A DNA stretch of 63,057 nucleotides, the filler included, from Mytilus trossulus (Eukaryota): NCBI RefSeq assembly GCF_036588685.1. It is 2 parts of one record of this genome, joined end to end, with 100 filler letters (N's around TTAATTAATTAA, not from the genome) between each part and the next. Parts side by side here need not be neighbours in the genome. Positions count along the whole stretch, not along the records: positions 31,794 to 63,057 come from NC_086383.1; 1 more part is not named here. One strand, given 5' to 3'. Shown piece after piece: positions 1 to 63,057 of this stretch (position 1 is its first letter; the number at the start of each line of letters is the position of its first letter). The notes beneath the pieces are model-generated. The model was not told the origin of the DNA and did no database searches. It saw only the letters and a list, made by a program, of their open reading frames with translations. A program made the position numbers and the translations under genes.

Positions 1-69
1 CTAGTATTATTAGATGGTGCTTAAGTAAATAGGCTCATCCAGTCGATGTCATCTATTCGATGCGACGCT

Positions 70-316
70 ATGTTTGTTTTGTTCATACATCGTTGAAAAT
101 GTTATGGAATTTGATGCGACTGTCATACAAGTCAGAGGTTTAGCTAGCTATAAAACCAGGTTCAATCCACCATTTTCTACATTAGAAAATGCCTGTACCA
201 AGTCAGGAATATGACAGTTGTTATCCATACGTTTGATGTGTTTGGACTTTTGATTTTGCCTTTTGATTTTGGATTTTCCTTTTTGAATTTTCCTCGGAGT
301 TCGATATTTTTGTGTT
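70..316 (+). repeat. 3'-end fragment of a Penelope-like (Naiad-type) retroelement
   Basis: Similar to the reverse complement of the 3' UTR downstream of the RT at 23450-23700 (…aatccaccattttctaca…aatgcctgtaccaagtcaggaatatgacagtt…). Further copies near 13480-13700, 39800-39960 and 40295-40560. Confidence 0.65.
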
Positions 317-319
317 TCT

Positions 320-560
320 ACTTTTTTTGTAGAATTGTATCATATCATTTCTATCCCTACGGTATTCCAAGGTTGGCAAACCCAACGAACGTAGCCTGTC
401 TTCATAATTGAGATGACAAATATTTTTTACCAGTTTTGTGGCCCTTCTTTGTATAGATTCCATTTGCGGATGTCTTTTTTAAGATATGGTGACCAGACAC
501 ATGTCGTATATTTTAACAACGGACGCACTTTTGGTTTATAAATAGTAAGAAACATATCAT
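320..560 (-). mobile_element. CR1-type LINE, 3' end of ORF2 (fragment)
   Basis: Translation VRPLLKYTTCVWSPYLKKDIRKMESIQRRATKLV…LNYEDRLRSLGLPTLEYRRDRNDMIQ matches the C-terminal signature of CR1 RT. Confidence 0.9.
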
Positions 561-2039
561 ATAAGAGATAGCATTCTCTGCGTTTTGTTATAAATGTCAC
601 TTATATAATTTTCAAATTTCAAATTAGACTCGAATGGTAATTTCAGTGAACTTAAACCATGTAACATTTGAAATAATATGGACTTACCTTGAGAACCAGT
701 GTGTTAATACATATGATTATTTGTTACGTAAAATTACAAGCTGTGTATCATAGAAATTTCTTTTATATAAACTTAATTCAGATAAACTTTAATTTTCATA
801 CTTAGTTTATAGAAACGTGTATCAATTTTTAAGCTGTCTTTTTCACGAAATTTGAAATACGATTGGGAGTTATCGTCTACCAGCAGTTGAATGAACTTCA
901 GTCTAATCTCCCAAGACTGATATTGCTATTTTTAAAACATGTAATATAAGAATAACGACACCCAATCAAATGATTCAATTAAGCTTATCCAGAACTTTAA
1001 ATGTGTTTAGAGAAATTTGTGTATTTACGAATAGTAACGACTTCCAGTCTAGTACACGAGACAGACACATGTTCAACATCACACAGATCTAATCATATCA
1101 TTATATAAATATATAGCCATTATAAATAATCGAAATCAATAGTTCATACATAATCATCAAAGAACAGATGTTACCGTTATGAGGACATTATCAATATGAT
1201 TACCACTGTACTTATATAATATCTGATGCTTTTTCTAGACAGATCAGAAGGAGTTTCTACTAAATTGCTGTTATTTCTATCATGTTGAAACTTTTATTAT
1301 AGCACATCCAGACACAAATTAGCTAAAGTATATGATAAGGAGATTTGATATGATTGCTATTGAGACACAATTAGTCTGCATGATGAAGATACTACCATAT
1401 ATAGGTTTTCACCGTCTGACATTAAAAAAAATGAGCAAAAACGTACCATATAGTCAGCTGTAAAAGACCACGACAGGTAAAAACGAATAAACCCAAGAAA
1501 AGTAATGAATTGTACTGTACTGCTTATGATTATGATCCTAACTGAAAAAGCCATCAAAGGGTTAACTAAATGTCAAATCATTGTTAGTTTCAGATTCTTA
1601 ATTGAATGTATTCTGATAATGTTGTCACTTTAGCAGTAATAACATGACTGGAAATGTGTATCAATATTTTGAGCTTTAAAAAAATATCATTTTTTTTAAT
1701 ATTTTCATTTTAATCGATAGTAATTATATTTCCAATGAAAACCAAATAAAAAAGTTATCCCAAAAATGTTAACATGTACTAATCCCATATTTTGTAATAT
1801 TGATAGCTAGTGTCATACATTATAATAGCCATTTATCACTTATTGCATGTGTTGCATATGAATTACATGTTGTTTAATTGTTTACAGGAATAAAGTAATC
1901 GTTATTGACATATTGTGCAAAATTAATCATGAAAAGCCTTCTCACACAATCCGTAATTCAATTCCATGCTCTGCGCACAAGAATATGTATGTTTGTAATG
2001 TAATTTGCGTAGACTGTAATGCAATAATATTATTAAAGT

Positions 2040-2390
2040 GCAAATTCCTAGCAAGCCGATTTAAATAAGAAATTAACAAACAAAACCAAGGAGTAAAAGA
2101 ATAAAAAAAACAAAGGACATTTACACCAACATTTATAAATAATAAATAAGAAACAACAGGAACTCCACTAAAATCAGGGAGTGAAATCAAGTGCTCCGGA
2201 AGGGTTAGCATTTCCTGCACCGTAAACGGCACCCTTCGTGTTATTTCTTTGTTCAGTTAGGTGAGATGGAAGGTTATTATGACTGAGGCAGAATATCAGA
2301 TATGATTTCTGACCAACTTTTGTCATAATAGCCAATCAGCTCATGATTGGGACCGTAAACTTTCTTGAGTGATGATCGTAATCTTAATAA
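2040..2390 (-). mobile_element. Penelope-like (Naiad-type) 3' fragment, divergent subfamily
   Basis: Encodes LRSSLKKVYGPNHELIGYY (RT C-terminus), then the 3' UTR motif cccttccggagcac. Confidence 0.7.
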
Positions 2391-2534
2391 AACTAACAAT
2401 ATCATTGTTGTAAGGGGATACACAGTGTTATGCTGTGAAGCAAAAAAGAATGTCTCCTTTGTGATCATTAATTTAGTTTAATCCATGGCATAACTTAATT
2501 TAATAGCAAACAAATGAATTATTCATTTATAATA

Positions 2535-2680
2535 AAAGAAGATGTGGTATGATTTCCAATGAGACAACTCTCCACAATAGACCAAATTGACACAGAAATT
2601 AACAACTAAAGGTCACTATATAGCCTTTAACAATGAGCAAAGCCCATACCGCATAGGCTATAAAAGGTTCCGAAATGTAA
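2535..2680 (-). repeat. Abundant interspersed repeat end (agaagatgtggtatgattgccaatgagacaactctcc family)
   Basis: The same terminal motif recurs near 1335, 8060, 17265, 19545, 20850, 36550, 45010, 48270, 49480, 51540 and 56445. Class not determined. Confidence 0.7.
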
Positions 2681-3329
2681 ATCAATTGCATACAATTATT
2701 TGTTTTGAAAAAAGCGCAAATTTGATTGATAGGTCTACCTGTAATCAGTCTTCTGTAGAAATATACAGATAACTGAAAGTCAAGTATATCAATAAGTAAG
2801 TATCAAATTTTTTTTATTATTATTTTTTATGCCCACCTTAAAATTATGTTGCACACTATTATGTTAATTTGATTGACGGATTCATTTATGAAAATATATA
2901 CTCTTCCTTTCTAAAATGTTATAAAGTCCCACCGTGACAATTAAAATAATGAAAAGAAGAAAAGAAAGCTAAAGTCACTATTTGTATCGTTATGCTATTG
3001 TCTTATCATACATAGGTAACTCTCCTGACTCTCCTGACTGAATGTTTGTGTTAAGTCCAAAGGAAAATATTGCATGCATGTGCAGGATGATTTTGTAATC
3101 ATCAGAATTGAATGAGATTTGTGCATAGGGTCGCTATAGCATTAAACGTGCATACGATTTGCTTTTGTCAACGCTTGTACTCATCCGCCATACATTCAAT
3201 TTTAAAGCTTATGACAGACTTAAATGATCTAACACAGTGATGAAATTGTTTAAAATGTTTGAAATGAATTAAGTCATAAGGAAGATCGTAAATGCATTCC
3301 AGTAATATCCTCTAATACGTATACATTGG

Positions 3330-3920
3330 AAAAGAGGGACGAAAGATACCAAAGGGACAGTCAAACTCGTAAATCTAAAACAAACTGACAACGCCATGGC
3401 TAAAAATGAAAAGACAAACAGAAAAACAATAGTACACATGATACAACACGGAAAACTAAAGAATAAACAACACGAACCCCACCAAAAACTAGGGGTGATC
3501 TCAGGTGCTCCGGAAGGGTAAGCAGATCCTGCTCCACATGTGGCACCCGTCGTGTTGCTTATGTGATTACAAATCCGGTAAAAAGTCGTAATTCGGTAGG
3601 TCAAATTCATGAAAGGGAAGGGGAATGTAGTAACGACGTAAGGAACATATCCGATATCATTTGTGAAACGGTTTTTCCATAACGTTCAACCAACTCGTGA
3701 TGGCGTCCATAAAATTTACGAAGGGATGATTTCAACTTCACCATTTGGAACTCTTGGTTTAATAGCTTCCTTGTGAGCAGTAACCATCTATCAAGAAAAT
3801 CATGATAGGAAATGCAAGCACGGGAATATCGTATCAATTGGGAGATATATACCCCGTATGCAGGTGCTGCTGGAATGTTGCTACTTAGAAAAGGAAAGTG
3901 CACAATTGGAAAGCTGGAAG
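3330..3920 (-). mobile_element. 5'-truncated Naiad-type Penelope-like element (RT C-terminus + 3' UTR)
   Basis: FPIVHFPFLSSNIPAAPAYGVYISQLIRYSRAC…KFYGRHHELVERY, followed by a 3' UTR ending …ctttcgtccctctttt. Confidence 0.85.
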
Positions 3921-4154
3921 CTAGATATATGTAGTATATATTTATGTTAGCAACAATAAGTGCAATTAGGCATTTAGCCTTGGTTCTAGGCAATAAGGTA
4001 ACGCCTAGGAATTAAGTTAATGTCTTAAATTTTCAGGCATGATTATTGAACCTATTGTCGAATATAATTTTAGGCAAAAAGTGAAATCTGGAATGAATGT
4101 ATACTTGGTGATTCATTCTTGTTGTTTTCATTATAGTTATTCCTAATAGAACAC

Positions 4155-4345
4155 GAAACATAGAAAACTAAAGAATAAGCAACACGAACCCCCACCAAAA
4201 ACTGGGGGTGGTCTCAGGTGCTCAAGAAGGGTTAGAAGATCCTGCTCCACATGGGGCACCCGTCGTGTTGCTCATATTATGACAAACCCAGTATATAGTC
4301 TTATTCGGTCGGTCACATTCATGAAAAGGGACGGGAATTGTAGTA
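4155..4345 (-). repeat. Naiad-type 3' UTR fragment
   Basis: Near copy of 3452-3630. Confidence 0.75.
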
Positions 4346-4729
4346 TGAACTCAAAAGAGTCAAGGTAAGTGAGACGATAGAATAAGCATATCATTGCATG
4401 CATTCAACACAAGTCAGGCGAATCCACACCCAATTCAAATATCACAACCGTAAATAGTACACGATTTTGTATTTTGTATATAAGTCAACTATATCTATAT
4501 CTAAAACTAGATATAAATCCAGAAAATTATAGGACAAGATATGGAATACAACTCAACTTCATGATTAAGGAAACTGCAGAGAAAATATGGCATCTTTTGT
4601 CAAAACTACTCATACTATTTTAACAGTGTCTTTCGAAGAATTTCTATTGTTGTACTGTGCAATGTTCTCACATTTAGTTGGACAGTGATCTAATAATGCT
4701 ATTTACTAAGGTTACACATAGCATATATT

Positions 4730-5820
4730 GGGAATATGTATTTTTAGATGGTGACGTTCCCTTGTCACCATGTTATGGTGTTTATATATCTCAACTTGAA
4801 CGATTCGCCCGTGTATGTTACAGCATATTAGATTTAAGAGAAATTTATGTATTACTGAAAAATTAGTACACCAGGGTTTTCGATATCACAAACTAGTCAA
4901 AACATTTACTAAATTTTATCATGGGTATAAGGAAATAATTCGTAAATATAACTCAACATGGAGACATCTTATACGTTCAGGTATTTCACATCCAATCTTT
5001 TATGGTAATATTCTTTACAAAGCACACAAAAAATCAGAGTTTACCTCAAAAGCTTACAAAACATTTTTTTACAGATTTATTAAGAAGGGATAAAGTTACG
5101 ATACTGTTGTCAGGTCATTAAAGATTGCATTTTTTTTTTATATTGATTCACTGATAGGGTCTTTGCATCGGAGCATATTTAAAAAAAAAAGGTGTTGGCA
5201 TGACACAGGTTATGTTCTTTTCAATTATGTTATGAAAATATGATACTAAACCCCTTACGGGGGGGGGGGGGGGGATTGTGCCCAATTTTCATATGACGAA
5301 GACACAATCTTTCAATCAATTGAATTGAGGTCTGGAGCTTGCATGTCAGTTAACTGCTTGTAGTCTGTTGTTTCTTATGTTTTATCGTCATTTTATTTAT
5401 TTTATTTTGTTACATCTTCTGCCATTGGACTCGGACTTATTATTAACGGAATTTTAATGTGCGTATTGTTATGTGTTTACTTTTCTACATTGGCTAGAGG
5501 CATAGGGGGAGGGTTGAGATCACATACACATGTTTAACCCCGCCGCATTTTTGCGCCTGTCCCAAGTCAGGACCCTTTGGCCTTTGTTAGTCTTGTTTGA
5601 TATATAATTTTAGTTTCTTGTGTATAATTCGGAAATTAGTATTGCGTTCATTATCACTGAACTAGTATATATTTGTTAAGGGGCCAGCTGAAGGACACTT
5701 CCGGGTGCGGGAATTTCTCGCTACATTGAAGACCTGTTGGTGACCTTTTTCTGTTGTTTTTTTCTATGTCCGGGATGTTGTCGCTTTGACATATTCCCCA
5801 TTTCGTTTCTCAATTTTATA
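4730..5820 (+). mobile_element. 5'-truncated Naiad-type element, second family (RT C-terminus + long 3' UTR)
   Basis: FLDGDVPLSPCYGVYISQLERFARVC / ITEKLVHQGFRYHKLVKTFTKFY, with frameshifts. Confidence 0.8.
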
Positions 5821-7592
5821 GAGCATTGTCTTTCTTTAATATTTGCTGAACGAATTATGTAGGGTTACAAAAGTTTACATTGCATAACCTTCTAACCCAT
5901 GATATCTATCTTTTTTTCAGTAGACTGAAAAAGCAGTTCTTGTGAGTCAAATGATGGGTTTTTTTTATGTTCCACAGAAATTTCAAATAATGGAATAACT
6001 CCACTGAAAAGAAGCTTTAGGGATTTCATGAGTTATCCCTGATTAAATATCAGCAATTGTTTTAATACACTTGAAGGTAAAAGACTCATAAAATGCCATT
6101 ATGTTTTACAAATTTTGTGTTAGTATTGTCTTTATGTATTGTATATTGTAAGACTCATATGCTTTATTTTGTATTGAATAACTTATTATTATAATTATTA
6201 TAGATGCTAAATTCTTTGCTTATTTATATCAAATATACAGGAAAAAGTGTGGACTGGAGAAACTAGTTGTTTTTAATTTCCCTATATACATTTTTGCACT
6301 GTTTAGTTTCTGTGAATGATCACTTTGATTTTGGTAAACATGAAGAATCTACTGCTTGAAAAAAATGCTCATATTTCCCACTTGGAAATTGTTGACATCA
6401 CAACACATTACTTTTATACACAGTATACAAATACCAAAAATCATTTTAGATTGTCAGACTGCATCTTTTGTAGAAAGATAGACAACTGTCATTCCTTTGC
6501 GAATAACTAATATCCTTTATTCTGTTGGAATGAGTCAAATGTAAACAAAACACGCGTCTAATGATCGAGTACTATTCGAGGGTGTCGTTAGCCAGTAGCA
6601 AGCAATTTTGTTAATGATTAACATCAAATATCTCAATTGTATATTTTCATAAGTTGAATTGAGCAATTGATATCAAATAATTTGATAAACGTACATAAAA
6701 CAGATATTGAAACAATGTAGTTGTTTGTTCTTTGTGTAAATGTGCTTACACGTGTTATTGACTTGTGCATCATTAAAAGTCGATTTTTCGGAATCGAAAT
6801 GCGGACAATACTTTTCTTGCATCCGGCATGGCTCATTTTGGAGACCCCTCCATATCCTCCTATGTATGTGTTACCTTTGATTTTGATATTCTTATAATAG
6901 ATTTATAAAATCCGAACATCTGAGGCTTCTGTTGTCTGTAATGACTGAATTAAGGTTATTGCATACATATTAACTCTTAATTTAAGGCAAACTCAAATAC
7001 GTATATTTTTTTTATAATTTGAAACCAATTGCCTAGTATATATAATTATTTCTTTATAGTTTTACAATTCATTTATATCTTAAATATATTTTGAAAAAAA
7101 ACAATCATGAATTAGTGCTAAAAAAAATATTTTCATAGATTCATGAAGATGTGGTATGAGTATTAATGGTTTTATAAATTTGCTAGACTAAAAATAGTTG
7201 CATACTTGCTATTCATTTATCATTTCATGGCCTAAATATTGACAATAATCTATATCAAGCCTTTCTTATCTCATTTTAACAAAATACTTTTGATTTAAAA
7301 AACGATAGAATGGTTATAAATTGACAACATTTATCTAAAAATCGATTTTTTATAAGTTTAAGTTTGTATGTATAAACATGACTTCAAAATGATAATTACG
7401 GTTGTCAATGACGCACGCATTGTTTGGATTGCATGTTTTTTTTAAAAAAAGCGTTGACCAGAGTAAGTAAAAATATTTATTTTTCCTCACAAAAATGCAA
7501 AATTGACCATTGCATTACAAAGCAATTTTCCATTTTAGTTTCTGATGTGTACGACAGAGCTATAGTTTACTTCCATGATTGCGGAAGTTACT

Positions 7593-7950
7593 CAATCTCC
7601 GGCGCAGAGATCATATCCGTTCCGTTCAGTACTTTGTAGCACTACACTCAATATGTAGGGTTTTCGCTTCAAGTAATTTCAAAACTTCAACTTGTTTTGT
7701 TTTCAACTTTATTTTTGGAGAAAATCCTAGTCGAAGGAGATGATTTTCATATTCCGCCATCATTGCCAAATTACTCAAACCTTCAGCTAAATAAATTTTG
7801 ACAGTCAACGGTAGGTGATGTATCGGGCAGAAAAACGAATGCTTGTCGGCCATAGGGAAATTATGTTCTCATGGGGTCAGACAATGTATTGCAGAGGTCA
7901 TATTTAAGTGCAGTATTGCGGAGCGGATATGAACTCTGCTCCGGAGATTA
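7593..7950 (-). mobile_element. Non-autonomous AcademH-like DNA transposon (358 bp)
   Basis: 32-bp TIRs (CAATCTCCGGCGCAGAGATCATATCCGTTCCG vs TAATCTCCGGAGCAGAGTTCATATCCGCTCCG). 9-bp TSD gaagttact (7584-7592) / gaagtaact (7951-7959). Internal peptide LKTKQVEVLKLL resembles the start of a RecQ-like helicase. Confidence 0.75.
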
Positions 7951-8309
7951 GAAGTAACTGTGCATTTTTTTTTGCAGCCAATGTAACATTTTTCATATCG
8001 GGGTCTTTTATAAATTGACGATGCGGTATGGGTTTTATCTATGATATGTTACCTGGTTTCGTGTGGAGTGTTGTCTCATTGACAACTATTACACACTGCC
8101 TTCTTTTATATATGACAAAAGAAACTTTTTTTCTTTAAGCATATGCTCTACGTTCAGAGTATAGAAATGTTGAGAAGGCAAACACAAGATTTAAAAATCG
8201 CACAACGTATGTGGTGTTTCAATGCGACAATACGTTCTTCAACTTCATCAAATTTAAAAAAAAAAAAAATCATTAATTAATTAATTCATTTTTTTGAAGC
8301 AATTTACCT

Positions 8310-11300
8310 AAAGTTGTGCTTGGTAATCACCCACTTTGACCATTTATTTTAATCACAACACCGAACACCTCCAAGCATATTGGACAATAAATGGATTTGT
8401 AATCTATCTATTTGACTTTGGGTCATACATCTTCTGATCGTATTCTGGTATTTTGTTATCTGTTGCACCCGATTGTTTGGACTTAAATCTTCCTAAATAT
8501 GATTTATCCGAGGAAGCTTTCTTGACGCAAGAAATTGTTTCACTACTATAGAGAACAATTTGTTCAAGTAGACAAACAAAACATCACCTCCACACTGATA
8601 GGGATATTCCAATCAAAGTCCTCAAGAGATAAAAGTAAAATAATTATCTGAACAATATCTATCAATTTTGATCTGTGTCTGTTACATCCCTGTTAAACTT
8701 TAAATATGATTGTTTTGTCAAAGAACACATTGAAAGTGGTTTAAAAACAATAATGTTATAATGTTACATTCTCAAATTCGGGTGCTAAAGATAACAGCAG
8801 ACCAGAATACGAAAGAAAAATTGTATACGTTTGTACTCCGGTCATTTATTCGAAGTCTGCAATCTGCAAATATTTATCGTTCTACTAGTACTTGTCATTA
8901 TACCTAAATACATCTATAAAATTCCAAAATTTGTAATAAAGTTAAAATTTTATGAAATATTTATACTTACCAGTCAGAAACATATTTTTAGATTATCTTT
9001 CTTTACTACTCGCAAACACAAATATGATCTTGATTCAAACATTATTACATCTAATAAATGTAATGCCTTTTTGTTGTATCCTCATACAGGAATGGTTCTC
9101 TCTGAGAGACTGCAAATCGTTACATCACCTGGATGTGGTAATACAGATAAGAAAAACATTTTTAAATGACAAATGTTTCAAATCAATATTTCCAATAGGT
9201 TCAAAGCGTTCTTTCTGTAATAGAGTCAGAACCAACTGCAAATCCCATTCCGGTAATAATTTTGTGGTAGGCGGTCTAGAATTAAAAACCTCTTTTATAA
9301 GTCTTGTAATATATGGATGTTGACCTACTGCAGTATTATCCACCTGAGATAAAACATTGGAAACCATAGATCTGTATCCTGCAATAGTCCTATATTGCAA
9401 TCCATTTTCAAACAGATAGGCTTAAAAATCTGCTTCCTGATTTAAAGTTGCATTAAGGGGATTAATTTCTCTTGTACCACACCAGATACAGTACTTTTTT
9501 TAATTTTGCACCATAGTCTTTCTGAGTTCCTTTCCTCCATGAAGCTGAGAGTAAATTTCTAGCTTCTTGAGAAAAGCCCTCTACTAGGAACGATCTGTCG
9601 ATAGAAGCCAAACAGTCAGACTACCACCGGGTCCGAATGAAACACTTAAGACCTCGGTTGACAGAGAAGGTCTGATTGTATCGGGAGATTGACTGAGTTA
9701 TCTATCAATAGTTTAAGTAATTCCGGGTACCAGTGACTCCTGGGACACAAATACTCTATCAGGAGAATCTGACACTGGAACTGCCTCATATATTGCAATA
9801 TCTTGGGTATAAGGCAGATTGGGGGTATGCATAGGCATACATTTTCTCCCACGATATTGTCAGGCCATCCATGGCAAAAGCTTGAAGATGTGGAATCCAT
9901 GAGCAAAACACTTTCGTCTGACGATTCTCTGCCGAGTCAAATAAATCAATCAGAGGTTGGTCCCACAAGAGAAAAAGTTTCTGTACAGTTTGAGTGTTCA
10001 GTGACCACTCTGTTTGCAGAATTTTTCTCCTGCTCAGGTAATCTGCAATTATGTTTTTCTCTCCGATTATATGAGCTGCTTTCAGGGTTATATTGGATTG
10101 AATTGCTGACATCCAAAGGTTTTGTAACACAACTGAGGTGATTTGGTCCCCCACTGTTGTGTTGTCCTATCTTATCAGTACAGATTTCCCTATCAGATAT
10201 TCTAGAAAATGTTTGATTGTAAGCACTACTGCTTCTAATTCTAGGTAATTTATGTGTTTCCTGCTCTCTGAAACAGTCCATTCCCCTTAAACTCTTGTCC
10301 ATTATATCCCCATAAGCTGTTTTTGAAGCATCTGGAGTTATGGTTATACAAGTCGGTTGAGGTTGCAAAGACCGTGTTCGCTGAATTTAACCACCACATT
10401 AGATGAGATTTAAGATGTTGTGTCAATGGGACTAATATTTTGAACTCTTCTCATGCTGGTCTCCAAAAGGAGAGAAGATGGAGTTGAATTGGTCTCATGT
10501 ACAACCGACCATTCGGAATTAGTTCTATTCATGAGGCCATTATCCCAAAAGATGAAGAAAATCTAAAGCCGTCACTTGGATTTCTTTCATTATTTTTTTA
10601 ATGTCTAGATTCGACTTGTCTATTCTTTCCTGTGTTAGGAAGATTAACCCTTTTTCCAGGTCGAACAGTGCCCCTAAATAAATCATTTTCTGACTCGGAA
10701 CTAGTTTGGATTTTTCTTTGTTCACTATGAACCGTAGTGATACCAAGAGATTGAGACATTCCGCTCGATCTAGGCATAGATGAGCCTTTGTTGATTTATT
10801 ATTAACCAATCTTCCAGATGTAGTACTAATCTTAAATTTCGTTCTCAAGTAGGCTGCCACTACGGATACTATTTTTGTAAAGACTCGTAGGGCAGATGTT
10901 GGACCGAACCACAGAGCTTTGAATTGAAATTCTTGAATTTGAAGGTAAAATCTTAGATAATGGCAATGACTTGGAAATATTGGGACATGTAATTACGCAT
11001 CGCTCAGGTCGAGCGTTATGGCCTAATCTCCTAGTTTTACTATATTCAAGACTTTGGTCAGTGAATTCATCTTGAAATGTTTTTTTCTGAAGATACCCAT
11101 TGGGCGGTCTCATATTTGTGACTGGTTTCATCTTCTCATTTTATGGGGGACCAGAAAAATGTGCTGTAAAAACCTAATTGAATTTGGTTTTTTTTCTGAA
11201 CCGATTCTATTGCATATTTGTCTATTAAAATATTTACCTCTTGAAGTAAAATTTTCATATTTTTGGGAGAAACTATTGTTTGTTTTAATCCTTTCCAAAT

Positions 11301-11900
11301 TGTTTTCTTTATGAACTCTAATTACAGACAAAACCAATTGGTCGTTTGTAATCTTTTTCCAGTTTTTTAGAAAAAATCTGAGACGACCCCTACTGGTATC
11401 TTGTCTTGATTTTGAAATAAAATTACCTGTATCTCTGAGTCAGCTGGACTGTTTCTTGGGGATACAAAAAGAACCCCAGGAACCGGTACCACTATTTGAT
11501 GTCTTGGTATCTTTGTCTTTCTTATCTTTGTATCCAAATCCACTCTGTAAAGACTTATGAGACGAATTTATAGAAGACTGTCTATTAGTATTAAAATACG
11601 GTTTCTTTTAATAGTTCTTGTAATCATTATCAGTTGAGTTCCCTGTTATCTTTGTTTGTGTATTTGACCAACTATCACGACTATCGTAGTCCAACTTTCT
11701 TTCGTTGTTTTTGTGAATTTCGGGTAACAAATCTTCCAATTGTTCATTTTGCTCTTTCCTTTTCTCAAGTTATTTTTCAAGACCTTGTCCAAACACACCA
11801 TCATCAAAAAGCGGTAAATAAAGTACCTCAGCTTGAATAGCATTTAAATTATTTATGCCTGCATCTGTTGCAGCACATTTCCTTCTAATCATATGATGGA
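8310..11900 (-). mobile_element. Degenerate DIRS-type tyrosine-recombinase retrotransposon (gag?-RT-RNaseH-MTase-YR)
   Basis: RT: MKPVTNMRPPN, FIVNKEKSKLVPSQKMIYLGALFD. RNase H: ITPDASKTAYG, AAHIIGEKNIIADYLSR…EWSL. Dam-like MTase region: DLFDSAEN…WEKMYAYAYP. YR: YRTIAGYRSMVS…GQHPYITRLIKEVFNSRP…WDLQLVL. Many frameshifts and an AT-rich insertion at ~8755-9055. Confidence 0.9.
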
Positions 11901-14770
11901 AGGCTCCAGCTCTACCCACTTAGTCAAGAGATTTGGTTGGCATGGCAAAAAAATCCTACACAGTTAGCATTTATTGTCGCATTCTGGTCCTCGAGAACTT
12001 TTCAAATAAAAGTTATTGTGCAAAAACATTTTATAAAAGGTGAAGAATAATAAAACGTACGTTTAAAGTTCAAATTCAAGATATTATGTTTTGCATGTTT
12101 TATAAGCCATATTCTGTTTTGACAATCAATAAGTCCAGACATAATTTACTTTTTTTCAAACAAATGCTTCATGCTCAAACTTTTCAATTCGATTTAATGG
12201 ATATATGAGGTTAGATGCATATGATAATTAGTTGACTATCTTGTTACAGGAATGTTACTGGGTGTAGAACTCAAATGGATTAAAATCCTACTTTGAACCG
12301 AATTTGGAGAATATTTGTGACATTTTAACCCCCACTTTTTGAAATATTAATATTATCAAATAGTTGCAAATCGTTATCATGATAACACATAACAGAGATT
12401 GCATTTTAACATTTTAACTGTTAGAAAAAAAATGTATGCAAAGTTATGTTATTCATAAAGATGAACATTAATGACACACACAATAGGCCTTATTTGTCAG
12501 AAATCTAGGGAAAGAGAAATCAAGAAGGTGTTGATTGATTGATTGTTGGTTGCTTAACGTCTAGTGTGTGGAGTGTGTGGAAGAATTATAGCTATATATT
12601 ACTGTCTTAATGCTTTTGATAGGATTCAATTGATGTATAAACAGGAAAATAGGTCAAAGTCAAAGGTCAAAGGTCATGGTCATGCTTTAAATTTTGAACT
12701 GTGATTGCAATTTATCAAAAATCGTAAAAAAACATAAACATAAGGTCTTTGTAAAATAGACATTGATTTAATATATTTGACAATGTAATTGATGTGATTA
12801 TCAAAGTGTTTTATGACTCTCGAGATTTTTAGCTTTCCTGTTAATTTATAGTGGAACCCGTCCATGACAAAATCAAAAGGTCATCCTCTGCCTTATTCTT
12901 AGTCTTACAATACGAATTGATGACTAACGAGAGATTTTTTTTAAATTATTAAATACCCCACCTTAGTGGGAATATACAAACTTCACATGTACATGGGATC
13001 TACATTTTCTAAATTTTTCGGTTTTTAAGAGCTTGCAGCTGTTACTTGGACTTTGTAATACGTAACCAATGTCTGCGCCACAGAGAGTTTATCAACAATG
13101 GGGTATTCAAAAGAATGTCTCGGCCTTTTTTTATAATTTTCGGCTGATACCAGGACCTTGTTTCTTAATATTCCGTTTTGACTTCACAAATTATACATGA
13201 TGGTCTTAAAGTTTGTATTCTAGGTACTGACGTTTGTTATCATCTTAATAACGTGTGATAGAATTCTGTCATTTGTCTTCGTAAATTAACACTACTATCG
13301 TCTACCTTTTGGTAATATTTATTTGACTGTGTTCGGTACTTATACATCATGTCATTGTGTTATTGTGCTTTAGTAATTTTGTATTTTGGCGTTTTTGATA
13401 ATGTGGTGTGTCAATATAACTTTCTTGACATGTTGCTTTTGTTTTATAGTGAGTGCGATTATAAACCGAAATAAAAAAAAACATACAGAACTTTGAAATC
13501 AAAAGCCCAGACACATTAAACCAATGAATAACAACTGTCATATTCTTGACTTGCTACAAACATCTTCTTGAAAAATGTAGATTAGCCCTGCTGTTACAGA
13601 TAGCTAAAACTCCCATTAGTATAATATCGTTTTAATTCCATTATATTGACAATAATGATTGAACAAATGAAACAGACATAAGAGGTAAAAATGTAAAAAA
13701 AAAAAATAAGGAGTACAGATGTCAACGTGGTGTTATAATCTTAATGGCAATAATAGAAAAAAAGGATGAAATATAGACAATTCTCATAATCAAAATTGAA
13801 AGACAAGCACACAAAAGATAATCACAAAACAATAAAAACATTGGCTGAATGCATAAGTCTATGTATCGAAAAGTAATATTTTTTTGAACTGAATATAATT
13901 TTGCTCACTTTGTCAAATTAGGCGTCTTCGAGAATAATCTAGAATCAAAATCCGAACCGAGAACTCAAATTCATTGAAGCAGGTATACCAAATAAAACAC
14001 ACAGCTTTTTCTCAATATCATCAAACAACCTCAACATGCTCAATGAACGTCTTAATACCAACAAGAATCGCAAATACAACATTTTTATTATGCCATTTTT
14101 ATACTGGTATTCTGTAGATTCTTTAATATTCCTTTGCAATTTCAATCAAATATTTATATACAATGTTTGTTTACTTAACTTGATTCTAAAAAAAATAAGG
14201 GTTTACGGATTAATTCACAATTGAACATGTATTTTAACAGTCAGTTGTAAATCATATAAGAACCAAATGTGCTCCAAACCTCTTTACTCTCTTATTTCTT
14301 TATGTAAAACCTAATATCAGTAGCAAGCATAATCTTCAAACTTCATGTTTCTGTATTCAAATTTGTTTTATCCATCAATATATACATCGACTATGTTTAT
14401 ATCATCTCTCCTATTGAATATTAAACATGGGATACGTAAGATTCAAGAAGATTGCTGTACGTAGTTATCTTGATTTTTGAAAGGATCGATTTACGCAATT
14501 TCTTGCGAGTTCTGAAAGTTCACTGTTCTCATATTAATAATTCATTAAAAATATATGTAGATAAACGTGATTATCTTCAACAAGTTAATTCAATTAATAA
14601 CAAAATCTGCAAACAGAAATAAGTATAACAGTACTAAATTTGAATTAAATCCTTACAGACATTAGTTTTCACAGAGTTTAAATGTAATCCATTTGTTTCT
14701 TTTATACTAACAATCTACAAATTAATATGCATTTAAGATATTTGGAATTATTTAAACGTCTCACTTTTAG

Positions 14771-15361
14771 GCAAACATTTTACAAGGCTTACCGAAGACG
14801 TATCATGAAGAGATTGAAGAATTCATGCAACGCCAAGCAGATCATACTTTTTATATAAAAGAATATTGTATTGATAGCGATAAAATGATTCAGAAATGGC
14901 AAACTATTTTTGGTGACGAAGGATATCATTTGTTGTCCAAAAACTGTTCAACTGTCATTATAGATGTTCTTAATTCTGGAATTTTGTGCACGAAGTTTCG
15001 TCCACAACCAGGACTAACAGATGTGTTCACCCCGAACGACGTAAAGAAATATGGTCAGAAACTGCAAACCCTAACCACAAGACAAGAAAAGAAAACATGG
15101 ACAAGTTGTTTGAAAGACAGATTATCACCGTTTACTCATCGCTACAAATATGGATGTAATTGCAATTGCCTTTTTGAAGAAGGATTATGCTACGATAGAA
15201 CATTATGTTGTTACTTTAAATGTTGCATGTTTTTTGCTTGTGTATGTCTATGTAGCAAAATGATGTCCCTTTACGATTATTTATATAGTAAAGTGACTTC
15301 TTGTTGTCAATGTAATATTTCAGTAAAGCAAGACAAATATGAAGACATATATGACGTATGA
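14771..15361 (+). CDS. Terminal coding exon of permuted papain-fold (PPPDE/LRAT-like) protein with Cys-rich tail, paralogue A
   Basis: Acceptor cttttag|GCA at 14770/14771, in frame with ORF 14825. Contains YHLLSKNCS (putative catalytic Cys), FTPNDVKKYG and a Cys-rich C-terminus. Colinear with 40985-41560. The first coding exon was not found in the window. Confidence 0.85.
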   Translation, partial: ANILQGLPKTYHEEIEEFMQRQADHTFYIKEYCIDSDKMIQKWQTIFGDEGYHLLSKNCSTVIIDVLNSGILCTKFRPQPGLTDVFTPNDVKKYGQKLQTLTTRQEKKTWTSCLKDRLSPFTHRYKYGCNCNCLFEEGLCYDRTLCCYFKCCMFFACVCLCSKMMSLYDYLYSKVTSCCQCNISVKQDKYEDIYDV

Positions 15362-15492
15362 TTTTGAAGGGAATTTTGATTTTTTTTTAAAATTGTCAAA
15401 TCATTTGTTTGTCAATTTTAAGGGGAAGGAAGTAGCAGTTGTATAACTAATAAGATGTGTATGTGTTTAACTATAGTATTATTGTATGGAAT

Positions 15493-15566
15493 TTTTCATA
15501 GTGTCCCTGTAACATGCCCGAGGTCATTATTATTACCAAGGGCATGTAACAGGGCCAATATGAAAA
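15493..15566. repeat. Imperfect 27-bp inverted repeat (hairpin), probable terminus of the Crypton element
   Basis: ttttcatagtgtccctgtaacatgccc … gggcatgtaacagggccaatatgaaaa. Confidence 0.6.
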
Positions 15567-16094
15567 AGTCAATTTTGGATACATTTATTAACCAACGTCA
15601 TTCGAGAACAGCCAGAGTTCATAATCAATATTAAGATTATATGTATCAGGGCCATTATGGACACAAGCACTTCAATGCCTCTGTTGACAAATTGTATAAT
15701 AGTTATGTGTTTGTTCATGAAACATGGCATTATTTTTTAGATGGAATTGGTTTTTGTGTGTGTGTGTGTGCACTAGTACTTTAGCTTTCAATTTTATTTT
15801 TGAGAACTGAAAAAGATCATTTATCAATAATTATTTTGTTTTGACTGTTAATGGTTGTCTACATACATATTAAAGGTGTGATAAAGGCTTTTGCAACCAT
15901 GCTGATATCGATATCATCACGGATGGTTAATACAGCACGCTTGTCAATGATTGTATTACACATACATTTTATCTGTATTTACTACAAAGCTGTTTTCAGG
16001 TTCATTTACTACTATATCTGGGTCAAAACTGTGTTCAGGTTTATTCATTAAGTTAAAAGCGTCCATTTTATTTGAGCTTTCTGTAATGGGGATC

Positions 16095-19000
16095 TCAGAT
16101 AAGATTTAAGATGCTTTACTTTGCTGTTTACTGGAGGGAATGTTATAGTGTGTTAGTGTGAAAATACTTTTCCAGCCTCCCAATTGAGTTACTTCTGTTA
16201 CTGGACGCTCAGATTGAAGCACGGTAGTGTCAAATGTTTTCCGCATCGAATGATTCACCTTTCTTTTTACTTTCTAAAGTTCAGCAGTCAATGTCATTGT
16301 TTTCATCATCATACCTAGCTTGTTCTTCCCTAAATGCTGACGACAGTCCCAAACACCATCTTTATTAAGGTTAGGCAAGGACCGTAGATAAAATCTTGAG
16401 TGTGGGTCAGTCCTCTTCTGGGCGTTTTGAAACATACTACTTAAACAATTCAACTAGACAATAGTTTTTTTGGTGTGACTTCTCTGACATCTCCTGATTT
16501 AACCCCAGTTCTTGTTTTCGTGGTGCGTTCTAAAATATAAATAAGCGAAGTTATTTATCGACATGTAGAGTTAAGGGTAGCTATTAAAGTGTTGTAAAGT
16601 GATTTTTTTAAGAATAAATCTAGATTACAGTTGAATTGCATTTAAGAAACAATTTAATTTTGTGTTTACTGTTTGCACTAATTTTGTATCTACAACAAGG
16701 AAAATTAATACTAATAAATGACACTCGGGTCCTAAAAAACAACCCAATTTTTTCGCAAATACTTATTTGTGACTCTAATAAATGATCTTGTGTTATACCA
16801 ATCTAATGTTGTTGACAGTGTTAATATGTTATGTTTTGTGTTTTTATCTGTAGTAGTAATTTTGTAAAATAGAAATTTGATGTTGAATTGAGTTGTTTTA
16901 ACTCATTTGTTAGAATGCTGTCTTTGATACATTCACCACTGACCAGGTTGCTGTTTTTGACATATTTACCATTTCGGAACAGTATAAAAAAATCATATTA
17001 ACATTGTAAAATGAATCTTAATGAGAAAAATATTTATGAAAATCAATTATGATATTTGATTTAAATTATCATGATCATCATTAATTTACTGCATGTTCCT
17101 TTCAAATAACATATTTTTCTTTATTTGTCTTTTCTTATGGGATAAAAGTCTATAATACGTAGAACGTAATTAAACATGCCATACAATTCAACATACTCTG
17201 TCCCAGAACCATCTTTAACAAACTTTAAATCTCCTAATCTTAAGTTTGTGTGTTCTTAGATAGATATAGGAAGATGTGGTGTGAGTGCCAATGAGACAAC
17301 TCTCCATCCAAATAACAATTTAAAAATTAAACCATTATAGATTAAAGTACGGCTTCCTCTGAAGCCATAATGAACTCCATTATTGAGCCACACTGTGTTG
17401 AGGAATGCATTTGGATTGGCTAGAAAGAAAGAAAATCATGAGCATTTAAGTTTGAAATATTCATGTTCCCATTTCACTTAAATATATTTTCATGTTTGAT
17501 GGTTTAGAGGATACTCCTACACATCAAATAATTTACTGGCATATTATTGAATTTTTCCAATTCCTAGAACTGGTAGTAGTGTAAAGTATACTGGGACGCT
17601 TTAAAGTTAATCACACACAAATTTATTAAGAAATGCAGGCATGACACAACTTATCCTTACTGGTGTAGGACTGGAACAAAAGGAGTAGGTCCAGCAGGAA
17701 CCCTTTTTAGTCCAAAAATATAGCAGTTTTACAAAATTGTAAAAATATAATCATTTAGTTATTTATTGGACAGTAGAATGCTTCTGCTACATAAATTTTA
17801 GCTGATTTTGAAAATACAATGCACTTGTATCGGGTACTAGCACCATTAAGTCATGCTAAATTACGGAAATCTTCAAAATTCTAGCATTTTAGTTAAATTT
17901 TAGCCGGTTTCGTGTTAAACGAAAGTGGCCGCATTCGTGTTCCTCCTTAATATTTTTTGATAATACATAACATAAATAAAAGTTGAGGATGAACACGGAT
18001 GTAGCTATTTTCATTGTTGACAGAAACCATCTGAAAAATGACATTTGTCGGCATATTTGGTAGATTTTTCATATTTCAGCTTGAATCGATGCATTTTTTA
18101 TGACTAAATCAGTTAAAATCTTTCACATAAACTAATTGATTCAAATAAAATAGACACTATAGTGTTAAAAAAGTGGTCAAAACACTTTCGTCAGATGAAC
18201 ATGTAATTTGAGGCCATAATCGGTCCTTACCGGACCTTCTCCTTTGTGAAGTTGTGAACCTTTAAGTCTCAATATTAATACTAAACATACATTTACCTGC
18301 ACTTCGAACTTTTTTTTAATACATTTTCTGTATTTCATCAGAGTCCAATGGTTCAGCCCTATTTGGGTTTTTTTCCTTTTCCCTGAGATTTTTTTTATCT
18401 TTTCTGTTAGCTTCTGAAACTCTCTTAGAGTGGTTAAATGCTTCATGTTATTTTTAATTTCAACATTTATCTTCAAGTCTTTTAGGTGGCGATGTTCTGA
18501 ACTCCTGACAATGTATCAGGTTCATATTCTTATCCGTCACGTTGTTGTACACCTGCAATTTACAATCATTTAAATAGATATCAAATCAGTTAACTGGAGC
18601 AAAACCTCTCTACATGCACATGATGAATAATTTTGATTATGAATTATAATTGAAATTAATCAAATTATATAATTATGTTTTTAACGGTTAGCCTGATGTC
18701 AACATGGTCAATTGGTATACACATTTTACAAGCTCATTTAATGATTTATGAGTTACAAAAGAAGTTTACAGGATTGTTGTTATATATAATTATATTATGA
18801 GAATAGGAATGCCCTGTATTGTCTGTTTTTATAATAACGTTGACTTGAACAATATTTATTTACGTCCTTTGACAAATTGTAAGTATCAAAAGGAGTTAAC
18901 TTTATTGTAACACATATGTTACCGAATACTGTCATTCGTCATGTAGAGTGCCTCATTCTTACCCTTAGGCTTTACACTGTTACATGTGCCACTTATTTTT

Positions 19001-19540
19001 TTATCACTTGATATACAATGTGGAGCATAGATATTCAGTTCATACTGTAGCAAACAAAAAACAAAAATTGCATGTATTTTTCATTAAATTATAAACTCAA
19101 CTCCATGCATATGTTCAATTGTTGTATTTTTGTATATAAGATTAAATTATGTGCAAACGTACCTAGATAAAATCTTGCCAACAGCCCGTCCAACTCTGGA
19201 AATGGTATGTCTTCAACCATCCTCATCTCACCATATGAAAGAGTACACTAATAAAACATTTTCAATCGGATTTAGTTTTGGTGTGAGTGTTTGCATTTCT
19301 GTTATCAAGAATAAATTGTTTAGTGTCACTAGTCATGCCAGCTTTATATCTATTCTGTAGAAAACTATCATCATTCACCTCTTTTGAATTATTTTGGAGC
19401 AGATCTTCAGGGTTTTGTATGGCGGCATCACTTTGCTCAAAATTGACCAAAGGCACAGAGTCAACATGGTAAAGGGGCACCGCCTCAAGAATAACATATC
19501 TACCGACAAGAGCGCTTGCTAATGCCAAAAAACTCATAAA
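16095..19540 (-). mobile_element. Degenerate intron-containing Crypton (DUF3504 tyrosine recombinase) element
   Basis: Four exons joined in phase 1. ~19540-19163: NTHTKTKSD…IPFPELDGLLARFYL. 18552-18297: VQQRDG*EYEPDTL…GKGKKPNRAEPL. 17419-17180: NPNAFLNTVWLNNGVHYGFRG…EH…LGDL…EYVE. 16529-~16095: ERTTKTRTG…KRP…FYL…LGKNKL…NHSMRKT…QLGGWKS…HY…QQ. Stops and frameshifts present. Confidence 0.9.
17681..18243. mobile_element. Non-autonomous TIR element (Kolobok-like MITE), copy 1, inside a Crypton intron
   Basis: Termini aggagtaggtcc… / …ggaccttctcct. Second copy at 31823-32408. Confidence 0.75.
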
Positions 19541-20261
19541 AAAGAAGATAATATGTAGTATGATTGCCAATGAGACAACTATCTCCAGAAGACCAAAATG
19601 AGGCCGACATTATCAACTATAGGTCACCGTACGGCCTTCAATGTGCAAAGCCCATACCACATAGTCAGCTACAAAAGGCCACGATAAGACAATGTAAAAC
19701 AATTCAAACGAGAAAACTAACGGTCTTATTCAGGTAAAAAAATGAACGAAAAAAAAGAGGAACACATAAATAAACAAACGACAACCACTGAATGTACAGG
19801 TCTTCTCTATTACTTAAGTGTTCATAGCGGTCTATGTCATTCACAAGAACTTCAAGCATATCTTCACCGTTTTTCGCAAATCTCTTTGAAACTTTCTTCG
19901 GACTGCTTCACGACAAACCTTCATATTCCATTTTCACGGTAGTCTGCTCAAACAAATACACAGAATTAAAGGTGTATTTACAAATATTAAACACAACTTT
20001 CATTTTGTTGATTCTCAACCCTCATAAAATTAAAAAAAAACGTTGTCACCTATTTAAGGAAATGAAAGACATTTCTATTTAATCGATGTCCTGTTTAATC
20101 TTTTCTTAATGAATGGCTGTGATTTCGTAATGTACGGTTGTGATTTCGTAATGCATGACTGAGATTTTGTAGTAACTGGCTGTAGCAATTTCTCTATTCA
20201 TAATGACCAGTTGTCGAAATTTTCTTTGTATAAAGCATGTGCATTTCTATACATATAGTAG

Positions 20262-20620
20262 TAATAAAACTGACTCTCACAAAAAAGTACAGTGTTGCTG
20301 AAAATGGTGTTAAACACCAATTAATCAATCATTAATCTACCAAGGTCCAAAAATCTTACATCATATAAGAAAAAGTAAGCAAAGATGTATTATTTTTAGG
20401 GGCATTATGGTCGAGTGTTTTAAGTAGTCGACATACTCTAACACTTCCTGTTGACATAGGTTGTAAGTTGGAATCCTGCACGTTGCATGTTCATTCGACT
20501 CTAATCTAAATTGACTTTAGTTGTCAGTTATATGCATTACTGCGATTTGTTTGAATTATATACACGATATTACTTTAATATTCGACGTTAAGCTACCAAC
20601 CAACAATTTATCAATCTATC
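20262..20620 (+). mobile_element. Degenerate tRNA-derived SINE remnants (3' tail followed by a second decayed copy)
   Basis: Tail …ggtgttaaacaccaattaatcaatc. A-box-like tggtcgagtg and B-box-like gttggaatcc. Second tail gacgttaagctaccaaccaacaat. Confidence 0.5.
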
Positions 20621-22489
20621 AATATATAGAAAGGGAATAAGAACAGTAAAACATTAACAAAGCGAATTTATTCAAAATTTCATCGACAAACTCACAATTG
20701 ACGATTAAATTGAGAAGGCAAATGGAGAGTTGTCACAGATCGAATAACCCGACCAAAAGAAATGAAAACAGCCAAAGGCCATCATTGAGTTCTTCACAGC
20801 TAGTATGATGGCTAAAACTAAATTTGTTAACTTTTATGAATTGTAACTTGGATTGAGAGTTGTCTCATTGTTATTTATAACTCATCTTCTCATATCTTTA
20901 TAATTATATACAAATAATTATATAAATAATGTATTCTAGTTTCATTATGTCCTAAAAAAACCAACTTTTGGTTCTGCTCAATTTTGTCCCCTATGTTGCG
21001 AATCTGATATCGATTTTCTTTGTCGAGTAAAACAAGTGTTAATACCAAAACAATTACGCGTTAAAGAGCAATGAAGGGAAACAGTTCCGAAAATTTTATA
21101 TTATGCATATACGTTCTTGATACATAAAGCGTTTAGTTGTTTATCAGTGCTATATATAATTTCGACAATAATGAGTTCAAAAGAATACAGTATTACTGTC
21201 AAAAGACCGATGGAGTGCAATTTGAAGAAGTGTATGTTGCTATTTAACATGCAATTTAGATTGAAACAAAACAACTCGAATTGCTAAAGCTTACTAATGG
21301 TGTTCGGGAAATGGAACTGTTAATTGCATATGTTACACGTGAAATGAAGGTTGTTTATCTGTATATATATATTTATATGATAACTTGTCAGATATTTCCC
21401 CTTCTTAACTTGTAATTATACCGATATACATCATGAATTGCATTGGAGAGTTTGAGATACGATTCATCTTGCAAGGCGATTCAATAGCTTATGAAAATTC
21501 GTAATTAACAATGATTAACATTGAGTTATAGACGACCATACGGACTGGTAGTCCCTTTTTAGTTCTTCTATAAAGTACGTCTATTATGGAACTAGAAGAA
21601 ATATTTGTGAATAACAAATTACAGAGATCGTGATCACGGATTAAGATGGCTATAAAAAAAATATAAAAATCGATACAAAATTTATTATAAGTAATCACTG
21701 ATTTCATTCGTCACAACACCTATTTTTAAACAAGTTATCACAGATGTTTTTAATTCGAGATAATAAGTTAAATTCCTAAATGAATAGTGATCACAAGTTT
21801 TAAAATTGTGCATCCACTCATCTTATCATATCCGTGATTATCAAAGTATTCTGTCATCTTTAATCATGTTGTTGATTTAATTCTTTAGTATATATTGTTG
21901 TTATGTGTCAGGATAATTTTTCTATTTCATGATAAAGAAATTAATAGTTTATCACAACTCAAAGCATTTTTATGATCGATATCACGAATAGTGAGGATTT
22001 AATTTTTAAAATCTATTATTAAACATTTTTAAGACGAATTTCGTGATAACACACTTGTATGAAATAAGTGATTACAATTAAAATTATTAAGGCCGAACTT
22101 GTTGAAAAATTAGCGATTTCGAATTCAAAATATGTCTTTGATGACCTACTGGGCCTCAGTATTACTTACATATGTGACTGTCAATAATTATTATCTACTC
22201 TACTTTGTAGGTATGTTATGTATGTAATATTGATAGCTTCAATCATAGATAAAAAGGCAAAAAAATGTTCATACAATAGTACAGGCTATTGACATGATGA
22301 TTAATGTTAACATAAGGTTAACTACTTGGGGTTTCTGGTGGTTTTTTTGTGGGTTTTTTTGGGGTGTTTTTTTATGTTTTTTTAATTGTATTTTTTATCG
22401 AAACTCAAAACTTAGACATTTAGCATCACAGAAGAGACATTATTTGTTAAAATGCGAATCGTGTACATGAATATTGTCACAGTTAATTC

Positions 22490-22870
22490 AATCACCTCTA
22501 CTTGGTCGGTACCTCTGCTGGTATCACCAGTCCAGGATCATGTACTTCAGTACTGACAAGAAAATACGTACATTGTTAAATTAGAATTTGCTGGCATAAA
22601 ACTTTATGCAAAGCCAGAATTTTTTATCAAAATTGGCTACATTTTAGGCATTCTTTGTTTTTATAAGGTTTTGGATTTTCAAATATTTGAGCTAAGAGAA
22701 TCGATGAAGTGCACAGCTGGTGCATACACATTTGTGCCGTTAATGTTTTAACTACCACTTTGTCGATACTTCTAGTCGTCTCCAAGGATATCAGTAGCAC
22801 AGAAGCCAGTATTTCGGTACTAGTAAGAAAGTACGTATATTATCATATTTAGAGTTGCTATTTTGCTCAA
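22490..22870 (+). repeat. Highly decayed copies related to the 55-kb retrozyme repeat
   Basis: ggtcggtacctctgctggt…cttcagtactgaca and gtcgatacttct…atttcggtact resemble the monomer at 55160-55240. No intact hammerhead core. Confidence 0.55.
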
Positions 22871-23446
22871 GAGTTATAAATGATCTAATATTGTTTTTAC
22901 TTCTAGGAGAAACATTTGGAACATATTAAGGTCATTAAACCAAGGAATGTTGTTTCAAACTTTCACATAGCATAATCTTATTTTCGTAAGAAATCTATCA
23001 CTGAAACAATTTTCTAAAAATTACTACGTTCAACATGCTCAAAGACCACAGAAAATTAATCAAAGTGGAAATTGAAAAACAAATTAACACTATATGAAGT
23101 ATAAATACACAGTCAAGATTTTTGCCACTAGTGAATTTATTCAAATATGAACGTTTTTGGACAATAAAATAGATTTTTACATAAATGAAGGCTACTATAT
23201 CATTCAACGTGAATTCATATGAATTCCATTTTGTTTATCTATAATCTTTTTTGTTGTTGTTTTTAAGTTTTCTAATTTTTACCCAACGTGCCTCATACCT
23301 GTCCATTTCATTTTATCGAAAAATAAGATGCCATTATTTATTATTAAATTTTATATCTAAAGGTATTTTTCTCAGGCTTAACTTTTTTTCGAAATATTCT
23401 TGACATTATTTGTCCCCTCACCCGCAGAGTCAATAGGGATTACTAT

Positions 23447-24970
23447 AAAAAGTAAAATCACAAAAATACTGAACTCAGAGGAAAATCAATACGGAAAGTC
23501 CATAATCACATGGCAAAATCAAATAACAAAACGCATCAAAAACGAATAGACAAGAACTGTCATATTCCTGACTTGGTACAGGCATTTTCAAATGTAGAAA
23601 ATGGTGGATTAAACCTGGTTCTATAGCGCTAACCCTCTCTCTTTTATAACAGTCTCATCAAATTCCGTTATATTTACATGATGCGTTTAATAAACAGTCA
23701 CAATTAATAAAATAGTCAAAATATGGGTACATCAGTCTTCATCGCATACCAATTTTAAAAGGGACAATTTAACAGAACACAAAAACATCTATCTACGAAC
23801 ACATTGATTGACTTGAGTGTCTGACGTCATAAAATTTGTATTATTTGAGAAGTTGATACGGAATATTTATCAACAAGGTCTTGGTACCTTCCGATGAACT
23901 TTTTTAGAAAAAGGACGAGACGTTCTTTGACATACCCCTGGTTCATCAACTTTCTACTCAGACACTGATGACGTTTTACAAAGTCTGAGTATGAGCTGCA
24001 AGCTCTTGAATATCGAATAAGTTGGGAAATATATATCCCATATGCAGGTGAAGTTGGTATGTTGCTATTAAGGTGGGGGAAATTTATAATTTCAAAATTA
24101 AAATCGTCTCGTTTGTCATAGCTTCTGGTACTGAGATGACTGTGTAAGTCCAATTCGAGATATAAGTCTAAAAATGAGGCGGAGGAAGCGGTGTCTGTTG
24201 TTTCTTTAATCTCTAGTTCTCGGGGATATATCAATGGAACCCAATCTGAAAAGTTCGGATTGTTTATGGAAAGAACTTCATCAATATATCTGAAAGTGAA
24301 ATTAAATAATCTGGCTTCTTTGATCCTCTTGTTTTTGACAAGTGTCTGGAGGAACTCCGATTCATATGAAAATAAGAAGAGGACGGCAAGAAGAGGCGCA
24401 CAGTTTGTTCCCATAGGAATGCCGACAATTTGATGGAAAAGTCTACCTCCAAACTCAACAAATAAGTTGTCGATTCGAAACTCCAGCATACTGACCACTT
24501 GTTCTTCTATGTAGCATATTTTACCTTTTTGTTTGTCACTATTAACGAAATACGCATTTTAAAATCCCAAAGTAATAAATTTATAGCGTATGCTACCATT
24601 TTTATGTTGAAAGGCATTTAGGATAATTTCTTTTAGTCGATTTTTCAATTTTACATGGGGAATGGTGGTATACAGGGTTGAAAAATCAAAAGTTTTGATG
24701 GAACATATTTCAGAAAAAGACCGAGATTTAAAATTGTCTATAAGTTCTTTAGAATTTTTAAGAATCCACATATGGTTAATACCACTACGCGAGTAAACAG
24801 TTTCACAGTATTTCTGAAGACCCTCTTTCACTTCGAACAGATTCTTAGTCAATCTAATGGACAATAATTCTTTAGTGGAACATGAAGATGAACCAGCAAT
24901 ATACCGTTGTGTGTACGGTATTTTATGAAGTTTTGGTATCCAACACAAACAAGGTAAGTCCTCCGATATT
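23447..24970 (-). mobile_element. Naiad-type Penelope-like retroelement, RT domain and 3' UTR (5'-truncated, inactivated)
   Basis: CWIPKLHKIPYTQRYIAGS…KTFDFSTLYTTIPH, GIPMGTNCAPLLA, FRYIDE (catalytic DD changed to DE), YDKRDDFNF…SQLIRYSRAC. The two ORFs share a frame and are split by one TAA at 24559-24561. No C-terminal GIY-YIG domain follows. Confidence 0.88.
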
Positions 24971-27229
24971 GCAATAACTTGTTTCCCAATCCACCATAAA
25001 TAAAAAAAAATCGAAGACCAAATGATAAAATTAAAGAAAAACAACCAACAAATACAACATGAAAAACTAACGACGGAGCAACACTAACTCCACCTCAAAG
25101 CAGGTGTTGTCAGACTCATCAAGATTAAGGCAATCGTCATGGAACGTGTCTGGCTATGAACCAAATTAAAAAAATCAAATATTACCTGCATTATTTCAGA
25201 TTTTGCTCATATGAAATGAGATGCTCGTGTATTAATACTCTATAAACTAGTTAATTTTCAAAATTGCATCGGTACGTTTCTCGTTATTAACCCTGACTGA
25301 CATATTTTTAATCTTCTCGTTATTAACAATAATATACGTGATGTAATCAAGTTTAAATCAAACAAATACATATATCGCGTGACTGTACGACATAGATAAA
25401 CAGTTAAAACAACATAGTATTAAAATTGAAATCACATCATATAATTGATAACCAGTAGTCAGGTTCAATTAATATTGTGCTAAACGAAAGGTAAATTTTT
25501 ATTTTTTTTGTTACATATTTTTTTTTTTCTCAAGGTTTTTTTCTCAGTTCAACCACTTTAAGTGAATTTTTAGGTACATGTACGCAACATTTTATTAGAC
25601 ATGTTATGAAAAGGTATATTCTCGAAGTTGAGGTTGACTAATTAAACTTTAAATGTGGGGACGGTGTCAAAACATTGATTATAGATTTAAACACGTAAAT
25701 TTTAAATCATGTGCTACTTGGTTAATTTAAAGCATTTTATAGAACATAAAAGCGTACATCGAATATGACAATTGCTTTTTTTTATCAATGCTGGCGATAA
25801 TTAGACGCGAAATGTTTACGCGTTCAGGATTGAGTGAGGGTTAAGAGGGGCGATCGAAATGGAATAATTTTAACCGCTAAGGTGACAAAATTCTGGGAGA
25901 AATCTAACACTAAACCAGGTTAAAAAAAAAAAATGTTTTGAATATGTTTTGTTTTTTTGTAATCTCTCACTTTCCTGCCTTCTAAATTTCAATCTATTTG
26001 CTCCAACCGTTTTAATTAGCTTATTCTGACTTTTTTTACATAAGCTGTCATACTGCCTTTTTTCTTGGCTAAGATGATCGGTCTGCCTTTTTTCAAATTT
26101 CATCATAGCACCCATCCCCCCTCTAACACTTACACACCCCTCTCGTAAAAAAAACACCGGTACCTCCATAAATTATCAATAGGTACACATGGTTTGAGAC
26201 AAATCCTTAACATTGGTATTTCAAATAGAGAAAAGACCGGTATCATTTGTTCTAAAACTAAAATGCAAAAATGTGTATTTCTGACTCGTGTAAAAATCGT
26301 GTTATGAAATAGAACACGTTAGATAAAACATTAGGGTGCAAAAAACTTGATTCAAATACATATGGTCACGTCTTTTTTTGCTTTTCATAAGAAAGTATAT
26401 AAAAATGACCCTTACATATATATCCCGAGTAGGTATAAAAAAAGATTATAAAACTTAAGATTATTTGCAAGGTCTATTAAGGGCTTGTATGTCAATAGAG
26501 ATGACACATTTATCAAACATACATAAAAATTAGGTAGCCCGTGTCTCCGCTGCTCTGCACATCTTTAACAATTACCTGGCCACCTTTTCTTCCATCTTTT
26601 TTTGCAGTAAAATTTTTAAACTTTGAAATATTAAAGAATTTATGATTATCTATTTCATATATTTTTTTGGTTCAAATGCTATTGAATATTCGTTCCATAC
26701 GGAATATTTGTAATGAATTGTCTCCAAAGAATCAATATACAATGTATGAAAAGACCAATCTCTTTTGTGTTTTTGTGTTTTGACATAGTCCCCACATTTA
26801 AAGTGTAAATTGTCAAACTCAGTGTTGTGAATATACCTTTTCGTAAAATGTCTATTTAGAACATGTAAAGTATAGAATTGAAAATGTTTATTTTTTATTT
26901 GTTTTATTTGCATATTGATTGGTTTTGTCGCTTGTTTTAATCTATTAATTATAATCATTCAACAAACAAAACTTTCTAAATATTTTGTTCCGTTTATTTG
27001 GCAGCTGTTTTTATTCCTTTTTTTTTCATTTTTGTACAATATTGTTTTAATACAACAAGGATGCCACTCAAAATTGCTAAAACAATTTTGTCGGATATTG
27101 TTTTAGTTCATTTTAAGCTTGCATACATGTAATGGAGGAAGAAGATTTAAATGAGGATGTGATGATCTATTTATTTGCTTTAAACATGATTAAAATAATT
27201 TATCGTTCACTCACTTTTATTTGACTGAG

Positions 27230-27330
27230 GGTTATTCTGTTTGTCTTTTTCATTTTTAGTCATGGCGTTGTCAGTTTGTTTTAGATTTACGAGTTTGACT
27301 GTCCCTTAGGTATCTTTCGTCCCTCTTTTA
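27230..27330 (+). repeat. Extreme 3' end of Naiad-type element
   Basis: ctgtttgtctttttcatttttagtcatggcgttgtcagt…ctttcgtccctctttt. Confidence 0.7.
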
Positions 27331-27607
27331 TTCACAATGCATCCATCATCCCTCCTTTAGAACTGTTGCATTTCAGTTTTCTAATAGATTTATACTATTT
27401 GATCATTGGTAAGCATTGTGTCTTTTTTGCTCTTATCACATATCTGATTAAGGCATTCGCAAATTTAAAATTTCATTGAATTATGGTTTGTAGTTTACTT
27501 TTAACTTTGACAAATATTATAGCCTTTTTAATTGAGAGTACGAATGATTATTTTCAGATTTAATTTATTAACTGTCAACCTGACATTGTTATAGCTGTTC
27601 CTATTTC

Positions 27608-28256
27608 ATAGTTATCCCACGATGACGCGGTGTGTCAGTGTAAGAACCCCCCGATGGCCGGAGGCCAGATGGTGATCTAACACTGACACACCAAGTCCGA
27701 GTGGGATAACTATTTTACATCCCAGCTGTTTAAGATTAGACGCCCCACTGGCCAATCGGTTCACACTGTAACGCCACTTAAAACAAATCGTCCTACTCTT
27801 GTTTACCGACTCGCCCTACTTTTGAAATAGTGTAAAATCAAATTGAACATCAGTCTGAAAACTCACTTATTAATGAAAAGGGTTTAAACCCTACCGAATA
27901 AAGCTTTGCCAACTCGCCACACTTGAAAAATATATTGCTTTCTTTAAGTATGTTAAATTACTGACAGTTCGTATCCAGTCGGCGTGGTGTAGTGGTATGT
28001 GTCATGGCTTAATATGCCAAAGGTCTCGAGTTCGAATCCCAGCATATACACTAAATTTTTTCTACGTGAATTTTCATCAATAGTCGTTTCCGTATATTGT
28101 ATACTTAATCATAAGTTTTATAGTGGATTTTACATTCCCGCCAAAATGTTACAGAACAAATAATGCATAACAAAGAAACTCAAACTGGGGTGATCTAGTA
28201 GGGGTGATCCGGCTCAGATCCCCCCTGTTAGAACAAAGAAGCTGGGATGTAATTTA
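27608..28256. mobile_element. Non-autonomous element with ~105-bp terminal palindrome, internal inverted repeats and a tRNA-like module (Crypton-like?)
   Basis: atagttatcccac…ggtgtgtcagtgt…tggcc gga ggcca…acactgacacacc…gtgggataactat, then ttacatcccagct … agctgggatgtaa (~27716 / ~28240). A and B boxes at 27985-28040. Confidence 0.6.
27978..28046 (+). pseudogene. tRNA-like (Pol III A/B box) sequence, not a canonical tRNA
   Basis: A box tggtgtagtgg and B box gttcgaatcc. Acceptor stem pairs poorly. Confidence 0.5.
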
Positions 28257-28739
28257 CACTTATCCATTAATCACTGTGTTTACTTAAAAGATATAAATTT
28301 TTACCTCTCAAATTACTGATTTATCAAGTATGTCTTGTGAAGAATGTTTTATCAATATTGTCAACATTGCGTCACTATTATTGTTGCATTGATTCGTATC
28401 TATCCTGTATGTTTACACAGTATGCGTTGCGATGATGACAATAGCGAATCAACATCATGTTAATTTATTATATCAAATCTTTACATTCGTGTTTACATCG
28501 TTCACATCGCGATATTGAAAATACAGTTTCAATATTGTGTTTATATTGTTAACCGATTCTTAACTTTATTTTTTACATCGTTCAAAATAAAATCGGTTTT
28601 GCCAATAGTAAGTCATCAAAGAGTTTATTGGGGATACGTGTATTAAAGAATTTCCTACCGACTTTTCTGGTGTTTTTTTAATGCTCAATTCATTCATCAT
28701 ATTCAGAATTATTTATAATTAAAAGCAGTGTAGCCGGTC

Positions 28740-30010
28740 TATAGAGTATAAGGGAAAATAAAAACTTAAAATAACTAGAAATAAAATTAGACAATATGAG
28801 CAATACCCTGAAAATCTGCCAATTAGCTGATGATTCTACTCTATTTCTTCAATCAAAAAAAGATGTATCTCTAGCAATTAATTTAATAGAAACATGTTGG
28901 TACTCTCTCAAGATAAAAATTGAATAAAACAATAACTGAAGGAATATGGCTTGGTCGATTAAAACACAGTCGGGAAAAATTTGAAAATATCAATTGGTGT
29001 ACTGCACCAATCAAAAGCCTCGGAATTTACTTTGGTTACAATAAACAAGAATGTCAAAAACTTAACTTTAAAAAACAATTGTTAAAAACTAAAAAAAAAA
29101 TATTTGATTGAGTAAAAGAAATCTTATTATCATAGGAAAAATAGTTGTCATCAAATCTTAAGTTTTGTCAAACCTAACAGATGTTACATCAAACACTATT
29201 ATTCCTAAGGAAATGTTGCAAGACTTTAAAACTTTAATATACAATTTTATTACCGGACTTCTATATTAACTAATTAAAGATTGGATAAGTGTAAAGGGAG
29301 GTAATACAAAATATCCTAAAACATTTCTTGAAATTAAAAAACAAGTTTTGTGGGGAAATGATAATATCCGGTTTAATGGAAAATGTTTAAACTTTGAAGA
29401 TTAGATTAGAAGTGACATTATCAATATAAATGATGCAATTGATGAACAGGGCAATATCTCTGAAACTATCATTTTAACTAAACTAAAATATAAACAAAAT
29501 TGGATAAGTCAAATATATAATATGTTAAACAAGCAATACCAACCGATTTGAAAACAATTCTTTGCACTGAAGATTCATTCAAAACTAAAGTTTAAGTTAT
29601 AAACGAAACGACTGAAAAATTATGCATAGGACAATTACTCTCTTGATGAGTACAAAAGAACTCTATAAAATATTCACACTGAAAGATAGCTTTGATAAAC
29701 CAAATGGTTTTCTTATGTGGGAAAAAAAAATTGAGAAATACATGAATTTTAAATTGAAAAATACTTTCGTTTTTATTTTTCAATATTGCACTGATAATAG
29801 ATTGAAAATATTTAGATGGAAACTTATTCACTACATACTGCCAAGTAATGAACTTTTAAAAAAGTGGGAAATTGCTGAAGACAACTTATGTGAGCATTGT
29901 AAAAAAAAGAAAGACTATGAACATTTTATTGTCAATTGCTGTTATAATAATGACTTTCTAAAAATAGTAATGAAATTAATGAAATCCCTAGGTATTGAAA
30001 CATATAAACA
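28740..30010 (+). mobile_element. Degenerate Tx1/L1-clade LINE, RT C-terminal half and zinc knuckle
   Basis: KICQLADDSTLFL, NKTITEGIWLG, IKSLGIYFG, KRNLIIIGKIVVIKS, FRWKLIHYILP…CEHCKKKKDYEHFIVNC. Confidence 0.85.
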
Positions 30011-31380
30011 TTTATAAAATTTTCCAGAATGAAATTTCAGAAATTAATGACATAAACAACTTTAAAAACAAAAAAACTAATCAGATAATTATAAAAACAA
30101 ATAGATTCATTGCAAAGATTCAATTGAATCAGAACTAATTTTTGTACGAAGCACAACAAATTGTGTACAAAATTGTTTATTGTACACAAGCCAAATATGG
30201 TAATATTTATGATCAAGTTCAACCATGCATGTTCAATGTTTGTAAGCATGTTCAGCCATGCATGAGTCACCGCATGTTATTTATACGGCATTTTTTAAAT
30301 TTTAAAATGTGTATTTACAAATGATAAAAAGAATTGTTATGGGATAAATGTATCCGTACGTTTATTAATCAATGTGGGTAAACATTGTATCATTTCGGAT
30401 AAGTGTTCCAACTTGTTAAAACTTTAATTCTTTGTGCTTTACACATATACATTTCGACGAAAAAAGATCAGTAGACAACTAAACAAAACTTGAATAGTAA
30501 ACTCACTATATAAAATCGTTAAATCCAGTGGATAATATTTATATGATTAGACGACACACATCAAAAAACTATTTCCGATAGCGCACATGCGAAAAACAAC
30601 ATTGTGCCAACTATAAATGGATAAAAGAATCATACCGAAAGTGGAGTTGATTCTGGAAAAAAAGGAAATACTATGAAAAAGAGAAAAAGGAACAAAATGT
30701 AATGTATGTGTATACTCACAATAATTTATCAAATATATTTTGTGAAATGTTTTATGTTATGAATACTAATATTATGAATAAATAATATTTTGCCAAATAG
30801 TGCTCCCCTTAACTATTAGGTAAGCTAACATAAGGAATACTAAGTTAGAGATGTAAACTTAGTAAATTGTTACAGCAAATATGCAATAAAGATATTGTTA
30901 CGTTGGAGAAAAAAAAAGAAGATGTCATTGACAAGTATTCTTATAAGTGTAAAAAATGTTTAAGATTGTTTTATAAAATTTAAGCCAACTGAACAATTTA
31001 ACATAGGTAAACCTGAAAAAAAAATGAAAACTATTTATTCATTTAATTGTCTGTGGGGATTTAATTGACACATCCATATGTTTATATAAATGGTTGTACT
31101 GAACTGTTATCTAAATGATACCAGCTGCACGTGCTATTATAGGTTGTGATGCTACATCGTCTTCATTTAGCATAGGCAAATAATCCATGAAAAAGGCACT
31201 AAAAGAAACGCCTGATCATTTCAATGACTTGTCCCAGATATCTTTATTAGATAAAGGTAGCTGTCAGTCGAAAACTCGTAACTAGGCTTTGTGATCCGAA
31301 TTGAAAGTCCAAACGCTGCCATAATAATTTGCACAGTTCCCTAGTTAAATTAACCATATGTAAATATTATAGCTTGGTCT

Positions 31381-31485
31381 GACACCCACTTTGTGAAGCA
31401 TCTTTTAAACAGCACGTCCTTAGGACTTTTTTTGACACCCTCTTTGTGAAGCATCTTTTAAACAGCACGTCCTTTGGACTTTTTT
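31381..31485. repeat. 53-bp direct tandem repeat, 2 copies
   Basis: gacacc(c)…ctttgtgaagcatcttttaaacagcacgtcctt(a/t)ggacttttt at 31381 and 31434. Confidence 0.9.
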
Positions 31486-31693
31486 TCAAAACCAAAGACT
31501 GAATGACTACATATATCGACAAGTCTGCTATTGAATCGCCTCTACAGTTTGGTTTGAAAGAAGGAAAGTTTGGTCTTGGAACCTGTCTTAGTTGAAGGCC
31601 ACTTGTATTCTGATTTCCTTTTATATTTTGGTGTGCAAGTGCAAAGGTAAATCAGTGTTCAGTAAAAGTTGGATGTTTGTGTTTTGAACATAA

Positions 31694-31793
31694 NNNNNNN
31701 NNNNNNNNNNNNNNNNNNNNNNNNNNNNNNNNNNNNNTTAATTAATTAANNNNNNNNNNNNNNNNNNNNNNNNNNNNNNNNNNNNNNNNNNNN
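31694..31793. other. Assembly gap with artificial spacer (44 N + TTAATTAATTAA + 44 N)
   Basis: Symmetric 100-bp block. The 12-mer has stop codons in all six frames. Confidence 0.95.
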
Positions 31794-31822
31794 AAAAACT
31801 TCAAAGTAACATTATCTTACAA

Positions 31823-32408
31823 AGGAGTAGGTCCGGTAAGACCCCTTTTTGGCCCAAAAATATGGCTGGCACTTTTACAAAATTGTTAAAATGTAAACTT
31901 TTAGTTATTTATTGGACAGTTGAATGCTTCTGCTACATAAATATGGGGTGTTTTTGACAATACAATGTACATATATCGGGTTGTTGCACCATAAAGTCAT
32001 GCTAAATTACTGAAATCTTCAAAATTCTATCATTTTAGTTAAAATTTAGACGGTTTCCGTGAAAAACGAAATTGGCCGCATTCGTGTTCATTCTTCATAT
32101 TGAAATGTTTTTTTTTATTTTATAATAATACATAACATATATAAAGGTTGTGGATGAACACGGATGCGGCCACTTTCATTTTTGACAAAAAAACATCTGA
32201 AAAGTGACGTTTTTTGGCATAATTGAGAGATTTTTCAAATTTGAGCTTGAATCGGATCGTTTTTAATGACTAAATTAGTTAAAATCTTTCACAAAAACTA
32301 ATTGAATTAAGTGAAATAGATACTTAAGTGTTTAAAAAGTGGTCAAAATCTTTCGTCAGATGAAACTGAAATTTGAGGCCAAAATGAGTTCTTACCGGAC
32401 CTACTCCT
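31823..32408. mobile_element. Non-autonomous TIR element (Kolobok-like MITE), copy 2
   Basis: TIR aggagtaggtccggtaaga / tcttaccggacctactcct followed by ttaa. Internally similar to 17681-18243. Confidence 0.8.
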
Positions 32409-32439
32409 TTAAGCTCATTCACGGTTAAATGCTATCGAA

Positions 32440-32835
32440 AATAAAACTACAACCCCATGGCTAAAAATGAAAAAGACAAAAAAACAAGCAATAGTACATA
32501 TGAAACACAATATAAATCTAAAGAATAAGAAAACACGAACCCAACCAAACACTGGGGTGATCTCAGGTACTCCGGAAGGGTAAGCAGATCCTCCTCCACA
32601 GGTGACACCTGTCGTGTTTACAAATCCTGTAAATAGTCTTAAGCTTATTCGGTAGGTCACATTCATGAAAGGGAAGGATATTGCAGTTACAACGTAAGGA
32701 ACATATCTGATATCATCTGTGAAACGTTTATTCCATGACGGTCAACCCAACTCGTCATGGCGTCCGTAAAAAAGTACGAAGGGATGATTTCAACTTCACC
32801 ATTTGGAACTCTTGTTTTAAAAGCTTCCTTGTGGG
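32440..32835 (-). mobile_element. Naiad-type 3' fragment
   Basis: Diverged copy of 3390-3775. Confidence 0.8.
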
Positions 32836-33439
32836 CATAATCTATTTTTGTTTGCATTTCTGCGTATAATCATTTCATTTGGAAAAGAAAATCGCCATCT
32901 TCTTTGAATTCATCAACTGTGACACGGATCAAAATGTAACAATTGAGAAGATGCTACATGCTGTTACATCCTTCATCCAATTACTATACTTATATAAAAA
33001 AAACTAAGACCAGAAAACATTCGGCTATTGATTTGAGTTACCGACAAATCGTACCAGTTTATGAATTCGTAAAGGTTACCTTAAAATATTGTTATGTCAA
33101 TCAGGATGTCGGCTGTGGCCTTTATTTTAAGCTAAGATAAAAGTACCCATATAAATGTGGTGGGGACTAAGTGATACAACATACACGATGTAAAATAAAA
33201 ACTTAGTAACTTGCTTTTTAATTTATTTGTGATTATAATCTGTATAAATTCTTGGTCATATTTTGAAATATAAAATCAGCGATAAAGTAGAACAATAATC
33301 TTTTAAGATTTTTTTTATATATTCAGAGAGGTTGCAGACAAACAGATCCTGTATCTCCTTACATGTATATGATGTGCTGAAGCTTTGTGAGTACTTCCAC
33401 AAAAGAAAGAAAATAATAAAGGTATTACTGTAAGACTTA

Positions 33440-33700
33440 TACCTGTTTGGCACAATATGCCGATGACACCTCACTTATTTCATATGGTCCTTGAGCATGA
33501 TTATGAGTATAGTGTTTAAGACTTATACTTATAAACTGTATGTTCTGGTTTAAAAATGAAAATAGAAAAATAAAAGGTAGTATGGATTGGGGAAAAGAAA
33601 AATAGCCAAGTGTGCCAAATGTGAAGTGGAATTATCGCTCGATATCCTAGTATAAATATTCGGTTGATTTACAAGAAATTGAAACCATAAATTGACAAGT
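33440..33700 (+). mobile_element. Tx1/L1-clade RT fragment
   Basis: AQYADDTSLI … SGLKMKIEK*KVVWIG. Confidence 0.65.
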
Positions 33701-35208
33701 TGGTGCTTTTAATTTTGCCCTTGATTTAGGGACTCTCCGTTTAAAAGTTTCTCTGAGTTCGGTATTTAAGTGATTTATTTTTTTATGAATGCAAACGTTT
33801 ACCAATGTATTTATAATTCATTTTCGTTTATTTGGATACACATGAAATATTTTAAAAAGAAACAATTTCGCAAATATATGGATTCGAGGGACTAAACATA
33901 TTAAATTTATTTTTGTAAGTAACCACCGTGTGTCATCGTACAGCGGATATAGGTACTAACCAAGTGGGCGTGAGCGATTTTGATCTTACACGGTAACGAA
34001 CAATCTTTGTTTTGTTCACATAATATCAATGTGTACTTCAATCTAAACATAATTACTTTTTTTAGAAATGATTTAATCGCAGGTTGATGATAAGAGATGT
34101 CTCATTATTTTCCCATAACAAGAGGAAGTACTAAAAGCATGTGCAAATACTTGTGAAAGAAATTGGCCCTCGTCTCATACGATATAATTCTATATTCATT
34201 GCAACTCTTTTTCTGATAGAAGGTCAATGTGTGTGTGCAATAAGTATAGCTTTTTCAATAATTGGCATTGGAATCTTTCATACATATGTTATTTTTAGAT
34301 ATTTTATCCCTAAAGAAGCGTTGTGTACAGTGTTTAGCTGACCACATAAATCCTTATGTACGGTGCTTAGTTAAGTTGTTGTACACAAAAACTTTATTTT
34401 CATATTCGTTTATTACCCTAAAGGCCGTTTCAAGGAATGATTAATTACAGGTAGGTTTATGATTGATAACTATTACTTTTCACCTGTAATAGGTTTCTTT
34501 CAAGTAAAACATGTAAATGTCTCAAAATCTGTATCGAAATTGAAAGTTTGTGTTGACATTCATAACTATTTGCGCATTTACAAATTAATTGTTCTTATTA
34601 GAATATCAGTGTTATGAATAGAAATAAATCGATGCGAAATAAATTTGGGAGCAGGAACTTCAAATGTTGAGAAATTTACATTGAGTATTGATAAAGCAAA
34701 TCAAATATTTTCGTTACCGTGTAAGGTCAAATCGGTCATACCCGCTTGGTTAGTACCTGTATTTAGTGAACTGGTGATACACGGAGGAAACTACCTTATT
34801 CAGAAAACCAATAAATGGTGCTCTCTATCTAATTCCAAGAAAATATGTAAAACACCATGTTTACAAGTTGGACTGAACTAATAACTAATAAAAGTCGTTT
34901 AGAGCTTTTACAATTTTATCACAATGATAATTTGGAATAATAAACAATTAAGGTTTGTAATCAAATCCATTTGATACAAAAGGGACTGAACAATGAATAG
35001 GGTTACTTAATGATTTAATTTATAATTAATCGTGTTACACGAATTTAGTAAGTAAGAGAAGTAAATTGTATATTCATGATTATGTAAATAATGTCATTCG
35101 AGTTTATTATCGTCAACTCCACCTCACCGTATAGGTTGTATACAATGTAAACTTACTCTCATTCATTTTTCATACACATGATTTATTTTTATTTTCGATT
35201 CCAGTGAT

Positions 35209-35349
35209 ATGGCTACATTATATGTATGGTCAGCTTCTATCATAGAAGGAAGTTTAGGACACACATCATTATATCTTCATGACAGCCATGAATATATTAG
35301 CTGGTGGCCAACAAACACTAAGGAAAAGCTATCATTGACAAGAAAGAAG
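35209..35349 (+). CDS. First coding exon of permuted papain-fold protein, paralogue B (not in the ORF track)
   Basis: MATLYVWSASIIEGSLGHTSLYLHDSHEYISWWPTNTKEKLSLTRKK (47 codons). Preceded by acceptor ttccag at 35204 and ends at a phase-0 donor AAG|gtaagt. The GH motif supplies the putative catalytic His. Confidence 0.85.
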
Positions 35350-35714
35350 GTAAGTTTGAGGATTGTATAGTTCTCTTTGAATCATGAACGTCACCAAAGT
35401 TCAAGGATTCTGGTAACACCATATTGTGTATTCTTGCATCAAATAAAATGGAATAGTTTGATTAATAGGATGTGTAGACAAATTAATAATATCAAATTAT
35501 AAACTACATAATACATCGAATTTTTGTTTACTGATATAATATTATTTAAAAGCATGCATCATGTTTAAAAGATAATTGAGAAATACCTTAATCGCTTTAA
35601 TTTCTTTGTATATCTTTGTAATGTGTTTTACCTGCGTAAGTTTTTATATGTTCTCTATTCTGCATTTCGGTTATAAATGCTTCCGTATTTGCATATTAAG
35701 TTTGCTTTAGACCG

Positions 35715-35990
35715 TGTTAGGTCGAGCGTCACTGTTGAATGAAATGCACATCTGTCGTTCCAAATAATAAGCCTAATACAACCATCGGGTCATTGCTATT
35801 GTCGATGGAAGTTTCGTCTCCGATAGAATAACCAGCATAGCAGTCATTACTGTTTTGTTAATCGGAACATCATTAAATGTTTTGTCCTATAAATTAACTG
35901 TTTATACAAAACTGAAATAATCCCCTAGTGAAATCTTGTTTTAGCAGTATTTTGCCCAATTCCTGGATATTTTTTAGGTTATTCATGCTT
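35715..35990 (+). repeat. Decayed retrozyme-related repeat in the intron of paralogue B
   Basis: gagcgtcactgttga…gaaatgcacatctgtcgt is an eroded version of the 38347 hammerhead. Confidence 0.45.
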
Positions 35991-38346
35991 GTAAACTTGT
36001 ATTTTAGATTTTTTGTTATCCCTTGTTTTATAAAAGAAGCTAAGCAGTTTGCAATATCAATGCTATGTTATGATAAACATTATAAATTTATTGTAAGCAT
36101 ATTATTTCACCATTTCCACATTTATGAATTTCGGAACTGTATTGTCATTTGTTGATTTTGTGCCAAAACAAGATGTATTTGCTGCCATATGACATCTTTA
36201 GTGTGGGTTAGGTTGTCCTTCGAATGAACGTTCTGTGTTGGTGATTTTATCCTGACTGGTGTCGGTGGGTTCTGAGTCTTGCGTGTGGGTTTGTTTACAG
36301 TGTATAAGAAAGCCAATAGAATTACCGTTATCTTGCTATTTTTTTTAGTCATAAGTACCATGCGAAGGATATTAGAACCGTTTTTTTCGGCCGAAGTCAT
36401 GCAAATTCGCTCGAATGAAAATGTCTTGACTACATGCTGGTGATCAGACAAATGGTGCTCCTATGTCCTGTGTATGTGCCTTGTATAGCGGACAAAAGAG
36501 GCAAATGTTTCATATGAGCAAAGTTGAGTCTATTTTTTTAATAAAAAAAGTAGCATGATTGCCACTGATACAGCTCTCCTCAAGAGACCAAATGACACTG
36601 AAAATAACATCATCGTACGGCCTTCAACAATGAGAAAATTCCCTACCGCAAGATCATCTATTAAAGGCTCTGAAATGACGATGTAAAACAATTCAAACAA
36701 GAAAACTAACGGCATCTAATTAATGTTAAAAAGAAAACTATTAACCTGTGAATGGAACCTTTCTTGCCCTTTTTGAGATAAACAAAAATAATAAGTATAT
36801 GATTTCGAGGATAACATTCCCTTTGCTTGATCATCAAAATACTGTGTCATATATCAAATACCTATACATGCTTTATGCTTGCTAATGGACACATTTCCAT
36901 CAAAAATCAAATGAAGAAGTGTTAACAAATATATGTCACCGTATAATTACCAAAATGTCAAATATTTAACTGAAATAAATCAGTTTATTGTCGTTATAAA
37001 TGGCGCTTCATCTTAAGCACATTTTAAAGTGTTTTGTGATGTTAGCATTGTATGTTGAGAATCATCAGGGGCATTTTATCTCTAAAATAAAAACTATTCT
37101 GATTAGATATATGTTCATCTAATTTTGGACGGAAGATGTTTCCCTTTTATTTAATATAAGTTGCGATTATTTGAAAACGCTTATTTAACAGACAAGTGGA
37201 TGCACAAAAGTAAAAATAGAAGTCACAAATCCGATTGAATACAATTATCTGCCCAGGTTTGTTGGTTCTGTTTCGTTTTTATTCAAAAATACTAACTTTT
37301 CACCAAAAATTACTGCATAGAATCATGACATGTCTAAACTAAGAAAATGCACGTTTTTAATATATTGCACAGGTTTTTCATACAAACATAATTTTGTTAT
37401 CTGGATTTAGGTATAGAAAGCAGTCTTCAGGAGCATTTTAGTTTTAATTTTTTCAAGTTTTCTAAATATGAACACTTTTGTGTTACGCTTACTGAAACAG
37501 TTCAGAGGGTCACATTTTTATTTGCTGGCCTATGAACCCATAAGAAACAAAATTAAAACATATCAATTGAGAAAACGTCAAAAATCATCAATTATATATT
37601 TTTGATGATCATTAGCACAAGTCAGGACCAAATCACCAGGACAAAACAATCATTCGGAGGAAAACCTTACCCACCATTAACATGCTTTCCATTATCTTGT
37701 CCATTTCCTATGAAGTATAATAATTCAGTGAGTGAACCTCCAACAGAATAACCTATACAAATTTATCTTATCCAGTATCTCTCTGTCAAGTCCATAGACA
37801 TTTTGAATTTGATCAGAATACGTACTGGCCATGTTAAGTTTTAAGGAATTTGATACCCCGCAAAACATTCAAAGAAAACCAAAAACGAGTCCATACTTCT
37901 GACAGGATCATACAGAATTTCTGTGCATCATGTTTGCGGGAGCTAACTCCATACCATTTACTTAAAAGCAATTTCAAAGTTCATCAAACTTATAACATGT
38001 ATACAAGTTGCATTTTCATGGATCATTGCTAGAAAAAAAGTTCTAGTTAAATCTATAATAAAACTTTGATATCAAAAAAGAGGGACCAAAGATACCAAAG
38101 TCAAACTCTTAAAATGAAAATAACTGACAACGCCATAGCTAAAATTGAAAAAAGCAGTCGTCAGTCGTCATTTTGATACGTTTTGAATATATTTTAATAT
38201 GAAAGTCAATTTCTCCTGTCAACTTCTAATAAGGTTTTTTTGCTTGTTACATTTAGAAATCAAATTCTGAAGCTCATCTGAAAAAACTGTACATGCTTAC
38301 ATAATATTCAATATAAGGCATTATCAGGATAACACATTTGATCTGA

Positions 38347-38390
38347 GCGTCACTGATGAGTCTTATGTAGACGAAACGCGCGTCTGGCGT
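38347..38390 (+). ncRNA. Type I hammerhead ribozyme (intact core)
   Basis: Stem I gcgtca/tggcgt. CUGAUGA at 38353-38359. Stem II gtct/agac with loop tatgt. GAAA at 38373-38376. Palindromic stem III ACGCGCGU. GUC cleavage predicted after 38384. Confidence 0.9.
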
Positions 38391-40984
38391 ATAAAATTAT
38401 AATCCTGGTACTTTTGATAACTATTACCATACATATTAAAACCATGCCATCGTTTGATTTGAGATCTATGACCATAGAACTGATGTCATGGTCAAGGTAA
38501 ATTTGTCGCATTTGAATTTTACCTTTCCTATTACTTGCTCATTATGAATACTGGTAAACGGTAAAGCCATAAAATTTTTGGCATTACCCACGATTTTCTG
38601 AATGATTTGTGACCTTTAAAAGGTCAACTGAAAATGACTTCGTGTACAATGATTGTAGACATGTTTTAATGTGATTCCTGTTAAAGTAACTGGAAATGGT
38701 AAAAATCTTAGAATAAGTGTGATGCAATCTAAAATAAGTCTGTCATTCAGGAATATGTTTCGAACTATTGAAATGGAAGCTATCATTTTACAGGATAGGG
38801 ATAATTATAGACCAAAGGTTGCCAATTATATTTATTTTTTTCTAAATGAAAGGCACTTTTGGTGGAATCAGTGAATATTACCTATCAGTTGACATAAAAC
38901 ACTTCTATTTCAAACATTTAGTAGAAAAAATCAGCTTATTTCATATAAAGGACTTTAAACAGCATGTTTTGTTTAAATCTGTGTACGAAAAGTCATCATC
39001 GAACACCGTCTTTCATTAAATGATTAATTTTTCTTAAAAGTTAAAAAGGTTTTGCATATCAGTTTAAAAATTTAGTTAACCAATGTTAAACGCTTAAATG
39101 TATTGACAGCCATAACAAATATTTGCAAATTATCACAACTAAACGGAACAACCAACTCTATCAATTATAGAAGATTTTCGAAATGCTCTTAAACCATCAA
39201 TTGAATCCATCTAATTTCAAAGTTTTTTTTAGTATGTGTTTAGAAATTTTTCAAAATAATCGATGCCTTTGATATTTAAAACATCATATTACATGTATGA
39301 GATGCTTGAACTAAGGACGAAATCATTAGTACCAATTGATCAAATTAAAACCGCATGAAAAGCTGTGTAATTATTATTTGGAAAGAATACATGTGTTTCT
39401 TAGAAAACACTTTTCTAAAAAGGTGAAATGAACATTTGCTTGGAAACATAATACTGTTTGCCACTTCTTCGATTCATAAGTTTGTGACTCTCTTATTTCT
39501 TGTTTAAGACATAGTTTTTATTCAAAACTACAGATAACCTAGTATGATAATTAATACGGAGTACCTATCTCCATTTAAGCAAGTATAGCCACGTGGGGTT
39601 GTTTTACTACAACATCAAAGCAACCCGAACGACAGCCTTATTAAAAAAGCATTTGCCCATCCACGATACAAAGTTGTTTGTTCGGCCATTGGTTATACTG
39701 GTATCAAACTTGATATGTATGTATTGTTTTCTTTGCATATACATGAGTCCATATTCAATGAATAAAATAAATGACAAAAAACATCAAATGAACAAAAAAC
39801 AGCTGTCCTATTCCTGACTTTGTAAATGCATTTTCAAATATAGAAAACGGTGAATAGAACCTTGTGTTATAGCGCGAACGCTCACACTTTTACGACAGTC
39901 GCATCAAATTTAATAATATTGATATGAATTATGCGTGAACAAAACAAACAGACACAACAGGTGAAAATATCACAAATAAAGGTAAAAAGTCTAAGGTCGT
40001 GTTCACACCAAACGCCATGTACTGTAAACATGCTAACAAATAGTTTAATGTTATGTACACTTGTTTCAAATTAAATTTATTCTGGTCATATAGATGATAA
40101 GAAAACAAATATTCTGAATCCAATGTTTTTCCATGCATCATTCATTATAGTTTTAAATATTGAAATAAATATTTGTTCTCAACCGAACCTCATAATCAAT
40201 TTCTAGATATAAATCCTAATCAAGTGGCAACATCAAGAGCTCTTACACTTCAAACGAGGGATAAACACTGTTCTTAACTTGGTACATGAATTACCTATGT
40301 AGAAAATGGTGGATTAAACCTTGTTTTAATGAGCTAAACCCTTACTTATATGTATATGACAGTCGCATTAAATTCCGTTATATTTACAACGATGTGTGAA
40401 CAAAACAGACATAACAAATAAAATAGTCAAAATATGGGCACAGCAGTCATCACTGCGATACTATTTCAAAATAAACAATTATTTAAACAAAACAAAAAAC
40501 ACTCAAACGCATCTATTAAATTAAAAAACTCATTCATTGCTTCGCGTGTCTGACTTCATAAAAATGTAAATGTCACATTGGTAGAAATTTTGCCGTTCAA
40601 TGTTTATTCAAAACAATTATAATTTGACATGGTAAATGGTGGCATATAGGGTTAATAATCAAAAGTTATGTTCAGGAATAGACCTAGATTTGAAATTGAC
40701 CAGAATTTGCATTGTTAAAGTAGAACTAACTAGTGAAAATATTTCTGTATGGAAGCGAGATGTCTTGTCGAGTGAATAATGTTTTCAACAAATCAACAGA
40801 ACAAATCAAGCAAACTTGAAAAGAAATAAGCATAGCATTCCTTTATACCATTGCTACATTTCATCATAGCAAAAATCAAATCAATTTGTTTCTTTCGTTC
40901 TAAAAATCTGCAAACATGCATTTAAACATTTGAATTAAATTTAATCGCCTCAGTTTATAAGAGTTTAATTTTGTGATTTTTTAG

Positions 40985-41560
40985 GCCACAATCGCAGAAG
41001 GTTTACCAAAGACATATCAAGAAGAGATAGAAGAATATATGAAACGCCCAGCAGATCATACTTTTGATATTAAAAAATATTGTATTAAGTGCGATAAAAT
41101 AATTAACGAATGGCATTCTATTATTAATGATAAGGGTTATCATTTGTTGAATAAAAACTGCTCAACTGTTGTTATGGACGTTCTAAAGTCTAGTGTTGTT
41201 TGCAAGAAAATTCTACCTGAAACAGGAATTATAGTTTTTACCCCGAATGACGTAAAACAATATGGTCAGAAACTGCAAAACTTTACAAATACCTCGAGAT
41301 ACTTAGGTAATAGCTCATCCATGGTGGAAGGATGTGCTCATAAGATGACATATGATTGTAATTGTGGTTGCCTTTTTGAAGACAATGTACGGTGCTATGA
41401 ATCATTCTGTTGTTACTTAAAATGTTTCAGGGACTTTTATTGTTGTTTTTTTGTTGCTATATGTGAAAATTGTTCTACTTTTTTCTATCAGTTATACAAA
41501 AATATGACTTCTTGTTGCCATTGTAATCCGTCATTATACGAACAAATTCATGACGTATAA
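40985..41560 (+). CDS. Terminal coding exon of permuted papain-fold protein with Cys-rich tail, paralogue B (238 aa spliced)
   Basis: Acceptor tttttag|GCC at 40984/40985, phase 0, in frame with ORF 41039. Contains YHLLNKNCS and FTPNDVKQYG; the Cys-rich tail ends YEQIHDV. Confidence 0.88.
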   Translation, partial: ATIAEGLPKTYQEEIEEYMKRPADHTFDIKKYCIKCDKIINEWHSIINDKGYHLLNKNCSTVVMDVLKSSVVCKKILPETGIIVFTPNDVKQYGQKLQNFTNTSRYLGNSSSMVEGCAHKMTYDCNCGCLFEDNVRCYESFCCYLKCFRDFYCCFFVAICENCSTFFYQLYKNMTSCCHCNPSLYEQIHDV

Positions 41561-43189
41561 ATTTTCTGTTTATATAAGATGAAGCATATTTATCCAATTA
41601 CTTAATAATTTGAAAGCTCATTGAAAGATAAAGAACAATGTGATGATACATTGATTCATGTTCAGGTCTCTGCGATTGCGCATTATATTGTGCATGTTAC
41701 ACATGACTGGGTATCATTAAGTATGGTCCAAGATCGATATATATCTCGTCCATTTTGCAACTTATATTAAACAGATATCTAACTTTTATAATATTTCCTT
41801 TTAGTAGTTTGATAACGTTTCTCTGGTTTCTCCTTTAAATCCTAAACGAGTAACGAAAGTTTGAAATACAACTTTATATAATTGATAATAAACGAAAATG
41901 TCATAAATTTCATCGTGTAACATCATAATAAAGCTTTGGTCGCATCATATTTGTAAAGTACTTTAAGCTTTTAGCATTTTTATCATATATACACAAGAAA
42001 GTACTCATTGAATCAATCTCAAAATTTCAGTTTTCTTACTTGCAAAAAAAACCCATTTCGTTATTAAATCACTTTGATTATTTGCCTCTCCGTTTATTTC
42101 CTTCAAGGTAATTTTTTCTCTACTTAATAGGGGAGAATATGCATTACCACAAAAAACACAGATCACAGTTCGGGCATTTTATCATACGTAGATTGTGTAA
42201 ACAGATATCCTATATAACATTCATACGTAGATCAGAAAAGTATAATATCGATTTTTCGAACAATGCTTATCATAAAGGAATAAGGAGTCTGATTTTATGA
42301 GCTCGGATATTAGTATGAAAAAGACGTTCTCCCGTAAATAAAGCAGAACAAATTGAAATGTATTTTCCTTATATAATAAACAGCTATAGTGTTTTTGAAG
42401 AAAAATTTTAATTTGAATGAAAATTGTTTCCACGCACTCCTTTTTGAGTTTCTGTGAAACCCTCGGGATTTCTTTTATCATGAAAAGTCTCTTCTCAACC
42501 ATTTGAATTGATCTGAACATCGGTAAAAAAAAAACTGTCGCTTTCATTTATATTGATAATCGTTATGTTCGAAACTGTATCGTAATAGAGTGGTTGTTTG
42601 TATTCTAATATTTACCTTCACATTTGTACGTGATGAAATGTTATTCCTTATTTCTTTGTATGTTCAGCTCAATAAAGATTCACTAATCAAACTTAAGATT
42701 TTGAGAATGAATTAATGTTTGCCAAATCTTGACAGCATTCGCCACATATATAAATATGTTACGTAGTTTGTAAAAGTAAAGCAAGCAATTATGAGCCATT
42801 ATGAAAGGATGTTGAAACTGAAATCGTTTTGAAATTACTATTCTTCCATTAAAAAGGCAACAGTAGTATACCGATGTTCAAAACTCATAAATCGAAAGAA
42901 AAAAAAATCCGGGTCACTAACCAAAATCGAAGAAAATGCATTAAATATAAGAGGAGAATGACGACACAACATTTAAATGGAACACACACAAAAACGAACT
43001 AAGCATAAGACAAAATTAGATGATAATAACTAATATAACATCAAAACTAAATACATGAATTTGGGATAGAAAAGCACGGTGACACGTCTTATAATAATAT
43101 GAATTCACACTCAAATAAAAGAGGAAGTCACGACACAAAAGAAACACAACGTTAAAAATGTAACACACACAGAAACGAACTATAGTATA

Positions 43190-43394
43190 CTGTAGAGTCA
43201 TTTATTTTCGTGGGTACCTATTTCGTGGATAGAGGAAAATCTGCATATTCGTGGATAATTTAATTCGTGGTTTTGGCAGTTTGGATATATTCCTTTGGAA
43301 CATTTGTATTTCGTAGAACAGTTAAATTCGTGGTTCGCCTGTACCCATGAAATCCACGAAAATTGGTATTCAACGAAAATTAATGAATCCACAG
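43190..43394. mobile_element. Short MITE (TA-targeting, Tc1/mariner-like) nested in an older repeat
   Basis: Termini ta|ctgtagagtcatttattttcgtgggtacc … ggtattcaacgaaaattaatgaatccacag, with internal ttcgtgg repeats. It interrupts a repeat spanning ~42850-43800. Confidence 0.7.
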
Positions 43395-43814
43395 ATAGCA
43401 CGGATCATATTCCTGACTTGATACAGGACATTTTTGGAAGATAAATGGTGGGTCGAACCCGTTTTTTTTTTTTTTTTCTTTTTTTAACGTGGATGATATA
43501 TTTTTATTGCACTCTATTGCTGTTAACAATTTACTTAATGTACAGCATTGCACTAATTAGTCCTGATATATTAGTTATTAGGTATCCAGGGAGAATATCT
43601 AATAAAAGTAAATTGATGTTACATTACAATATTACAATATTTTAAATGATTTCATGTTTACCGGAGAATTTCACTTCCGTCCGATAGCGGTTTTGTGGCA
43701 TGCCAAACCTCCCGCTTTACTGGCCATGTGAAGTATAACATTAAAATGACAACACAACATTCGAAACTACAATACAAATAAATAGAAGAACATATTTGAC
43801 AAAGACACTTTCAA

Positions 43815-44020
43815 ATAATAGTTAAAAATGGCACAATATTTAAAATCTAATACACAGAAGCTCATTTCGTCCACACAAAACTTACTAGTGACACCTAGAT
43901 ACAAAAGTTTGAAAGCCAAAACAAGTACATAGTTGAACAGCATTGAGTTCAAAAAAGCTGTGCCAAAAACGGCCAAGGTTTTCTGTTTGGTACCAGAACA
44001 TCCCTTATATTTAGAATAAT
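43815..44020 (-). repeat. Decayed retrozyme copy with broken hammerhead core
   Basis: Reverse complement reads …tatctaggtgtcactagtaagttttgtgtggacgaaatgagcttctgtgt…, colinear with 38341-38425. Confidence 0.55.
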
Positions 44021-46319
44021 TAGCATAACGTGTTTTGAATGCATGAACTACTAAATTATTTTAATTTAAGTTTGATTGTATTCATCCTATCAATTGTCTC
44101 ATTATTTTGTCAATTCCTTAATATTAAAACAACTTATTGATAGTTTATTTTTTTTCAGATGGAGATACTCTCCTTTGTTGCATATTTTTTATCAAATAAT
44201 TCCAAATAAAACATGTTGTAGAAGCAAGTCCTATTGAGGATTCTTACTAGATGGTAATAGTGAATTAAAAAAGTCTTAACTGATTGTGTAGGAAATAAAT
44301 GTTTCTTATATAAAGTGCTTTCAAGTGGTTAGTTGTTAAAATGTTTATACGATTGTATTAATGAACATAATCGTATTTTATCTATTTTAAGTAAAAAAAC
44401 GTATTTTAATTATTCATCTTAGTTTTAAGGGACTATATCTAACAAGTACATTGTATGTTTTTTTTTATTCATTTATTATGTGTACGGATATGATTGTTTC
44501 CATTAGGTTCCCATAGATAAAATTGTTTATAAAGAAACATATTCTTTAAAATAAAATAATTTCACAATAATTCAGCGATCCTGATTTCTTATCCATTGCT
44601 ATTAAGAGACGCACGGTATTCAGTTTAGCAATTAAAACGTTAAACAAAGTCGGGTTTTATCTTTAAGTTTGATAGACCTTAACGTCAGCAGTTTGTACTT
44701 TTTCAAAAAATAACATTTTGATTTTTAAGTGTTTATCTATAAAATGGACACAGAATGACTGAACATATATTTTTGGCATCAAACGTTTTTTTTCTTTTCA
44801 TAATCGTTTTTTATTTGAAAAGATAAATAACATATTTGTCATTGCATTAGGTTAATAACCATTAAAACGCGTTTATATGCTCTAGCACAGACAATATTCC
44901 GTAATTACGAGTGTATACGTCGATGCATAGATATTGCGTGGAAACAGCAGGTATCTCTGTTGTGCACATCAAAAGTTTTAATTTCACTCCATCCGCCTTT
45001 AAATAGATATAAGAATTTGTGGTATGAGTGCCAATGAGACAAATATCCATCCAAGCCACAATTCATGAAAGTGAACCATTATAAGTCAAACTACGGTCTC
45101 CAACACGGCTAACATTGAACAGCAAGCTAGAAGAGCCTCAACATTACTAGTGTAATACCATTCAATCTGTGAAACCAACGGTCTAATCTGTATAAAAAAA
45201 AGTGAAACGAGAAACATTTATCAATCAAATCAACAAATGACTACTTAACATTAGATTTCTAACTTGGACAGTTGCTAACATTTGCAGCGGATTTAAACGT
45301 AATAATGGTACCAAACCTTCACTCTTATCTGAAACAATCGTGTAACATCAAATCATAGAAAGACAAACTATCCGATATTAACATCAACTCTCTGTAATAA
45401 TAGACCAGTTTTGAAAAATTTTGGCCAGATAGTTTTGTTTCGATTACTTTTTTTAAGTTGAAATGGTCCAAACTAACAATCAAATTAAAAAAAAAGTTCT
45501 ACAAAATCTATATTGTCTGGTTGCCATGGAAACAACGTGACATCATATGTACATATTAGTATAGGAAGAAGAAATGGCTAACATTGTATCTTATGGTAAA
45601 AATGAGATAAAGCATAACATTTTTTCGCTATTTTCATTTGTACGAAATCGCGAGCATATACAGCTTGTGAACTGTTGTAGGATGATTTTTTGTAAAAGAT
45701 ATTATGCATGAAGAATTTAAAATAAAATTAGAATAAAATGTATCAAAAGCCCTCTCCCTTTTTCCAAAGTCCGATATTTGTTTCTTTTCTGTTAAATTAA
45801 ATTATTTTCGTGTTTCTGGCCTCAGGCCACAATTATTCTTCTCCTTTGCTTCAATGCGTCAAAGTCGAATTAAATCAAAAATTTGCACCGCTTCAAACAT
45901 GAAATAAATGTAATTGCTTATATATAGACCATTATTAGTCTAATAAAATATGCTTCAAGGACAATCCATTGGTGCTTTTTTTTGTTTTGAGAGCCTTATT
46001 AATATGCCTATGGTAAGAAATGAATCTTGTATAAATGACGAAGACCGACTAAGGCTAACTTGAGGGGTTGTCGGAGGGGTCCTGATCCCGAAATTCCGAG
46101 CTTAAAAACACGAAGTTCCGAGATGAAGAACTTAAAGAAATGCATATCCAGAAATCCAGAAATAAAAAAAAACATATTCACGGATCCCGTACGGATCAGT
46201 CCCAAAATCCCGAGCTTAAAAATAACCGACCCGACGTCCCGAAAAAGATCCTGCCTTCCTCTAATCTCCATCATAATTTCATTTTTGCCAAATCCCTACT
46301 TTCATTCTCAACAATATAG

Positions 46320-46455
46320 TTTGATGCCCCGTGTATGGGCATTATGTTTCAGTCTAGTCTGTGCATCCGTGCGTTCGTTCGTTCGTCCGTTGTCCGTCAG
46401 TCTCGCTTCTGGTTTAAGGGTTTTTGTCGAGGTAGTTTTTGATGAAGTTGACAGA
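46320..46455 (+). mobile_element. 5' end of Helentron-associated (HINE/DINE-like) element
   Basis: tttgatgcccc…gggcatta hairpin followed by a GTTC/GTCC microsatellite. Confidence 0.55.
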
Positions 46456-46530
46456 ATCAATATCCGGACTTCTTTTTTGTCGTTTTTCTCCAAAAATAAC
46501 TCAATATGAATAATCTTAAGAATGGATGGC

Positions 46531-46575
46531 AATAGTTATCAAAAGTACCAGGATTATAATTTTATACGCCAGACG
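46531..46575 (-). repeat. 3' half of the 38.3-kb hammerhead repeat
   Basis: Reverse complement of cgtctggcgtataaaattataatcctggtacttttgataactatt (38381-38425). Confidence 0.8.
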
Positions 46576-46609
46576 TGTGACTATGCATATTACCTGTAAA
46601 ACACAGAGG

Positions 46610-46785
46610 CATGATTACCCTCAGTTTTTGATGGGGTTCATGTTGTTTATTCTTTAGTTTTCTATGTTGTGTCATGTGTACTTTTGTTTTTCTGTTTGTC
46701 TTTTTCATTTTTAGCCATGGCGTTGTCAGTTTGTTTTAGATTTATGACTTTGACTGTCCCTTTGGTATCTTTCGTCCCTCTTTTA
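46610..46785 (+). repeat. Naiad-type 3' end
   Basis: Matches the reverse complement of 3330-3500. Confidence 0.8.
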
Positions 46786-47124
46786 TCGTGGAAGGTAGCT
46801 ATAGAGAAGCGACACACACAATGAGGTCTTCTCGTTTAATAGTATAGATAAGAGACGATTTCAATTATTTAAACTGCTAACTGACACAAATTGCAACGCT
46901 GCCTCCCTGGTGCTAGAGTCGGCCACCAGAGAACACAGGGTCACAAAGAAAATAGAGTAAAAGAATCTATAAAGTGTTCGACGTCAACTGATTACCGTCG
47001 GACCCAAACACGTTACAGAAAGAGAGATCGTCTATGTACTTGTGTTTATCTATAGTTATGAAATAAAATATCTGAATAGATAAAGTTTCATATTTTATTT
47101 GTACGAAAACAAACTAGGTCTTGC

Positions 47125-49540
47125 AGGCTCTGTCACTGGTCTGGTCGAGTTCCCGGTAATGATTGGTCTTACTTCGACATACAACACTAGTATATTTCTC
47201 AACAGTCAAGTCTCAAAGTTGGCACTTATTTGGACTATTTGTATAATATCTCTATATAAAGATTTAACTACCATATTCCACCTTATACCACACCAACTTG
47301 GTATAATAAAACATCGAAAATATTAAGCACCGAGACCAACAACTTAAGCACTGTCAGCCGCCACCTTAGCACGAGCACCGACAACATAAGCACTGTCACC
47401 TGCAACCCGACATAGCACCATCATCGACAACCTTAGCACCGTCACCTGCAACCCGACTTAGCACCAGTATCGACAACCTAAGTACCGTCACCGTCAACCT
47501 TAGTACCGTTACCGACAACCTGATTTAGCACCATCATCAACAACCTTAGCACCGTCACCGGCAACCTTTACACCGTTTCCGACAACCCTATCACCGTCAC
47601 CGGCAACCTTAGCCCCAGCACCGACAACCTTAGCACCGTCACAGACAACCTTATCACCGTCACCGGCAGCCGTAGCACCGACAACCATAGCACCGTCACC
47701 GACAACCTTAGCACTAGCACCGACAACCTTAAAGAAATTACAAAGATAACGGTTATTAAATACAGTATTTACTAACTTTTAACGTTTGGTTGTAATTATC
47801 AGACATAGTTTAACTTCTTTTTTAAATTTTGCCGCTTTCCAACTTTGTTAACCCAACAATCTCTCCGTTCTGGTTTTGGTTTTGTTTTTATACTTTTAAC
47901 TGAGAAATGACAGAGCCTGTATCCATCTAATTAGTTATTAATCATTTCTCAACTGATTTTTTATAGTTCGTTCTTTTACCCTTCTGTCCCAGGTTAAGAG
48001 CGGGTTTGGATTCTGTCTCATTATGTATGTATGTGCCTGTACCAAGTTAGGAGCCTCTTATTCAGTGGTTGTCGTTTGTTGGTGTGTTACATATTTGATT
48101 TTGGTTGTTGTTTTTTTTTTGTTACATAAATAAGGCCGATAGTTTGCTCTTTTTAATATTTTAAATTTGCAAATCGGGACCTTTTATAACTGACTTTTCG
48201 GTATGGGCTTTGCTCACTGTTGAATACCGTACGGTGACCCATAGTTGTTAATTTCTGTGTCATTTGATCTCTTGTAAATAGTTGGCATCTTGGCAATAAT
48301 ACTACATCTTTTTTTTTTTATAATAAGTAAAAAGGCTCTGTCACTGGTCTGGTCGAGTTCCCGGTAATGATTGGTCTTACTTCGACATACAACACTAGTA
48401 TATTTCTCAACAGTCAAGTCTCAAAGTTGGCACTTATTTGGACTATTTGTATAATATCTCTATATAAAGATTTAACTACCATATTCCACCTTATACCACA
48501 CCAACTTGGTATAATAAAACATCGAAAATATTAAGCACCGAGACCAACAACTTAAGCACTGTCAGCCGCCACCTTAGCACGAGCACCGACAACATAAGCA
48601 CTGTCACCTGCAACCCGACATAGCACCATCATCGACAACCTTAGCACCGTCACCTGCAACCCGACTTAGCACCAGTATCGACAACCTAAGTACCGTCACT
48701 GTCAACCTTAGTACCGTTACCGACAACCTGATTTAGCACCATCATCAACAACCTTAGCACCGTCACCGGCAACCTTTACACCGTTTCCGACAACCCTATC
48801 ACCGTCACCGGCAACCTTAGCCCCAGCACCGACAACCTTAGCACCGTCACAGACAACCTTATCACCGTCACCGGCAGCCGTAGCACCGACAACCATAGCA
48901 CCGTCACCGACAACCTTAGCACTAGCACCGACAACCTTAAAGAAATTACAAAGATAACGGTTATTAAATACAGTATTTACTAACTTTTAACGTTTGGTTG
49001 TAATTATCAGACATAGTTTAACTTCTTTTTTAAATTTTGCCGCTTTCCAACTTTGTTAACCCAACAATCTCTCCGTTCTGGTATTGGTTTTGTTTTTATA
49101 CTTTTAACTGAGAAATGACAGAGCCTGTATCCATCTAATTAGTTATTAATCATTTCTCAACTGATTTTTTATAGTTCGTTCTTTTACCCTTCTGTCCCAG
49201 GTTAAGAGCGGGTTTGGATTCTGTCTCATTATGTATGTATGTGCCTGTACCAAGTTAGGAGCCTCTTATTCAGTGGTTGTCGTTTGTTGGTGTGTTACAT
49301 ATTTGATTTTGGTTGTTGTTTTTTTTTTGTTACATAAATAAGGCCGATAGTTTGCTCTTTTTAATATTTTAAATTTGCAAATCGGGACCTTTTATAACTG
49401 ACTTTTCGGTAGGGGCTTTGCTCACTGTTGAATACCGTACGGTGACCCATAGTTGTTAATTTCTGTGTCATTTGATCTCTTGTAAATAGTTGGCATCTTG
49501 GCAATAATACTACATCTTTTTTTTTTTATAATAAGTAAAA
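47125..49540. repeat. Near-identical 1208-bp tandem duplication (47125-48332 / 48333-49540)
   Basis: Offset of 1208 at the start, middle and end anchors, with only a few differences seen. Confidence 0.95.
47325..47730. repeat. GC-rich minisatellite, ~21-bp unit ACCGACAACCTTAGCACCGTC (second array 48533-48938)
   Basis: Degenerate tandem units are directly visible. Confidence 0.9.
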
Positions 49541-50084
49541 ATGTCAAAAATAGGGGTACAGCAATCAACAATGTGTTTTCTTTTTATAACTTTAAAAAAA
49601 GACAGATATTTAACCAAACATTCACTATGACAATATAAAACAACGAAGCATAAAACGAGTGCAACGTCATATGCAGGAAAGAAACACAAAAAGACAAACA
49701 GACAAAGCACATTAGCAAAAACGAAAGACAAGAATAAAGAATTCGAAATAATCATAGAAAAATAGTGCAAGTTCAGGAAGTACATAGCCTAATCAAATGG
49801 ATACGACCAAAGGACTAAACAGTTAAGGTAATGTTCAAAGACAACTAAATATATACTGTAACGCGTTATTATGATGATGAACAACGTCAATACCCAGGAT
49901 ATATCAGCATTAGCGATCATCCCTATCAGGGACATTAATGTAGCAGCAAATTAGATTAACAAAATTACAAACATCAAATCAGATATAATTAACTTCACTC
50001 ATATGAGTGACATGAAACGATTTAAGAGTGTCCTTACAAACAACGGTATATTGCTGGGTCTTCCAAGTGCTCCACGAAACCTTT

Positions 50085-51085
50085 ATCTTGTCTAAGGGAG
50101 GGATAAATCCTACTTTGTAAAAGATCACTCTGATTTAAACGAAAATATCTCTGAAATTGACATTATCAAGATGCTTGATTTCTTGATTGACAACACATCT
50201 GCAATTTTCTTGCCAACTTGTTATTATTAGGCTGACTTCATACATTAACTTCTTAGGAAGAACGATAGGAAGTTAGCAAAATCTTTAACTCTACTTTCCG
50301 CTATATAGATGACGTTCTTTTAATAAATAACTTAAATTTGGTGACTAAACTGAACACAACTATCCCTACGAACTAGAGATACAGGATACAACATATACAT
50401 TTATGTCGGCCTCATACCATAACTTACATCTAGAAATTAACAATGAGGGTCGGTTGAAAACAAAACTTTACGACACAAGAGATGATTTCACCTTTCCAAA
50501 TGTGAACTTTCTATTTCGAAGTAGCAACATTCCAGCAGTACCTGCGTACGGGATATTTATCTCCCAATTGATACAATATTCCCGTGCTTGCATTTTCTAT
50601 TATGATTTTCTTGATAGAGAGTTGCTGCTCACAAGGAAGCTATTAACCAAGAGTTCCAAATGGTGAAGTAGAAATCCTCCCTCGGTAAATTTTACGGACG
50701 TCATCACGAGTTAGTTGACCGTTATTGAATAACCGTTTCACAAATGAAATCGGAAATGTCCATACGTCGTTACTACAGTTACTACAATCCCCTTCCCTTT
50801 TATGAATGTGACCTACCGAATTAGACTATTTACCGGATATGTTTTAACAAAAGCAACACGACGGGTGCAACATGTGGAGCAGGATCTGCTTACCCTTCCA
50901 GAGCACCTGAGATCACCCCTAGTTTTTGGTGGGGTTCGTGTTGATTATTCTTTGGTTTTCTATGTTGTTTCATGTGTGGTCTATTGTTTGTCTGTTTGCC
51001 TTCTTTCATTTTTAGCCAGGCATTTTCAGTTTATTGTCGATTTATGAGTTTGACTGTCCCTCTGGTGTCTTTCGTCTCTCTTTTA
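50085..51085 (+). mobile_element. 5'-truncated degenerate Naiad-type element
   Basis: FRYIDDVL, LKTKLYDTRDDFTFPNVNF…SNIPAVPAYGIFISQLIQYSRAC, and the 3' UTR shared with 3330-3630. Confidence 0.85.
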
Positions 51086-51985
51086 AGAGAAAAGTAGTGA
51101 CTGAAAGTTAGTCATTCGCATAATTATGATAACTGTCACATAGTTGAATTCTTCCAAGACTTTATTACGCTCATTTTGTTTTTAAGCTGTTATTTTGGGT
51201 ATATTATAAGTTGGTTTTAGTATTTCATGACCATACTTCAATGTCTAACCGGAGAACTACCTCGAACATCAATAAATAATGAAATTAGTATAGCTGGTAG
51301 ATCTGCTTTGTTTGTCGTGTATTTAACAATCTGCCATAATGTTGACTCAGAACGTATCTGACGGAGAAACACACATGACATTTTTTATATAGATTATACC
51401 GTTGGTTATCCGGTTTCAATGGTTTTACACTAGTAACTTTGGGGCCCTTTACAGCTTTATGTTCGGTGTGAGCAAAGGCTCCGTGTTGAAGGCCGTACAT
51501 TGACTTATAATGTTTTCCTTTAATAAATTGTTATTTGGATGGAGAGTTGTCTCATTGGCACTCACATCATATCTTCCTATATTTATGAAGCGAAATATTG
51601 CTATTTACCTGTGACCAGCATACTACATATACATTCGTACTGTACATGATTATTTCTTATTTTCTTAATATGCTTAAGGCTAGGTTTGAAGACAGAGTTA
51701 TCTAAAAAAAAATATCGAATTCAAATCATTGGTTCATATGACGTTTATTAGAAGAAGAAAAAAATATCAATGTAGCTACAAAAGATTGATCACAAAACAT
51801 TATAAGTCAGAATACATCACATCTTTTGAACAATTTGGACAAATAAACATTTTAATTAAGCAGTATTTATTAATCATTTCGTAGATTAGATTTGGACAAA
51901 GTTATGAAAAAGAAAAATCACAATAGTGTACATCTGCAGATAACTCTGGACAGGAAGTATAGTATGTTCGTTTTTTAAAACTTAT

Positions 51986-53218
51986 TTAGAAAGATAACTG
52001 CGGTATAATTTCGATTTTAGTAGCGATTTGGAATTCAAATTCAGGGTTAAAGGTAATTTCGAGCCGATATACTGTAGCTCGTTTTTCAACTTTCCGTAGG
52101 ATAGCTCTCCTCTCTTTAGCGTCTTCCGATTGTCGAAAAGATTCATATGTATTTCCAAGTATAGTTTGAGCTGATTTGTCGAACAGTATTATCCATAAAC
52201 TTTTATCCGAGCTGATCGGAGAGTCCACAAATTCAGCTTTCAATCGAACCTTGTCTTCCCCTTTCTGACACTTTTGACATTCCTCACAGTACCATCCGTC
52301 GTCAGTTTCTTTAAGCTTCCCATGGCTTTCTTCATATTCACAGTGCTTAATAATCATTTCAACGTGACTTTTTTTCGCAAATGATTCAATTTTAACTGAA
52401 CTTATGTAAATTAAATGTTTTTTCCTTTCCAAATTTACAACATCTTTAATATTCATCGTCTCAGGGATAAGATAACTTTCATCTTCATTTTCTAAAAGCG
52501 GTTTCATTTTCTCACTTGATTTCCTTTCAAAAGTAGCAAAATCTCCCGCTGTCAAATAAAATTTATCTCCGTCATAAACCTTAAACATGCCTACCTCCAC
52601 GTTTTTAAGTTTAAGTACTTGTCCTGGTTTGTACCAAAATCGGATGTCGTTTATTCCAAAGCCCCAAATGTTCATCTTAATTTTTCCACTTTTATCTTTG
52701 AACATAACTTCCTTTAAATACTTTTTGCTTGGTTTGCGTACTGGGCCAACTGAAGTGATTATTACAGGACCAACCATTCGTAGCTTCCTTATGATAGTCT
52801 TATCTTTCATGTCAGCTATTTTATGAGAATGATATTTCGTTTTTTCCAATCGTTCTTCTTTTGAAACATGTTCTATTGTTGTTGATCGAGACAGAATCAA
52901 TTCCTGCTCTGAACTTACATACTCGCTTGTTCTAAGTTCATAGCCAGAAATGTTATATAACATCCCAGGTTTCATGTTTTGATTGATATAGTGAACGTGT
53001 TTGCCAAACGCAGATGCCCTAATATTTTGCAAGTATGCGTCGCTATGTAATAGTATTCCTATTCTTTGTTTGCAGATCAAGTTGCCATAATTTTGTATTG
53101 GAGACATTTCGAGAACCTCTACCGTCATTGTAGTCATTCTTAACTTTTTAACTGAGGTTTTCCGTTCAACAAATTTGCTTCCGTCCTCTGCTTCATCAGC
53201 CTGTCTTTGAAAACTAGT
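51986..53218 (-). CDS. RPA1-like ssDNA-binding protein (three OB folds + zinc ribbon), single large coding exon
   Basis: Open 410 codons from acceptor ctttcag|ACT (53219/53218); first ATG at 53137 gives 383 aa. OB-A: IRASAFGKHV…PGMLYNIS. OB-B: FKDKSGKIKMNIWG…GQVLKLKNVEV. OB-C: HCEYEESH…WYCEEC…LWIILFDKSAQTILG. AATAAA on - at 51866-51871 and 51744-51749. Confidence 0.85.
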   Translation of the reverse strand, partial: TSFQRQADEAEDGSKFVERKTSVKKLRMTTMTVEVLEMSPIQNYGNLICKQRIGILLHSDAYLQNIRASAFGKHVHYINQNMKPGMLYNISGYELRTSEYVSSEQELILSRSTTIEHVSKEERLEKTKYHSHKIADMKDKTIIRKLRMVGPVIITSVGPVRKPSKKYLKEVMFKDKSGKIKMNIWGFGINDIRFWYKPGQVLKLKNVEVGMFKVYDGDKFYLTAGDFATFERKSSEKMKPLLENEDESYLIPETMNIKDVVNLERKKHLIYISSVKIESFAKKSHVEMIIKHCEYEESHGKLKETDDGWYCEECQKCQKGEDKVRLKAEFVDSPISSDKSLWIILFDKSAQTILGNTYESFRQSEDAKERRAILRKVEKRATVYRLEITFNPEFEFQIATKIEIIPQLSF

Positions 53219-53362
53219 CTGAAAGATTAAGTAACATATTATTAACTTACTCGTATACAAGCATGAACGTTTATCTATAAATTATCACTTTTTGTAACAT
53301 AATTTGTCATTTCGCATATCCAGATAAAAATATCTGCTCAAATCAAACATGTTAAGTAATTC

Positions 53363-53705
53363 AAAAAAGGGACGAAAGATACCAAAGGGACAGTCAAACT
53401 CGTAAATCTAACACAAACTGACAACGCCATGGCTAAAAATGAAAAAGACAAACAGAAAAAACAATAGTACACGTGACACTACACATTTGCTACATAGAAA
53501 ACTAAAGAATAAACAACACGAACCCAACCAAACACTAGGTGTGATCTCAGGTGCTCCGGAAGGGTAAGCAGATTCTGCTCCACATGCGGCACCCGTCGTG
53601 TTGCTTATGTGATTACAAATCCGGTAAATAGTCTAATTCGGTAGGTCAAATTCTTGAAAGGGAAGGGGATTGTAGTTACGACGTAAGGAACATATCCGAT
53701 ATCAT
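53363..53705 (-). repeat. Naiad-type 3' UTR fragment
   Basis: Close copy of 3330-3660. Confidence 0.85.
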
Positions 53706-53883
53706 GGGTTATCTGTCATGTCATGTCTATACACAGTCACTATGATTTAAAATGACGTTAGACTCCAAGCAGCATGGGATACTAATTTAATACAAATATG
53801 TAAACCAAAATCAGAAGAAGTGTTGGAAGGTTTTCTTTAACTAAGAATGATTATGTCCAAGTTGACTGAACATTGAAATTTAA

Positions 53884-54676
53884 GGATGTAAACATCTGAG
53901 GAGCCAAACATTTCTAGAATTAAACTTTGTTTCTTTACCTGATTTTTGGGTTTATTAGACTGTAACAAAACAATTGGTGAAGAAAAAATCATATGGGTGG
54001 TGCACTTCTTTTTTTGCTACAGCCCTTTGAAAATGCTCAATTTTGATGATTTTCCCATTTTTCATCGATTTTTACCTATGTTTTGGGCTATTATTGTGAA
54101 AAAAATGCACAGTTCCACAATAAAACTTTTGTTCATACTTTCTATAAAGATGAAGTGGACCAATCTGATTAATATTTTACTTTAAAAAAAACTTTAAGTA
54201 GGTGTTAATATAAGAAAGTTTTATCATATTTTGATGTTTTTTTGTGTAAAATTTACCATGCTGTCAATTTTGTATTTTTGTGATTTTTCTCAGTTTTAAG
54301 AACAAAATGTATGTTATTTTATATTCATTTCATATATTATTTGCTATAAATGATTGAAAAATACATATTTAAGCAATTTGAAAAGACCAAAATGATATGG
54401 GATGTACAAAATTCTTGTAAAATCCATCTTTGTGTCCCTCACCCATTTTCTCAAAATTTAAGATAAAAATACTAACTTGATTCGTAGTAAAATTTGAAAA
54501 TTGGATTACTCCAAAACCATTTATTGTAAATACACAATTTGTTCACAAAGTATGTTTAATTATGATATTTTTAAATTTCATTGATATTTCCCACTTGTAT
54601 CACATGTTTTGGAAATAATTCAAGAACGATATTTCAACGAGACTGAACGAGACTGGAAAGTCAGAAGAATACATCC
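53884..54676. mobile_element. Kolobok-like non-autonomous DNA transposon
   Basis: TTAA|GGATGTA … TACATCC|TTAA (TTAA TSD, RR..YY termini). Confidence 0.65.
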
Positions 54677-55426
54677 TTAAGAGAAATACGTTTTTTGTCA
54701 TCTTTATTCAGTTGTAAAATAAATCTTACTGCTCATCTTTTACTGTCTATTATAATTACCATTGACTTCTATAACAGATGATTGAAATGATCTAAATTTT
54801 TATATATGTATCAAGAAATGTGTGTAGATCCATTTTCTTTGTAGTTTTGAATTTATTATTGTTCAAGTATAAGATATTCGAAAAGTCCTCTGATCTGTTA
54901 GCTTACTGATTGGTCAAAATGTCAATTCTGACATGTTAGTTCAACAGGCGGTGAATTTTTATGGCGATTGGTGTATTCAAACCAGAAACGTTTGCTGGTG
55001 ACGTTACTCTGTCAGGGCATATAGTCTTGTTAAAAATAATAGTCTCTCAGGCAAAGTTGGCTTTAGACGAATTTGGCTATTAATTTTTGGAATTTTTGAC
55101 ATATAGCTCTTCGGACGCAATAAATTATAAAACGTGTTGTTTTCCATTTATTACATCACTGGGTCGATACCTCTGCTGTTGGACTATCAGTCCCCGAGGG
55201 TATCATCAGCTCAGTAGTCAGTGCTTCGGTACTGACATGATATAACAAACTTTACTAAAATTGTCTGTTTATAAATTTTGAAATTATTATGAAACTAAGG
55301 TTTCAACTCCCTGAGGCAAAGATGGCTTTAGACGAATTTGGCTATTTTTTTTGGAATTTTTTACATATCGCTCTTCAACGATTTCTGGTACTTATACATC
55401 TTCGGATTTCAAATGTTTGGCTTTGA

Positions 55427-55468
55427 GCGTTCCTGATGAAGGTAAATCCAGAAAAGCACTTCGGACGC
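55427..55468 (+). ncRNA. Type I hammerhead ribozyme variant, copy 1
   Basis: Stem I gcgttc/ggacgc. CUGAUGA at 55433-55439. Minimal stem II A-GG-uaaau-CC-A. GAAA at 55451-55454. Stem III AAGCACUU. UUC cleavage predicted after 55462. Confidence 0.8.
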
Positions 55469-55778
55469 AATAAATTATAAAACGTGTTGTTTTCCATTTA
55501 TTACATCACTGTGTCGATACCTCTGCTGGTGGACTATCAGTCCCCGAGGGTATCATCAGCTCAGTAGTCAGTGATTCGAAACTGACATGATTTAACAAAC
55601 TTTACTAAAATTGTCTGTTTATAAATTTTGAAATTATTATGAAACTAAGGTTTCAACTCCCTCAGGCAAAGATGGCTTTTGACGAATTTGGCTATTTTTT
55701 TTTTGGAATTTTTTACATATAGCCCTTCAACGATTTCCGGTACTTATACATCTTCGGATTTCAAATGTTTGGCTTTGA

Positions 55779-55820
55779 GCGTTCCTGATGAAGGTAAATC
55801 CAGAAAAGCACTTCGGACGC
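55779..55820 (+). ncRNA. Type I hammerhead ribozyme variant, copy 2
   Basis: Identical to 55427-55468. Predicted cleavage after 55814. Confidence 0.8.
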
Positions 55821-57204
55821 GATAAATTATAAAACGTGTTGTTTTCCATTTGTTACCATATTCAATATGGATGGTATGTACCCTGCCATACACTTGTCGC
55901 CAACAATTACGCAAAATGTCGTTAATGAACATGGTCTGTCATACTTTGATGTCATATTCAGAGACGATAGCAAGTTACTGTCAGTTTGCCAAAAACGGTA
56001 GTGTTAAAAGCCATATTCTTTTTTGAGCAACATTGATGTTCAATAAATAAACTAACGAATATACCAAGGAATTTTCTTTGAAAGAAAATTTCAAATACGA
56101 TTAAGATTTGTAAGAAGATTTACGAAACAGTAAATGACGACACCAGATTAAATTCTCACAAAGACCTTTAAATTACAGGTAACAAGCTAAGGTAAGATAG
56201 GTGTTTGTTAGTGCAGTCTTGGTAACTGAAATGTTTTAGAGGCATATCAGACAGTTCCGCTACTTTTTAGAAATCAATTGTCTATCAATGAATTTAATGC
56301 TCAAAGTAATGAACCATTACATATTGAACTATCATATTTACTTACTTTATTCACTGATCATATAGCTTAAATATTTAATATTCTAAACATCTAGCTACAA
56401 ACATATGATATTTTTAAACATATAAGTGAAAAAATAATAGATGGAATATGATTGCAATTAAGACAAGTCTACACAAGAGACCGAATGACACCGAAGTAAA
56501 CAATTTTAGGCCAGTGTACGGGCTTCGACCATGAGCTAAGCCTTTACCACCAAGTAAGCGTTGACAGGCCCGAAAATTTAAAGGAGAAAATTAGCAACGG
56601 CCTATTTTTCGTAAACAAAGATAAACGAAATACATATATGTTACACAGCAACAAACTACAAGCACTGAATTATAAGCTCCTTGCTTGGGACAGACACACA
56701 TAAAATGCGGTTGAACTCGTTTTAAGGTGAGCATTTTGTTATTACTAAATTGACAGTCTTTTATTATATTGAAAAGATTAAATTGTTATATGTACTCCAT
56801 TATTTTTATTAATAAATGATAACACACAATTGAGAGATGTAGAGGGCAAATGAAAGCATACAGTTGTTAGTTAGTTATGGGTATTTTGAAAGCAACATAT
56901 ATTGTATGCTATGTTTTTCATCTTAATGTAATGTTGAACTTGACTCATTCATATTTGATTTATATCCCGTAAATATAATTTTTAACAGTGTTTCTACTGT
57001 ACTGTAATATGTTTAACATCAGTAACGAAAAATTTATGTTTGTCTAAATGTGAATGCCACTGACTTGTATCTAAATCAATATTTTTTAAGTTTATAACTG
57101 ACAGGTGTTTTTAAATATTTTTCTTGAATTTGATAATTATGGTTATGAATAACTTACGCATACATATATCTTCACGTAAGATATACCAGTCCATTACTCT
57201 TAGT

Positions 57205-59802
57205 AGAGGTAACCGGTGAGATCACGAACCGACAAATAATGACGAACGAACGTAGTAGGAGCAGTGATTTTCATATTGGTTAAAGTTTATTAAAATCGAA
57301 TAATCGACTAAAATACCCCTTGACATTTCACAAAGTTCCCTGTATTAGAACAATACAATTCGAGCTTTCAAGTATAAGGAGGTATTTATAAGACTATGTA
57401 TTTTTAACTTAAATACCGGAAGTGCCTAAATATGGATCAAAACGAAACAGTACGTATAAATGTATACCTGTGGTGGTCACCTTCTAATAGTCACGTGGAA
57501 TGAAAGCATGATTTAATCATGGGGACAATCTATTAATTAACTACGGTGCATGTGTTTGAAAGAAGAATATGTAGAAGATATTGAATACATATTTGTTCAA
57601 AAATAAACATTTTAACTAGTAGGGACAGACCAGTTACTTGAAAAAAATATGCGGCGCGACAATTTTTAATTTTTTTTTAAATTTAACACTTTTTTTTGTG
57701 GTAATTATCCAAGATAAGATTTAATTCAAAATCAAATATATTATTCTCCAGTCTTTTTCCTATATATTATTTTATATCGTAGTTAAAGCGGGTATCGATC
57801 ATCTATCTTTGAGGAGGGTATACGGAGGCAATCATTTGATTCTGATGGGACCAACCGGGCAGATTTGGTCAGTCATGTTAATTATTTTTGAAAAAAAATT
57901 CAACTGCTACACGCAAGATTATTTATTACACATGTATCATTTTACCGTATAATAGAATTTGGAAGCCAGTTTATTTTAGGTTGGAGCCAGCATATTTTTT
58001 ACTATTATTTTTCTGACCATCAAATTTTATTTACGTGACCTGCCAGCTCCGATCCTAGAATCAAAGGATCGTCGACTAACCCTCATTTAGTATGCGGTGT
58101 TGCTGGTATTATTTAGTATATTTGGTCCGGGGAAAAAGAATAGAACGCCGAAAAAAAATTTGGAACTTGATACGCTGGAATTATAAAATTATATTATTAT
58201 ATCTTATTTGGTTATTCATTGGTTATTATGCGAAAGAACACATATATAGTATATATATATACTCAAGAGTCAACCTTAAATTGAGGGTACATTATATGGC
58301 CTTCCAAAAACCGTTTCGATCCCTAACATCACTGAAGAGACATATATTGTCGCAATCTAGATCTGGTGTACAAAAAAAATATTGACACCTTGTGTTTGTG
58401 GCATAACATCTTGCTCACAGGTTCATTGTTTTCTGTTTAGTATTAAATTTATATTAAGATCCATTTTGTAACATCTTGTGATCAATTTTATTTGGCAATC
58501 GCCAATGGCAGTCAGCAGGGTTAAAGAACATCAGTTGTTCGACCTGTTAGTCAAATGTGTTTTGTTTAAATATACTTTTTCACTTTTTTTGGTCTTTTGG
58601 AAAATGCTGTTTGTGCAGTATTTAGACCCTTCTATAACGAAATTTGTTTTACATGCACACGTATAAAAATTGCGGTTTTATCCAACGCAATCATAGGTTT
58701 GGACGTAGTTTTCAATTTAGACTTGTTTATATTTTATCGTTTGTGCATGTATCATATTTTCCTTCCGGTTTTCGGTTAAGTATTTGGTATTCGATTGTTT
58801 TTCTTTTTTTCCCTAGTCAGTACAAAGACTAGAAGGAATCTCCCCCATTTTGTTATTTAGCTCATTCTAAACAATGATTCGAATTAATACAAATTTTCAG
58901 TTTATTCTTTCTAAAGCTTTGCATGTATGCGCCCAAGGAGGGGTCAATTCATATATAAAAGTACCGAATAAATATACAGACGTTCCGCTAGAATTGGTAA
59001 TTTTTCAACTCGTCAAATCCATGATTTGGTATGAAATTTGAACCTTATTATGTGACTTGGCCGGTAATTTCAGGCCTAAGAATTAACCAGGCGAAAATTA
59101 TCAGGCGAATCTATGATTTGGGCAGAAATTTTGAACTAAGAGACCATCCATTTAAATTAAAAATGGGTCTACGGGCAGGGCTGTTCAAGGAAGGACATGT
59201 CCAATTTTCTCGTCAGAAATTATTTTTGTCTCTGCCTTTTCTAGCCATTCTTTAGTCGTTCAGTCTCTAAGATTTTGGAATCAAGTTATTTATTTTTTTA
59301 AAATACCCCCCTTTTTCCATGCCAGTTAAATTATCGGACCCTAAACTCATGTTCTGGTAACAATTTCAACGCGAGATGTTTTGGACCTGCATCCAATGAA
59401 AGTTGTTACTTATTTTTAAAAGTCTCAAATTTGCAATAATGAAAAATAAGAGAGCCTAACTTTTTATCTTTTAATGAATGCCCTGCCTTTTTATTTCAGT
59501 CCCCTGCCCCCCCCCCTTTACAAAATAAACGGAGGTTTTCTACTCTTGATGCTGGCCAGAAATCAGAATCAAAATATTTTGTTCTAAAAAATATAACCCC
59601 CCTCCACTCCCACCAGAAAATGCCCCGTGACTGACGACGACATACAAAGTAAAAAGAATAAAATAGGCAGTACGCGTATCAAACAATAAAAAAATGCACT
59701 TATAATCCTTACTTGAAATTAATGATCCCGCTTCGTGTCATACGGCAAATTAGGTGATACGTCGTGATTCGTACGTGATTCGTGATCTCATCTGTTACCT
59801 CT
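57205..59802. mobile_element. 2.6-kb non-autonomous TIR element with 3-bp TSD (PIF/Harbinger-like)
   Basis: 24-bp TIR AGAGGTAACCGGTGAGATCACGAA vs AGAGGTAACAGATGAGATCACGAA. AGT on both flanks (57202-57204, 59803-59805). Confidence 0.7.
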
Positions 59803-59805
59803 AGT

Positions 59806-61050
59806 AGAGCTTTCTTACAAATTGACGAAAAGTACGAACGAACGTAAAGGGAGCACGTATTTCATTTCCACAATAACAGTTAAAAGAGTCTTTGTTTTAT
59901 CCAGTAAAACAGCATTATTTTCTAAATCAAGTTTATTTTTCAAAAATAATAATATCGTAAATAATACACGATTTTAATATAATCAAACAGAGAAAAATAG
60001 TGTCAAATACACTTACTTCCGATACGTTACTTACGTTAAACACGAGCACAAACATTTCCGCGGGATTTTTTTAAGCACGAGTTTCACGATTAGCATTCCA
60101 ATGACAGTATTGAAGTACGTTAGTCTAAATTTAACGACAAGATTTACATTTATTTTTATTGTTTATAGTTCACTTTCAGCGAATTGTCAAAGTGAAATAT
60201 CGGGATTTGCTAAAAAAAACAAAACATGATGTTACAATGTTGTTAAAAAGTAATGTTGAATAAATCTAGAAAAACAAATTTTGTATATCAAGAAAATAAA
60301 CCTACAATTTTGCGCCATACATATTGTGGATTTTATGATGACGATTTAACAGTTCACATGTTTGGAAGATAGACGCGAAGTTGTCACTTATCGTCAATTG
60401 GCTAATATTTCATGAATGTTCCGAACTATAGGCAAAACGTAAATATTCGCTAAAAGAACCCTTCAATTGCTCCGGTGTATCATATATACACATTAAGGGT
60501 GGGGGTGATATTACCAGGGGAGAGGCGATGATTCAAAAGTTTTTAAACGAGCACCAGCATATGGCATAGTATGAAGATCATCTTTTTTCTTCATTTTGAT
60601 TCTATTATTTTGAGCGTTGTAAATTTTGAATCAAGGAAGTATTTGTGTTTAGATTTTTCTTATTTTTCTGCAAGGGAAGAAGACAATATATTTGCTTTGA
60701 CATTTTTTTAGGTTAAGCAGTACAACTAATTGTAGTATTGAAGAGTTGGGGAGGGGCCTGGTTTTTAGTCTATTAGGAGTTTTGTTTTCGTCTGACTACT
60801 CTATATTTAGGATATGTTGAAGTGTTATCTCCTCCGACCTGGTGGAATCACATTTTAACCTATCGTACGTCCCGAAATTCTAAATATATCTCAAGAAAAC
60901 TACAATTTAATAAGAGTCGTATCATGTAGGATAATTGTCCGAAGTTCCACCACTACTATTCAAATATGTCAAAATAAAGGATCCCTAAAACAATTCTTAC
61001 GTATGATTCGTCAAGCATACGTACCTTTCGTCAATTTGTAAGAAAGCTCT
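59806..61050. mobile_element. 1.25-kb non-autonomous TIR element related to its left neighbour
   Basis: 31-bp TIR AGAGCTTTCTTACAAATTGACGAAA(A/G)GTACG with 1 mismatch. Flanks agt / tat. Confidence 0.75.
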
Positions 61051-62109
61051 TATATTACTTAATGTTTAAATATTTACTATCCTTTTAAATTTGTTTTAAT
61101 TTAATAATAAATGATTTTTTTTTAAGATGTCTGCTTTTAGAATATTAGGCTTTTTTATTACATATAAACCCTCAATGGACCGATTCAAACTTTGATCATC
61201 ATTCATCGAGTTGATAACAATTAAGCAACCTCTGGAAATCCGAATGTTAACAACTTATAAGTAAAAGAAAATTGTTCGTCGTAAATTTTGAGGATCATTA
61301 CTGATCTAAGGAGTGATCAATGGAGAGGTCACAATATCAATTCATCTTGTTAGATATGACAACAGTACTAACAAATTGTCTAAATCTCTTTTTCTGGATA
61401 TTTATACATTAGTATTTTACGATTGATTTTTGGTATGGTACGATTATCAACTCACAGAAGGTTCACTGTCAGATTGCAAATTCATATCTGTATCTGTTAC
61501 TGATTTCTTTTCCTCGCATATGCTGAGAAACGTTGAACTTTGCTGTTTTTGATTTGTTCTTCTCTTTTTCGTTGAACGACGATAGAAGCTGCGAGGTAAA
61601 CGTCTTTTACGTCTAACTGTCTTTTTTGTGCTGTCTGAAAATATACATGGCGTAAAGGACTTTATTTCTCACGAAAGAAAGGATTGTGTAGACCTTAAAA
61701 GAGTTAAACAATACAAAATAAAAACATGATATAATCTATAAATTAACCGGTATTATGTTTTCACGTTTGAAATTTCCGAATCTTCTTAGCTTAGCATGTT
61801 TAATCTCCGAAGCCAAAGTCATATTTTTATATCTATATACACATGGAAAAAAGTATTGCAACACCTTGATTTTTTAAAACTTGAAAAATCAACCTCTTTT
61901 TTTGGATGAAATATAATAAAATATGTGAATAATATTATTGAAACATAGTTTATGATAACATTGGCATTAAAACGAAGAAAAAATGTTTGAAAAAAAAAAA
62001 TGTATATAAGCACAATTTTAATACCAAAATGTAGTGTTTTTTGTACAAAAAAAAATGCATTTTACAACTTTTACTGTAGTCGAACTTTACTGTTCATATC
62101 ATGGTTGAT

Positions 62110-62400
62110 TGTTATACGCCAAAGAATGAGTACTTTGTGCGCAGCCTCCATTCAAACGGATAACCGCATCTAAACGTCTTCTGATTCCTGCCATAAATCG
62201 ACTAATTTGTTGCTAAGGTAGCAGCAACCATTTCTGATGAAGGGCATTGTTTATTTCATGATGTGTTTGAACTGGGGTGTCCTTTCGCGCACTTTCCGCC
62301 CAATAGTGTCCCAAATATGCTCGATATGGTTGAAATTCGGGCTACGATCAAGCCAAGAAAGATGAACCGAATTCCATTTGAACATTGGATCTTCCTCCAC
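62110..62400 (-). mobile_element. Tc1/mariner transposase C-terminal fragment
   Basis: WLDRSPNFNHIEHIWDTIGRKVR matches the Tc1 motif WPxxSPDLNPIEHxW. Degenerate. Confidence 0.85.
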
Positions 62401-63057
62401 TATGCTAATTGCCAACTTTGGCGAGCTTTGCACTACATTGGATACGGAAAACTGTGTGTCTGTTCGTTAGCAAAGGTCTCCGAAATGGTCTTATCGCACG
62501 ATAACCAGTAGTGATGAGTCGATCTCAAACAGTTCTTGTTAAAAGGCTCCTGTATGGCCACCACTCTCTTTTTAGAATTGTCTTGTATGCAATGGATTTC
62601 CTTCTGACCAACCTTCATTATGCTTGATTTTCCTTAGCAAATGGTATAGGGGGTCTTCATTATCTCGAAATGTCTTTAACAGTGTTTATTGCCTGATTTA
62701 TTCTCAAACGACTTATAGTGGAATGGTGATTACCAACAATACGTGCAGTCTTAACAGCGACATCCCTGCTTCCCTTATGCTGATAATCTGCCATCTTGCT
62801 GCAGTTAAGAGTTGTCAATGACCCATTATAAGGTTTCAATCACATAACTTTAAAGATTTGGTTATTTAAAGGGTTGAAAACAATGAGGATAAAAACAACT
62901 GTTTTGCTGTTTACGGGTACAGTAGCTGCATGTGCAGATAAAAAATTATCGAGTCAATATTTATTGATTAAACTCAGATGATACTTAAATAATGTTTAAC
63001 TAGTTCTATTTTACCAAATGATATCCCAAAAAAATGAAAAGTGTTTTTTTAATTTCA

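Follow-up and report, generated by a model that had tools for sequence, protein, structure and literature searches.

An intact two-exon gene in Mytilus trossulus encoding a putative IcsB/RID-type Cys-His acyltransferase with a cysteine-rich tail

The window, by which we mean the whole 63,057-nucleotide stretch of DNA that was analyzed, comes from Mytilus trossulus (GCF_036588685.1). The gene described here lies in the part of it at positions 31794-63057 (NC_086383.1), on the plus strand. Its features, and what places each of them, are as follows.

35190..35208, + strand: pyrimidine-rich tract and CAG (AG at 35203-35204) directly 5' of the ATG; from the sequence.
35209..35349, + strand: coding exon 1, 47 codons; from the sequence, BLASTP to P0007 and P0039, the profile, and contigs covering 35207-35347.
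35350..40984, + strand: intron, GT..AG, phase 0, 5635 bases; from the contig joint and the splice-site letters.
40985..41299, + strand: first 105 codons of exon 2, the remainder of the putative catalytic domain; from phmmer and the profile match to 5xn7 residues 501-604.
41300..41560, + strand: last 86 codons of exon 2 and the TAA, a Cys-rich hydrophobic tail ending in YEQIHDV; from the sequence and alignment A2.

Exon 1 begins with the ATG at 35209 and runs for 47 codons (MATLYVW...GHTSL...YISWWP...TRKK) to a donor, AAG/GTAAGT, at 35349/35350. Exon 2 follows a T-rich tract and the acceptor TTTTAG/GCC at 40984/40985 and remains open for 191 codons to the TAA at 41558-41560. The two exons join in phase 0, for a total of 47+191 = 238 codons. 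Exon 1 covers the domain's first three beta-strands and includes YISWWP and a catalytic-type His (codon 18, 35260-35262), and the catalytic-type Cys of YHLLNKNCS is codon 59 of exon 2 (41159-41161). Within the intron, word depth reaches hundreds to thousands over high-copy repeats near 36400-36800, 38000-38600, and 39800-40600. We saw no apparent signal peptide by eye; the protein begins directly with the first beta-strand. The AG at 35203-35204 may be a 3' splice site, in which case a noncoding 5' exon may lie upstream. In one contig (X9 record 22, see below), the part that starts at 35207 is preceded by 61 letters, which have no placement on 35200-35206. A tblastn search of 31794-63057 with both exon translations found only the two exons and no tandem paralogues.

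The original prediction was of a gene spliced in phase 0 across a 5.6-kb intron to give 238 amino acids, and the canonical splice sites and colinear full-length relatives bear this out. The predicted 35349/40985 junction was also found in contigs. The joint appears as 35347 to 40983 with a GT..AG cut at +2, skipping 5635 bases, which is the same as 35349/40985. This exact joint was present in one contig each in three of four runs (X3, X14, and X9), all of them contigs from close relatives of the source organism at about 94% identity, and only X3 is RNA on record. In X9 record 22 (725 nt), positions 35207-35347 are followed directly by 40983-41199, with 8 and 13 other letters, respectively. The fourth run, X13, showed variant joints only. 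More divergent contigs with variant joints indicate that paralogues exist. Among the RNA runs of M. trossulus itself, none contained the stretch of the gene. All five exon differences listed against the closest contigs change the amino acid, with 176 further differences outside those listed; this could reflect fast evolution or relaxed constraint. The two-exon mussel gene is real and intact, and its splicing is seen in close relatives. Bacterial contamination was ruled out because the 5.6-kb GT..AG intron is full of animal-type repeats and because contigs join the exons.

Each exon also finds natural relatives by itself. By BLASTP, exon 1 alone is 53% identical to residues 1-47 of P0039 (E=1e-18) and 53% identical to P0007 (E=1e-9). 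Exon 2 matches P0039 from residue 49 onward (39% identity, E=5e-31), and P0001 is 61% identical to exon 2. P0039 (236 aa) and P0007 (158 aa) are natural full-length proteins in which both exon parts are colinear, and when set against P0039 and P0040 in alignment A2, the translation of exon 1 ends just where that of exon 2 begins, with neither overlap nor gap. Since each exon matches consecutive residues of natural proteins, the exon pair is more than a chance pairing. The spliced length is 238 residues, compared with 236 and 233 in full-length relatives. Named relatives are "uncharacterized" Mytilus proteins. When exon-2 residues 1-105 were searched against 1.84 billion representatives (E<=0.001), 10 proteins were returned, and 8 were kept (P0002-P0009); P0010 (964 aa) and P0011 (809 aa) were dropped by eye as long repeat proteins in which short repeated stretches had matched.

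The near-invariant columns of alignment A2, including those of the His, the Cys, and YISWWP, are conserved in the mussel gene. The relatives include 46-residue open reading frames corresponding to exon 1 (P0016, P0017, P0022, P0025, P0037, and P0043) and exon-2 open reading frames with starts in the same column or close to it (P0021, P0005, and P0015). The place of the intron is therefore apparently common to diverged paralogues. P0042 is an outlier of 181 aa and had no match in genome contigs or metagenome contigs, nor did P0007 in metagenome contigs; these searches found no close bacterial relative.

The relatives place the protein in a family. Among those with a precomputed Pfam entry, PF27349 was carried by 1 of 1, 5 of 5, and 13 of 14 members in three sets, including P0001, P0039, and P0040; the one exception is a 46-aa exon-1 fragment. 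In the Atlas, PF27349 is IcsB_M, and mollusc-rich clusters are titled "IcsB middle domain-containing protein." The exons themselves gave nothing significant against NCBIfam and a Pfam set that lacks PF27349. Among solved structures, exon 2 alone matched RID (5xn7) by phmmer at E=0.023, and the match strengthened with family profiles, to E=5.2e-10 with profile A1 and to E=1.3e-18 (70.8 bits) with profile A2. The latter is a family alignment that holds both exon translations as separate rows, and 5xn7 was its sole PDB sequence at E<=1.

With the A2 profile, the exon 1 segment aligns with 298-349 of RID, a stretch that contains the GH of His2598. His18 (LGHTS) falls in the column of RID LGHAAL, at chain position 313, and precedes the Cys, which is the permuted order. 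The Cys at codon 59 of exon 2 (NKNCS) faces the Ala of LLTKNAS in 5xn7, at chain position 553, where Cys2838 was replaced by Ala. Both chain positions were counted by hand from the alignments. The catalytic residues of RID are His2598 and Cys2838 (PMC6315884), and we equate position 313 with His2598 because the spacing of 240 between 313 and 553 matches that between these two residues. Within the family, the N and C of the NC motif are nearly invariant. A conserved acidic pair (Y.EE or Y.ED, following the LP motif) is a candidate for the third residue of a triad (Asp; D195 in IcsB); RID and three IcsB homologues are described as using a Cys-His dyad (mBio, PMC13059803). Models of the relatives P0007 and P0039 contain the catalytic-core fold of RID, which is their best fold match, and by homology to 5xn7, His18 and the NC Cys would be adjacent in the fold. 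We conclude that the gene most likely encodes a compact IcsB/RID-type catalytic domain, some 150 residues long, that is circularly permuted and papain-like and has a Cys-His pair. The permuted papain-like fold had been foreseen in the original prediction, and that part of it stands. The suggestion of an undescribed family does not, since the relatives carry PF27349 and the profile matches MARTX RID with the catalytic residues aligned. For the same reasons, deconjugase activity, which had been among the proposals, is not the leading reading.

Other Pfam families gave less. None of 21 family members matched Peptidase_C97/PPPDE (DeSI) in Pfam at E<=1. LRAT (PF04970) matched 2 of the 21 weakly, with a best E of 0.012 at 16.4 bits, below the cut-off of 24.3, and returned no row at E<=10 on the exons in the window. 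A single member matched DUF778/RTE1-like (PF05608), again below the cut-off (E=0.14, 12.7 bits versus 29.4). Matches to Lnb_N/DUF4105 (PF13387) were found in 9 of 21 members, with a best E of 0.012 and every score under 22.2 bits, and cover only some 20 to 35 residues around the NC motif; they hint at a distant superfamily link rather than membership.

The tail has no Pfam family match. It contains 15 Cys in 86 residues and can be aligned with P0001, P0002, P0004, P0039, and P0040 in A2; in its place, P0008 and P0009 carry long hydrophobic C termini. In the model of P0039, the equivalent stretch is a long C-terminal helix (residues 188-221, pLDDT 62-72). However, the best 19-residue Kyte-Doolittle mean of the mussel tail is 1.38, compared with 2.79 in P0039, and because the tail is so much less hydrophobic, a true transmembrane helix in the mussel copy is doubtful. 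The Cys-rich tail probably holds the enzyme on a membrane.

The closest known system is RID of the Vibrio MARTX toxin, an N-epsilon-lysine fatty acyltransferase with a permuted papain-like core like that of the mussel domain. The Y.W....LGHA.., Y[IV]SWWP, and Y.LL.KNC.. segments align, with the catalytic His and Cys in the same columns. RID is membrane active through its own membrane-localization domain (PMC6315884), and the mussel protein appears likewise membrane themed. However, where the mussel domain has about 150 residues, RID has about 150 more between the YVSWWP segment, which ends near 349, and the segment that starts near 501; the mussel intron falls exactly where these extra residues sit. 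Unlike RID, the mussel protein has no toxin carrier, four-helix membrane-localization domain, or secretion context; it is animal encoded and intron bearing and ends in the Cys-rich tail. The likeness to IcsB (Shigella), BopA, and bacterial IcsB-like k-FATs comes through PF27349, which relatives of the mussel protein carry and which is named for the middle domain of IcsB; IcsB and the mussel protein have the same Cys-His pair. IcsB targets membrane-associated proteins, and the IcsB-like family is described from Pseudomonadota and Thermodesulfobacteriota only, and as consisting mostly of type III secretion (T3SS) effectors of 400 to 500 residues with N- and C-terminal domains (PMC13059803). Compared with these effectors, the mussel member is a short eukaryotic gene.

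On balance, we lean toward the view that this intact, transcribed two-exon gene encodes a 238-residue, membrane-held Cys-His acyltransferase of the IcsB/RID type with a Cys-rich hydrophobic tail. In such an enzyme, the Cys of NKNCS, activated by His18, would accept a long-chain fatty acyl group as a thioester, most likely from acyl-CoA. The acceptor of the acyl group would be an amine, with lysine epsilon-amines on membrane-associated proteins the most likely. The tail would retain the enzyme at the membrane, either as a helix or via S-acylation of its many cysteines. About 25% of the tested bacterial IcsB homologues had no detectable acyltransferase activity (PMC13059803). We infer lysine fatty acylation, the acyl donor and acceptor, membrane anchoring, and a biological role from homology with RID and IcsB.

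PLAAT and LRAT enzymes combine a permuted NlpC/P60 fold and an NC motif with a C-terminal hydrophobic anchor and work through a thioester acyl-enzyme. The mussel protein shares with PLAAT/HRASLS and LRAT the fold and the His-before-Cys order, and its architecture, an N-terminal permuted NlpC/P60 domain followed by a C-terminal hydrophobic anchor, is also theirs; therefore, the acyl acceptor could be a lipid. An enzyme of this kind would form an acyl-thioester from phospholipid or acyl-CoA and deliver the acyl group to water or to the amine or hydroxyl of a lipid, as a phospholipase A or an N- or O-acyltransferase, with the tail as its anchor. The weak LRAT matches in two family members point the same way, but they fall short of the Pfam cut-off, and the Pfam family of the relatives is IcsB_M, not LRAT. 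PLAAT and LRAT also differ in having no significant sequence match, other motifs around the His, and a plain transmembrane helix rather than a Cys-rich tail. We consider lipid-directed activity unlikely. A hydrolase, which might be a DeSI-like isopeptidase, a de-fatty-acylase, or a cell-wall amidase like TseH/NlpC-P60 for antibacterial defense, is more improbable still. A TseH-like cluster does stand at rank 18 of the Atlas feature hits, but the Vibrio cholerae type VI secretion effector TseH (6v98) is only 9 to 12% identical in structural alignment and gave no sequence match in the PDB searches. The match to PPPDE/DeSI is much weaker than that to RID, and the 21 family members gave no Pfam match to Peptidase_C97/PPPDE at E<=1. 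Among solved structures, RID, an acyltransferase, is alone in having a significant sequence match. The lack of an apparent signal peptide and the C-terminal position of the anchor argue against a secreted cell-wall amidase.

We also considered whether the gene is a decaying or nonfunctional lineage-specific paralogue transcribed without selection, or whether the exon pair was read from the transcripts of a paralogue. The nonsynonymous nature of every listed exon difference, the absence of the stretch from RNA runs of the source organism, and the divergent contigs with variant joints, that is, paralogues, would all fit. However, both exons have open reading frames and canonical splice sites, the near-invariant columns (the His, the Cys, and YISWWP among them) are retained, and the total length fits that of full-length relatives. 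Thus, decay or misassignment is very improbable.

Returning to the IcsB/RID-type acyltransferase that we prefer, the known distribution of its family in the Atlas is bacteria plus mostly molluscs, and the bacterial members there include clusters of small IcsB_M proteins of 176-183 aa. This fits gene transfer, and a horizontal origin of the mussel gene, with the intron gained later, is plausible. More tentatively, and at low confidence, we suggest that bivalves long ago acquired a lysine fatty acyltransferase of the bacterial effector type, added an intron, and expanded it into paralogues with a Cys-rich tail, a long hydrophobic tail, or no tail. A 2026 survey presents the IcsB-like family as bacterial and a recent innovation (PMC13059803); its main-text passages contain neither "mollus" nor "metazoa" and use "eukaryot" once in another sense, although Table S1 or Fig. 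S1 might list discarded eukaryotic hits. We saw nothing on animal homologues of IcsB or PF27349 among the papers that our literature searches listed. Our interest in the family assignment is limited because Pfam 38.1 and automatic cluster names already imply it and because the activity is proposed by homology.

Animals have erasers of lysine fatty acylation in sirtuins and HDAC11. The known writers are the bacterial toxins RtxC, RID, and IcsB together with NMT1/2, which has Arf6 as its substrate; many other modified proteins still lack an identified transferase (PMC8339906). If bivalves did take up such an enzyme, its paralogues would be the first enzymes encoded by an animal and dedicated to writing this modification. 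Possible uses are the control of small GTPases or of vesicle traffic at membranes, or immunity against the very Vibrio-type pathogens that carry RID. The locus is a candidate case of gene transfer between bacteria and a marine invertebrate, with several paralogue types in mussels beside a spliced, intact, membrane-tailed animal member. For structural work, the mussel domain, at about 150 residues, would offer a minimal catalytic core, and the mussel member would be a eukaryotic entry point for testing the endogenous action of such enzymes.

Across the piece at 31794-63057 the G+C content is ~31%, and within it we read a gene of two exons.

35209: ATG opening exon 1, which has 47 codons (MATLYVWSASIIEGSLGHTSLYLHDSHEYISWWPTNTKEKLSLTRKK)
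35260-35262: codon 18, in exon 1, candidate catalytic His
35349/35350: exon 1 donor, AAG/GTAAGT
40984/40985: exon 2 acceptor, a T-rich tract leading to TTTTAG/GCC
41159-41161: exon-2 codon 59, candidate catalytic Cys of YHLLNKNCS
41558-41560: TAA ending exon 2, after 191 open codons

Both exon boundaries are in phase 0, and the sum of 47 and 191 codons gives the 238-codon product claimed in the original prediction. For the searches, folds and scans, the exons were taken separately or natural full-length relatives served as stand-ins.

The splice that had been proposed between these exons, 35349/40985, is supported by two independent lines: homology of both exons to the same proteins and joints in transcript-like contigs. 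By BLASTP, exon 1 alone matched the N-terminus of the full-length relative P0039 at 53% over all 47 residues (E=1e-18) and that of a second one, P0007, at 53% (E=1e-9). Exon 2 matched P0039 from residue 49 (39%, E=5e-31) and residues 50-145 of P0007 (35%, E=4e-18). In the family alignment A2, which holds the two exon translations as separate rows, these rows meet end to end when set against P0039 (236 aa) and P0040 (233 aa), leaving no gap and sharing no column. A single run, X1, contains the stretch in full, and this run is probably the DNA source. We also compared 35200-41199 (6000 letters), at 80% likeness, with contigs from four sequencing runs, all of organisms other than the source. One contig each in X3 (RNA on record), X14 and X9 (RNA by guess) held a joint from 35347 to 40983, which skips 5635 letters with GT..AG ends and, with the cut at +2, equals 35349/40985. 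The X9 contig (record 22) ran from 35207-35347 straight to 40983-41199, the two parts differing by 8 and 13 letters (~94% alike). In X3, X14 and the fourth run, X13, more divergent contigs linked 35350 with 40998 across 12 intervening letters, the pattern that a paralogue sharing the intron place would give; X13 held variant joints only, one of which carried additional letters at the acceptor.

Neither exon had a significant match in NCBIfam or in our local Pfam, a copy without PF27349. Against PDB sequences, exon 2 gave one suggestive match (E=0.023), to 5xn7, the RID effector domain of a Vibrio vulnificus MARTX toxin. A HMMER search with exon-2 residues 1-105 of 1.84 billion representatives returned 10 proteins at E<=0.001, 8 of them accepted as relatives, and word searches supplied more (1 of 8, 5 of 7 and 14 of 1113 candidates accepted). 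PF27349 is found on every relative that has a precomputed Pfam entry, bar one 46-aa fragment. In the Atlas, queried with the Mytilus homologue P0030, PF27349 is named IcsB_M (Pfam 38.1). Clusters labeled "IcsB middle domain-containing protein" are 58-76% eukaryotic with Mollusca as the commonest phylum, and bacterial (Pseudomonadota) clusters of similar length stand alongside the mollusc-rich ones. It had been suggested that the family may be undescribed; it is already catalogued as IcsB_M, and its mollusc clusters are automatically labeled. Our literature searches on the family with molluscs or mussels found nothing published on animal members, and a 2026 family paper treats the family as bacterial (PMC13059803).

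The profile built from family alignment A1 found 5xn7 at E=5.2e-10 and that from A2 found it at E=1.3e-18, as the sole PDB sequence at E<=1. Two segments of RID are covered: chain-sequence positions 298-349 pair with the N-terminal strands, which carry the His and the Y[IV]SWWP motif, and positions 501-598 pair with the C-terminal part, which carries Y.LL.KNC. Counted along the alignments, the His falls on 5xn7 column 313 and the Cys on column 553, which is Ala in the crystal chain. This spacing of 240 matches that of the catalytic residues described for RID, His2598 and Cys2838 (PMC6315884). Because the columns align and the spacing is equal, His18 and the NC Cys of the window occupy the positions of the RID catalytic pair.

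We then folded the natural relatives P0007 and P0039, using the family alignments, and sought matches among 48161 chains with VIA-align. Both models matched 5xn7_B best, over chain residues 2579..2881, which include both catalytic residues. The next matches for P0007 were TseH (8.4), YiiX (6.6), a Bacillus cysteine peptidase (5.7), DeSI (5.1) and PLAAT4 (4.8), and P0039 gave the same order. Foldseek likewise put 5xn7 at the top for P0007, with a weak score (E=0.18, prob 0.82). The P0039 model has a domain predicted confidently over residues 1-148, apart from the loop at 36-49. On these models, the permuted papain fold was correctly called and the nearest solved relative is RID.

In RID and IcsB, its Shigella relative, a Cys-His pair is described as taking a long-chain acyl group from acyl-CoA and transferring it to the epsilon-amines of lysines in membrane-associated proteins (PMC6315884, PMC10924143, PMC13059803). 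By homology, the pair in the mussel protein would form the same acyl-thioester. A protein lysine is the leading candidate for the acceptor; the acyl group may instead pass to a lipid, as for PLAAT/LRAT, or to water, as for a hydrolase. In a survey of bacterial IcsB proteins, roughly one in four of those tested had no detectable activity (PMC13059803). All five of the exon differences listed against the closest contigs, a small selected sample beside which 176 more exist, are nonsynonymous: N36D in exon 1 (35314) and D28H, K35E, K35N and N48D in exon 2 (41066, 41087, 41089 and 41126). At the sequence level, such changes may hint at fast evolution or relaxed constraint.

The last 86 residues form a tail with 15 cysteines, which matched no Pfam family. 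Conserved tail features (a Y.C.CG start, CC pairs, and an end in YE.I.DV or NSDL.I) are common to P0001, P0002, P0004, P0039 and P0040 in A2. The tail of the P0039 model is a long helix (188-221) of middling confidence. The most hydrophobic 19-residue stretch has a Kyte-Doolittle mean of 2.79 in P0039 versus 1.38 in the window copy, for which multiple S-acylation of cysteines and a true membrane helix may be equally likely as the anchor. In P0008 and P0009 (307-309 aa), long hydrophobic C-terminal regions replace the Cys-rich tail, and the 158-aa type of Mytilus lacks a tail. Therefore, membrane attachment is recurrent in the relatives but not universal. P0008 and P0009 consist of the catalytic C-terminal half followed by ~200 residues of hydrophobic segments, and their N-termini seem to be cut at the exon boundary.

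The intron (35350-40984) falls between the YISWWP strand and the LP.TY.EE helix, in a loop modeled with low confidence; at this place RID has ~150 extra residues (5xn7 chain-sequence positions about 350-500). Six 46-residue ORFs end one codon past the run of lysines in the Mytilus-type exon 1, and separate ORFs begin at or near the column that follows. These ends and neighboring starts suggest that a paralogue only ~35% identical has its phase-0 intron at the corresponding position; a locus demonstrating the shared intron was not found in the metagenome contigs. Within the intron, 36400-36800, 38000-38600 and 39800-40600 are high-copy repeats, with many contigs, loose ends and back-joints and with summed word depths in the hundreds to thousands in each of the four runs. 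The repeats are probably transposable elements that related mussels have in common.

Elsewhere in the window, an uninterrupted 424-codon ORF (51986-53260, - strand) with a Rep_fac-A_C match just at the cutoff (E=1.4e-6) and a CxxC...CxxC stretch is, by its sequence, an intronless RPA1-like gene that may belong to a mobile element. The region 45794-49793 has a G+C of 0.37-0.40 and a GC skew of -0.14, against ~0.31 G+C around it; a 149-codon ORF there (46060-46509) had no Pfam match.

The named relatives are each an "uncharacterized protein" of Mytilus edulis, M. galloprovincialis or M. trossulus. No close bacterial relative was found in our searches; P0042 (181 aa), which shares 25% identity with P0039, does not occur among the GTDB representatives. 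Horizontal transfer is plausible and would fit the patchy distribution. We read the gene as an animal version of a bacterial effector enzyme, minimal in form and carrying an intron and a tail.
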